A stretch of 64,000 nucleotides of DNA from Octopus vulgaris (lineage: Eukaryota). A program made the translations under genes and the position numbers. The notes under the pieces are model-generated. The model saw only the letters and a program-made list of their open reading frames with translations. It was not told where the DNA came from and searched no databases. The stretch lies in contig OX597831.1 in assembly GCA_951406725.2 (NCBI GenBank), positions 78,368,001 through 78,432,000 of the forward strand, read 5' to 3'. This document shows positions 1 to 64,000 of the stretch, piece by piece (the stretch's first letter is position 1; every line of letters starts with the position of its first letter).

Positions 1-62
1 AGAACGAAAGCGCGAGCAACAACGACAGAGACGGAAAAAGAAGGAGATCAATAAAGATAGAC

Positions 63-97
<35 letters not shown>

Positions 98-179
98 GAG
101 AGAGAGAGAGGGAGATGGAGGGAGAGAAAAGTATTTCGACTGGGAACACTATTATGCAGATATGTACGTTAACAAGTAG

Positions 180-551
<372 letters not shown>

Positions 552-779
552 ACACAGATGTATGATAGTCCAAGACTGGAAAAACGAGAGAAAGTGAGAG
601 AGTAGGATTGAGAGAGAAAGGAAAAGGAAGAGAAAGAAAGAAAGACAGAAAGAAAGAAAGAGAACAATAGACAATATTACGAAATGCAAAATTGAAAATT
701 AAATAAGATAGACAAACACATATATAGATACATATATAGAGTAGAGGAAGACAGAAGCAGAAGGAAAGGTCACACACAC

Positions 780-813
<34 letters not shown>

Positions 814-1095
814 GCATACATACATAGAGGCAGAGAGAGGGAGACGGAGAGGGAGAGACAGACAACAAAGCTTGATGAAGTAAAAAAAGAAGACAAGCTG
901 AGAAAAAAGTGGGAAGTTTATAGGCGTGCACTGTCTCACCCACACATAGCAATGGAGTTCAGGTAATTTTCTCACCTGTGTATAGTCGTGTAGGTTTTGG
1001 TGTGTGTGTGTGTGTGTGTATGTGTGTATGAGTGTGTGTACGTGGGCATGTATATATATATATATGCATATATATTATCGCATATATATATATAT

Positions 1096-1144
<49 letters not shown>

Positions 1145-1222
1145 GTATACGATATATACTTGTATATATACTATATATACTTGTATATATATATACACTC
1201 ATTCACTTATGCATATGCATAA

Positions 1223-1262
<40 letters not shown>

Positions 1263-1455
1263 GTATATGCATATATATGTATGTATATCTGTTTGGATAT
1301 ATTTATATATATATACACACATACATACATAAATACATTCATACATATACATACATACATATACATATATCTGTGTATATATGTATGAATGCTCCCTTTG
1401 ATATGTAGATATCCATGTAAACACATATATATATACAAACATATATATGGATATG

Positions 1456-1506
<51 letters not shown>

Positions 1507-1676
1507 TTATACGTATCTATGTGTTCTATTTTTCTGTTTTTTGTCTGTCTTTCTTTTGTCTATTTTTTTCTTAGAATTGTTTAGGGCAATGCTTCACCAG
1601 GCGTCCGTTTATGGTAATTTTACTGTTTTTATTATGGAAGTGGCACATACGGTTGAGTATGAGGCTATTAAGTTAC

Positions 1677-1760
1677 CTTCCTCTGGGTCCTCACTTGAAA
1701 TTCCCTCTCCCCCCACCATAGCCCGGTGGATTTGGACATTGTCTTTCACACCTCTGTGGT
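1677..1760 (-). CDS. Candidate 84-bp internal coding exon (phase 1-1) of an unidentified host gene
   Basis: On the minus strand: acceptor ttttttacag|ACCACAGAGG ... GAGGAAG|gtaact donor. Open frame (D)HRGVKDNVQIHRAMVGGEGISSEDPEE(G). Non-repetitive island; no recognisable homology. Confidence 0.35.
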
Positions 1761-1833
1761 CTGTAAAAAATGTACCTAAATATTCGTCCGTGTGCTTGTG
1801 TATAGAAATATATACGCGCAAACACTCAGGTAC

Positions 1834-1875
<42 letters not shown>

Positions 1876-2045
1876 CTACTTACATCTAAAATGCATGCAT
1901 ATGTGTTCGTATGTTGTGTATGTGAATAATATGTGTGTGTGTTTTTTTATATATGGATATATTACATATTCAAGTTGATATATATATATATATACTTGCA
2001 CTCATACGTACACACGTATTTGCTTACACAACATGCATATGTAAG

Positions 2046-2077
<32 letters not shown>

Positions 2078-2167
2078 TATAGATATATTTTCATATACAT
2101 ATATATGTATGTATATATATACATATATATATATATGTATCTATCTATCTATATATCTATCTCTCTC

Positions 2168-2200
<33 letters not shown>

Positions 2201-2817
2201 ATATCTATCTATCTATATATATATATATATAAATATATATATGGGAATTCAATCTGAAAAGATATTTCAATGAAGACCCTGCAGAGAATAAAATTCAAGT
2301 GCAACAGTTACTAAGCGACATAGTTGAAACATATGTAGGAAAATAGTAAGCTGTATTTAAACTAAAATATAAACTAAAACTCGTGAAATGCTACTTCCTC
2401 ACACCCATTTTTTCCAGGTATTATTACAGGTATTTGTAGGAAGTCCTAAAGTCTTGCATGCGTAGCGGGCTTACTACCTACACCTTACGATACCATGCTA
2501 TTATCCGCGCCTTTCAGCTATCTTATACTTTCCTGATATTTCTGACCGTTCCAAGGAGGCAAACATTTTGTAGCAGTTCTACTGGGCACTCTATTCCAAA
2601 ATCATTTAGATTCCTCTTGACACCTGATATTTTCAGAGAAGGAAATGAAGAAGAAGGAGGGAAAGCAGAAAAAATGTGTTGACATCTTTTCAGCTGGTCA
2701 GTCTTTCAATAGTAAATGATTCTTGGCTTTTAGAAAAGGCAAACCCAGCTGGTGACTCCAAGGGGGACAAAATTTAACTTTTTAAAAAATTGTCTGGATT
2801 TCTGTATATCATTGTCT

Positions 2818-2867
<50 letters not shown>

Positions 2868-2897
2868 TGTGTGCGCGCGCGTGTGTGTGGGTGTCTG

Positions 2898-3148
2898 TGT
2901 ATCTGAAAGAAGTGTGAAGGGAAAAGAGAAGGAAAGGAAGGAAGAGGAGAGAAAGAAGGAAAATATGTGTTGGTATCTTTGCAACTGGTCTGTCTTTCAA
3001 TAATAAATGATTCTTCGCCATTTCTAAAAGCCAAGAATCATTTACTATTGAAAGAACGACCAGTTGCAAAGATGTCAACACATTTTTCTTCTTTCCTTCC
3101 TTCTTCTTCCTTTCCTTCTCTTTTCCATTGACACCTCTTTCAGATACA
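2898..3148. repeat. Imperfect fold-back inverted repeat (arms ~2898-3015 / 3033-3148) with an extra direct copy at ~2638-2745
   Basis: tctttcaataataaatgattctt ... aagaatcatttactattgaaaga are complementary; similarity extends to tgtatctgaaag / ctttcagataca. Confidence 0.85.
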
Positions 3149-3431
3149 AAAGCACACACGCACACACATACGCACACTCTCTCACTTTCTCCCCATTCCT
3201 CACCCTATTGTACTATCTTATATCTCTCTCCACCCCACGCACTCAATAATACTACAAAAAGAGACAAATTCCTGAAAAAGTTCAATCTGACGACTCCACT
3301 ACAGTGGACGCAAGCGCTAATATATGATATAAAAGAACATGTTGCATATTAATAATTATCTGTAAATATAAAACCGTCCCGATTTCTGAGTACCTCATTT
3401 CTTCTCCAGAACTTCTTATATATATATATAA

Positions 3432-3500
<69 letters not shown>

Positions 3501-3502
<2 letters not shown>

Positions 3503-3900
3503 CGCAGGAGTGGCTGTGTGGTAAGTAGCTTGCTAACCAACCACATGATTCCGGGTTCAGTCCCACTGCGTGGCATCTTGGGCAAGTGTCTTCTGCTATA
3601 GCCCCGGGCCGACCAATGCCTTGTGAGTGGATTTGGCAGACGGAAACTGAAAGAAGCCTGTCGTATATATGCATATATATATGTATGTGTGTGTGTGTTT
3701 GTGTGTCTGTGTCTGTCCCCCTAGCGTTGCTTGAAAACCGATGCTGGTGTGTTTGCGTCCCCGTCACTTAGCGGTTCGGCAAAAGAGACCGATAGAATAA
3801 GTACTGGGCATACAAAGAATAAGTCCCGGGGTCGATTTGCTCGACTGAAGGCGGTGCTCCAGCATGGCCGCAGTCAAATGACTGAAACAAGTAAAAGAGT
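3501..3900 (+). mobile_element. Abundant tRNA-derived CORE-type SINE (family A), full length
   Basis: Head ggcgcaggagtggctgtgtggtaag...gggttcagtccc (A/B-box-like), CORE-like cttgggcaagtgtctt, internal (TA/TG)n, tail ...gactgaaacaagtaaaaga. Many copies in this window. Confidence 0.85.
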
Positions 3901-3925
3901 ATATATATATATATATACGAAACTA

Positions 3926-3959
<34 letters not shown>

Positions 3960-4011
3960 TAGTTTCGTCAGTATTATCTTGAATAATGAGAAGTATCATT
4001 AATAATCTTTT

Positions 4012-4500
<489 letters not shown>

Positions 4501-4879
4501 GTCGGGCTACAGCAAATATTCTGCTGAAATGCCCTGATGCAGTACCAGGCAGTGGCTCTCGTGGCTTCTCATCTTAAATGATTAGAAGTGTTATCATGTA
4601 CATTGTTTTGTCTTTGGTATAAAAGATGGCCTACAGCAAATATTCTGCTCAATACCACAGATTTGCTTGTCAGTTGTTTGACCTTAACCAGTTGAGCATG
4701 TCTCTTAGTGGCTGACGATATGTGCATCTCTGTATTTTATCGGCCCCAGAAGGATCAGAAGCAATGTTAAACTTCAGAACACTAAGTCACGTAATTTAAT
4801 TCTCTTAATCATCGCCCAGTCGCTTTAACGATTCTGTTAACAGAAGAGTTTTAGAAAAAACCCCGAAAAACAGTATCTT

Positions 4880-5345
4880 GGGTGGAAATCATTCATGTCT
4901 TTTTTAGAGATCGAACAGGCAACCGTCGATTGTAATACGTTCGATTCTGTTTGTTAGGAAACACTTCATCCATTGCAATAGCTTTCTACAGACTCCTCCA
5001 ATGTTGATCAGTTTGTTTTTTTCTTTTGCATTATGCGACGGTCGTCGACTCTGTCAAAGGTTGTACTGAAGTCAAAATACATGATTTATATGTTGGAACC
5101 CTTTCCCTAAGCATTTAAAATGTCTTTTCATCAACGTGGTGCAGAATCTGTTTTAAGCAGTCTCTACCACAGAAATCCTGCTGGTTTGGATTTAGGAGAT
5201 AGTTGCTTTCTAACAAGTCTGTCACCTCTTTTTCGTCTTTCTTTTCTCTCACCACCCTCACAACTTCTTAAATGATAAGAGAGGAAATAAGATCGGACGG
5301 TAAGCTACTTCAAGGGGCTTAGTTCCTCTCTTTGAAAACTGAGAT
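4880..5345 (-). pseudogene. Highly decayed CR1/Jockey-like LINE reverse transcriptase fragment
   Basis: Minus strand encodes YRPI..., NPNQQDF..RDCL and MYFDFSTTFDRVD (5082-5044), matching the RT motifs YRPISLL / QHGF..GRSC / DFSKAFDRVDH. Confidence 0.6.
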
Positions 5346-5754
5346 GACAGACAGGGGCAGAACATGTACAGGTACATAGAGCCTCTGTCTAGAGATTTCT
5401 CCAGATTAGCAGAGATTAGTAGAGATCAGCAGAGATTAGGTGAGCCAAGTTAATATTAACACTCCTATGAAAGCCATCGAAGTTCACTGGTGAATTGTAT
5501 GTAATCATTGAAATATCTCTCGCTATTGTCCCTCTTATGTTCGGGGTGTCGAATGTTATGTCAGGGGTCATATAATTGAAGCTTGCTGTTTTAATAAACT
5601 GGCAGTGTATCGGTTGCAACGAGAAGAGATTCAGTTGATCCTATGAACAGGACAGCCAGCTTGATAAATTAAAATGCAAGAAGCATAGCACTCCACGGAC
5701 ACACGTATCTTCAACGAAAGTTCTCGTAGACATTCAGCAAGGAAACAGAATATA

Positions 5755-6050
5755 TCAGTGCGTAACTGGTACTTATTTAGTCGATCCCGAAAGGATGAAA
5801 GGCAAAGTCGTTGGAATTTGAACTTAGAACGTAGCGGCAGACGAAATACCTATTTCTTTACTACCCACAATGGTTAAACAGAGAAAGGACAAATAAAGAC
5901 AGACAAATAGATTAAGTCTATTATATCGACCCCGAAAGGATGAAAAGCAAAATCGACCTCGGCGGAATTTGAACTCAGAACATAACGGCAGACGAAATAT
6001 GGCTACGCATTTCGTCCGGCGTGCTAACGATTCTGCCAGCTCACCCCCTT
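5755..6050 (-). mobile_element. SINE family B copy
   Basis: Similar to 10770-11180 and 62790-63190. Confidence 0.8.
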
Positions 6051-6526
6051 TACGTCACCGTACTCCATCGTGTATAAGATGCATCTATGTATAAGTCGCA
6101 TCTTAATGTTTTCAATTAAAATCTAGAATAAAATAGTGCGGTAATTACAGTATATAGGCATGCAAGCATTTAAAAACTCTTACATATACGTGCACACACA
6201 AATATGCATATATAGATACATGTATGGGTGTATTCATTGTTTCTGCTAAATATTAATATAAAATATAGTCCCACTGTGCGGCACCTTGGGCAAGTGTCTT
6301 CTACTATAGCTTCGGGCCGAAAAAAGACTTGTGAGTGGATTTGGTAGGCGGAAACTGAAAGAAGCCCGTCGTATATATACACACACACACATACACCTAC
6401 ACGCACACACACACACACATGTATATATATATATATATAGGTATATATTTTGAAAAGGCTAAGAGGTGTTTTAGAATATATGCATTATTGATCGTTTATG
6501 TGTGTGTATACATATATATATGTATA

Positions 6527-6584
<58 letters not shown>

Positions 6585-6668
6585 AATAAATATATACATA
6601 TATGCATATGCTAAAGTCCTACAACCCTGATCTCTTTCTATTAATCCCTCTGTCCTTCATTTTCACCT

Positions 6669-6747
<79 letters not shown>

Positions 6748-7309
6748 TTCTCTCTCTCTTACAATACATCATCATACATCCTCCTCACACTTTCTGCTCC
6801 TATTCTTTTTTCTCTCTTTCTTTTACTTCCCAGTTTTACGACTCTTTCCTTTATTTGTTTATTTTCTTATATATTTATTTATTTATTCGTTTTCTTTTTT
6901 TTTATTTTCTTCTATTTTTTTTTTCTCGGCCCCTAAAAACACCGAGCTTTTACTTCACCCACTACCTTAGCAAAAACCCCTAAAAAAAATTGCATATAAA
7001 ACAACTTCCAAACTTTAACTACCATATATCTTGCAGACACACAACATTAAAAGGCCACATTTTTCTCGTTTTTCTCTCCGTTTACCTTAAAATTATTTCG
7101 TTTATTATTTTTCTAAAACGTTTTAATCTTTGTTTAAATGTTTGTACAATTTTAGTTTAATTTATGATTCTATTCTTTTTATTATTCTACTGTTACATTT
7201 TAATTATCGATAATTTATGACTGCTTGTCTCCTTTTAAATTCTTTATTATATTAAATCTCAGTGTTTTGTTCTAAGAACTTCAAAAATAGATTTCTTATC
7301 TTTCTATAC

Positions 7310-7375
<66 letters not shown>

Positions 7376-7580
7376 TTATTTTTTTTTTTGTTCTTTTCTT
7401 CCCTTTTACGATCCCTTTTGATCGAAAACCTACGCCACCCCATTTTTTTTTCTTTTTTTCTTTTGTTTTTTGTCTTCTTCATCCCCCAAAAGAAAAGCTC
7501 TACCTTGTAACTTGTCCCATCTGTGTGCAGCCCTGTGTGGCCAATAAAGAAACTTATCTATCTATCTATCTATCTATCTA

Positions 7581-7845
<265 letters not shown>

Positions 7846-8011
7846 ATGGTTATTTCAATCAGGCGAGCTGAGCTCAAATTCCTTCAGAGTCAACTTTACC
7901 TTTCGCCCATCCGAGGTCGATAAATTAAAAAAAAAAAACAGTTCTATATTTAAGAGATGAGGAATTATGTACCTTATTTACATTATTTACATTTGACAGA
8001 TATTTGTTGTT

Positions 8012-8057
8012 AACACAACGTTTCGGCTGATATACCCTCCAGCCTTCATCAAATGTC
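8012..8057 (-). ncRNA. Minimal type I hammerhead ribozyme motif (C3U variant)
   Basis: Minus strand: gacat TTGATGA a ggctg gagggtatat cagcc GAAAC GTT gtgtt. Stem II ggctg/cagcc, loopless stem III, stem I gacat/gtgtt (with GU pairs). Confidence 0.7.
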
Positions 8058-8116
8058 TTGGGGAAATTTCGAACCTAGGTTCTCAATCCTTAGGTATTAT
8101 TATTATTATTATTATT

Positions 8117-8663
8117 GAGTGAGAGAGCATTGCATGCCATCAAAGTGACACTGGGGTAAAATATACGAAGCCCAATATACCCATCATGACTGCCTGTCTG
8201 ATAAGGGTACACCAGGCACATGCATCACAACCATATGTGCGCGATATGGTGATCTCATATCAAGATAAACAGCACATGACCTTGCAGGTGGGGCCCAGTT
8301 AGAATTTTCTTCAGGTTGAGTAGCCCATCCCGCTCAAAAGGTCCCTGAATAAGGGTTGTTTAAGGATGTTGAAAGAACCACCCATGTTTCCAGAGGTGAA
8401 TTATTCAAACCCCAAAGAATCCCTCTCAACACATGGCTATGATGCTCCCCCACTACTTCTGCTCGTGATCAGAGATGCATATATCGTCAGCCACTAAGGG
8501 ACATACTCAACTGGTTAAGGTCAAACAACTGACAAGCAAATCTGTGGTATTGAGCAGAATATTTGCTGTAGCCCATCTTTTATACAAAGACAAAACAATG
8601 TACATGATAACACTTCCAATCAGTTAAGATCAGAAGCCATGAGAGCCACTGCCTGGTACTGCA
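8117..8663 (-). mobile_element. Non-coding (TAA)n-targeted retroposon (family C)
   Basis: Near-identical to 55451-55947 and partly to 4531-4731. Both complete 3' ends read ...ctctctcactc(aat)n, the 5' ends vary, and both copies sit inside (TAA)n. Confidence 0.8.
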
Positions 8664-8684
8664 TTATTATTATTATTATTATTA

Positions 8685-8750
<66 letters not shown>

Positions 8751-8758
<8 letters not shown>

Positions 8759-8820
8759 CCTGCTTGAAATCGAACTCGGAATCTTGGAGTTAGTAGCCCG
8801 CGCTTTTAACCACTACGTCA
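8751..8820 (-). mobile_element. tRNA-derived SINE head, the putative 5' part of the hammerhead-bearing element 7940-8820
   Basis: Minus strand: tgacgtagtggttaaaagcgcgggctactaactccaagattccgagttcgatttcaagcagg, with A box (TGACGTAGTGG) and B box (GAGTTCGATT) at tRNA-like spacing. Confidence 0.7.
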
Positions 8821-8955
8821 AATGTAAATGATGTAAAAAAAAGCAGTCAAATTGTTGGACCGATATAATCCAATATTCCGCAACCGGTGTGCCGCGGCAC
8901 ACTAGTATGCCACGAAACAACGTTATGTGTATCTCAGTGTAACCTAAATGTGATC

Positions 8956-9373
8956 TTTTTACTCTTTTACTCTTTTAGTTTTTTCAGTCATTTGACTGTG
9001 GCCATGCTGGAGCAACACCTTTAGTCGAGCAAATTGACCCCAGGACTTATTCTTTGTAAGCCAAGTACTTATTCTATCAGTCTCTTTTGCCGAGCCGCTA
9101 AGTTACGGGGGCGTAAACACGCCAGCATCTGTTGTCAAGTGATGCTGGGGTGGGACAAACACAGACACACAAACAGATACACACATATGTATACATATAT
9201 ACATATATACGACGGGTTTCTTTCAGTTTCCGTCTACCAAATCCACTCACAAGGCTTTGGTCGCCCGAGGTTATAGTAGAAGACACATGCCTAAGGTACT
9301 ACGCAGTGGGACTGAACCTGGAACCATGTGCATGGTAAGCCAGCTACATAACACACAGCCACTCCAACGCCTA
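8956..9373 (-). mobile_element. SINE family A, full length
   Basis: Reverse complement of 3501-3900. Confidence 0.85.
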
Positions 9374-9872
9374 TAGGACCTAAATATGATCTTTTCCCCA
9401 ATACTTTTACTTATATTTTCAGTTCAGTTGTGCCGACGAATTTTGAAAACAATATAAGTGTACCGCCAGTGAAAAAGGTTTGCGGGGCACTGAAATAATC
9501 GACTATTTCTTTCCCTTCTGTGGGTATTGCCCTTAAAACCAGAAAGAGTTATTTAAATGGGGTCTTTTTTTAAAAATTAATTTTACTGTTTTATTATCTT
9601 TATCTTTGTTACTATTGTAAAATTTTTTCCTCTTTTGTATTTATATTTCAGTACTGAATTTTCACCACTACCTGAGGCCTATCCGCCATTTGACAGCTTT
9701 GGACTGGAGTTTAGATGTACTTATGTGCTGGCCTCGTTTTAGATTAACATGTCTGCGTCTTACCTCGTCTATTTAGAGTCTTTATTGGTCCTTGCAACAA
9801 CTTCCGCCACAAGTATCCGTATCACGTATTTGCGAAAAGAGCTTCGTTACCACACAGACTACGCCTGCATCG

Positions 9873-10231
9873 ATGCATACATACATGCATGCATACATAA
9901 ACACATACATGTGCACATACATACATGCATGCATACATACAGGCTTGTATGCAGGCATACATACATACACACATGCATGCGTACATTCATACGTACATGC
10001 ATGCATGCATGCAGGCATACATACATACACATATGTATGCGCACATACATACATGCACACATACATACATATATGCATACGTACATACATACATACATAC
10101 ATACATACACACACATACATACATACATACATGCATGCATACATACATACATACATATATGCATTCATACATACATACATGCATACATACATACGCACAT
10201 GCATACATACATACATACATATATGCATACA

Positions 10232-10264
<33 letters not shown>

Positions 10265-10445
10265 GCACACATACATAAATACATACGCACATACATATAC
10301 ACATAAATACACATACATACATGCATGCATGCAGGCATACATACACACATGCATACATACACACATGTATGCGCACATACACATATACATACATGCATGC
10401 ATGCACATACATACATGCATACATGCATACAAACATATATTCATA
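9873..10445. repeat. Degenerate (CATA)n/(CATG)n satellite
   Basis: Direct reading. Confidence 0.95.
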
Positions 10446-10769
10446 CGTTCGTACATGCAGAGAAACATATCAAATTAAATAGCCACCATTTTGTTTTTTG
10501 ACAGCTTTACTTCTAAAACCAAAATAATGTCAGTTGATGAATCTAAATACATAACCTCGTATTCAGCTGATAGATATGCCTTGTGTATATCGATCTTCTG
10601 TAAATCCACCCATTTAGGCATCGTTTTATTGAGTAGTGCCAGCACAAGTAAAATGGTAACATGAGGGCTGTCTATTTACTTTTCAGACATTCGTGTATTC
10701 ATCCATTTGCTTTCCTGCGAGTGTGTGCGCTCATGCGTGTATGTATGTTGGTATGTACGTATGTGAGAT

Positions 10770-11180
10770 GTGAGCTGGCAGAAACGTTAGCAAGTCCGGG
10801 CGAAATGCTCAGCGGTATTTCGTCTGCCGTTACGTTCTGAATTCAAATTCCGCCGAGGTCGACTTTGCTTTTCATCCTTTCGGGCTCGATAAATTAAGTA
10901 CCAGTTACGCACTGGGGTCGATGTAATCGACTTAATCCGTTAATCTGTCTTTGTTTGTCCTCTCTGTGTTTAGCCCCTTGTGGGTAGTAAAGAAATAGGT
11001 ATTTCGTCTGCCGTTACGTTCTGAATTCAAATTCCGCCGAGGTCGACTTTGCCTTTCATCCTTTCGGGGTCGATAAATTAAGTACCAGTTACGCACTGGG
11101 GTCGATGTAATCGACTTAATCCGTTAATCTGTCCTTTGTTTGTCCTCTCTGTGTTTAGCCCCTTGTGGGTAGTAAAAAGA
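10770..11180 (+). mobile_element. SINE family B with an internal tandem duplication (~184 bp)
   Basis: ggtatttcgtctgccgttacg...gccccttgtgggtagtaaa occurs twice (from ~10814 and ~10998). Confidence 0.85.
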
Positions 11181-11247
11181 TAGGTATGTACGTATGTGTG
11201 TGCTGATATTTTTGAATAGACAAGTGTATCTCACTTTCTCTACTAGT

Positions 11248-11292
<45 letters not shown>

Positions 11293-11529
11293 CTTTCTCT
11301 CTCTCTTTCTCTCTTTCTCTTTCTTTCTCTCAATTGGTCTTCGTCTTCATTGCTCTTTCTTTTGTTTTTACAATTCAACGTATTAATGTATTCTATTTTA
11401 ATCTATATTTGCACTTGTATTGAGTACTCCATTTTTATTCTTATAAATTCAGTGGATGTGTGGTAAGATGTTTGCTTCCCAATCACATGGTGCCGGGTTC
11501 ATCCCCACTGCGTGGCACCTTGGGCAAGT

Positions 11530-13238
11530 AAGTGTACGAGCTGTGCAGGATTCCCTGTCTGTGTTATTTGTGAGGTTTTTCTTTTACTTTTCCTTCTTGT
11601 ATTTTTCTTTCTTTCTTAATTTTGGTTCATTCTTTTCATTATTTTAATTTCAGTTTCCTTTCCTCCTCTTTTATTTTGTTTTATTTTTATTTGGTTTAAT
11701 TTTTTGGCAGACTGTCTTTTGAACTAATTTTGAACTGTTTTTTGACATGCCAGAGAAGGAACTTAAAACGATAAACTCTGTCTTCTCAAAACAATTTTTA
11801 AAAAATAAACTTAAAGAACATTTGTCCTCTTTAAAATATATATCCCGTGGTGTCAAACATGCAACCGTATGGTTGCTGTTTGACAACGGGGAAAAGGCTC
11901 GCCAGTTTGCGAGTCAGCCTTTAGAAGGCAAGGAAATTCTGTTCTTTCCGTCATATTGCGGGAGGAAATTAATAAGAGCCTGGGTATGGGGGTTGCCCCC
12001 AGGCACCGAAGCGGATTGGATTGAAGATACCATCTGACGGGGACTGAGGTATGGCGGGCCCAGGCTCTTAAATGTACAGGTATTGCCGGCGGTCGATTGG
12101 GAAGGGTCAAAAGCGATTTTGACACTGTGGACCCCATCGGCCACAACAGATCTGGTTTTTTCCAAATTTCTTGAAAATGGCTGGCTGCAGGTATCCGGTG
12201 ATACTTGAGGGACGTCCCCCCAAGTGTCACTCGTGCCTGCAGCCAGGCCACATTAAAAGGAACTGCCCCCAGGAACATGGCAACGTCCTGGAACAGTCAT
12301 TAGATGCCACCTCCCCCACTCGGTCAAAGGGAGAGTGGATGTGGTCGAGGAGGCTTCGGCCTCCTCAACTCAAAAAGGATTAAAAAGGAAGAAGGCGGGC
12401 AACAATAGTTGCCTGCCGAAGGAACCTAAGGCTTCGGGAGGCGAGGGAGAGTCTCCGGACAAAGCGGAAGAGCTCTACTCTCCCGAAGTCAGGAAGAAAA
12501 GAAAAAAAGGAAGAAGAACGGTTCATCTCAGCGGGGAGATGATGTGCCGTCTGCATGTCCCGAAGTTGTGCCACCCACGGTGGAAGAAACCACACCCACC
12601 CTTAAAGATGATCAATTAATTATCTTTTTCTATAAGGGCGGAGAGGTGGACAAAATAGTAGAAGAACATAAAGAGACAGTAGATATGCCCTTCACACGGG
12701 ATCCCGAATGGCCTCCGCAGATAGCTGTGGAGGTCATAAGGTTTCCCTTGTGGGAAGGCTTAAAGGATTTGGGGGAGGAGTGTCGCATATGGCCGGGTGG
12801 CCCTTACACAACTTACATGTCCTACATGAGTGAGGCATGGGAAATGGCGGGATACAGGAACTCAAGCGGCATTGAAGATAATGATGAATATATATTTGGA
12901 TATATCGAAGAGTAGGAGGTGAAAGACCCTCATTATAGGGTTTGAAACCTCATCTTATTGTATTATTTGTAGTGGTTTATAACCTCAATTGTGTGTTTTT
13001 TTAAAAAAACATGTTAAGTAAGAGGTTTTAGTGCCTCCTTCTTGTAAGAGATTTGAAACCTCATTTTCATTTTTTCAAAAAAGAAAACATGTTTTCGAGA
13101 AAAATCCAATGGGCGGGTGTTGGGTTTCGTCTCTCATTTATTCATTCTATTTCATTTTCATTCATTAATATCTTTGTACATCCCGCAAAGCGACACACTC
13201 TTCGTACTGTCTATGATGGCAAATTTTGTGGAATAAAG
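11530..13238 (+). mobile_element. L1/Tx1-type ORF1-only element (gag-like with CCHC knuckle), disrupted, between two family A SINE fragments
   Basis: ORF pieces 11747-12037 (V.GLPP), 12171-12383 (YPVILEGRPPKCHSCLQPGHIKRNC), then basic/acidic segments to 12915. Has a stop and frameshifts, no ORF2, and ends at ...gtggaataaa. Confidence 0.7.
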
Positions 13239-13350
13239 TAGCTTGATTACCAACCATATGGTTCCTTGGGCAAGTGTCTTCTACTATAGACTCGGGCCAA
13301 CCAAAGCCTTGTGAGTGGATTTGGTAGACGGAAACTGAAAGAAGCGCGTC

Positions 13351-13385
<35 letters not shown>

Positions 13386-13801
13386 TGTCTATATATAAAA
13401 CTGAAATGCGTTTTTACCGCTTGGTTCGCTTTCAATGCCACTACATCCCGTCCGATTCGATCCAAAATTTACAGGAACATGTAGAATGAGGTGACGATGC
13501 GCGTGGGCTACCTTAGAAATCCATATCTTAAAAGCTGTGGTTGCTAGGGGCCATCTTCCTACCTCACCCTATTTCCTCCAGTACTCTGTCACTCCTCTTC
13601 ATTGACAATGCAACTACCGTCATTTAATGTAAAGTCTTCCTCAAATCACTCTGTAGCTATTTACTCTCTTCCAAGAACATTTTCACTCACTCTATCTCTT
13701 ACCTTCCTATACATTTTACTCATGTATCTCTCAGCGTTCATGGACAGTAACAAATATTACTCGCCATCCCCATCGCCATCGCATTCTATTGTCTACCTGT
13801 C

Positions 13802-13850
<49 letters not shown>

Positions 13851-13955
13851 TCATATATCTAATATTATATTTTTATTTTTATGTTTTTGTTTTTGGTTTT
13901 TTACTGTTTCATTTCCCTATTAGTGGTTTTATCTCTAATTTAATTTCTACAGCGT

Positions 13956-13996
<41 letters not shown>

Positions 13997-14242
13997 TATG
14001 TAGCCCCAGTACACCCGAATGAAATCGGGTTCTCTTCATCAAAATGTGAAAAGGGGTCTACAATTATCATCGCCACAACTTATGTATGTCTTCCTCACTC
14101 ACTCACTCTTTTTCCTAATGATAATTATCATCGCCCCCACCAACACCACCAACACACAATCTGGACAATCTTTCTCTTATAACAAATCATGTTTACATTG
14201 CAACGACGTCTGCCACCTCCGCCGTCTCTATTTATTCTGCAA

Positions 14243-14397
14243 ATGACCAGAACTCGGGAAACTTAGTTTAGTGTTCTATGGTCTATGACCAGAACTCGGG
14301 AAACTTGCTTGACTGTTCTATGGTCTATGACCAGAAATCGGGAAACTTGGTTGAGTGTTCTATGGTCTATGACCAGAACTTGGGAAACTTGGTTGTG
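14243..14397 (+). repeat. 42-bp minisatellite, ~3.7 copies
   Basis: Unit atgaccagaactcgggaaacttggttgagtgttctatggtct starts at 14243, 14285, 14327 and 14369. Confidence 0.95.
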
Positions 14398-15087
14398 TCC
14401 TCATCTTATAAAATGTGGCCCCAGTAGACCCAAATTAAATCGGGTTATATTAACCAAAAGGTGAAAAGGGGTATAAATGGGGCTGGAAGGGGATTAAAAT
14501 TTAAAGGAGCGGGTGTTTAGCAATTCTCTGTTACATCAAGCTAAAAAATTTGCTCCAGCCTTTTAATCGTCAATGTGTTGCCGTCCATGATGAAGAAGTT
14601 TTGAATGCTTGCCATCGTGAGTCTACTGTCGTGAGAAAGAATCAAGTCAAAACTTGGTTTTTAGGGATTTTCTTTTACATCAAGTTCAAACTTTTACGCC
14701 AGCCGTTGAACTGTCAATGCGTTGCTGTCCGTCGTTAAGAAATGCCAGCCATGGTGACTCTACTATCCTCAAATTCTATCCCTTCAAACTTTGGTTTCCA
14801 ATATTTTATTATTTTTATTCAGCTCGCAAGTTCGTCTGTCCCTTTTAAATGTTAGTGTTTTGCTGTCTGTCTTGAAGCAGACCTTTCCTTTCTAACTGCC
14901 TGATATTTATGATTGATCTTTCTAAATATTTTATTTCTCAACTTACTCAAGATCTTTTGTTGTTTATAAATGGGAGAGACATACATAAAGATAGAGAGTA
15001 AGAGAAAGCGAGTGAGAGTCCGAGAGAAAGGAAGAGTAAGAGAGTGGGAAAGTGAGAGAGAAAGGAGAAAGAAACAAAGAGGGAGAA

Positions 15088-15400
15088 TCATCATCATCAT
15101 CATCATCGTTTAACGTCCGTTTTCCGTGCTAGCACGGGTTGGACAGTTTGACCAGGATCTGGGAAGCCAGGAGGCTGCACCAGGCTCCAGTCTGATCTGG
15201 CAGTGTTTCGACAGGTGGATGCCCTTCCTAACGCCAACCACTCTGTGAGCGTAGTGGGTGCATTTTTCGTGCCGCCGGCACAGGTGCCAGGGGGGCTGGC
15301 AATGGCCACGATCGATTGGTGCTTTTTACGTGTCACTGGCACAGAAGCCAGTCAAGGCGGCGCTGCAATCCGCCACGTTCGGATGGTACTTTTTACGTGC
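15088..15400 (-). mobile_element. SINE 3' portion with (GAT)n tail, inserted in the Helitron-like element
   Basis: Minus strand ends ccaacccgtgctagcacggaaaacggacgttaaac(gat)n. Confidence 0.65.
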
Positions 15401-15910
15401 TGAAAGGAAGCAACAGAAAGTAACAACCACACTCTTACCCGCGCGTAGAGCGGGTCACCTTCAGCTAGTATATATATATATATACATATATACCGCTTGG
15501 ATCGCTTTCAATGCCACTACGTCCCGTCCGATTCGCTCCAAAATTTACAGGGACATGTAGAAATAGGTGACGAAGCTCGTGGGCTACCTTAGAAATCCCT
15601 ATCTTAAAAGGTGTGGTTGCTAGGGGCCATCTTCCTCACTCACGCTATTTCCTCCAGTACCCTCTCACTCCCCTTCATATATATAACTTTGATATTCCAC
15701 TACCGTTATTTAAATTATCTGTCACTCTCGCTATTTCCTCTCTTTTTCACTCACTCTGTTTCTTACCTTCCCATTACATCGGCGTTCTTTTACGTATCAG
15801 TCTGTCACCAACAACACACGAGCATGAGAACAAATATTATGAATCAGATATTCTTGCGTTCATTTATATGTATGTGTGTGTGTGTTCTATATATAAATAT
15901 GTATATATAA

Positions 15911-15943
<33 letters not shown>

Positions 15944-16471
15944 TCTATATATAAATATGTATATATAATGTATGTGTGTGTGTGTGTTCTATATATATGA
16001 ATATGTATATATAATGTATGTGTGTGTGTGTTCAATATATAAATATGTATATATAATGTATATATACAAAGTGTATATATCTGTATTTATGTATATTAAA
16101 CTTTTTCATACTTTTTCATAGTTATATATATTTTTAAACAAATTATAAATATAATTTAATAATTTTTATTTTCAATTTAATTTAGATTTATCAATTTTAT
16201 ATTTTCTATATTATATTTTTTTTAATGTTTTTGTTTTTTCACTGTTTGATTTGCCTAAAAATTCCATTTTTCACTTTTATGATTATACCCAGAGTGCTCT
16301 GATCGAATATGAACTGTCTTCCCACTGGCGGACGTTTGTCTTTTTTATTTTTGAAACAAACACATTGCCTCTTTCGTTTTAAAACAATACTACCTTAATA
16401 CATTGGTCCAACAAACAAAACATCACCCACTCTCATTCTTTTATGTATCTGAGAATGTGTGTGTGTCTGTC

Positions 16472-17117
16472 TGTGTGTTTCCCTAAAACTTGAGAACTAC
16501 TCAACCAATTTCATTCAAATTTTACACATGACTTACTTAGGGTATAAGGAGTGTGTTGAGCTGTTCTGTCGCCATTGGGCTCACTGTCAGTGTGATATGG
16601 CGACCAGGCGCTCTGGTCGCCATTGGGCTCACTGTCATTCTTTTGGCTCACTGTCCGCGGCCACGAGACAACAGTGAGCGCTATGGCGACCAGAGCTCGC
16701 TCTGTCGCCATTGGGCTCACTGTCCGCGGCCACGAGACAACAGTGAGCGCTATGGCGACCAGAGCTCGCTCTGGTCGCCATTGTCACTGTCCGCGGCCAC
16801 GAGACAACAGTGAGCGCTATGGCGACATGGTCGCCATTGTGCTCACTGTGTTTCCCTAAAACTTGAGAACTACTCAACCAATTTCATTCAAATTTTACAC
16901 ATGACTTACTTAGGGTATAAGGAGTGTGTTGAGCTGGGCTCTGGTCGCCATTGGGCTCACTGTCCGCGGCCAATGGCGACCAGAGCTCGCTCTGGTCGCC
17001 ATTGGGCTCACTGTCCGCGGCCACGAGACAACAGTGAGCGCTATGGCGACCAGAGCTCGCTCTGGTCGCCATTGGGCTCACTGTCCGCGGCCACGAGACA
17101 ACAGTGAGCGCTATGGC
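16472..17117. repeat. 70-bp self-complementary minisatellite inside a ~376-bp tandem duplication
   Basis: Unit gagctcgctctggtcgccattgggctcactgtccgcggccacgagacaacagtgagcgctatggcgacca (16983 to 17053 = 70 bp). The leader tgtgtttccctaaaacttgagaac... is repeated at ~16472 and ~16847. Confidence 0.9.
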
Positions 17118-17134
17118 TTTCGTCTAGCCACTAT

Positions 17135-17135
<1 letters not shown>

Positions 17136-17194
<59 letters not shown>

Positions 17195-17357
17195 AACTGT
17201 CAGCGCGGCAACAACAACAGCAACAGCAGCAGCAACAGCAAGCAGCAACAACAGCAGCAACAGCAACAACAGCAGCAACAACAACAACAACAGCAACAAC
17301 AACAACAACAGCAACAGCAACAACAGCAACACAACAACAGCAACAACAGCAACAAGC

Positions 17358-17391
<34 letters not shown>

Positions 17392-17497
17392 GCAACAGCA
17401 ACAACAGCAACAGCAACAGCAACAACAACAACAACAACAGCAACAGCAACAGCAACAACAACAGCAACAGCAACAACAACAGCAACAGCAACAGCAA

Positions 17498-17529
<32 letters not shown>

Positions 17530-17760
17530 ACAACAACAACAACAGCAACAGCAACAACAGCAACAGCAACAGCAACAGCAACAACAACAACAACAGCAAC
17601 AGCAACAGCAACAGCAACAACAACAGCAACAGCAACAGCAACAACAACAACAGCAACAACAGCAACAGCAACAACAACAACAGCAACAACAGCAACAGCA
17701 ACAACAGCAACAGCAACAGCAACAGCTTGGCAACAGCAGCAACTTGGCAACAGCAGCTTG
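17136..17760 (+). repeat. Long (CAG)n/(CAA,CAG)n trinucleotide array
   Basis: Direct reading. Confidence 0.97.
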
Positions 17761-18448
17761 GCAATTTTAATTACATAGAGAACTATAGCGTGAAGGCAGC
17801 ATGTAAAAAAGCAACAACCCTTCCTCAGTTGTTGGCAGTTTTACTTACTCCGCATTGCAACAAGATGTGTCTTCGTTAAATCAATTGCTCCCCCAAAGCA
17901 AATTAAATAAAATTTGACATACGTGGAACGTCAAAGCTGCTAACAAGATCAGGACAGTCAAAATTTTCGCTAAGGGCTGTTTAACCGTAACGAGGCTGCA
18001 GAAAGAAAGCTTTATCAAGAGACAGAGGGGAATGCATGAACGAAATGAAAAAGAATTACATTTAGAAATAGATCTATAGTTATTGAGGACAGAATTTCTG
18101 TTAGAAATAGAGAACTATAACTATTGAATTATGCATAAAGCGCTGACTTACATTCGGGGCTTCCAATTTCTCTGTAAGATATAAGATTGTCGCAAAATCA
18201 TCGCACATGTCACCATCGATTACAAATGCCGGTGGAAGATAAACGTTCCAGAGGACATTCTTGTTCTTTCGTTCGTACAAGGATCGTATTATGTTTCGGC
18301 TTAAAATAAATTATAGATACAAATATAATGTATAGAAATATATAAAAACCAGAATAGAAAATAAACGTCTTAGGCATATAAAATGAGATAACATGAGATA
18401 TCAAGGTGTTATAAACTTGAAACTTACTAGAATATCATAGATTATATA

Positions 18449-21030
18449 TATCAATCATCCAGTCAGTTCTGTCCAATTTTACCTGTTTTTTAGATTTGAA
18501 TGAAATTTAATAGTATTTGCAAATGTCTAATTCAATTAAAAATTATTTTTATGCATTTGTGTACGTTTAAACTAATTCAATATTGTTTTACATAATAATA
18601 GACGGTGTCCACAAAGTCTGCGTACATGGGAATTAACACATACTTTTAAAACAAAACAATTTTATTTAATTATAATGCTAATAAATAATATGTTCAAAGT
18701 GATTTCCATCATTTTCAATACATAACTTGATGCGCCTTGCAAAATTCAGGTGAACTTGATTAAATAAGTCTACATTGCCATCAATTTAAGCACACTGACT
18801 GGTAATGCGTTCTCTCGTGTGTTTTAAATCTGTAATCTTTATTGAGTAAACTTTCTCTTTCAACATACCCCAGAAAAAGAAATCAAGGGGAGAAAGGTCT
18901 GGTGAACGAGGGGACCATTCCATATGACCCCTTCTTCCAATCTAGTGAGGAGGAAAAGTGTCATTAAATCAATCTCTAACAGTTGTGGCAAAATGGGTAG
19001 GGGCCCCATCCTGCTGAAACCAATTCGGAAGGCCCTCGCCTAGGCGCTCAATTTAAGATATTAATTTGTCTCTCAATATATTTGCATAAGTCTCATCCGT
19101 TACATGTTCAATGAAGAAGGGTCCTAGAACATGAGCTTTCCAAAAACCACACCACACCATCAGCTTTTTGCTGTCTTGCTGTTTGGATAGATCCATCCAA
19201 TGTGGATTACCTCGAGACCAGTATAGAAGATTCTGTCTGTTGACCTCACCATTTACATAAAATGTAGCTTTGTCACTGAACAACACAAAGTTTTTCGTAA
19301 AATTTATATTTTCATCCAATTTATCTGAAAACCATTCGCACGTCTACATTCGTCTATCAGGATCGTCTTCATTTAAGTGATGCAATATCTGTAGGTTGTA
19401 TCGATGAAACTTTTCCTCAACCAGCATTTTGTGGATGGTTGGTTTTGGAACACATAACACCGTAGATGTCCGACGAAGTGATTTTTTGGGGCTAGCTAGC
19501 AGAAACTTTAGCCTCGACAGCCTCTTTAGTTTCATCTGAAGTCTTTGGTCGCCCGGAACGGGGTTTATCCGAAACACTGCCTGTTTCTTTAAATGTCTTG
19601 ATCAATTTCCTGACGGCAGTAAAATAAATAGGTTGCCTACAAGGGTGTGGAAGATTAAATTCTTCCGCAATTTTGCGATAAGACCATCCCTCTCGTCCAC
19701 TTAATAATACTAACTCGATTCTTTCTTCTTTAGACAGATTCATCATTCGATCTGGGATTCTTTCTTCTTTAGACAGAGCCATCATTCGATCATCTGTAGA
19801 AAAAATAACAAATAAATTTAGAAAAGTAAAGTATTTTTTAAATTTAATTTAAACAAAAGTAAAAAAGGAAAATTATTATTTCTTATGTTATGATTTTATT
19901 CCATAAACCCAGACTTCGTGGACACCCTAAAATTGCTTTGATTAAAACCCCTTTCAACATGGAAGTATCCAAGGAGCATTTAAGGCACATATAATTCTTT
20001 ATGAGTACAATAAAGGTAACTCTGCTGCCGAAGTGACTCGAAACATACACTCAGTTTATGGCAAAGTGCTCGAATGAAAGAACTTGCAGGAGATCGTCCG
20101 CAAAATTGAAGATGAATATCGAACAGGATGTCCAGTTGAGTTTGACAAGCTCCTTGAGGCATTACTTGAAGAAAATCCGTCATTATCAGTTGAAGAATTG
20201 GCAATAAAGCTTACTTCAAACCATACAACAGTTCATCGTCATCTACAACAACGTGGAAAGATTCCTAAACTTGGAAAATAGGTGCCTTATGTATTGTCCG
20301 AAAGCAACCGCAAATCCCGAGTTGGCATCTGCTCTTCTCTCCATTCTCGCAAACTCATTTCACCATTTTTCGATAGACTTGTGATGAAAAATGGATTTTC
20401 TATCGAAATGTTAGACGTCGTAAACAGTGGCTTGGTAAAAGGGAAAATGCTCAACCACAACCGAGAAGGGAACTTCATGGGAAAAAGGTTCTACTCCCTA
20501 TCTGGTGCGATTGCAAAGGCGTAATTCACTTTATATTGTTACCACCTAATGCAACAATCAATGCTCAAGTCTACTGTCAGCAATTAGAGCGTTTGAACCA
20601 AGCTTTGAAGGAAAAAAGAGCCGCTTTAGTGAGTCGAAAATGAGTGATGTTTCATCAGGACAATGCGCAACCCCACACTGCAAAGATCACATCACAGAAG
20701 ATCGAAGGGGTCGGTTTGGAAAAATTTCTTCATCCAACTTATTCTCCCGACCTTACTCCTTCAGGATACCATTTGTTTCATAGTTTACAGAATTAGTAAG
20801 GGGATACAACTTTCGCAAGCCAGGGGGAGGTCGAACCTGACATTTCAGAGTTCTTCGCTTTGAAACCAAAAGAGTTTTACGTTGATGGGATTAAAAAGCT
20901 TGTAAATAGATGGAGGTAAGTCATAGATAATTAGGGAAAGTACATTGATGATTCACTTTCAATTAAATATAACATTTGATCACTTGTATTATTTATCCAA
21001 AATTCAGACAGAACTTATGGGATGACCTGG
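18449..21030 (+). mobile_element. Decayed mariner (DD34D-type) transposon, interrupted by a DD41D element
   Basis: Degenerate TIRs tcatccagtcagttctgtccaatttt (~18455) and aaaattcagacagaacttatgggatgacc (~21000). Transposase remnants MEVSKEHLRH (19959), *VPYVL, FHQDNAQPH and YSPDLTPSGYHLF, with stops and frameshifts. Confidence 0.85.
18601..19928 (-). mobile_element. Tc1/mariner DD41D (rosa-type) transposon, pseudogenised
   Basis: TIRs ggtgtccacaaagtctg / cagacttcgtggacaccc. Transposase motifs RSGRPK, FSDKATF, WFQQDGAP...WSPRSPDLSPLDFFFWG with 41 residues between the last two Asp; in-frame stops present. Confidence 0.9.
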
Positions 21031-21429
21031 GATATATACACTGGCGAAAATATATTTAAGACAGACGATAAAAGTTCTATTTCTTACAAAATATTTTGTT
21101 ACTAACACCATACAAATTATTTTTATCTTCTACACCTTATGCAAAATTTATTTCGCTTTCGAATGATGCAGACAATAACCATTTTTATACAACTTGAAGA
21201 ATTCTAATGCTAAATATAATTTTAATGGAGATAACCTGCAGTATATAGTACAACATTTTTGTCTCCGTATATGAGCTAAGTATTAATAAAATGTGGTATA
21301 CGATAAAAATTTCGGATATTTGTCTTAAAACATTCAGACAAGAAAATTCAGATGTAGCACATGAGGTATTATTCCATACGAATATCCACATATCTATATT
21401 AAGAATTTCATGATAAAAATATAGAAATA

Positions 21430-21996
21430 TTGGGTTGTCCGGAAAGTTCTTGCAGATTTATAGTAGCTTATCTTTCGACTTATTTTAGAACATGTTTGAG
21501 TCCATAAAATAGGATTTGACTACACCTCCATTTGGAGCACAGTTTAATCTATCTTTTCGTGGAAGAAGGTTTATGTTCCAATAACCTGTGTTAATTCTGT
21601 AACCCTTTAAATTAAAAGATGAGAAAAATTCATTATCGGCATTTGATGCTTTGGGAACCAGACAAAAATTGCTGTAGCTTGGCTGGGGTGACTTACCCCA
21701 CCCTCCATATTCACCAGATATTACTCCTTCGGATTTCCACTTATTCAGGTCTCTGCAGAATAGTCTTAATGGTGAAAATTTCAATTCCTTAGATGACGTA
21801 AAAAGATGCCTTGATGAATTATTTGCCTTGAAACCACCCCAATTCTGGGAAGAGGGTATTTTTAAGGTAAATGTAAGATGGAGACGTATTGTGCAACGAA
21901 ATGGTTCAGATTTGGTTCATTAAAAATGTAATGGCAAGTATTTAGTGACCATGTACTTTCCTTTAAAAATCGGAACGAACTTTCCGGACAACCCAA
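21430..21996 (+). mobile_element. Internally deleted mariner (MITE-like) with intact TIRs and TA TSD
   Basis: TA|ttgggttgtccggaaagttc ... gaactttccggacaacccaa|TA; internal HPPYSPDITPSDFHLFRSL. Confidence 0.9.
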
Positions 21997-22754
21997 TATA
22001 AACATGAAAAATAAAAACCTAAATTGAAAGAGGCGATTAAAATTTTTTCCTAACCTGCAGCCGTTTGTTGTACGAAGTATTCGAAATTCATCCCTCCTTC
22101 CTCAGGGTTCCTTTCTCGAGGTAAAATCCAGCAGAAAGCAGTAAGGCACTACATAGTGAGTATTCAAGTTGTGAAAGTTCAGTTTTTGGGTATCGATAAT
22201 TAAGTTGTCTGATTTCAAGAGAATTACCACGTTTAAATAAGAAATGAAAATCATTTAAGTTAATCATGCAATTTTGGGAATATTCCATTTTTTACTGATA
22301 TATACTACAATAACAAAGAAATTATTTAAGATTTTAGATTTATGCATAAGTATTCTTATGGTTCCAAAACACATGGTTCTCAGTTCAGCCCCACTGTGTG
22401 GTAACTTGGCATGTGTCTTCTACTATAGCCTGAGACCAACCAAAGCCTTGTCAGTGGATTTTGTAGACAGAAACTGAAAGAAATCAATCGTATATATATC
22501 TATGTATGTATGTAAGTCTGTGTGTGTGTCTTTGTGTTTCTCCCTCATCACTGCTTCACAACTGGTGTTCGTTTATTTACATCCCCATAACATACTGGTT
22601 TCACAAGAAGAAACTGATAGAATAAGTACCAGGCTTATCAAAATTTAAAAAAGCTCTACGCAGTGTCTCACATATATATGGATTTCGTGGACAGGAACTG
22701 AAACAAATCAATCATATATATATGTATGTATATATGTAAGTGTATGTGTTTTAG

Positions 22755-25459
22755 TATTGGCAACATGAATGACAATGGCCAGAGACTACTTGAATTTTGC
22801 ACATACCATAACCTGTGCATCACCAACACATTCTTTCCCAACAAGACATCCCACAAGGCATCTTGGAGACATCCAAGATCTCACCACTGGCATCAGTTGG
22901 ATCTCATCATTACACGAAGATCCTTTCTGAATTCTGTTCAACTGACCCGTAGCGCGGATTGTGACACAGATCATTCACTAATAAGAAGGGTGAGGATTCT
23001 GCCTAAAAAGTCCATCACTCCAAGAAAATGAGCCAACCACGCATTAACACTGCTAGAACCTCGGACCCTACACTGCGACAATGTTTTACTGTTTCTATCA
23101 AGGTTGCCCTCAGTAGCTGTCCAACCTCCTCTGCTGAAAGTAGGTGGAATTATATCAGGGAAGCTTTGTATACCACATCAATAGATACTTTCGGAATGAG
23201 AGAAAGGTAAAACCCAGATTTTGTTCAGTGCTGGGCTCTCAGAGCTGGAAACAGTTATCGAAGCAAAGCGTGCAGCTCTGATGCAATACAAGAGTGTTTC
23301 TTCTACAAAGTCACCCGAAGAACTCAGAAAGGCAAGAAATAAAACCCGACTCACTGCCAGACGCTGTGCAAATGGGTATTGACAGGAAATCTGTCAGAGT
23401 ATCCAGTCAGCTGCTGACAGTGGTGACACCCGTGGGATGTATGCCGGTTTGAAGAAGGCCCTCGGTCCATCCGCAACCACCTCAGCCCCTCTGAAATCAA
23501 CTACTGGAGATCTCATCAAGGACCAAAGCAAGCAAAAGGATACATGGATGGAGTACTACCAGGATCCCTACACACGAGAGGTAGCTGAAGCTGCAATCGA
23601 GGGTGTCAAGATCTTGCCAGTCATGTGTGAACTTGACAGTCTGCCATCTATAGCAGAGCTCACCAAATCTATTGACTCCCTAGCAAGTAACAAGGCTCCG
23701 GGGAAAGACGGCATCCCCTTAGAGATCATCAAAACCGGCAAAAATACCATCCTGCTTCGGCACATTCATGAGCTTCTGTGTCAGTGCTGGTAAGAGGGTA
23801 CAGTCCCTCAGAATATGCGGGATGCTAACATCATTACGCTTTACAAAAATAAAAGTGACCGTGATGATTGTAACAATTACCGTGGAATATCTCTTCTAAG
23901 CACAGTTGGAAAGGCCTCTGCTCGCATTATCCTGTCCAGGCGTCCAGGCTGCAACTAATTGCTTCTCGAATTTATCCAGAATCGCAGTGTGGCTTTAGAA
24001 GCAGATCAACTATTGACATGATATTCTCCATACGCCAACTTCAGAAGTCCAGAGAGCAGAACATTCCATTATATATGGCCTTCATTGATCTGACAAAGGG
24101 CTTTGACTTGGTAAGTAGAAAAGGCCTCTTCATCCTGCTCCAAAAAATCGGATGTCCACCAAAGCTGCTGAGGATCATCAAATCATTCCATACTAATATG
24201 CAAGACACCATACAGCACATTGGTTCAACATCAGCCGCCTTCCAAATAAAAATGGGGTAGAGCAAGGTTGTGTCCTTGCTCCTACATTATTTGGCATCTT
24301 CTTCTCGCTGCTGCTGTCACATGCCTTTGAGACATCAGATGATGGAGTGTTTCTGCACAGTAGAAGTGATGGGAAATTGTTTAATCTCTCGCGTCTGCGT
24401 GCCAAGACCAAAATCTCAGAAGCGTCCTGATCAAGGAGATGCTATTTGCTGATGATGCCGCTCTGGTATCACACACAGAAGAAGCCCTACGAAGGCTCAG
24501 CAACTGTTTTGAGCAAGCATTTGGCAACTTTGGCTTAGTTATCAGCCTCAAGAATACCAACATCATGGGTCAGGCTACATCGGACATCCCAAACATACAT
24601 ATTGGAGACCACAGAGTATAGGAGGTGGAGAAGTTTACCTATCTTGGCTCTACCGTCACCTACAACCTATCCCTTGATGCTGAGCTCAATATACGCATTG
24701 GCAAGGCAGCTGCTGTGATGGCCCAACTCACCAAACGCGCATGGGACAACAATAAGCTGACCAAGACCACAAAAATGAAGATTTACCAGGCATGTGTACT
24801 TAGCACTCTACTGTATGACTTTGACGCCATACACACGCCATACGACGCCATACGTCGCCTAAATATCTTTCACTTGCGCTGTCTCCGGAAAATCCATCGC
24901 ATCAAATGGCAGAATCATGTCCCTAACAAAGATGTCCTCAAGCAAGCAGGAATACCAAGCATGTTTGCACTCTTCACACAAAGACGTATGAGATCGCTTG
25001 GACATGTTAGCCGTATGGAAGATGGCAGAATCCCCAAGGACATACTCAACGGAGAGCTTGCTAGGGGCACTAGGTCTGTGGGAAGACCGTTCTTACGATA
25101 CAATGATGTTTGCAAAAGGGACATGAATACCTGCAACATCAATATTACCAACTGGGAAGCAGTTGCCAGCAACCGTGGAGATTGGCGATGTATCGTAAAA
25201 GAGGGAACACAAAGGAGTGACATAGTAAGAAAGGAGAAATGGAAAGACAAGAAAAGACGTCAACAAAAAACTATGACATTAAGACCAGTCAGGCAAAGTC
25301 GTCGCTACATTTACGGCACCTGCCAGAGGGAGTGTTTGTCCCGGATAGGACTACACAGCCACAGCAAGAGATGTATTAGGACATGAAATGTAAAAGCCGG
25401 ACTAGATTATTTTATGCGCAACTCCATTGTCTCCTGAGACAAAAAGGATGCCAACAACA
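22755..25459 (+). mobile_element. RTE-clade (BovB-like) LINE, 5'-truncated and pseudogenised
   Basis: APE end (NDNGQRLLEFC, WRHPRSHHWHQLD), RT motifs (KAPGKDGIP, YRGISLLS, FIDLTKGFDLV, LFADD, FTYLGS), C-terminal CLSRIGLHSH, and tail ccattgtctcctgagac...gatgcc(aac)n. Confidence 0.95.
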
Positions 25460-25740
25460 ATATATATGGATTTCGTAGACATGAACTGTAACAAATAAAT
25501 CGTATATATATGTATGTATATATGTAAGTGTATGTGTGTGTCTTTGTCTCTGTGTTTCGCCCTCATCACTGCTTCACAACTGCTGTTCACTTATTTACAT
25601 CCACATAACTTACTGGTTTCACAAGAACAAACTAATAGAGTAAGTACTAGGCTTATCAACATAAAAAAGCACTAGGCTGTGTCTCATATTTTTGTTTGCC
25701 CACTCAGTTGTATCTATCAATTTATCTTTGTGTGTGTGTA

Positions 25741-25781
<41 letters not shown>

Positions 25782-27068
25782 CACCCTAATGGGAGCCATA
25801 AATCCCAAATTTTAGTAATTTCTTTTATGATCCAAAACTTGGTCAAAAGTACTGAATGGATCTTTATGAAATTTGGAAATTAGATTCTATGCATAAGGGC
25901 CATAACGCCCATGACAATTCATATATTTTTGCTGTTGATGAAATTTTAACCATAGACATTAGACACAAATGAAGTAAGATCTATAAAATTTCATCTTACA
26001 AAGTTAGAAAGACCCCTCCATGGGGACTTAACATCTACAATTTTGTCATTTTATCTAAGCAAAAATGAATACAGTTGTGCTCTTGGAAGCTGTAGGGATA
26101 CCCGAGCATAAAAGATGAGCATTATTTGTAATTCAATGGTACAACAGTGTAACAGTTTGCTTTGACATACACTTACATTGTGATTTCTGCAATGTGCTGC
26201 ATAAATTGTCAAGTAAATGAGAGGCATCTTTGCCTCCACTGATTCAGTTGTAAAGTGTAGAGTAAAATTTATTTGATTGCAGACCTCCTTTCAGTCTTTT
26301 TATTATCACTCGGTCACACATAGTCCCCAGATGGTAACATTGATTTCAAGCCCTTCCCAGATGAGTGACTGGTTATTCGAAGACATTTATAGATTTTAAA
26401 TTTATTCTGTCCAGTTACGTATCAGTATAGTGGTCATTTGCAAACTACAGAGGTGACACTTTCATTTCTCCTTAGCTCTCACGTCAAACAGTTGTTAATG
26501 TTGATTTCAGTTGGGTCACGCCCTTCCAATTGCTATAGATTCGTAATGCATCTTACGGCTGTGCATGTCACCTGGATGGTGAGGAATCCTACATTAGGAG
26601 TGGTAACGACTAGGGTAGGGTAACTGACTGCTTATTGTGATCATTCGTCTTTTGGTTTCCTGTAGCTTTGTTCTCTTTTACAAACCCAGTGAACATATAT
26701 TTCCTATTTCAAAGAAATTCAAACAATAGATATAAGACCCAAGTTAAAAAGATTTTCAACAATTCAACTTCTCTGGTTGACATTAAGATGCCTACCCCCA
26801 ACAGGGGCCTTAACTCTCACATTTTAGAGCTCCATGACCTTCATTTTTCAGGAACAAAATCTTTTTAACAAGTTAAATAAGACTGGAATTTTGGAATATG
26901 CGCATAAAAATCAGGATTATGGGATACATGTGGCACGATTACAATTTTTTAGGGTGTGTAAAGATTGAAATAACCCTCATCTGCAATTTTGATGAAATTC
27001 GAAACATAGATATTCCAGTTCATCACAGAAGATATAACAGAAAAGTCTAATTCTCCAATTGAATGTAA

Positions 27069-27095
27069 TCGGGCAACGCCGGGTATCTCTGCTAG
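27069..27095 (+). mobile_element. Helitron-like 3' terminus
   Basis: cgggcaacgccggg...gCTAG|Tata; the same motif ends the element at 34811-34838. The 5' end was not confidently located. Confidence 0.55.
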
Positions 27096-27204
27096 TATAT
27101 ATATATATTTCTAATGCCAAATATGCCGAAAATATTGTCCATTAACCATATAATTTTTCACAATACGCACGCTACTCGAATAAAATTTCTAAAAAATTCC
27201 ATTA

Positions 27205-27263
27205 TTACCATATCGGACCGATTTCAGAGTTAGCTACTAAGAGCCCTCTCTTCGTCAGTGATA
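27205..27263 (-). ncRNA. Type I hammerhead ribozyme (inverted copy)
   Basis: Reverse complement of 27568-27626. Confidence 0.8.
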
Positions 27264-27566
27264 CATGAATTATATAAATTTAACCGTTAAAGGTATTTTT
27301 AATATGCTGGCCATTGATAAAATTGTTTTCGAGAAAATATTTTTTTTCGAAAAGAATTTTATCCTCACATTTGATATAAATTTAAGCGTTCACTTCCGGA
27401 CTAACTAACTCACTCTGTGAGAGCCTCAGTTCAAATCGCACGTGCCTCGGATGGGCTGGAGTATTTCTATTTTGGATGTATTTGGGGTACTTAGTCGTGC
27501 CCGTGACTTAGTGTTTGCTTCTTCCATGGGTATGAGTAAGTATCTCATTTATTTCTTTTGCCACAT

Positions 27567-27626
27567 TTATCACTGACGAAGAGAGGGCTCTTAGTAGCTA
27601 ACTCTGAAATCGGTCCGATATGGTAA
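27567..27626 (+). ncRNA. Type I hammerhead ribozyme
   Basis: ttatca CTGACGA agag..ctct GAAA tcggtccg ATA tggtaa. 6-bp stem I, near-palindromic stem III atcggtccgat, cleavage triplet AUA. Confidence 0.85.
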
Positions 27627-27872
27627 TAATGGAATTTTTTAGAAATTTCTGTCGACCTTTATTCGAGTAGCGTGCGTATTGTGAAAAAATTATATGGTTA
27701 ATGGACAATACGTCCAATTTTTCGGCATATTTGGCATTAGAAAGTTTTTCCCTTGCCCTCATTTATGAATTATATAAGTTTAACCGTTAAAGGTATTTTT
27801 TGATATGCTGGCCATTGATAAAATTGTTTTCGAGAAAATATTTTTTTTCGAAGAGAATTTTATCCTCACATT

Positions 27873-27938
<66 letters not shown>

Positions 27939-28172
27939 GTGTGTGTGTATGTTTGGGTGTCTCCGTTTGTCCCTCCACTATCGCTTGACAACCGATGCTA
28001 GTGTGTTTACGTCCCCGTAACTTAGCGGTTCGGCAAGAGAGACCAATAGAATAAGTACAAGGCTTACAAAGAATAAATCCTGGGGTCGATTTGCTCGACT
28101 AAAGGCGGTGCTCCAGCATGGCCACAGTCACATGTCTGAAACAAGTAAAAAGTAAGAGTATATATAATATAT

Positions 28173-28241
<69 letters not shown>

Positions 28242-28340
28242 CGTATAAAATTCATATATTTATAAATTTGAATATATATATATATATATATGAATTTTAT
28301 ACGTATATACACACTTATATATAATATACGTATACATTAC

Positions 28341-28385
<45 letters not shown>

Positions 28386-28734
28386 CATGCATACACATAC
28401 ATACATACATACGTACATACATACATACATTCATACATACATACAGGTAGGTACTATCAAACCTTTTGTAAGTATCGGTATGTTTAACGAGACAGTACCA
28501 CCTGGTGTATGGTAATGTGTTCCTAATGTTTACACGACACGATCCAATAATCTATTGGAATGTTAGTGTTGTTGTTGTTATTGTTCTGGCCCCAGGGTAG
28601 CTGTGATAAACCATATCTATGATCAAAGGCGTCAAACCGTGAACGTTACGTCTTTTTATTTCAGTCTTTGTACATCAAGCAGTACAATATCGAGAACGTC
28701 CTTCGTAGATAGACAGGTAGCTAGATAGACAGAC

Positions 28735-28816
<82 letters not shown>

Positions 28817-28845
28817 CTAGATAGACAGACAGATAGATAGATAGG

Positions 28846-28930
<85 letters not shown>

Positions 28931-29107
28931 CAGAGATAAATTGCTGGATAAATTGCTGGTAGGTAAATAGGTGTATAGGTACATAAATGGAGGGAGTGGA
29001 TACACGTGGCTTATTAGTTAAGCTATTTGTAAGATTGTGGTTTCGAATCCTGGATGATACGTTCTGTTCTAGCTGTTCATTTATCTGGCATAATGAGTAA
29101 AGCTTCG

Positions 29108-29848
29108 TCTCGAGCAACTCAACCGGGCCGTCCGTCCAGCGTCCCACGACGGAGGTGCTGGTGGACGGCATGAGCTTGCTTCTCCAGATGCCGAGCCGCA
29201 AGTCCACTGACTTTTCCCTGTTGATTTTCGCTCCTGTCACCGCTTCGTAGTCTTTCAGTGTCTCGCCGACCAGGTCAATGTGCTTGTGGCTAGACACTAT
29301 GACGGTGACGTCGTCCGCGTATGCAGACACGCTCGTCCCGCATCCCAATTCTCGCGGGATGCCCCTCAGAGTCGCCAGCTTCTGCAGTAGTGGCACGAGA
29401 GTCAATACGTATAGAAGCGACGAGAGGGGGCATCACTGACGGACCGAACATGCGATGTCGAAAGGTCTCGATAGATGTCCATTTACGCAAATTACCGAAC
29501 CGATACCTGTTTACAAAGCAGCTATCCAGCCGCGGAAGACGGGATCGAAACCAGCCGCTCTAAGGACAGCCTCCAAGTATCGATGGTCTACCCTATCGAA
29601 AGCTTTCGATTGATCCAAATTGATCAGGTTCCTTAACTACTCTGTCTATGATGTAGCGCATCAGACGGATGTTGTCATGGATGCTCCGGCCCGGCACGGT
29701 GCACGTTTGCGCCCTGTCGACCAGTTTCTCGATGACAAGCGCCAACCTCTTGGCTAGCACCTTGGTCAAAATTTTTAGGTCTGCTTTGAGCAGAGTGATT
29801 GGCGTAAAGTTATCTATAATGTTTCCCTTGTTTGGATCTTTCTTCAGA
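29108..29848 (-). pseudogene. L1/Tx1-clade LINE reverse transcriptase fragment
   Basis: PITLLKADLKILTKVLAKRL, LINLDQSKAFDRVDH, SAYADDVTVIVS and GAKINREKS, with frameshifts. Confidence 0.9.
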
Positions 29849-29858
29849 CAGATTGATC

Positions 29859-29942
<84 letters not shown>

Positions 29943-30738
29943 TACTTTATATCTATCTATGTATGAATGTAAATATATGAAATGGGTACTAAGAAATATA
30001 TATTTTACATATTTCCACGCATACATACATATGTATATATATATATGTGTGTGTGTGTGGGTGCGCGCGTGGGTTTGCACTAATATACATACATACATAC
30101 ATACATATGTATATATATATGCTAATATGCGCCTATACATATACATACACCGCTCACTCTGACATAGACGCCCACATACACCTGTGTGATTGTGTGTGTT
30201 GCTGTTTGTGTGCGTGTGTACGTGTATGTTGGTGCGCTTCTACACATGAGCGCGCGATAATGTGAACGGATACATAAAATTGTTGAGGCACAGCTCAGAT
30301 AAATAAACAAATAAATAAATAAAAAAAAGGCATCTTTTCAAAGAAGTCTCAATAAATATACGGTTAAATAAAGAATACAGAAAGCGGAATGTATCCGAAA
30401 ACGGAAATAATCACCCATAATTGAACAAGAGATACCGCAATACACCGAATTACGAAGAACTGGAATGTTCGTGCATACATACGATACTTTACGTATTATG
30501 TGAAATGATAGAGAATACAACGGTGAATGCTAAAAACAAATTAGTCGGCATTAACACACCAGTAACTATAGCATCTAACTGTAATAAGCTATAATTTCAT
30601 GGCGAGGATATATTTACATTTATGTTTTGCTAGTCGAATAAATGATTGTGCGAGGTTGGGAAGAATGGAAGAATAGCGGAATTAACAAAAGCTTCCATGT
30701 TACCATTATCGAAAATTAGTATATACACACAGACATAC

Positions 30739-30788
<50 letters not shown>

Positions 30789-30859
30789 ATGTATATATCA
30801 GTGGGTCTTTCATCATGTCAACCTGTCAACATATATGTATTTATGTATATATGCATACA

Positions 30860-30906
<47 letters not shown>

Positions 30907-30936
30907 GTGTATGTATGTATATATATATATATATAC

Positions 30937-30975
<39 letters not shown>

Positions 30976-31072
30976 CATATATATATATACATACATTATT
31001 ATCATTGGTTAATAAACAAATCATTATTATTATTATTATTATTGTTGTTGTTATTATTATATACACAAAGAA

Positions 31073-31143
<71 letters not shown>

Positions 31144-31155
31144 CATGATAGATAT

Positions 31156-31234
<79 letters not shown>

Positions 31235-31446
31235 GATAGTTAGATAGATAGATAGATAGACAGTTAGATAACTTTCTTTATTGGCCACACAAGGCTGAAA
31301 TACAGAGGGGACAAATACAAATGTAGAGCTTTTCTTTTTGAAGATGGAAAAAGAAAAAAGGAAACAAATAGGTAGGTAGGTAGATAGATAGGTAGGTAGA
31401 TAGACAGGTAGATAGATAAATGGATAGATAGATAGAAAGATAAATG

Positions 31447-31508
<62 letters not shown>

Positions 31509-31969
31509 GCTTGTTTATTTCCTGTGAATAAAGGTTATATCAACAGGTTATGCATAGGTCGTCCATGAAAACTTTCGCGGGAACGTTACTGGCTGTTGCT
31601 GTTGTTTTTATTGTTGTTGTAGTTGTTGTTATTGCAACAATTTTAGATTCCTGTTGATTGAGCAGATCCCTGATCAAAAGCTTTCCAAATATGACTATCT
31701 CTTCTGCTTTCTGTTTTTTTACGTTTTTTCTTTTGTGCATATGTATGCATGCGCGCGTATGTGCACGTCTATGTGTGTGTGTGTGTGTGTGCGTGTGTGT
31801 GTGTGTGTTTACTTGTGTGTGCATGCATGTATATGTGTGTGTGTGTGCGTGCATGGTGTATACGTGTGTGTGTGTGCGTGTGTGTGTGTATGTGCGCTCT
31901 GATATATCTATCTTGAGCTACATCATCCAATGTTAGCGCAGTTTCCGTTCCTGATATTGTCGTTGTTGT

Positions 31970-32580
31970 TAGTGTCGGTGTTGGTGGTGGTGGTGTTGGC
32001 GGCGGCGACGGTGGTGGCCGTGGTAGTGGTAGTAGTGATGGTGGTGGTGGTGGTGGTGGTTCTTGTGGTGGTGTTGGCGGTGGGGGTGGAGTGGCGGTGG
32101 TGGTGATAGTGGTAGTAGTGATGGTTGTGGTGATGCTAGTTGTGGTGGTGGTGGTGGTAGTAGTGTGGTGTTGGTGTTGGTGGCGGGGGTGGGGTGGCGG
32201 TGGTGGTGGTGGCGGCGTCGATGGTGGTGGAGATAGTGGTGGTGGTGATGGTGGTGGTAGTGGCGGTGGTTGTGGTGGTGGTGGTGGCGGCGTCGATGGT
32301 GGTGGAGGTGGATAGTGGTGATGATGTGTGGCGGTTAGTGGTTGGTGGTGGGGATCATGGGGTGGTGCGGGGTGAGAGTAGTGGTTGTTGTTGTTGGTGG
32401 TGGTGGGGTGGTTGTAATGGGGGCGTTAGTTGTAGTAGTGGTGGTAGTGGTGGTGGTAGTAGTGGTGGTAGTAGTGCTCGTGGTGGTGGTGGTGGTGGTG
32501 GTGGTAGTGGTTGGTGGTGGTTGTGTTGGTGGTGGTAGTGGTTGGTGGTGGTTGTGTTGGTGGTGGCGCCACCATCGTCG
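31970..32580. repeat. Degenerate (GGT)n low-complexity tract
   Basis: Direct reading. Confidence 0.9.
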
Positions 32581-32760
32581 CCGTCGCCCTCTTTGTTACT
32601 GTTGTTTATTCTCCAGCCATCAAAGTTCTATTTTTATTTATTTGTTTCTTTGTACTAACCTCTTGCTATTGTTGTTGTTGTTTTCGGATGTACTGTATTG
32701 AGTGCTACATTATTATCATCAGCGTTTGGCTTTTTTATCGCGTTCTGATGCATTTTAGTA

Positions 32761-32815
<55 letters not shown>

Positions 32816-32886
32816 GCATCTGCGTCGTCGTCATTGCTGTTGTCATCGTTGTTCCTACTGCTCTTGTTGCTGTTGCTGTTGCTGTT

Positions 32887-33246
32887 GAGCGACCGGTCTT
32901 CGTCCCAGAGCTCGCAAGATGGGAGAAGTCCGAAACGTGGTCCTTTGCTATTCGTAAGACTCGCAGAAGAGAGAGCAGGTTAACCCCCGACACCGAGAGC
33001 ATCGACGGATGAATGAATGCGCATCTAGGCTCGGGGTTGCGTAGGAAGTCGGGGGACAAGAAACACGAAGAAAGAGTGAGAGAAAGTTGGAGCGAAAGAG
33101 TACAATAGGGGTCGCCACCCGCCCCTGCCGGAGCCTCGTGGAGCTTTAGGTGTTTTCGCTCAATAAACACTCACAACGCCCGGTCTGGGAATCGAAAACG
33201 CAATCCTCCGACCGCGAGTCCGCTGCCCTAACCATTGGGCCATTGC
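32887..33246 (-). mobile_element. tRNA-derived SINE (family D variant)
   Basis: Head gcaatggcccaatggttagggcagcggactcgcggtcgg...ttcgattcccagacc; the body is shared with 35341-35632 and 35695-35982. Confidence 0.8.
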
Positions 33247-34104
33247 AGCTGTAATTCTTGTAGTTGTTGCTGTTGTCATTTTGGCTGCAACCCTCGTCGT
33301 TTCATTGTTGCTGTGGCCTTTGTTGTCGCAGCAATAATCATTGTTGTTCTTGCTATCGTTGTTCATCAATTACCCACCAAACAGAACATTAAACATAACA
33401 TCACAACTTCCGTTATTTCAATTTACAACAACCAGCTCAGCCCCGAGGAAATAAACCTTCCTTCTTTCACACTTTCACAACACAATATTCTTTCATAATA
33501 ACTTACGAGGCTTTACAGAAAAGCACGGAATAAATTAGGTTACATAATTTATGACATTGCTTTTAGACAATAAATTATTTCATCATATTTGTTCCTTTGT
33601 TATCTCTTGTTTAATTGACCGAAACTAATATTATTTTTAATAATACGTAATGGTGTTTCGTTGGGTCTTTTTCTCTCTTTTTCTCGTTTTTCGTTGTTTT
33701 CTTGCATTAAGGCGAGCAACATTAATCCGCCATTTTGCTTTTCTCATTCGATTTTAATTGGAAATCGCCGAGAGGGGTGGCAATGCATACTTATGACACT
33801 TAATAGGGCGGAATGGGACGAATGGGCGCGGCCTCTTGGCCGTTGGTTTTTTTTTTACCTTTTATCTGTTGTTTTTTTTTACTTGTTTCAGTCATTAGAC
33901 TGCGGCCATGCTGGGGCAAGACCTTCAAGAATTTTAGTCGAACGAATCGATCCCGGTACTTATTCTACTGGTCTCTTTCGTCGAACTGACTGTTTACGGG
34001 GACGTAAACATACCAGCACCGGTTGTCAAGCAGTGGTGGAGGACAAACTTAGATACAAACACACACACACACACACATACACACACACACATACATATAC
34101 ATAA

Positions 34105-34430
34105 ATCGCGTGGCTTATTTGTTAGGGTATTCTTCTCGCGATCGTAGGGTCGCATGTTCGATTCCCAGCAATGCGTTGTGTCCTTGAGCAATACACTTTA
34201 TTTTTTTATTGCTCCAGTCCACTCAGCTGGCAAAAAAATTAGTAATACCTGTATTTCAAGGGGTCAGCCTTGTCACACTCTGTCGCACGCTGGATCTCCC
34301 TGAGAAGTATGTGAAGAGGTACGCGTGTCCGTGCGGGTGCTTAACCACTTTCACGTTAATCTCATGAGGAAGCCGTTTCGTTGATCGGATCAACTGGAAC
34401 CCTCGTCGTCGTAAGCGGTGGAGTGTCAAT
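34105..34430 (+). mobile_element. tRNA-derived CORE-type SINE
   Basis: B box tgttcgattccc, CORE-like tgtgtccttgagcaatacacttta, tail gttgatcggatcaactggaaccctcgtcgtcgtaa. Confidence 0.75.
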
Positions 34431-34455
34431 TTCTTGTTTTATATACATATATATA

Positions 34456-34838
34456 TCTCTCTCTATATAAACGGCAGTTTGTCTGTGCGTGTTTCTGTGT
34501 GTCTGTTTGCTTGTACCCTCACCCTGACCACTGCTTTCAACCGATTCTGATGAAACTTGACACACACATAGCCCAATGTCATAATTCAAAACTAACGCAG
34601 CGAAAATTTTGAAAAGTTCCCCCAGTTCTGAAAAAAATCGATAAATTCGACATGGGGTCGAGAATCAGAAACACAAACCGCAAACTGTCATGGGGACGCA
34701 ACTCCACCTTTTTTAACTAAAAAAAAAATTTACCATCGTTTTTTTCCATTTTTTTGCTAATTTTTGGCTATCACTCTCTAAAAATGCATTATAGTTATTT
34801 CCCTTACAAACCTGAGCAACGCCGGGCGATACTGCTAG
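34456..34838 (+). mobile_element. Short non-autonomous Helitron-like element
   Basis: 5' TCtctatataaacggc; 3' cctgagcaacgccggg...gCTAG|T. Confidence 0.65.
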
Positions 34839-34956
34839 TATATATATATATATACATAGTTAATCCAAACAAGAAAGCACAAAAAAGACACAACAACGCG
34901 AGGACGTGGACAAATATAGTATTATTGGACGCTCAGGAAAGAAGGAAACAAGGAGG

Positions 34957-34991
34957 GTTTAACGTTTCGAGTGGAGCTCTTCGTCGGAAAC
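34957..34991 (-). ncRNA. Minimal type I hammerhead ribozyme motif (U4C core)
   Basis: Minus strand: gttt CCGACGA a gag ctcca ctc GAAAC GTT aaac. Confidence 0.65.
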
Positions 34992-35340
34992 ATAGGAGAA
35001 GGAAAGATCCAGAGAAGGGAAGACAGAGGAAAAAAATCGCCAACGGTACACACGAGGTATACATACAACAGACGTGTTTCAGTTTCCTTCTACTATACCC
35101 ACCCACAAGGCTTTGGCCGATTTGAGGGTATAGTAGAAAACACTTGCCTAATGTGTCCCGCAGTGGGACTGAACCTGGAACCATGTGATTGGGAAGCAAA
35201 CTTCTTACCACACAGCCACACCTGTGCCTATTTGCTTCAGCTTTTCCTACTGCTGGTTGTCAAATGGTGTTGGTCTGTTTACATTCTCTTAACTTAGCAG
35301 TTCGGTAAAAGGTGAGAGGATAAATATTGCTTTTTGTTCT

Positions 35341-35982
35341 TTGTCGAGCCATGCCTGGCTCAGAAGGACCGGTTTCTCGGTTTTATTGGCTTATAGGTTC
35401 CAGACCTGGACGGGTCACCTATCTGTCGCAGGTGAGCTGCTAGATGCAGGAGGAAAGCGTGAGAGAAAGTTGTGGCAAAAGAGTCAACAGAAGTTCGCCA
35501 TTACCTTCTGCCGGAGCCGCGTGGTGCTTAGGTGTTTCGCTTATATAAACACATATCACCCGGTCTGAAATTCGAACCCGCGATCCCTCGACTGCGAGTC
35601 CGCTGCTCTAACCGCTAGGCTATATGCTTCCACGAGAGGGTAAATGGCAGACTTAAAAATGTACTCTCTTTGTTTGTTGTTGTTTGTTCCTTCTCAAGCC
35701 ATGCCTAGCTCATAAGAGCCGGTTTCCCGGTTTCCTTGGCGTATAGGTTTCTCACCTGGACGGGACGCCGGTCCGTTGCAGGTGAGCTGCAAGATGCAGG
35801 AGGAAAGAGGGAGAGAAAGTTGTGGCGAAAGAGTCAACAGAAGTTCGACATTACCTTCTGCCGGAGCCGCGTGGAGCTTAGGTGTTTCGCTCATAAACAC
35901 ACACATCGCCCGATCTGAAATTCGAACCCGCAATCCCACGAGCGTGAGTCCGCTGCTCTAACCACTAGGCTATGCGCTTCCA
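35341..35982 (-). mobile_element. Two tandem tRNA-derived SINE copies (family D) sharing a duplicated flank
   Basis: 35341-35632 and 35695-35982 are similar; the flank gagggtaaatgg..gacttaaaaatgtactctcttt is also duplicated. Confidence 0.85.
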
Positions 35983-36639
35983 CGAGAGGGTAAATGGTAG
36001 ACTTAAAAAATGTACTCTCTTTATACTGCCACAACCACTCATATTAACCACTTTGCCTTCCCCTTCTGTATTATACACTCTCACTACTCCTCAAATTAAC
36101 CACAGTGCCTTCCATCTCTATATTGTACACTCCCACCACCACTCATATAAACCCCACTGGTTGTTAATGTAAGATGTAGTATGAAAGAAGATGGTGGCAT
36201 GGACGTTGGGGTATGATAAAGGTGAAAGAGTGGCGTAACAGGTAGGGGTAAAATAGGGGTGCTTGTAAAAGATTTGGGCTGAATTTGAGATAGGGTGGGT
36301 TTGCTGATGCCGGGTATATACAAAACGAAAAGGAAGTAAAAAAATCAAAAACTACCCGTTTATTTCCGTTTTGTATTTATGGCAAAGGTGACAAAAGAAT
36401 AATGATTTGTATGGCTGTGATACGGGTGGCAGTTGTGAACGGTTGTCGGGTAGGTTGGTAGGTTTTAAGTAGGTAGATAGGTAGGTAGGGGAAGGAGGGA
36501 GGGAGGGAGGGAAAGAGGGAGAGGAACAAATGGTGGAAGAAAGGGAAAGAGGGCAAAGAAAAAATAGGGAGGGAGAGGAAAAAAGGGGGAGGGAGAGGAA
36601 GAAAGGAGGAAGGAGTGAGTAGTCGGTCAGAGTTTCTCA

Positions 36640-37020
36640 ACGGTGTTGGTGATGAAGATGGTGATTTCAGTAACGGCGTCGGCGTCGGTGATGGTGGTGA
36701 TGGTGGCGTCGGTGGCGGTGATGGTGGCGATGGTGGCGTCGGCGTCGGTGATGGTGGTGATGGTGGTGATGGTGGTGATGGTGGCGGCGGCGTCGGTGAT
36801 GGTGGTGATGGTGGTGATGGTGGCGGCGGCGTCGGTGATGGTGGTGATGGTGGTGATGGTAGCGTCGGCGTCGGTGATGGTGGTGATGGTGGTGATGGTG
36901 GTGATGGTGGCGTCGGCGTCGGTGATGGTGGTGATGGTGGTGATGGTGGTGATGGTGGCGGCGGCGTCGGTGATGGTGGTGATGGTGGTGATGGTGGCGG
37001 CGGTGGCGGTTTCGGTAGTG
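36640..37020. repeat. Higher-order (GGT GAT GGT / GGC GTC) repeat array
   Basis: Direct reading. Confidence 0.9.
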
Positions 37021-37740
37021 TTGATGGTAGTTGTGTACGTGGTATATTTGCGGCGTTGGTGTTGTTGCTGATGGTACCGGCGTCGGTGAAGGTGATAGAT
37101 ATAAGACAGGGAATAAAACATTGACGACCGTTACTGGTGGTGGAGGTCGTGGTGGTGGTGGTGGTGGTGGTCTTGGTCGTATGGTGGCGGTTGTCATTAT
37201 GGTTGTGTTGGCGGCGGTGGATATTGTTTGTTTTGTTTTGATTTCCCTTAATTATCTTCGTAGTACTTGTTGCTGCTGTACTCGTCGTCGTCGATGTCAT
37301 GGTTGTAATGGCGGCGATGGTGGCGGCGGTGGCGGCGGCGGTGGCGGCGGCGGTGGTGAATGTATATCGAGTGCACCAGCGTTACAAAACATTCTGTTAA
37401 CATGTTAGGTTAGTTAGTGTCACGCTACTCGTGAGCATTACACGTAAACATGTCACCCAACATAACCTGTTGCATGATCGGGTCACCGGTGATTAAACTG
37501 GAAACTCTGTAAAGCCTTCTTAGTGAGGGCTTCGATGATTGGCTGCATTTTTATGCACCCTGTGGGAGGTAAAAAATGAAACCGTAAAAGTTTGACGACC
37601 ATAGTAGAATCCATGACCATCTAATATTTGTGTGTGCATGGTGTGTATGTGCGTGTGTGTGTGTGTGTTAGCGAGTATGTATGTACGTGTGTGTGTGTGT
37701 GATGGCTCCCAAAGAACTAAGGGATGTTGCACAAGCACTC

Positions 37741-37784
37741 AGCTCTGAAGGCACTGTGCCTTATAACAGAAACAGCTGTAAGGT
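37741..37784 (+). ncRNA. Degenerate hammerhead ribozyme motif
   Basis: agct CTGAAGG cactgtgccttataaca GAAAC agct GTA aggt. Palindromic stem III acagctgt; A9G change and weak stems I and II. Confidence 0.45.
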
Positions 37785-37961
37785 AATGAATGTGACCACC
37801 TAACTACTGAACTTGAGTCATTCATTAACTGATATTACACTCTGTACGTTCCTGACATTTTCTGCTTCAATTAAGCACTATTTATTTACTTTATTTTTGA
37901 TTTCCGAGTTCTATTTTCCTCGCTTTGTGGTGCACTTATGAGCTCACATATTTGTGCATGC

Positions 37962-38121
<160 letters not shown>

Positions 38122-38226
38122 AATTCGGGGTGAGTACTTGATAATTATAAGCACCTGTGTATACCGTTTGGTGGTGTAGGTGGTGGAGTAAATTGATCAA
38201 AATAAAAACATGATGCCAAGGATTCA

Positions 38227-38304
38227 GCGGTACATATGTTTCGGGCCTTTATTAGACAGATTTATGACAATGGATAATGTATGTCTGTGGCCTTCTTCAG
38301 ACGC
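38227..38304 (-). ncRNA. Type I hammerhead ribozyme (inverted copy, one stem I mismatch)
   Basis: Minus strand: gcgt CTGAAGA aggcc...ggccc GAAAC atat GTA ccgc. Confidence 0.75.
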
Positions 38305-38389
38305 GCACAATTCGTGCGCGAATGAGAGGATTTGCATCCCCAACCAAGAATTTTTGATGTAACACAGGTCCTTGTTGAAGCTGTTGTGC

Positions 38390-38467
38390 GCGGCTGAAGA
38401 AGGCCACAGACATACATTATGCATTGTTATAAATCTGTCTAATAAAGGCCCGAAACATATGTACCGC
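38390..38467 (+). ncRNA. Type I hammerhead ribozyme
   Basis: gcgg CTGAAGA a ggcc acaga...tctgt..ggcc c GAAAC atat GTA ccgc. Palindromic stem III acatatgt. Confidence 0.85.
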
Positions 38468-38610
38468 TGAATCCTTGGCATCATGTTTTTATTTTGATCA
38501 ATTTATATATATATGATTGAATGATTCTAGTTTCAGCTCATGAGCCGTGGCCATGCTGGGGCACCGCCATTTAAAAACGTAATCGACGAGGATGAAATAT
38601 ATATATCTAT

Positions 38611-38742
38611 ATTTATTTTGTAGAAGGAGCTTCTACAGAACTAGGACTGTTTCATTCAAAAGAAATCATCAGGAAGCTTCCTGATGATTTCTTTTGAATG
38701 AAACAGTCCTAGTTCTGTAGAAGCTCCTTCTACAAAATAAAT
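38611..38742. repeat. Perfect 132-bp spacer-less palindrome made of two head-to-head hammerhead motifs
   Basis: Centre aggaag|cttcct at 38676/38677; the 66-bp arms were checked base by base. Confidence 0.95.
38675..38725 (+). ncRNA. Type I hammerhead ribozyme (mirror copy on the minus strand at 38628-38678)
   Basis: agcttc CTGATGA t ttc tttt gaa t GAAAC ag tcctagtt ct GTA gaagct. Confidence 0.75.
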
Positions 38743-38807
38743 TAATTTACTCTGCTATGTATTGAGTACCTTATTTACTGTGGTTAACCCCGACTCAACC
38801 CGGGACC

Positions 38808-38910
<103 letters not shown>

Positions 38911-38959
38911 AAATATATATATATATATATATGTATATTTGTATATATTTGCATGTATA

Positions 38960-38994
<35 letters not shown>

Positions 38995-39202
38995 GTACAT
39001 ATATGTACATATTTATATATACACATGCATAAATGGGTACAGGACGTCACCAACAGTAAACAACATGAAATACGAAAACAAACGAGTTAAATACGCAAAC
39101 AACGAGAGAAAAAAAATTGGAAAACAGGACAAGTAACACAAAGGACGACCCTTCATCAGTTGTCGGCTGTCTGTCTACTCTTCATTTCGTGCATTGAATA
39201 TG

Positions 39203-39251
<49 letters not shown>

Positions 39252-39479
39252 CATTCATTCTTTTATTCTTTTATTCTTTTACTTGCTTCAGTCATTTGTC
39301 TGCGGCCATGCTGGATCGCCACCTTTGGTCGAACAAATCGACCCCAGGACTTATTCTTTGTAAGCCTTGTATTTATTCTTTCTGGCTCTTTTGCCGAACC
39401 GCCATGTTACGGGGGCGTAAACACACCAGCATCGGTTGTCAAGTGATGTTGAGGGGACAAACACAGACGAACACACATC

Positions 39480-39541
<62 letters not shown>

Positions 39542-39669
39542 GTAATACATTCGTATTGCATTATTATTTTCATTGAAGCTTCTTCACTGTTCTCGTTCTG
39601 TTAACGTTTTGGCGTTCAGACAAGTATACTGGTATTGATGTGGCAACATTTGAAATATTGTCGAGGTAT

Positions 39670-39740
39670 ATGCAGCTGATGAAGACTAATCAAATTTATG
39701 TTGTCAAACGTATTTGAAGAGTCAGAAACCGGTCCTGCAT
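39670..39740 (+). ncRNA. Type I hammerhead ribozyme with canonical core and GUC site
   Basis: atgcag CTGATGA a gact...agtc a GAAAC cg GTC ctgcat. 6-bp stem I, palindromic stem III accggt. Confidence 0.9.
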
Positions 39741-39934
39741 TATCCGATTCTAGGTTCTCCATTTATCAGATGTTCTTCCTAGAGGTAAGACAATTTTTTT
39801 TTATGTTTGTTGCACACACGCGTCTTTGCTAGTATATACGCAGTGAAGCTATACAATAGCGTCGTATTTATTACGATTGCTATTTTCCAGTAAATATTGG
39901 TGCCTTGGTGTACCATTTACCTACTTTTATATAT

Positions 39935-39996
<62 letters not shown>

Positions 39997-40251
39997 AGCT
40001 TCTTTCAGTTTCCGTCTATCAAATCCTCTCAAAAGCATTTGGTCAGCTCGAGGCTATAGTAGAAGACAGTTACCGAAGGTACCACACAGTGGGACTGAAC
40101 GCGGAACCATGTGGTTGGTAAGCAAGCTACTTATCACACAGCCACGCTTGCGCCTATGTATGTACATATTCTACACACATACCACACACACACATATATA
40201 TATATATGTGCGTATGTATGTATATATTATACTGACACACACAGACGCACA

Positions 40252-40294
<43 letters not shown>

Positions 40295-40609
40295 AACAAA
40301 TTAATAAATAAAACATATGCATATATACATACATATATGTACTTAACTACATCTACATGTATATATACATGCATATATGGGTACAGGACACCAAAAAAAC
40401 CTCGAACACAATGAGAAACGAAAACTCAAACACAAAACCAAGGAACTAACTAACCTAACATGTTAACAGAATGTGTTGTAACGCTGGTGCACTCGATATA
40501 CATTGACCACCGTCACCACCACCGCTGCCACCGCCACCACCACCACCACCTCCACCACCATTACAACCATGACAACGACGACGAGTACAGCAGCGACAAG
40601 TGCTACGAA

Positions 40610-40854
<245 letters not shown>

Positions 40855-41005
40855 GTTCAATAACATTTCTTTATTGTTAGTTACTTGGTTAAATATCTAA
40901 CCAACTACCTATTTGGTCCTTTGTTTTATGTGCTGTTTAAACAATTAGTCGGTTCTTAGCTAGTCAAAGTCGTTTCGTCACTATTCATGCATTTTTCAAT
41001 TACGT

Positions 41006-41105
<100 letters not shown>

Positions 41106-41458
41106 ATGTTTGGTCTGAGCGAATGAAGAATTAGATGAAAACTTGAGCAGAGCAATGAAGCATTGTCATGGGTCTTTTGAAGCTTGTTAAATGCAACACT
41201 GATTCGATAATTGAATAAAAATATATATAAATAATAGATAGAAAAAAATAAAACCTTCAGAAAGCTACGTTTAAAACTTCAGAAGAAATAAACAAATAAA
41301 AGGTTTTAAAATATAGGTACGTTTAATTATAACAAATTTTTATATAAAATTCTTCGTCTGCAAAAGTTGTTAATTTTTAATACACACACACACACACACA
41401 AACACACACATATATATGTATATATGTGTGTTCGTACGTATGTATATATGTATGTGTG

Positions 41459-41498
<40 letters not shown>

Positions 41499-41543
41499 TG
41501 AGTTTGTGCTTCTAAATATTTTATGTGTGTGCTTGTGGGTGTG

Positions 41544-41596
<53 letters not shown>

Positions 41597-41751
41597 ACAT
41601 ATATACATATACAAATATGTGTGGTGGGTTGTGTATGTGTGTGTATGCATGTATGTGTGTACAGTAAGGATTGGAATACGGCCCAATTTTAAAAACATGT
41701 TTTGTAGAACAGATCAACAACAACAACAACAACATCATCAACAGCAGCAGC

Positions 41752-41788
<37 letters not shown>

Positions 41789-41936
41789 GCAGCAATGAAG
41801 ATCTATAGAAAGTCTTGCTTAATGGGTGGAGTTATTTTCGTGAAATAAAACACAGAGTTTATTTATGTATTTCAGTTTAACAAAACAGACATTTAACATA
41901 TTCAGATCTTGTTGTTATTGTTGTTATTTTTATTTA

Positions 41937-41996
<60 letters not shown>

Positions 41997-42228
41997 CATT
42001 ATTATTATTGTTGTTGTTGTTGTTGTTGTTAGGTTTTAAGTTTTTTATTTAATTTTTTTTCTTTACGTATTCTTTCTATTCTTTTTCTTGAAATACAAGA
42101 AAAAAAATGAAACTGTTAATATTTAACTTTGAAAAATGTGTGCGTGTGTGAGTATTTGTTTGTGAAGTGGTTATATTTTTAACTATTTATTTACGAGTAT
42201 TTAGGTTCTCACACACTCACATGCATAC

Positions 42229-42281
<53 letters not shown>

Positions 42282-42287
42282 CATACA

Positions 42288-42347
<60 letters not shown>

Positions 42348-42374
42348 CATACATACATACATATATATATATAC

Positions 42375-42451
<77 letters not shown>

Positions 42452-42452
42452 C

Positions 42453-42497
<45 letters not shown>

Positions 42498-42499
<2 letters not shown>

Positions 42500-42645
42500 C
42501 GCAGGACTGGCTGTGTGGTAAGTAGCTTGCTTACCTACCACATGGAACCTTGGGCAAATATCATCTATTCTACCTTCGGGCCAACCAAAGCCTCGTGAGT
42601 GGATTTGGTAGATGGAAACTGAAAGAAGCCTGTCATATATATATA

Positions 42646-42681
<36 letters not shown>

Positions 42682-42905
42682 TGTGTGCGTGTGTCCGTAT
42701 GTGTGTCTGTGTTTGTGCCCCATCATCGCTTTACAACCGATGTTGGTGTGTTTACACCCCCGTATCTTGGCGGTTCGGCAAAACAGAACGAGAGCATAAC
42801 TACTAGGCTTACAAAGAATAAGTCCTGGGAGTCAATTTGTTCGACTGAAGGTGCTGCTCCAGCATGGCCACAGTCAAATGACTGAATCAAATAAAGGAAT
42901 ATAAG
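42498..42905 (+). mobile_element. SINE family A
   Basis: Similar to 3501-3900. Other copies or fragments at ~6265, 13236, 22345, 27940, 33878, 35070, 39268, 39994, 45755, 48633, 50862, 58597 and 60270. Confidence 0.85.
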
Positions 42906-43308
42906 TATAAAAGAATATATATATATGTGTGTGTATATGTGTGTGTGAATGTACGTATGCATGTATGTATGTATGCATGTATATATATATCGAGAGAGAG
43001 AGAGAGAGAGGGGGGATATTTAGATGCATGTGTGCATATATGCATATATCCGTTTATGCATGTATGCTTGTTTGTTTGTTCGTTTGTTTGTTTTTGTGTG
43101 TGTGTGTGTGTGTGTGTGTGCTATATATGCAAGCTGGGACTTCGAAATTGGTAAAAAAATCACTCAATATGTGACCTAAACGTGTATTGCTTTGGAGAAG
43201 CTGAAATCCATTGATTCGCAACTCTGAGTTTCAAGTCACCTTGTTATTCACACGACTGACGTAGAGAGATATGTATTTATTAAACACGCGCTGAACAACT
43301 CATTTTCA

Positions 43309-44099
43309 TCAGGTTTAGTAAAAAGTAAGCAATGTTTTGAACCATGAAGAATTTGTACCGGATTTTTGCAGGATTTTGAACTTTTTAAAACATTTTTTGC
43401 AACTATCTGATAATACAAACATAGACTTACCCAAATGCATCAATAAATTAACATTGATATTTTTTCCACCGTTGTTACAATCATCTGAAATGGAACTGTC
43501 AAAGCGCGATATTCGAGCAATTTTGCTATTCAACTTCAAAAAAGACGTAAAGCAGCTGAAACTGTTTGTGATAACAATGAAACGTTTGGTGAGGGAATGA
43601 CCAATGAGTGGTCAGCTCGAAAATGGTTTAAACGATTTCGCAGTGGAGACCCGAGCCTTGAAGATCGTGAGCGTAGTGAATGCCCATCTTTCATTGATGA
43701 CGGTCAGTTAAAGACTGTCATCGAGAAAGATCCACGTAAAACCACTTGAGAACTGACAAAAGAACTTCAAGTTAACCAGAAAACTGCCTGCAACCGTTTG
43801 CATGCGATCAGAAAATCAAAAAACCTCGACAAATGGGTACCATACGATTTGAACGAAAATCAGAAAATGCGCAGATATGAAATTTGCTCGTCACTTCTTC
43901 TCCATAACCCGACCGATCCATTTCTCGACCGTATTGTAAAATATTTTTTATGTTACCGGAATAAACAAATTTGTAATTCGTTGGGGAAAATGTGTTGATT
44001 GTAACGTTACTTACTTTGATGAATAAAATTTCTGCATTGTTGAAATATATTGCGATAAATTTCATGTTTCAAAATGTTGTTTACTTTTCACTAAGCCTG

Positions 44100-44100
<1 letters not shown>
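43309..44100 (+). mobile_element. Internally deleted mariner transposon
   Basis: ~40-bp TIRs tcaggtttagtaaaaagtaagcaatgttttgaaccatgaa / ttcatgtttcaaaatgttgtttacttttcactaagcctga; MELSKRDIRAILLFNFK and WVPYDLNENQKMRR. Confidence 0.9.
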
Positions 44101-44179
<79 letters not shown>

Positions 44180-44912
44180 GTATGCTAAAATTACGTAATG
44201 TTTTTACATTCAATCTCGTATCTCAAAAATTAATTTGGCATATCATAATGATAATTAAACAAAAACTTTTTCCAATTTTTTTTTTACCTCTGCAATTTCA
44301 CGAAAACTATCCTTTCACATTGCATGCCAATATTCTGCAGTTATTAGTACTGAAGACATGATATTTTGGTGTCTTTTTGCAGGTAAATAAATGAAAATAT
44401 GTTATGTGCCTAACATTTGAATTTAGGAAAGCATGATACATTTATCGGTTTCGTTGCGTATTCAGTTAAATCGCTCTGTATACGCCCTTGCGAATATATT
44501 TGCTTATACTATGTCACGCTTCTTTCCCACTTGAAACATATGAATGAACGACAACATAAACTGAATTTTATAATTCATGGCGATTCAGATTTATAAACGG
44601 AACCAAAGGAAGCTTGGAACCAGATTGACGCAAAAGCTGCCAAGCTGGATTCCAAAGAATTGCAAAAGGAATAGGACAGGAACAGAAAAAGAAATATATG
44701 GAAATTTGAATCGGAGAAAATAACAGACAAAAATAAAACTCAGGCGAGAATGTTATCGCAAGATAAGAAGGTGGCATGTAACATGAGGTGAGAGAACAGT
44801 GGCGGATTATATACTTGTATATGTGTGTGGATCCGCGTGAATATGTTCGCCCGCACACGTGTTTGTAAATACGTGTATATGTATGTACGTTTATGGTATA
44901 TATATGTATGTA

Positions 44913-44975
<63 letters not shown>

Positions 44976-45104
44976 GCTCATAATTTTTTTATATATACTC
45001 ATAATTTTAAATTGAAGAAAATATTGTTATTGTATCAAAAATTGTTTACAAATATTTTTACAAACATATATTGGTTAGTCCACATCATTCCGTAAGGAGT
45101 ATTG

Positions 45105-45720
45105 GATTGTTATCATTTCAAGCCAGATGACGCAATCTTTGATTTCACACTAAGATGGTCCGATTGCTTTCGCTTCATACTCCATGTATCCTTTCTAGGA
45201 TTCCTTAGGTCGCCCAAAGTACCTCTTTCCTTCAGGTTGCCAGGCTGAAACAATTGTCTTGAAACAATTCCAGCCCATTTCATTTTCGGAATTTTTTGAT
45301 TGATGGTTGTTTTGTTCATTTAAACAGACTTTTGTTCGCAATTTTGTCTCTCTGCCAGATCTTGCAGATGTAGCGCAAACAACGTTAACAAAGGTCTGCA
45401 GCTGACTCTTTATGGCGTTGGTGACCCTCCAAGTTTCTGACACGTAGAGAAGAATGGCTTTGAGGTTGGAATTGAAGATGCGGGGGTTTTGTTTTGAGGG
45501 AGATGGCTTTGCACCTCCAGACCAGTCGAAGACTGTTGAAAGCATACCACGCCTGGCCGATGCAGAACCTCACATCCTCCTCAGTTGGGACAGTTGTAAA
45601 GCAAGTAGAAGATCTCTGTTATGCCGATGAATGAGAACTGATACCATTTAACCATCGGAATATGCAATCCAAGGTTACGAAGTCAACTGAAGGGGCAATA
45701 GAAACGGGCTTCCGAGCAAA
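45105..45720 (-). pseudogene. Decayed RTE-type LINE 3' fragment
   Basis: RIFNSNLKAILLYVSETW...LQTFVN and WQPEGKRYFGRPK. Confidence 0.75.
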
Positions 45721-45828
45721 ACAGAACGAATACATATGGATATGAATTTTGATATTTCTTCTACTATAGCCTCGGGCCGACCAGAACCTTCTGGGCGGAT
45801 TTGGTAGACGGAAACTGAAAGAATCCCG

Positions 45829-45875
<47 letters not shown>

Positions 45876-46093
45876 TGTATGTGTGTTAGTTGGTTCGTTC
45901 TCTCCTCAACATCGACAACCGATGCTGATGTGTTTACGTCCCCGTAACTTAGCGGTTCGGCAAAAAGAGGCCGGTAGAATAAGTACTAGGCTTACAAAGA
46001 ATAAGTCCTGGGGTCGATTTGCTCGCTAAAGGAGGTGCTCTAGCATGGCCACAGTCCAATGACTGAAACAAATAAAAGAATAAAAGAAAAGAA

Positions 46094-46170
<77 letters not shown>

Positions 46171-46435
46171 AATAGTAAAAAAGTGAAAAAACTACAGAAG
46201 GCTTGTTTTAAAAGGTTAAAAATATATATTTGAGTCAATATGTCTGAAGAATATTGTAAATTTTTTTCTTACAATGACATAGTTTAGAAGAAAGACCGGT
46301 TTCGCGTTTAGCTTTTCAAATTTCTTACATCGTTATGTTTACGTTGAGAAGAGTTATCGTTATGTTTATGTTGAGAAGAGTTCCAGATAAGGGGAGGTAA
46401 TAAGTTATTTCTTCGGGTGTAAGGGAGATAATCGC

Positions 46436-46970
46436 TTAAAATTTTTTGCCTTTCCTTTGGAGTGAATTTCTCTGTATAAGTATGTTGGAATGGTTAAGTC
46501 TGGGCTTGTACTTTTCAATGAAGAATGTTTCCATGTTTAGTCTAATTTGTGTTGGTGTTCCGATAGCACATTGGTAAAATGGAAAGATTAAAAATTGTGG
46601 TAGTAGTTGCTTTGCGCATTTCTCAATGTGCTCACTAAAGGGTATCATTCTGTATTCTGGGAATGCAATCTGTTGTCGATGCAGTGTGCATCTACGTCTG
46701 AGTGATAGTCCCGTGGATCCCACGTAGTCTTGGTGGCAGACCGAACATTTTATGACATAAATTATGTTTTCAGAGGCACAAGTAAAATTAGAGTTGATCT
46801 TAAATTTCTGTCCATCTTTGAAGAGGAATTCTGATCCTTCTAGCAGGTTAGGACATGTTGCACAGTTCGGTCTACCACATTTTTTTACTTTTGCATCCGT
46901 AATTTCAGAAAACAATTTTGCCTTTGTGAGAATCTTTTTAAGTGATTTAGGTTGTTTGTAGCTTTTAATG
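46436..46970 (-). mobile_element. Penelope-like element, 5'-truncated: linker and GIY-YIG endonuclease
   Basis: KSYKQPKSLKKILTKAK...CGRPNCATC...NIIYVIKC..C..DYVGSTG..LRRR...H...ETFFIEKYKPRLN; the frame is open. Confidence 0.9.
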
Positions 46971-47313
46971 AAAGGAACAAGAAAAAATTGACAGAGAGAG
47001 AATAAAAAAACTTTTGGGGTTAGCGGTCAAGCATGGCGACTGGTTGGAAAAGAAGGGTGCCAAGGAAGAGAGAAGGTGGGTAAGAGTGAAGCGAGGAAGT
47101 AGGTGTCAGAGGAAGAGAGGAGAAGAAATGTGGGTAGGAGTGAAGAGAACTTTTATGGTGCTTATAGCTGGAAAACAATACCATTCTATTGTAATAATAC
47201 TTAAAATTTCTTCTATCAAACTTACACTGTTCTCGGTTCTGTTTATAGCTTCGGCTATCAACAGAGTTTAAGGCATTGATGTAGCGGATATTTTAAATTG
47301 TGTCTTCGGTGAA

Positions 47314-47385
47314 TCTAGCCGACGAGGACTAACCAGATTTACAATAACAAACATATTCTGGAAAGTCCGAAACTCGAGTACTAGG
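47314..47385 (+). ncRNA. Type I hammerhead ribozyme (U4C core) with extended stem II
   Basis: tctag CCGACGA ggact aa ccaga...tctgg aa agtcc GAAAC tcga GTA ctagg. Palindromic stem III actcgagt. Confidence 0.85.
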
Positions 47386-47551
47386 TTATCCACTTTTCTC
47401 TGGCGTTTCTCCTAGTAGTAAGACGAAATTTTTTTTATATTCGCTTCCCGCACACATCTTTGCCCCTATACATTCAACGAAGCTTTACAATAGCGTCGTA
47501 CGGTTATCGACTGCTATTTCCAGCAAACAGTGGTACCTTGTGCCACTATTT

Positions 47552-47597
<46 letters not shown>

Positions 47598-47914
47598 GTG
47601 TGTGTGTGTATGCACTTATACATATATTTAACAAAGTATATGAAACTAAGAATGTGTAAATATATATACAATACATATATGTGTGTGTTACTGTGTACGT
47701 GTGTGTGTATATGTTTTTAAAAATACATATAATACATACATAGTTGAATTTAGGTTGAAACTACTGCACTAGCAGCAACAACAACAACATGCTAATATCA
47801 ATCTGTTTCATTTCAGTTTTCCAATGAAGGAATATGAGGAAATAGAATCTCAGATTTCATCACATGTTTCTGTAGGAAATATTAAGTAAACTCACCCGTC
47901 CTGTGATGTTGTTG

Positions 47915-48251
<337 letters not shown>

Positions 48252-48555
48252 TATTTCATGAACGACAACAACGACAACGTCGATGGTGATGATGATCATC
48301 ATCATGATCATCATGATGATGATGATGATGGTGGTGGTGGTGTTGGTGGTTAAGGTTGGTTGATGTTATGGTTTTGTTGCTGTTGATTCAGAGTAGGCAG
48401 ACAGATATGTAAACAGACAGTTAGATTCAGAGAGAGAGAGAGAGAGATACAGAGACAGAGACAGAGAGAGCCAGAGAAATACACATACATTCGTTCGTTC
48501 ATACATACATACGTATCTATATAGCCATCTATATCTGTAGCACATTTGGGAATCA

Positions 48556-48635
<80 letters not shown>

Positions 48636-49079
48636 TTTTATTCTTTTATTTGTTGCAGTCATTTGACTGCGGCCACGCTGGATCACCGCCTTCAATCGAA
48701 CAAACTGACCCCTGGATTTATTCTTTTTAAGGCTAGTATCGGTCTCTTTTGCCAAACGGCTCATTTACGGGGGACGTAAACTCACGAACATCGGTTGTCA
48801 AGCGATGGTGGGGGAGAAACACAGACACAATCATATACATATATTTTTTTCTGTTTCCGTCTGCCAAATCCACTCAAAAGGCTTTGGTCGAACCGAGGCT
48901 ATAGTAGAAGACACTTGCCCAAGGTGCCATGCAGTGGGACTGAACCCGGAGCAATGTGGTTGGTAAGCAAGCTACTTACCACAAATCTACTCCTGCGCCT
49001 ATCTTATACACACATATACATATATATATTTAAGTATGTATGTATGCAGTTTGTATACGTGTATATGTAAATTAAATGC

Positions 49080-49414
49080 TGACCCCCTTCGGTCATGGAT
49101 GACCATGGGTTTGCAACTAGAAATTTACTCTCCGAGGCACAAGTCCGAACAAGGTTGTTTATGGAAGAACAGCAGTTGCCCATGCATACCAGCCACGCCT
49201 TTCCACGCCACCGATGTTATCCAAGAGAAAGGCAAAGGGGCCGATGCAGCTTGGCACCAGTGACATCGCCACTCATTTCTACAACTAAGTGAACTGGAGC
49301 AATGTGAAATAAAGTGTCTTGGTCAAGAACACAACACGCAGCCCGGTCCGGGAATCGAATTCACAACCTCACCATCGTAAGCTCGATGCCCTAACCACTG
49401 AGCCGTACGCCTTC
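49080..49414 (-). mobile_element. tRNA-derived CORE-type SINE
   Basis: Head ggcgtacggctcagtggttagggc...aattcgattcccggacc; CORE-like gttcttgaccaagacacttta. Confidence 0.8.
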
Positions 49415-49990
49415 ATATCTGAGTAAAATGTTCTAAAACAATGTATGCATATTTATGTTCACTATGTGCTCTACATATGACAGCTACGTAAAGAGAAACA
49501 TTGAATTTTTTGGAAAATATTGAACAATAGCTTCGTTGGGTTGAAGCAAGCATTATTTGTTTGCATTTGTGATAGGGTAACAGGAAGTCTGAACGTTGGT
49601 GTGGATAGATTTCAGAATGTTCTTCGGTTGATATACACTGGAGTTGTGAATTCTTGGTCAGGAAGAAGAAGAAGGAGGAGGAGGAGGGGGGAGAAGGAGA
49701 GGAAGAAGACGAAGAATTTGGGAGTGCCTTGATTGTAGTATTTTGAATGGTCAGTGGAGGCTAGCAGTTGCTGTTCAATTCATGAAAATATATCTATTGA
49801 AAGTTTTGCCTATAGAATTTGCGTAGGTGTTATACTAAAAAGCATTAGTGATAAAGTTAGGAAGGAGAAGTAAGGAGAAAGGGGAGAAGAAGAAGAAGAA
49901 GGAGAAGAAGAAGAAGAAGAAGAAGAAGAAGAAGAAGAAGAAGAAGAAGAAGAAGAAGAAGAAGAAGAAGAAGAAGAAGAAGAAGAAGAA

Positions 49991-50037
<47 letters not shown>

Positions 50038-50172
50038 AGAAGGGAGAATATGAATGAGTGAAAGTAGTGAGGTGTTGGATGACTTAAAGTTGGCACGTTA
50101 TGGATTATAGCAGTGATTGGAGCTGAATTTTAATGGATTCTTTGGAATGTAATATTTGCGTGTGTATTTGTG

Positions 50173-50355
50173 TTATTCTAAGGCTGAGGTGGATATGTCG
50201 TTTGTCGTAGACGCGTTCAGAAGGGGCCTGTATTTTGTAATAAAGAGAGTTTCTTTACTAATTCGTTGCCTCCAGGTTGTTTGTCCCTGAGTTGGTAGAG
50301 GGGAAAAATCTTGATGCTTGGAGTTTTGTTGTTGGCGCAAATGTCTATGTATAGA
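50173..50355 (-). pseudogene. C-terminal remnant of a Penelope GIY-YIG endonuclease
   Basis: RQRISKETLFITKYRPLLN resembles RLNMETFFIEKYKPRLN of the Penelope ORF at 46436-46970. Confidence 0.55.
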
Positions 50356-50494
50356 GGTGGGTGTTACTGTAGCTTGTAGCCCCAGGAGAACATCGTCTCC
50401 AGCTGGCTTTAGGTACACTAAAGCGCAGAAAGTGTGCCTAAAGCCAGCTGGAGACGATGTTCTCCTGGGGCTACAAGCTACAGTTACACCCACC
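50356..50494. repeat. 64-bp inverted repeat with 11-bp spacer
   Basis: Arms 50356-50419 / 50431-50494 with 2 mismatches; a related sequence lies at ~58146-58194. Confidence 0.95.
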
Positions 50495-50531
50495 CTTAGT
50501 GGTTAGCCATATTGAGATGGCTAGTATACCT

Positions 50532-50589
<58 letters not shown>

Positions 50590-51013
50590 TATGTATGTAT
50601 ATACATATATATATATATATATACATGTATGTATCTGTTTATCTATCTGTCTATTTATCTATCTATTTATTTATCTATCTATATTTATTCATCCATCAAA
50701 TTACCTCCCCACACACACACACACATACACATATATATATACAGTGTATATATATATATGTGTGTGTGTGTATATACATATATATATATATATAAAGAGA
50801 GAGAGAGAGATGGAGATATGTATATTTACATGCACATTTGTATACATATATACTCTTTCCCTCTTTTACTTGTTTCAGTCATTTGACTGTGGCCATGCTG
50901 GAGCACCACCTTTAGTCGAGCAAATCGCCCCCAGGACTCATTCTTTTGCCGAACCGCTAAGTTACGGGGACGTTGCATACCTATTTACACAAAGGGAAGC
51001 ACACAGACATATG

Positions 51014-51131
<118 letters not shown>

Positions 51132-51559
51132 TAGACAAGGGGACAAGCTTGGACATAATCTCTGTTGAGTTTACTCATTTACATGATTTAGACTAAAATT
51201 GGACGGTTTGAAAAGTATAGTCAGATCTCTATCATATCAAGTTGTTTTTTTTCTACAGTTTACTCCCTTAATAAGCACAATTGTATTGTTTGTCCGTGAG
51301 TACCAGGGTTAGTCAGCCGCTTTTATTATATCACTGGGGAATATTTCCGAAAAATGTTTTTGTTGTCTTTCTTTTTGCAATTAGTCATGTTATTTGATGG
51401 GGTTGCAGAAATGCCCTTAGAAATTCACAAGATTTTTGTTAAACGGGAATTCAGTTTTTTACCAAAAATGTCATCTTTGCCATTAAAGGCAGAACAGTAT
51501 TAGATATTTCTGTCAAACTGGAGTTTCAGCTTCTCAAGGAATGAACTTTCTCTTTGCGT

Positions 51560-52200
51560 AAATATCTTGCACCATGACAGTCTCTTTGCAGAGACCAGCA
51601 GTAGGCAGCCATCATGCTTGTGTTCCACCTGCCTTGATACATAGGTTCCATGGTCTCGATGTCTTCGTGGAATTTCACTTCTTGCTCATTGCTGATTGCA
51701 CTACGACTTTCAGGGTAGTAGTGAAGATGACTGCAGGAAATGTACTTTTACACCCATGTCGCACCCGGTGCTCGAACTGGTAAATAGTTCTGCACAAGTT
51801 GTTCATAGTTTGGTGACTTTCTGTTTCCCAGGAAATCTGGCACAACTGTAGCAAAAACATTCTATGATGTTCTTTTCAACGCCAGACACGGTCTCCAAGA
51901 CTTGCTTATCCCGAAATAGCACGTCAAACACACCAATCTTAAATTTATCATAAGACAACACTGGAGACTTGCTTCTTAAGTATTTGAAACAGTCACCGTC
52001 TCGGTGTTTCAACACATGCTTTATATGGGATACCCAGGCTTCCTTTTGATCACCTAGTTTCATGTCGAAGTAAGGTGAGCTTCCTTCACAAAAGCTGTGA
52101 TTTTGTTTCGCTGCCTAAGTAAAGCGTAACATCCACAAATATAGCAGACGATATCGGGGCTGTTTTTGCAGTTTCTTTTCTCACAACTGGCCACATTCAT
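51560..52200 (-). mobile_element. Decayed, internally deleted Chapaev3-like DNA transposase
   Basis: CKNSPDIVCYICG, KLGDQKEAWVSHI, KFKIGVFD and SNEQEVKFHEDIETMEPMYQGRWNTSMMAAYCWSLQR, matching the SDEHGERFHQDI...YQGRW..MLADYCW motif. Confidence 0.65.
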
Positions 52201-53454
52201 AAAACACAGAGCATGAATTCAAGCCAGTGGTCACCTGGGAAAAATATTTTCAGAATCGTCAACAGTTATAAAGAAAATGCAGATTTGCGATAGCAGAAGT
52301 TCCATAAAGAGCATACATACCATGATGTTCTTTCTAGTTCTTTGACCATCCCTGACAAATATTTAACTTGACCCATGCGACCTCGCAATTAAAGCATTAT
52401 GGGCACATTAAAATACCAATTATCATAAGGAATAGTTAAAGGTTCAACCAAACATGTTTCACCTAGTTTCAAATGATAGCCACACTAAACCAAGCAGAGC
52501 ATGGACACATCTGCACACAAACCCTACAAATACAAGCCACAGAAATGCGTTGCTTATTAACATATATTTGCATAAAGGACGTTTTTGTCATTGATATGAC
52601 ATTTAAAATTAGATTGAAAATAGTGAAAGTTGCTCGTTTGATGCTTTTTATTTAGTGAAAATACTTAAATCATAACATTCGTTTCCACTTTTGTAGTTGC
52701 ATTTACTTTAAATGATGTTGAAAAACAGTTTTTGTTTATGTCAAATATCATACATGGCTTTGCTTTTGATGAAGCCAAATCTATCCATAGAAATTGTGAC
52801 TATACTGGAATTGTTGAGAAATGGACATTTGAGTTTGTGAAAATTCTTGACGTTTTGTAAAGCAAAATGGATTTCTTTATTTTAAACCAGAACCCCCAAA
52901 ATTACTACGAAACATGTCTCCAAGAAAACCATATTTCTCAATGTTATATATATAAGTAAAAAAATTTAAATGATTATCGTTGAAGGGGCGAAATTGCGTT
53001 AGACCCTGTAGCTGATAATTGATGAGGACTTGGTGACCTTCTGTGTCTGTTTCTAGTTTGATTGTACATTATTATATGTTTTTAAACTTATCATTTAACG
53101 GGACGCCACGTACTGTTATTTTCTTCACGAGTAACTGTTTATATACACATAAATACACACACACACACACACACACGCACACACACATATGAAAACAACG
53201 CACACAAAGCGGAATCTGGACGTGCACGAGCGTTCTCACATGAAATGATTAAATAATTAATCAACACAAAAATACCAGGGCTAATGCAATAGAAACAACA
53301 ATCTATCTGTATATTTATTTACTCATTCCAGAATCCCATAAAGTCTCGTGTAGCTTCGTATATTCTCATCCAAAATGGAGACGTGTACCAACGTTCACAC
53401 GAGAACTCGGTATTGAGTATACATTCTCACTATTCGATATTAGCGTATATACAT

Positions 53455-53511
<57 letters not shown>

Positions 53512-54062
53512 CACTCACACACACACACACGTAGTTACACAGAAACACAATGACACACACAGACACACAGAAACACAATGACACACACACACGCACGCAC
53601 GCACATGCACACACACACACACACACACACATACACTCGTATCCATCCAAAATAGGAAACAAAGGAAAAGAAGGAAAAAAATGAAAGAAAGAATAAATGA
53701 ACGAAAAAAAGAAAGAAAGAAAGAAAGAAAGAATAAATGAAGGGGAAAAGAAAGAAAGGGAAAGAGATGAAATCTAAAAGAGATTGGTAGTAAGATTTGA
53801 AGAACTTCCCCTTTAATTGAAGGTGTGTGAGAGTGTATGGGGGGCCGGGGTGGGGGAAGGGGTTGGGGTGAATTTAGTGGAATTTTTGTTATTTCCTTTA
53901 CAGAGTTGCTAATGAGAAAATAATGAGCCACAACGTATACAGGTGTCTCTTCTACATATACTCTCACACGCATGCGCACATACGCACGCACGCATACACA
54001 TATATCTGTACATAAACTGCATATATACATACATACATACACACGCACACACACGCACAGAA

Positions 54063-54094
<32 letters not shown>

Positions 54095-54237
54095 TGTGAC
54101 TTTGTGCGTCCATGTGTCTCTGTCTGTATTTGTGTGTGTGTGTCTGTGCGTACTAGTTAAAGTACACGCATCACATCTGGGTTGTGTGAATATATAAATA
54201 ACGCAAACACATACACGCACTCACATACGTGTATGTA

Positions 54238-54284
<47 letters not shown>

Positions 54285-55184
54285 GTATGTATGTATATCT
54301 ATGTATATATATATATATATATATATAAATATATATATGTAGTTATATCCATCAATATATACACATACATATAAATATATGTACGAGTATATGTGTATAT
54401 GTGTGTGTGTGTGTGCACGCGCATCGGCATGACCGCAGCTCTGAGCTGAAACTACAGAAAAATTATATATACACACACATTCACACACACGCACGCACAC
54501 ACATACATGCACACGTTCGTGCTTGAAAGACGACAAAAAAACTAAAAAGTCAAAATATTTAGCTATTTATATTGTACGCTGCTGTTTGTCTCCTTCGCCA
54601 ATAATCGGAGTTTCGCCTAAGATATGTTCGTTAGGCATCGAAGGCTTTTCAGAAGAGAATTGTTTTAGAAATTTCCAGTATATCAAATGTGATAACACAT
54701 CACATCAGTTTCAAAGAAAGTATAAGATAGTTGAAGAGAACAGATAGCAGGGTACCATATGCTGCAGGTAACACTCCTGCTACTCATGCAAAAACCTCAG
54801 GGATTTGGGGACACCAAAGATTTGAGGTTGGTGTTTGGGTGTTAAATGTCTTCCACGATACTTAACATCTGGTTACAATTCCTTATAATTCGAGTAAAGA
54901 GACCTTGAGAGACGCTGTGAAATCTTTGAAGACAGGTTGTAGTCCGCTCGCACAGAATTAACCGGAGCAAGTAAGATCGAGAGCTCTGTAAGCAAAAGGG
55001 AATAAATAGATAGATAAATAAATGAATAAATAAATAATCAGAAGAATACCATTCCGCATTTTATATTCTGCAAGAATCTCAACAATTCCTGAGATTTGAG
55101 GAGACCTATTGTCACCAAATCTCAAGATGAAAAAAAAACCCTGCTAACTAAATTACCATGCACTAGAGTAATAATAATAATAGT

Positions 55185-55223
<39 letters not shown>

Positions 55224-55237
55224 TAGTACAACACCAA

Positions 55238-55270
<33 letters not shown>

Positions 55271-55450
55271 TAGTACAACACCAAAATAATAATAATAATA
55301 ATAATAACTAGTACAACACCAAAAAAAAAAAACCCCAAATATATGGCACAGAACTTCCAACCTGTTGTCTCTTGTGGTCTCTGGGTGAGACTTGGAGCCA
55401 ACTTGTACAGACATAAAGCAAAAGTCAAACATAGAATAATAATAATAATA

Positions 55451-55947
55451 GTGTTATCATGTACATTGTTTTGTCTTGGTATAAAAGATGGGCTACAGCA
55501 AATATTCTGCTCAATACCACAGATTTGCTTGTCAGTTGTTTGGCCTTAACCAGTTGAGCATGTCCCTTAGTGGCTGACGATATGTGCATCTCTGATCACG
55601 AGCAGAAGTAGTGGGGGAGCATCATAGCCATGTGTTGAGAGGATTCTTTGGGTTTTGAATAATTCACCTCTGGAAACATGGGTGGTTCTTTCAACATCCT
55701 TAAACAACCCTTATTCAGGGACCTTTTGAACGGTATGGGCTACTTGACCAGAAGAAAATTCTAACTGGTCCCCACCTGCAAGGTCATACGCTGTTTATCT
55801 TGATATGAGATCACCATATCGTGCACATATGGTTGTGATGCATGTGCCTGGTGTACTCTTATCAGACGGGTAGTCATGATGAGTATACTGGGCTTCGTAT
55901 ATTTGTACCCCAGTGTCACTTTGATGGCATGCACTACTCTCTCACTC
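55451..55947 (+). mobile_element. Non-coding (TAA)n-targeted retroposon (family C), 5'-truncated
   Basis: Reverse complement of 8117-8612; flanked by (aat)n. Confidence 0.8.
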
Positions 55948-55999
55948 AATAATAATAATAATAATAATAATAATAATTATAATTATTATTATTATTATT

Positions 56000-56039
<40 letters not shown>

Positions 56040-56045
56040 TTGTTG

Positions 56046-56133
<88 letters not shown>

Positions 56134-56161
56134 TATTATCATTATTATTATTATTATTATT

Positions 56162-57561
56162 GTCATTTACTTTTAATCTGCATGTTTGATGCAATCACCT
56201 GCCGGGGCACACCCAGCGCCCTAGGGCAAGTGAAGGTTAAGAGTTGTTGAAATATAGCTGAAAGCTTGGGGAGGGGAAGTAGAGAAATATCTCCATGTAA
56301 TACAAACACAAACATTTACATTGATAGGGTTTTTCTAAGGATGTGGGCAGTACTTGTTAGCACAATCTTTTGGATTTCCTTGAGACATGGTTTTCCAGGG
56401 ATATTGTCTAGGTGTTTCTGACATCCCTTTTTTATCATACCTAGGGCACCTACAATAACAGGAACAGTTTTTGTTTTAAGATTCCACATCCTCTGTATTT
56501 CGATTTCCAGGTCCTTATATTTACTAAGTTTGTCAAATTCCTTGACAGATACATTTTTATCAGTGGGGACGCTTACTTCTATTAGTCTGCAGGTATTTTC
56601 TTCCCTGTCTTTAACAATTATGTCTGGTCGATTAGCCTTGATCGTTCTGTCAGTGTTGACTGGAAAATCCCAGAGGATGGTGACATCTTTACCTTCAACA
56701 ACTGGCTGAGGATGGTGTTCATACCAGTTAGCAGGAGTGTCGGATTTGTAGTGTTTACATATCTTCCAATGTATATACTGTCCTACCCTATCGTGGCGAT
56801 TTTTGTATTCGTTTGGTGTCAGCACAGGACATCCCGAAACGAGATGGTCTATTGTTTCGTCAAATGTGTCACAGAATCTGCATTTAGGGTCAGTACCGTT
56901 TCGGAGAACGTTAGCCTGGTAATTTCTGGTAAACAAGCTTTGATCTTGTGCTGCCATTATGAAGCCTTCAGTCTCTGCTTTCAATCCAGAACTCTTCAGC
57001 CACTGATGGGTTGTTGCTTGGTCTACATCAGCATTTTGGCTTCGGAGAATGTATTGTCCATGCAGGGGCTTCTGGCTCCACCGCCTCTCAATTTGATTCT
57101 GCCCATTCTTTTTTGCAGTCTGCCTGATTCGCTTTGCTTGCTTGGTAGCAGTGGTTTCTGGCTCTTCACCTGATTCAAGGTTAATGCCTAGTTCCCTTTC
57201 GAACTTATAAGCTTCCTTGACAATAGAATGCAGCTTTTTGCTGCTTTCGTGTTCACACACAAGTCGCAGCATCCAGTCGTTTGTACTAGATAGGTACCTG
57301 TTCATTCCTACAGTAGAGGTCTTATAGCACAGCTCCAATTGCATCATTCCTCTCCCCCCGCTGCTTCTAGGTAGGTACAAGCGGTCTACATCTGCCTTAG
57401 GGTGGTGCATGCTCCTGGATGTCAGTAACTTTCTTGTCTTCCTGTCCAAGCGTTGGAGTTCCGTAAGGTTCCAGTTAATGATGTTAAAACTGTACTGGAC
57501 TACTGGAAGTGCCAGGGTGTTAATGGCCTCAATGCAATTTTTGGAGTTGAGTTCAGTTGAG

Positions 57562-57562
<1 letters not shown>
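56162..57562 (-). mobile_element. R4/Dong-clade non-LTR retrotransposon, 5'-truncated; RT thumb, CCHC and restriction-like endonuclease intact
   Basis: Uninterrupted ORF to 56316: HHPKADVDRLYLPRSSGGRGM, CRFC..ETIDHLVSGC, RHD, RPDII, EVSVP, KLSKYKDL. Both junctions lie in (TAA)n. Confidence 0.95.
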
Positions 57563-57599
<37 letters not shown>

Positions 57600-58220
57600 C
57601 ATTATTATTATTATTATAAACACTATAAATTTCTAAAACAGTGGAAGGAAGTTTATGTTTATAGAAGATTAAAAGTTTAACGTTTTGAGTAGAAATCTTA
57701 ATCGAAGGAAATAAAAACAACGTTATAAAGTAATTCTGTTGTATTTTAGGACAAAAAGTGGGGCTAATGCAGATTCGCACCTCTTCTTGAAAAATGTAAA
57801 GCCTCCATGCCACCAATTTTAATTTTTGATTTTGTTTACTTGAAAGGGATTGTAGCGAATTGATGAGCATATGCAAATCGAAATTAAATCCAGACAAAAA
57901 CATGAAAGTGAAGAGAATTTGCGTTTTGTGTAAATAAGAATCTAAGGTAAATTAAATTCACCATTTTATGAGAAACAAACATTAATTCTTAATGATTAAT
58001 GTTATAAACTTTAATAAGGGGCCTAAATTTCACCCCTTCCCTTAATTTTAAATTTTGAACTTTTTCATCCATTTATTTATTTATCTGCCTATTTATCTCT
58101 GTCCGTTTATTCATAAAATATATTTGTCAACTGAATGTGGCGGTCCTCTAGAAGACGGTGTTACTGTTGTCTTTAGCCCCAGGAAGACATTCATATCTCT
58201 CTATCTATCTATCTATCTAC

Positions 58221-58283
<63 letters not shown>

Positions 58284-58284
58284 C

Positions 58285-58330
<46 letters not shown>

Positions 58331-58372
58331 GTCTATCTGTCTATCTATCTACCTACCTATCTATCTACCTAC

Positions 58373-58460
<88 letters not shown>

Positions 58461-59131
58461 TTGCTTATTGAATTTAAAATTTTGAAAACGTGGTTTCTTG
58501 CATATTCGGAATCTCCGTCATCTAAAACATAAGGGGAAAAAATTTCGAAAAGGTTCAGAATATGGGAGAAAGGGGGATTATTATTTTTTTTTTGCGAGTG
58601 GCCGTGTAGTAAGTTGCTTGTTTACCAACCACGTTGTTCCGGGTTCAGTCCAACTGCGTGGAACCTTGGGCAAGTGTCTTCTACTATAGCTTCGGGCCGA
58701 CCAAAGCCTTGCGAGTGGATTTGGTTGACAGAAACTGAAAGAAGCCCGTCGTATATATGTGTATATATATGTGTGTGTGTGTGTATATGTTTGTCCCCCC
58801 AACATCGCTTGACTGCCGATGATGGTGTGTTTACGCCCCCGTAACTTAGCGGTTCGGCAAAAGAAGTCACCGACAGAATAAGTACTAGGCTTACAAAGAA
58901 TAAGTCCCGGGGTCGATTTGCTCGACTAAAGGCGGTGCTCCAAAATGGCCGCAGTCAAATGACTGGAAAAAGTAAAAGAGTAAAAGAGTAAAAGAGCAAC
59001 ATTCGTAATCTCCGACATCTTAAACGTAGGAATCTGAAATTTTTTTTTTTCAAAACACTGCATTTTTCAAGGAGGGGTGCAAAACTGCACTAGCCCCCAA
59101 AAAGTTTCTCGTCGGCTAAAATTTTCCTGAT

Positions 59132-59500
59132 ATCTCTATATATATAAACGTCAAAATGTCTGTGTGTGTGTATGTGTGTGTATCCTTTATACAAATCCAC
59201 ATTTTTTCAGTTAGAGGGCTCGCACTTTCTATGGTCATTCAAAACCGTCCAAGGGTGGTCGTGCACAATTTTACATTTCCCCAGTCACCCCACAAAGCCA
59301 TTAAAAAATCAATAGAAGTGACTTTTTTGTGAATTTTCTATCCAAAACCCAATCAAAATGCCCGGAACTTGATACGCCAATTGAATGCCAGCTAGCTGTA
59401 TGTGATTGGTCGGAGATTTGGACAGTACTCGCGTGTATGTGCGCACGCACGCAGCTGTATTTGCATGCACTAGCACTATGACCCGGCGTTGCCGCGTCAT
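59132..59500 (+). mobile_element. Probable Helitron-like 5' region
   Basis: TCtctatatatataaacg + (tg)n start, as in the other Helitron-like elements here; the 3' end was not found. Confidence 0.35.
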
Positions 59501-60032
59501 AGAGTTAGTACGTAATATTTTTCTAAAGATGACATATTGTTTGGTGCACCTGAAGCATTACAAAACCCTGCAATCGCTTAATCTTTAAATTTTGTCAGTG
59601 TGGTCCAGATAGGATCTTGAAAGCCTGAGCAATGATTTATTCTGTTACATACAAATGTATTGTGATAATGTGAACATGCGAATAACGTTTTGTACAGTTT
59701 TCTCCTTTTCTTGTTTTATCTTTATTGAGATACCTGAATAATGACAATACCGCCGACAAATATACAAGTATTTCCTTTATTGCTTTTATGGGATCCAGCC
59801 CAAAGGTTGTGGCCTTACTGGAGCAACGTCGTCGATATATAAAACCTGAAGTCTTAGATTTCAGCTATTTTGATTTCAATTGATATTGTTTAGTGAGACT
59901 GTTTAGGTTGAAGACATCACTTTTTTCTTTCCTTTTACGAATGAACAAATTTATTTGTTGTGTGTGTGTATATTTGTTCTTCTATATATACATATATATA
60001 TACACGCATACATACATATATGTGTATATATG

Positions 60033-60063
<31 letters not shown>

Positions 60064-60082
60064 ATGTATGTGTGTATGTATG

Positions 60083-60128
<46 letters not shown>

Positions 60129-60473
60129 AATATACATCTTTCGAAGTACATTCATACCTATAGTCTATAACACGCACATATATATGCGAATGTATGTATA
60201 TGTATACATACATATATATATATTATATATGTATGTATATATATATATGTATATATGTTTGTGTATGTGTTTGTGTGTCTGTGTTTGTCCCCCTAGCATT
60301 GCTGGAGTGTTTACGTCCCCGTCACCTAGCGGTTCGGCAAAAGAGACCGATAGAATAAGTACTGGGCTTACAAAGAAATAAGTCCCGGGGTCGATTTGCT
60401 CGACTAAAGGCGGTGCTCCAGCATGGCCGCAGTCAAATGACTGAAACAAGTAAAAGAGTAAAAGAGTGAAGAG

Positions 60474-60505
<32 letters not shown>

Positions 60506-61153
60506 TATACATATATACACACACACGTTTTGTCTCACTAGACATATATATATCTACCTCGTTCTCTCTCTCTCTCTCTCTCTCATTCTCCTTACTTCTA
60601 TCTATCCATCTGTCTCCAGATCTGAAAGATTGCAGAAACTTTTTTAAAAAAAACGGAAAATAAGACACAAAATAAAAAAGAAAAGAAAAACAGTGTCGAC
60701 GCTTCACATATCATAAAATCGGTGGAGCGTTTGTGTTACGACGAAGGTTACGTGACTGTGAGAGATTATGCGAGATGTTGTATGGAATAAGGGGGGGGGG
60801 AGAGGTTGTATGTGATCGGATGAGAGAGAGAGAGAGAGAGAGTGGAAAGGGAGGTTAGTTGGGAGAGAGAGAGAGACTGAAATAACAATGCAAATGATAA
60901 AGAAGTGAGATGAAGAGAGAGGCTTGAGACATGGAGATAGAATTGTAAATAGGGAAACAGAGAAAGCAACTGTGAAAGACGGGAGGGAGGGAGTGAGGGA
61001 GGGATGGAGGAGAGAAAGAAAGAGAGAAAGAAAGAGAGAAATGAAGATAGGAACAAAGAAAGAAAGAAAGAAAGAAAGAAAGGACGGATCGAAGTATGAC
61101 CGAAGGAAGGAAAGAAAGGAAAAAAGAAGGAAACAAAGAAAGAAACAAAAATA

Positions 61154-61213
<60 letters not shown>

Positions 61214-61339
61214 AGGAAGGATAGAAGTATGACCGCAGTAATGGTTCCCGTGTGAAAAACAACGCCTTAAATTTCCCCACAGAGAAATAGAGCAGAAGCC
61301 GAAGTAGTGGTCTGCATCCATCTCTACTGTTTCTCTTCT

Positions 61340-61890
61340 TTAGAGTGTGATAACGAACAACAATATAGCTGAATCGGGAGAGCATCGGACAGCAAGGAAC
61401 ATTAGTGCTATATACGGTAACTCCTGTGTTCATCTGGTAGTTCGTTTTAAGACCAATTGTTTAAAGACAGACGCTGCCATACGCGCCAGACACTTCAACG
61501 ACAGAGTCCTACATGCAGTCTCCTACGCAAGTGAGAGACGGTCTGCTACGAAGAGGACAGGACATCGATTGACTACGATGCAAGAGGGCCATAGGAAGAC
61601 CCATGCCAGGAACATCATTACCGAAGAATATTCGGAATGAGATAATTGGAGAACGGACCGGAGTGGACGATGTGATCGCAGAATACTGAAAGCACATGGT
61701 TCTGCTGGTCTGGAGATGTTACAAAGCTCACAGAAAAGCAGACGGTTCCGTGTAATTGCCGAGTCGCATCCAGGTGATCAGAAAAGGCAACTTAGAAGGT
61801 TTCCAAGACGATTTGGGTCCAAACGAGAAAGAATGGCGCAATTAAGAGAGAATTGGAAGCGCATTGTGACTAGCAATGTAAAATAGTATC
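61340..61890 (+). pseudogene. Decayed RTE-type LINE 3' fragment
   Basis: RHFNDRVLHAVSYASE resembles LF.S.VLP.L.YASETW; remnants of W.GHV and KR..GRP..RW follow. Confidence 0.55.
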
Positions 61891-62156
61891 TGATGACCAA
61901 CTCGATACTGTGATTATATAAATAAATACATATATATATACACACACACACACACATATATACATTTACATACATACATACATACATACAAATATATATA
62001 TGCATGCATGTATGTATGTATGTATGTATGTATGTATATGTATGTAGCGTTTTCAACTCAAATCTATGAAGAGATTTATTTTATCTCGGACGATTCCAAA
62101 CTATTATGTCTGCTAACGGAATTGTATATAGAATGAAGTGGGCTACAGAGATGGCG

Positions 62157-62197
<41 letters not shown>

Positions 62198-62199
62198 CG

Positions 62200-62740
62200 C
62201 ACTCTCAATGTGCCTTGTGTAACGGTTAAGCAAGGGCCAGCATCCGGAACCTCTCGCCCAACGTGGGCATTTCGAGCACATGTTGGTGCTCTGAATCTGG
62301 TGGAATCACCAAGGGATAATTCTCCTCGAATTTCTTCTGGACGGTCGAACCATCGATGCCAACCTCTACTCCGGCAGATGTATGTCATTGTGCGGCAAAA
62401 ATACCTGGCATATGGCTAACAGAAAGCAAGTTCTTTTGCAGCAAGACAAACCAACACCTCTTACCGCTCGAAGACCCCGAATAAACAGCGGGAACTTTTT
62501 GAAATCAAGCTGATGCTACTTACGGAATACAGTCCGGATCTATCTCCCTCGGATTATTCTCTGTTCCGATGCAGAGCTTCCTTCTTGCGCTCGCGGCGCT
62601 TCATCAACTGAAAGGTGGGTGCTTCAGTGAAGGAGTTCTTTGCTCCGAAGGGCAAGAAGCGGTATGAGCATGGGATCAAAGAACTGGCTGGAAGGTGGTT
62701 TCAGACGCTGCAACATGGTGGCCTATACCTTGAATATTTG
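62200..62740 (+). pseudogene. Mariner transposase C-terminal remnant
   Basis: YSPDLSPSDYSLFR (~62528) and GIKELAGRWFQTLQHGGLYLE. Confidence 0.8.
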
Positions 62741-62789
62741 GCTGCTTTTGTTGAAACTTCACAAATGAAGCTAATAAGTCAGCAAAATA

Positions 62790-63190
62790 CTCTTTTCTCC
62801 TGTAGGCAAAAGGCCCGAAATTTGGAGGGAGGGAGCCAGTCGATTAGATCGACACCAGTACGCAACTGGTATTTAATTTATCGAACCCGAAAGGATAAAA
62901 AACAGAGTCGACCTCGGCGGAATTTGAACCCAGAACATAATGGCAGACGAAATACCTATTTCTTTACTACCCACAAGGGGATAAACACAGAGAGGACAAA
63001 CAAGGACAGACAAACGGATTAAGTTGATTATATCGAACCCAGTGCGTAACTGGTACTTATTTAATCGACCTCGAAATGATGAAAGGCAAAATGGACCTCG
63101 GCGAAATTTGAACTCAGAACGTAACGGCAGACGAAATGCCGCCAGGCATTTCGCCCGGCGTGCTAACCATTCTGCCAGCTCGCCGCCTTC
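62790..63190 (-). mobile_element. SINE family B with internal duplication
   Basis: Similar to 10770-11180. Confidence 0.85.
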
Positions 63191-63589
63191 AGTTACCAAA
63201 ATATTGCAAGTCATTTGACTCAACACGGTATTTCATAATTGTTATTTATTTATTTTTTATTTTTTGCTATTTCCAAATATGGATCATTTCAGACATGTCT
63301 GAGATGTCTGCTAGACATACAAACAAACAAGGGAGGTGTTATATGGCAACACATCAACATTAACTATAGATCTGCATCTACAGAATCCAGGTAACAATCA
63401 AATATGGTGATTTTCGACATGGACTTCAACAGGTTTTAAAATTATGTGGAGATAAATGACAAATGGCGAATTATGAAAGCAATACAGCTTCACGATGTTT
63501 CTTTGCATCTTTTGTTGCTTGAGCACAGAATGTTATCAATCAACGCCGACTTTTGTGACATTTACAAATGAACAAATTATAACGTTAAT

Positions 63590-63629
<40 letters not shown>

Positions 63630-63639
63630 TATATGTGGG

Positions 63640-63676
<37 letters not shown>

Positions 63677-63682
63677 ATGTAT

Positions 63683-63714
<32 letters not shown>

Positions 63715-63806
63715 GCATATCCATTATATATACATATATATATATTATTTATACATACATATATTCATATGTATATATATATGTACATACATACATACAT
63801 ACATAA

Positions 63807-63873
<67 letters not shown>

Positions 63874-64000
63874 TATGTATATATACATCAATGACACAAA
63901 AAAGTCAATACACATATGCACACACACATACATATATAAACATTTACATATACACACATTATATATACGCAGCATACATTGCTTAGATTTCCATTCTTTT

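What the first reader, a model, noticed from the sequence alone, without database searches (positions are those of the whole stretch)
7940..8820. Putative tRNA-headed SINE whose body is a hammerhead ribozyme plus a Penelope-like tail
Seen, on the minus strand: a tRNA-like A/B-box head (8820-8751), then (TAA)n into which a family C element has inserted (8117-8663), then a body with the hammerhead gacat-TTGATGA-aggctg..cagcc-GAAAC-GTT-gtgtt (8057-8012), then an AT-rich tail without poly-A ending ~7940. Established: SINEs normally borrow a LINE 3' end. Inference: removing the insertion gives a ~300-nt Pol III transcript with a pLTR-type ribozyme, i.e. a SINE that may parasitise Penelope machinery rather than a LINE. 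This copy has C3U and is probably inactive.
Basis: partly seen in the sequence, partly recalled or inferred. Interest (0 to 1): 0.82.

Follow-up and report, generated by a model that had tools for sequence, protein, structure and literature searches.

The report
Penelope retrotransposon end carrying tRNA promoter
This supposed SINE is the terminal repeat of a Penelope-type retrotransposon that has picked up a tRNA-like promoter, and that promoter likely makes short RNAs which the element copies as SINE-sized insertions by the tens of thousands, and may even drive the full-length element.

Summary
In detail: tRNA-like A/B-box head, (AAT)n tract split by a 546-nt insert, minimal hammerhead, tail without poly-A. 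Head and body are one family (26 of 29 head-selected loci collinear; roughly 40,000 insertions), mobilised the Penelope way (inverted 5' arm; 30-40-nt tail on one arm only in 38 of 38 pairs). But it is not a separate SINE. Upstream, the head follows the stop codon of a Poseidon-clade RT-GIY-YIG ORF by 36 nt; downstream, hammerhead and 'tail' run in frame into that ORF's N-terminus. The unit is the element's own pseudo-LTR, and the window holds a decayed solo copy. New: the pLTR carries tRNA-type boxes (none in 56 related loci from other animals). In genome-order samples 24 of 24 box-bearing arms begin within 27 nt of the A box (about 1 expected from truncation), so 85-90% of head-bearing arms are SINE-sized; the ORF strand has no TTTT in 2.7 kb (P 0.02-0.05). 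Best reading: Pol III transcripts from the pLTR give SINE-like copies. Pol III use is untested; public RNA reads were uninformative.

The parts
8816..8840 (+). Inverted 5' arm: 25 nt of the same unit (body positions 113-137), ending about 35 nt short of the tail end; overlaps the head start by 5 nt
   Evidence: (L001 B+[113-137]); same geometry in 35 of 38 inverted pairs
8751..8820 (-). tRNA-like head of the pseudo-LTR, 5'-truncated at the A box; A box 8820-8810 (G3A against the family), B box 8775-8766 (C61 changed to T)
8663..8750 (-). (AAT)n tract, an integral spacer between head and body (median spacer 66 nt in short, 37 nt in ORF-linked arms)
8117..8662 (-). Secondary insertion ('family C'): non-coding repeat found inside (AAT)n tracts, itself ending in (AAT)n; not part of the element
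   Evidence: 42 hits in held sequence, 11 in the 400-kb sample
8096..8116 (-). Rest of the (AAT)n tract; the family's 12-nt linker to the body is missing in this copy
7939..8095 (-). Body = first ~50 codons of the Penelope ORF inside the pLTR; the family start ATG (8086-8084) reads TTG here; 15-nt in-frame deletion
8012..8057 (-). Minimal type I hammerhead: stem I 8057-8053/8016-8012, core with C3U, 5-bp stem II, palindromic ACGT in place of stem III; predicted cut between 8017 and 8016
   Evidence: architecture as in PMC4209133
7939..7973 (-). Penelope 'tail': the last ~35 nt, present on one arm only in inverted insertions
   Evidence: described and explained in PMC11167929

Best explanation
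The feature is a decayed solo pseudo-LTR of a Poseidon-clade Penelope-like retrotransposon whose pLTR carries tRNA-type A and B boxes, and these boxes likely act as an internal RNA polymerase III promoter whose short transcripts are copied by the element's own protein into SINE-sized insertions. Shown: the unit repeats at both ends of a ~2.5-kb RT-GIY-YIG ORF (stop codon, 36 nt, head, (AAT)n, start codon, hammerhead, tail, rest of ORF); insertions have the Penelope geometry; most head-bearing arms start at the head. Inferred: Pol III starts about 13-27 nt before the A box; the protein binds the RNA through the ORF-start region and primes reverse transcription at two sites about 35 nt apart on both nicked strands (by analogy with Anolis Poseidon, PMC11167929), giving one arm with and one without the tail; cDNAs run uncleaved through the hammerhead and end at the RNA 5' end, where a GCCC-AC-GGGC hairpin lets them snap back, join head to head or jump templates. 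The hammerhead is predicted to cut only as a dimer or with protein help and is not needed for insertion. The tRNA-like piece probably came from a SINE head or tRNA gene that landed in the 3' UTR. Family C inserted later into the (AAT)n tract.
For: Collinearity 26 of 29. Of 86 loci, 51 are head-to-head inverted pairs, 34 single, 1 complex; in 38 of 38 pairs with both outer ends in the body only one arm has the full end, the other stops at 124-153 in 35, and this holds for all 11 such pairs among head-selected loci. Two clusters of 3' loose ends recur in organisms B, C and F. Head and/or body directly behind the endonuclease stop in 30 of 30 loci. Body runs in frame into the ORF in L359/L365 and L356; that peptide aligns with P0121 from residue 11 (39%, E 4e-35); RVT_1 over cut-off; tree places the ORF among Poseidon-type hits, away from Neptune (support 100, quick tree). 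5' ends: of 30 genome-order heads, 24 begin at -27..0 of the A box, 6 inside the head, 0 reach the ORF; 30 genome-order stop-codon copies end at -63 to -1551, one end per 540 nt, predicting 1.2 of 24. Exact counts 6421 (head) against 1073 (stop codon), controls 0. Seven read-through loci show a jump from inside the ORF to a head, five of them to its very start (H3-H8). Of 6 read-through copies with an upstream head, 5 begin in or at the head. No TTTT in the 2706-nt column majority (P 0.02-0.05); 1 of 30 composition-matched relatives has none, median 3.0 per kb.
Against: No direct sign of Pol III use: RNA reads lie 1:1 on both strands, follow copy number and show no start or end pile-up. The head does not score as a tRNA. 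The 5'-end step coincides with a hairpin that could stall or fold back cDNA whatever the RNA start. One of 6 read-through copies (L485) extends upstream into the previous ORF end, so longer RNAs existed. The T-run signal is modest and the control homopolymers are not significant either way. No intact copy was seen: best protein matches are about 80-86% identical and mostly broken, median divergence 6-7%. The hammerhead overlaps coding sequence, so its conservation need not reflect catalysis; monomer folding does not give the active fold.
Confidence: 0.63

Rival explanations
1. Ordinary Poseidon element transcribed by Pol II as long RNA; the tRNA-like piece is a dead SINE-head passenger in the 3' UTR, and copies pile up at it because reverse transcription stalls or snaps back at the hairpin, or the RNA is cut there by a tRNA-processing enzyme.
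For: Hairpin sits exactly at the 5'-end cluster; short and long copies share variants; L485 shows tandem read-through; PLE pLTRs are known to hold promoters for downstream copies (PMC6765202); RNA reads show no discrete short RNA.
Against: Both boxes are intact in the column majorities of two subfamilies at tRNA spacing. The cluster is also seen in arms with no inverted partner (e.g. L283, L286, L290, L299). The end rate rises about 50-fold only after the structured head has been copied. Many ends keep the AC loop upstream of the mature-tRNA position, which an RNase P-type cut at that position would remove. TTTT is absent from the ORF strand.
Confidence: 0.27
2. An independent tRNA-derived SINE with its own master genes that took over a Penelope 3' end and parasitises that machinery; ORF-linked heads are recombinants.
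For: 85-90% of head-bearing arms are SINE-sized; solo copies keep both promoter boxes and the priming region and so could seed further copies.
Against: The head is in the ORF-linked state in 28 of 30 endonuclease-selected loci and in both subfamilies (L197). Variant frequencies in genome-order short and long arms agree (H76 G 17 of 24 and 12 of 23; N7 T 16 of 20 and 19 of 21) and no frame-breaking change is shared by short arms; the two short-enriched substitutions are alleles of my search queries.
Confidence: 0.08
3. Chance neighbours or a LINE-mobilised SINE: a head-(AAT)n SINE that targets AAT tracts landed next to an unrelated hammerhead repeat.
For: AAT tracts here do attract other elements (family C; an RLE-LINE-like end in L015/L016).
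Against: 26 of 29 collinear with no AAT tract before the head; Penelope insertion geometry; continuity with the ORF on both sides.
Confidence: 0.01

Closest known systems
Penelope/Poseidon clade PLEs, e.g. Poseidon of Anolis carolinensis (PAc; PMC11167929)
   Same: RT followed by GIY-YIG; ORF starts inside the pLTR around the hammerhead; optional 30-40-nt tail; inverted 5' copy; uncleaved RNA as template; 36% identity to the Anolis protein P0154.
   Different: pLTR carries tRNA-type A/B boxes and an (AAT)n tract; most copies start exactly at those boxes; ORF strand lacks T runs. None of 56 related loci shows A+B boxes behind the ORF.
Minimal type I hammerheads of metazoan PLEs (Cervera and de la Pena 2014, PMC4209133)
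   Same: Short stem I, unpaired base before stem II, palindromic remnant of stem III, GUU cut site; like those behind related ORFs.
   Different: Nothing of note; cleavage not tested here.
Schistosoma Sm-alpha/Sj-alpha SINE-like elements (as reviewed in PMC6765202, PMC2770079)
   Same: tRNA-related Pol III promoter followed by a hammerhead, tens of thousands of copies.
   Different: Those are described as non-coding tandem repeats whose ribozyme frees monomers; no coding partner is named in the passages read. Here the unit is the terminal repeat and ORF start of an autonomous element.
TRIMp3 elements Helenus, Ajax, Cassandra (Kojima 2024, PMC10886601)
   Same: Small-RNA-gene promoter inside a terminal repeat, proposed to arise by SINE insertion.
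   Different: They are non-autonomous LTR elements, and the paper argues that autonomous partners must use Pol II; here the boxes are in the terminal repeat of the coding element, in a different retroelement class.
Metazoan retrozymes (PMC7761336)
   Same: Small hammerhead-bearing repeats proposed to use PLE machinery.
   Different: Retrozymes are promoter-less head-to-tail arrays with canonical hammerheads; this unit has boxes, a minimal ribozyme and coding capacity, and is dispersed.

Membership tests
Penelope-like element, Penelope/Poseidon clade | Single ORF with PLE-type RT and C-terminal GIY-YIG endonuclease | tested here: met
   RVT_1 over cut-off and PLE homologues; endonuclease motifs read from translations, though Pfam GIY-YIG did not hit this divergent domain; column majority holds one 799-codon open frame
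Penelope-like element, Penelope/Poseidon clade | Groups with Poseidon rather than Neptune | tested here: met
   Quick IQ-TREE on 30 rows: Neptune split off at 100; element sister to P0121 inside the group holding the Anolis protein (careful search did not finish; clade names assigned by me from linker motifs and the Anolis label)
Penelope-like element, Penelope/Poseidon clade | pLTR at both ends of the ORF, with hammerhead | tested here: met
   (L383)
Penelope-like element, Penelope/Poseidon clade | Inverted 5'-truncated copy and 30-40-nt tail on one end only | tested here: met
   51 of 86 loci inverted; 38 of 38 pairs asymmetric
Penelope-like element, Penelope/Poseidon clade | Present activity (intact copy) | tested here: inconclusive
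   No intact ORF among the 150 listed matches; only the best candidates were scored
tRNA-derived SINE (SINE2) | Head with A and B boxes at tRNA spacing | tested here: met
   71% over 65 nt to a tRNA-Glu gene in L019, E 0.007; parent tRNA not identified
tRNA-derived SINE (SINE2) | Copies begin at the head | tested here: met
   24 of 24 box-bearing arms in -27..0 (two pairs are duplicates, two pairs are arms of one insertion)
tRNA-derived SINE (SINE2) | Transcribed by Pol III | not testable with these tools
   RNA lay uninformative
tRNA-derived SINE (SINE2) | Non-coding element separate from its autonomous partner, with its own lineage | tested here: not met
   Same unit is part of the autonomous element and encodes its N-terminus; no short-only variants
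tRNA-derived SINE (SINE2) | LINE-derived 3' end, A-rich or repeat tail, target-site duplication | tested here: not met
   Fixed unique end without poly-A or repeat and PLE geometry; target-site duplications were not scanned for systematically
Minimal type I hammerhead | Core CUGANGA/GAAA/UH with stems I and II | tested here: met
   Core intact in 56 of 110 and 33 of 44 aligned arms, all core columns majority-correct; the one frequent non-CpG core variant is at the free N7 position, 22 of 110. This copy has C3U.
Minimal type I hammerhead | Self-cleavage | not testable with these tools
   No pile-up of RNA ends; copies are mostly copied through the cut site
Metazoan retrozyme | Head-to-tail arrays of canonical hammerhead units without promoter or ORF | tested here: not met
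   Dispersed, mostly single or inverted copies with boxes and coding frame

The most novel reading that the evidence does not exclude
An autonomous, protein-coding Penelope retrotransposon that is transcribed end to end by RNA polymerase III from a captured tRNA-type promoter in its pLTR (hence an ORF purged of TTTT terminators), and that with the same promoter makes its own SINE: the first Pol III-driven autonomous retroelement and the first SINE-like family shown to be carried by Penelope machinery.
Probability: 0.3. Interest if true: 0.86.

Novelty: new variant of a known kind. Interest (0 to 1): 0.66.

Why it matters
SINEs are tied to LINEs, and Pol III-promoter terminal repeats are described only in non-autonomous LTR elements, with the stated expectation that coding partners need Pol II (PMC10886601). 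A Penelope element with tRNA boxes in its pLTR shows a route by which a SINE can be born inside its own mobiliser, and gives a ~300-nt natural substrate with thousands of mapped ends for open questions on Penelope priming, inversion and the role of the hammerhead. If the whole ORF is Pol III-made, it raises how an uncapped RNA is translated. It also means SINE annotators will mislabel Penelope pLTRs in this host.

Tried and rejected
Rfam and ARAGORN on the window: nothing; Rfam at E<=10 on a better copy: three chance hits, no tRNA; relaxed ARAGORN hits are noise, since they appear all over unrelated loci. First partner hunt by Pfam GIY-YIG found only Neptune-type families, none sharing sequence with the body. 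A recalled Poseidon thumb motif gave 6 matches against 10 for the control, because this family has a different motif. A profile of Neptune proteins found no PLE in the flanks and random sample then held. Sequencing runs: no RNA holder listed; reads laid on L266 gave equal strands and no end pile-ups. Search for short-only variants: none beyond query alleles. Conservation of the ribozyme between the two subfamilies (no change in core or stem II, two in loop II, one breaking a stem I pair) is too thin to count as selection and overlaps coding constraint. My first idea of a separate SINE with a partner was dropped. Earlier-findings look-ups returned nothing. Lunse et al. 2017 is not held; SINEBase supplements are not readable.

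Full report
Observation. In 200 local shuffles of the window the hammerhead descriptor never hit and the box pair was expected 0.005 times. The window is G000:C18:78368001-78432000 in a 2.8-Gb genome; its repeats look like those of an octopus, which is recalled and was not tested.

One family. The body has 3209 candidates in the genome (40 scored, 30 loci taken) and the head 1887. Of 29 head-selected loci other than the window's, 26 have a same-strand body downstream across an (AAT)n tract. Forty 10-kb stretches taken at fixed positions hold 6 insertions, which scales to about 42,000 (Poisson range roughly 15,000-90,000). A second subfamily has the same layout. The hammerhead core is the majority in both; C3 is present in 96 of 110 and 44 of 44 arms, so the window's C3U is decay. 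At least six coded organisms hold the sequence.

Penelope geometry. Of 86 non-redundant loci (two duplicates dropped) 51 are head-to-head inverted pairs, 34 single and 1 complex. In all 38 pairs with both outer ends in the body, one arm ends at 167-172 and the other stops short, at 124-153 in 35. Body- and tail-selected loci were picked for one full end, but the 11 head-selected pairs behave alike. This is the inverted copy and one-sided 30-40-nt tail described for PLEs (bioRxiv 2021.04.23.441226, passages) and explained by two priming sites in Anolis Poseidon (PMC11167929, first half of the text). The window copy has it too: 8816-8840 is an inverted arm ending at body position 137.

The partner is the element itself. 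Neptune-type PLEs with intact 781-codon frames exist here but share nothing with the body. Several heads shared an upstream extension that translates as a GIY-YIG endonuclease end, with the stop 36 nt before the A box. All 30 loci selected by that coding stretch have head (28) and/or body directly behind it (one is the query and three are near-duplicates). Walking upstream reached L359/L365 and L356, where the body runs in frame through hammerhead and tail into the ORF; L383 is nearly full length with an inverted arm. The peptide encoded by hammerhead and tail aligns with the N-terminus of P0121 (39% over residues 11-205), the closest relative (53%). RT scores over the Pfam cut-off; Pfam missed the endonuclease piece. 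A quick tree puts the ORF with Poseidon-type proteins, including an Anolis one, apart from Neptune (careful search unfinished, octopus rows partial). So head-(AAT)n-body is the pLTR, laid out as in PAc, where the ORF starts in the hammerhead. No intact copy appeared among 150 listed matches.

What is unusual. First, the boxes: both are intact in the column majorities at tRNA spacing. Of 80 related loci from metagenomes I analysed the 56 with long matches; none has an A+B pair behind the ORF, and 37 of them, by my count from the table, had the ORF end and 300 nt or more of flank. Their hammerheads are of the same minimal type with different stem II sequences. Second, the 5' ends: an exact head 20-mer occurs 6421 times and a stop-codon 20-mer 1073 times; 7 of the first 100 heads pair with 7 of the 22 stop matches in that interval, giving about 20,000 head arms, of which about 10-15% reach the ORF. 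In the first 30 heads in genome order, 24 begin at -27..0 of the A box, 6 inside the head and none in the ORF; the first 30 stop-codon copies end between -63 and -1551. The upstream rate (1 per 540 nt) predicts 1.2 such ends among 24; the rate at the head is about 50 times higher. The sample includes two duplicate pairs and two pairs of arms from one insertion. Among the first 30 of 81 tail-to-ORF read-through copies, seven jump from inside the ORF to a head, five to its very start; of six with an upstream head, five begin in or at it and one continues into the previous ORF end. Third, T runs: the 2706-nt column majority of 87 long pieces has no TTTT (P 0.05, 0.03 and 0.02 under three codon nulls); decayed copies carry 0.3-0.7 per kb against 3.25 in Neptune and a median of 3.0 in 30 composition-matched relatives, one of which has none. 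This is suggestive only.

Against a separate SINE. Among 99 short and 67 ORF-linked arms the variants are shared; the two substitutions clearly enriched in short arms are alleles of my queries, a 9-nt in-frame deletion is commoner in long arms, and no frameshift is shared by short arms.

Against Pol III, or not for it. Reads from two RNA runs lie equally on both strands, rise about threefold at the head as copy number does, and show no start or end pile-up, as expected from copies inside host transcripts or an unstranded library. The head does not score as a tRNA; its best tRNA likeness is 71% over 65 nt. The 5'-end cluster coincides with a hairpin, so stalling or fold-back on a long Pol II RNA remains a serious rival.

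Mechanism, marked. Shown: layout, insertion geometry, end distribution. By analogy with PAc: two priming sites, both strands extended, uncleaved template, protein-assisted ribozyme; minimal hammerheads are weak and dimer-dependent in vitro (PMC4209133, first half of the text). Inferred: Pol III start just before the boxes, short transcripts from solo and 3' pLTRs, origin by SINE or tRNA capture. Speculative: Pol III transcription of the whole ORF.

Literature. Ten searches turned up no PLE with a tRNA-type promoter and no SINE carried by a PLE; I judged most hits from the listing only. Read in passages: PMC7761336, PMC6765202, PMC2770079, PMC8967140, PMC4758252. PMC10886601: abstract, passages and discussion. 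PMC13282606: two of three parts and a supplement search, with no mention of this layout. Ohshima and Okada 1994 was seen as a title only; Repbase, Dfam and SINEBase could not be searched, so the family may already carry a name, as a SINE or as a Penelope.

Verdict. Real and abundant; a new variant of a known kind. The structural reassignment is close to certain; the Pol III reading is about 0.6; the all-Pol III autonomous element about 0.3.

Noticed in passing
L091 (G000:C1:20000001-20010000), about 3080-4520 on + and two more copies on -: Head-to-tail array of ~355-359-nt units, each with an identical canonical type I hammerhead (6-bp stem I, 4-bp stem II, palindromic loop 3): looks like a metazoan retrozyme array.
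   Followed up: no
L103, L110, L125:9958, L079: Another dispersed repeat with a U3-A8 variant hammerhead.
   Followed up: no
L131-L134, L139 and the list: Young Neptune-type PLE families: many 781-codon open frames, an overlapping upstream frame of 250-480 codons, U3-A8 or other variant hammerheads, ends next to (TA)n; L139 has a 100% identical 766-nt inverted repeat.
   Followed up: partly
window 8117-8662, 4538-4732, 55450-55947: Family C: ~555-nt non-coding repeat with a fixed 5' end, found almost always inside (AAT)n tracts, 11 hits in 400 kb; no tRNA boxes seen; probably carried by an AAT-targeting LINE such as Dong/R4 (recalled, untested).
   Followed up: partly
L015, L016, L188 upstream of the body: 3' end of what looks like a restriction-endonuclease-type LINE inserted in the element's (AAT)n tract (identity recalled, untested).
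   Followed up: no
window 17135-17743 and 16643-17117: Long CAG/CAA-type repeat (polyglutamine-like) beside 69-70-nt tandem units.
   Followed up: no
window 27258-27573: A CTGACGA...GAAAT motif occurs twice in inverted orientation about 300 nt apart, possibly another PLE-type inverted insertion.
   Followed up: no
L474, L466, L465: Short direct tandem arrays of body plus the first 30-95 nt of ORF, apparently from repeated template jumps.
   Followed up: no
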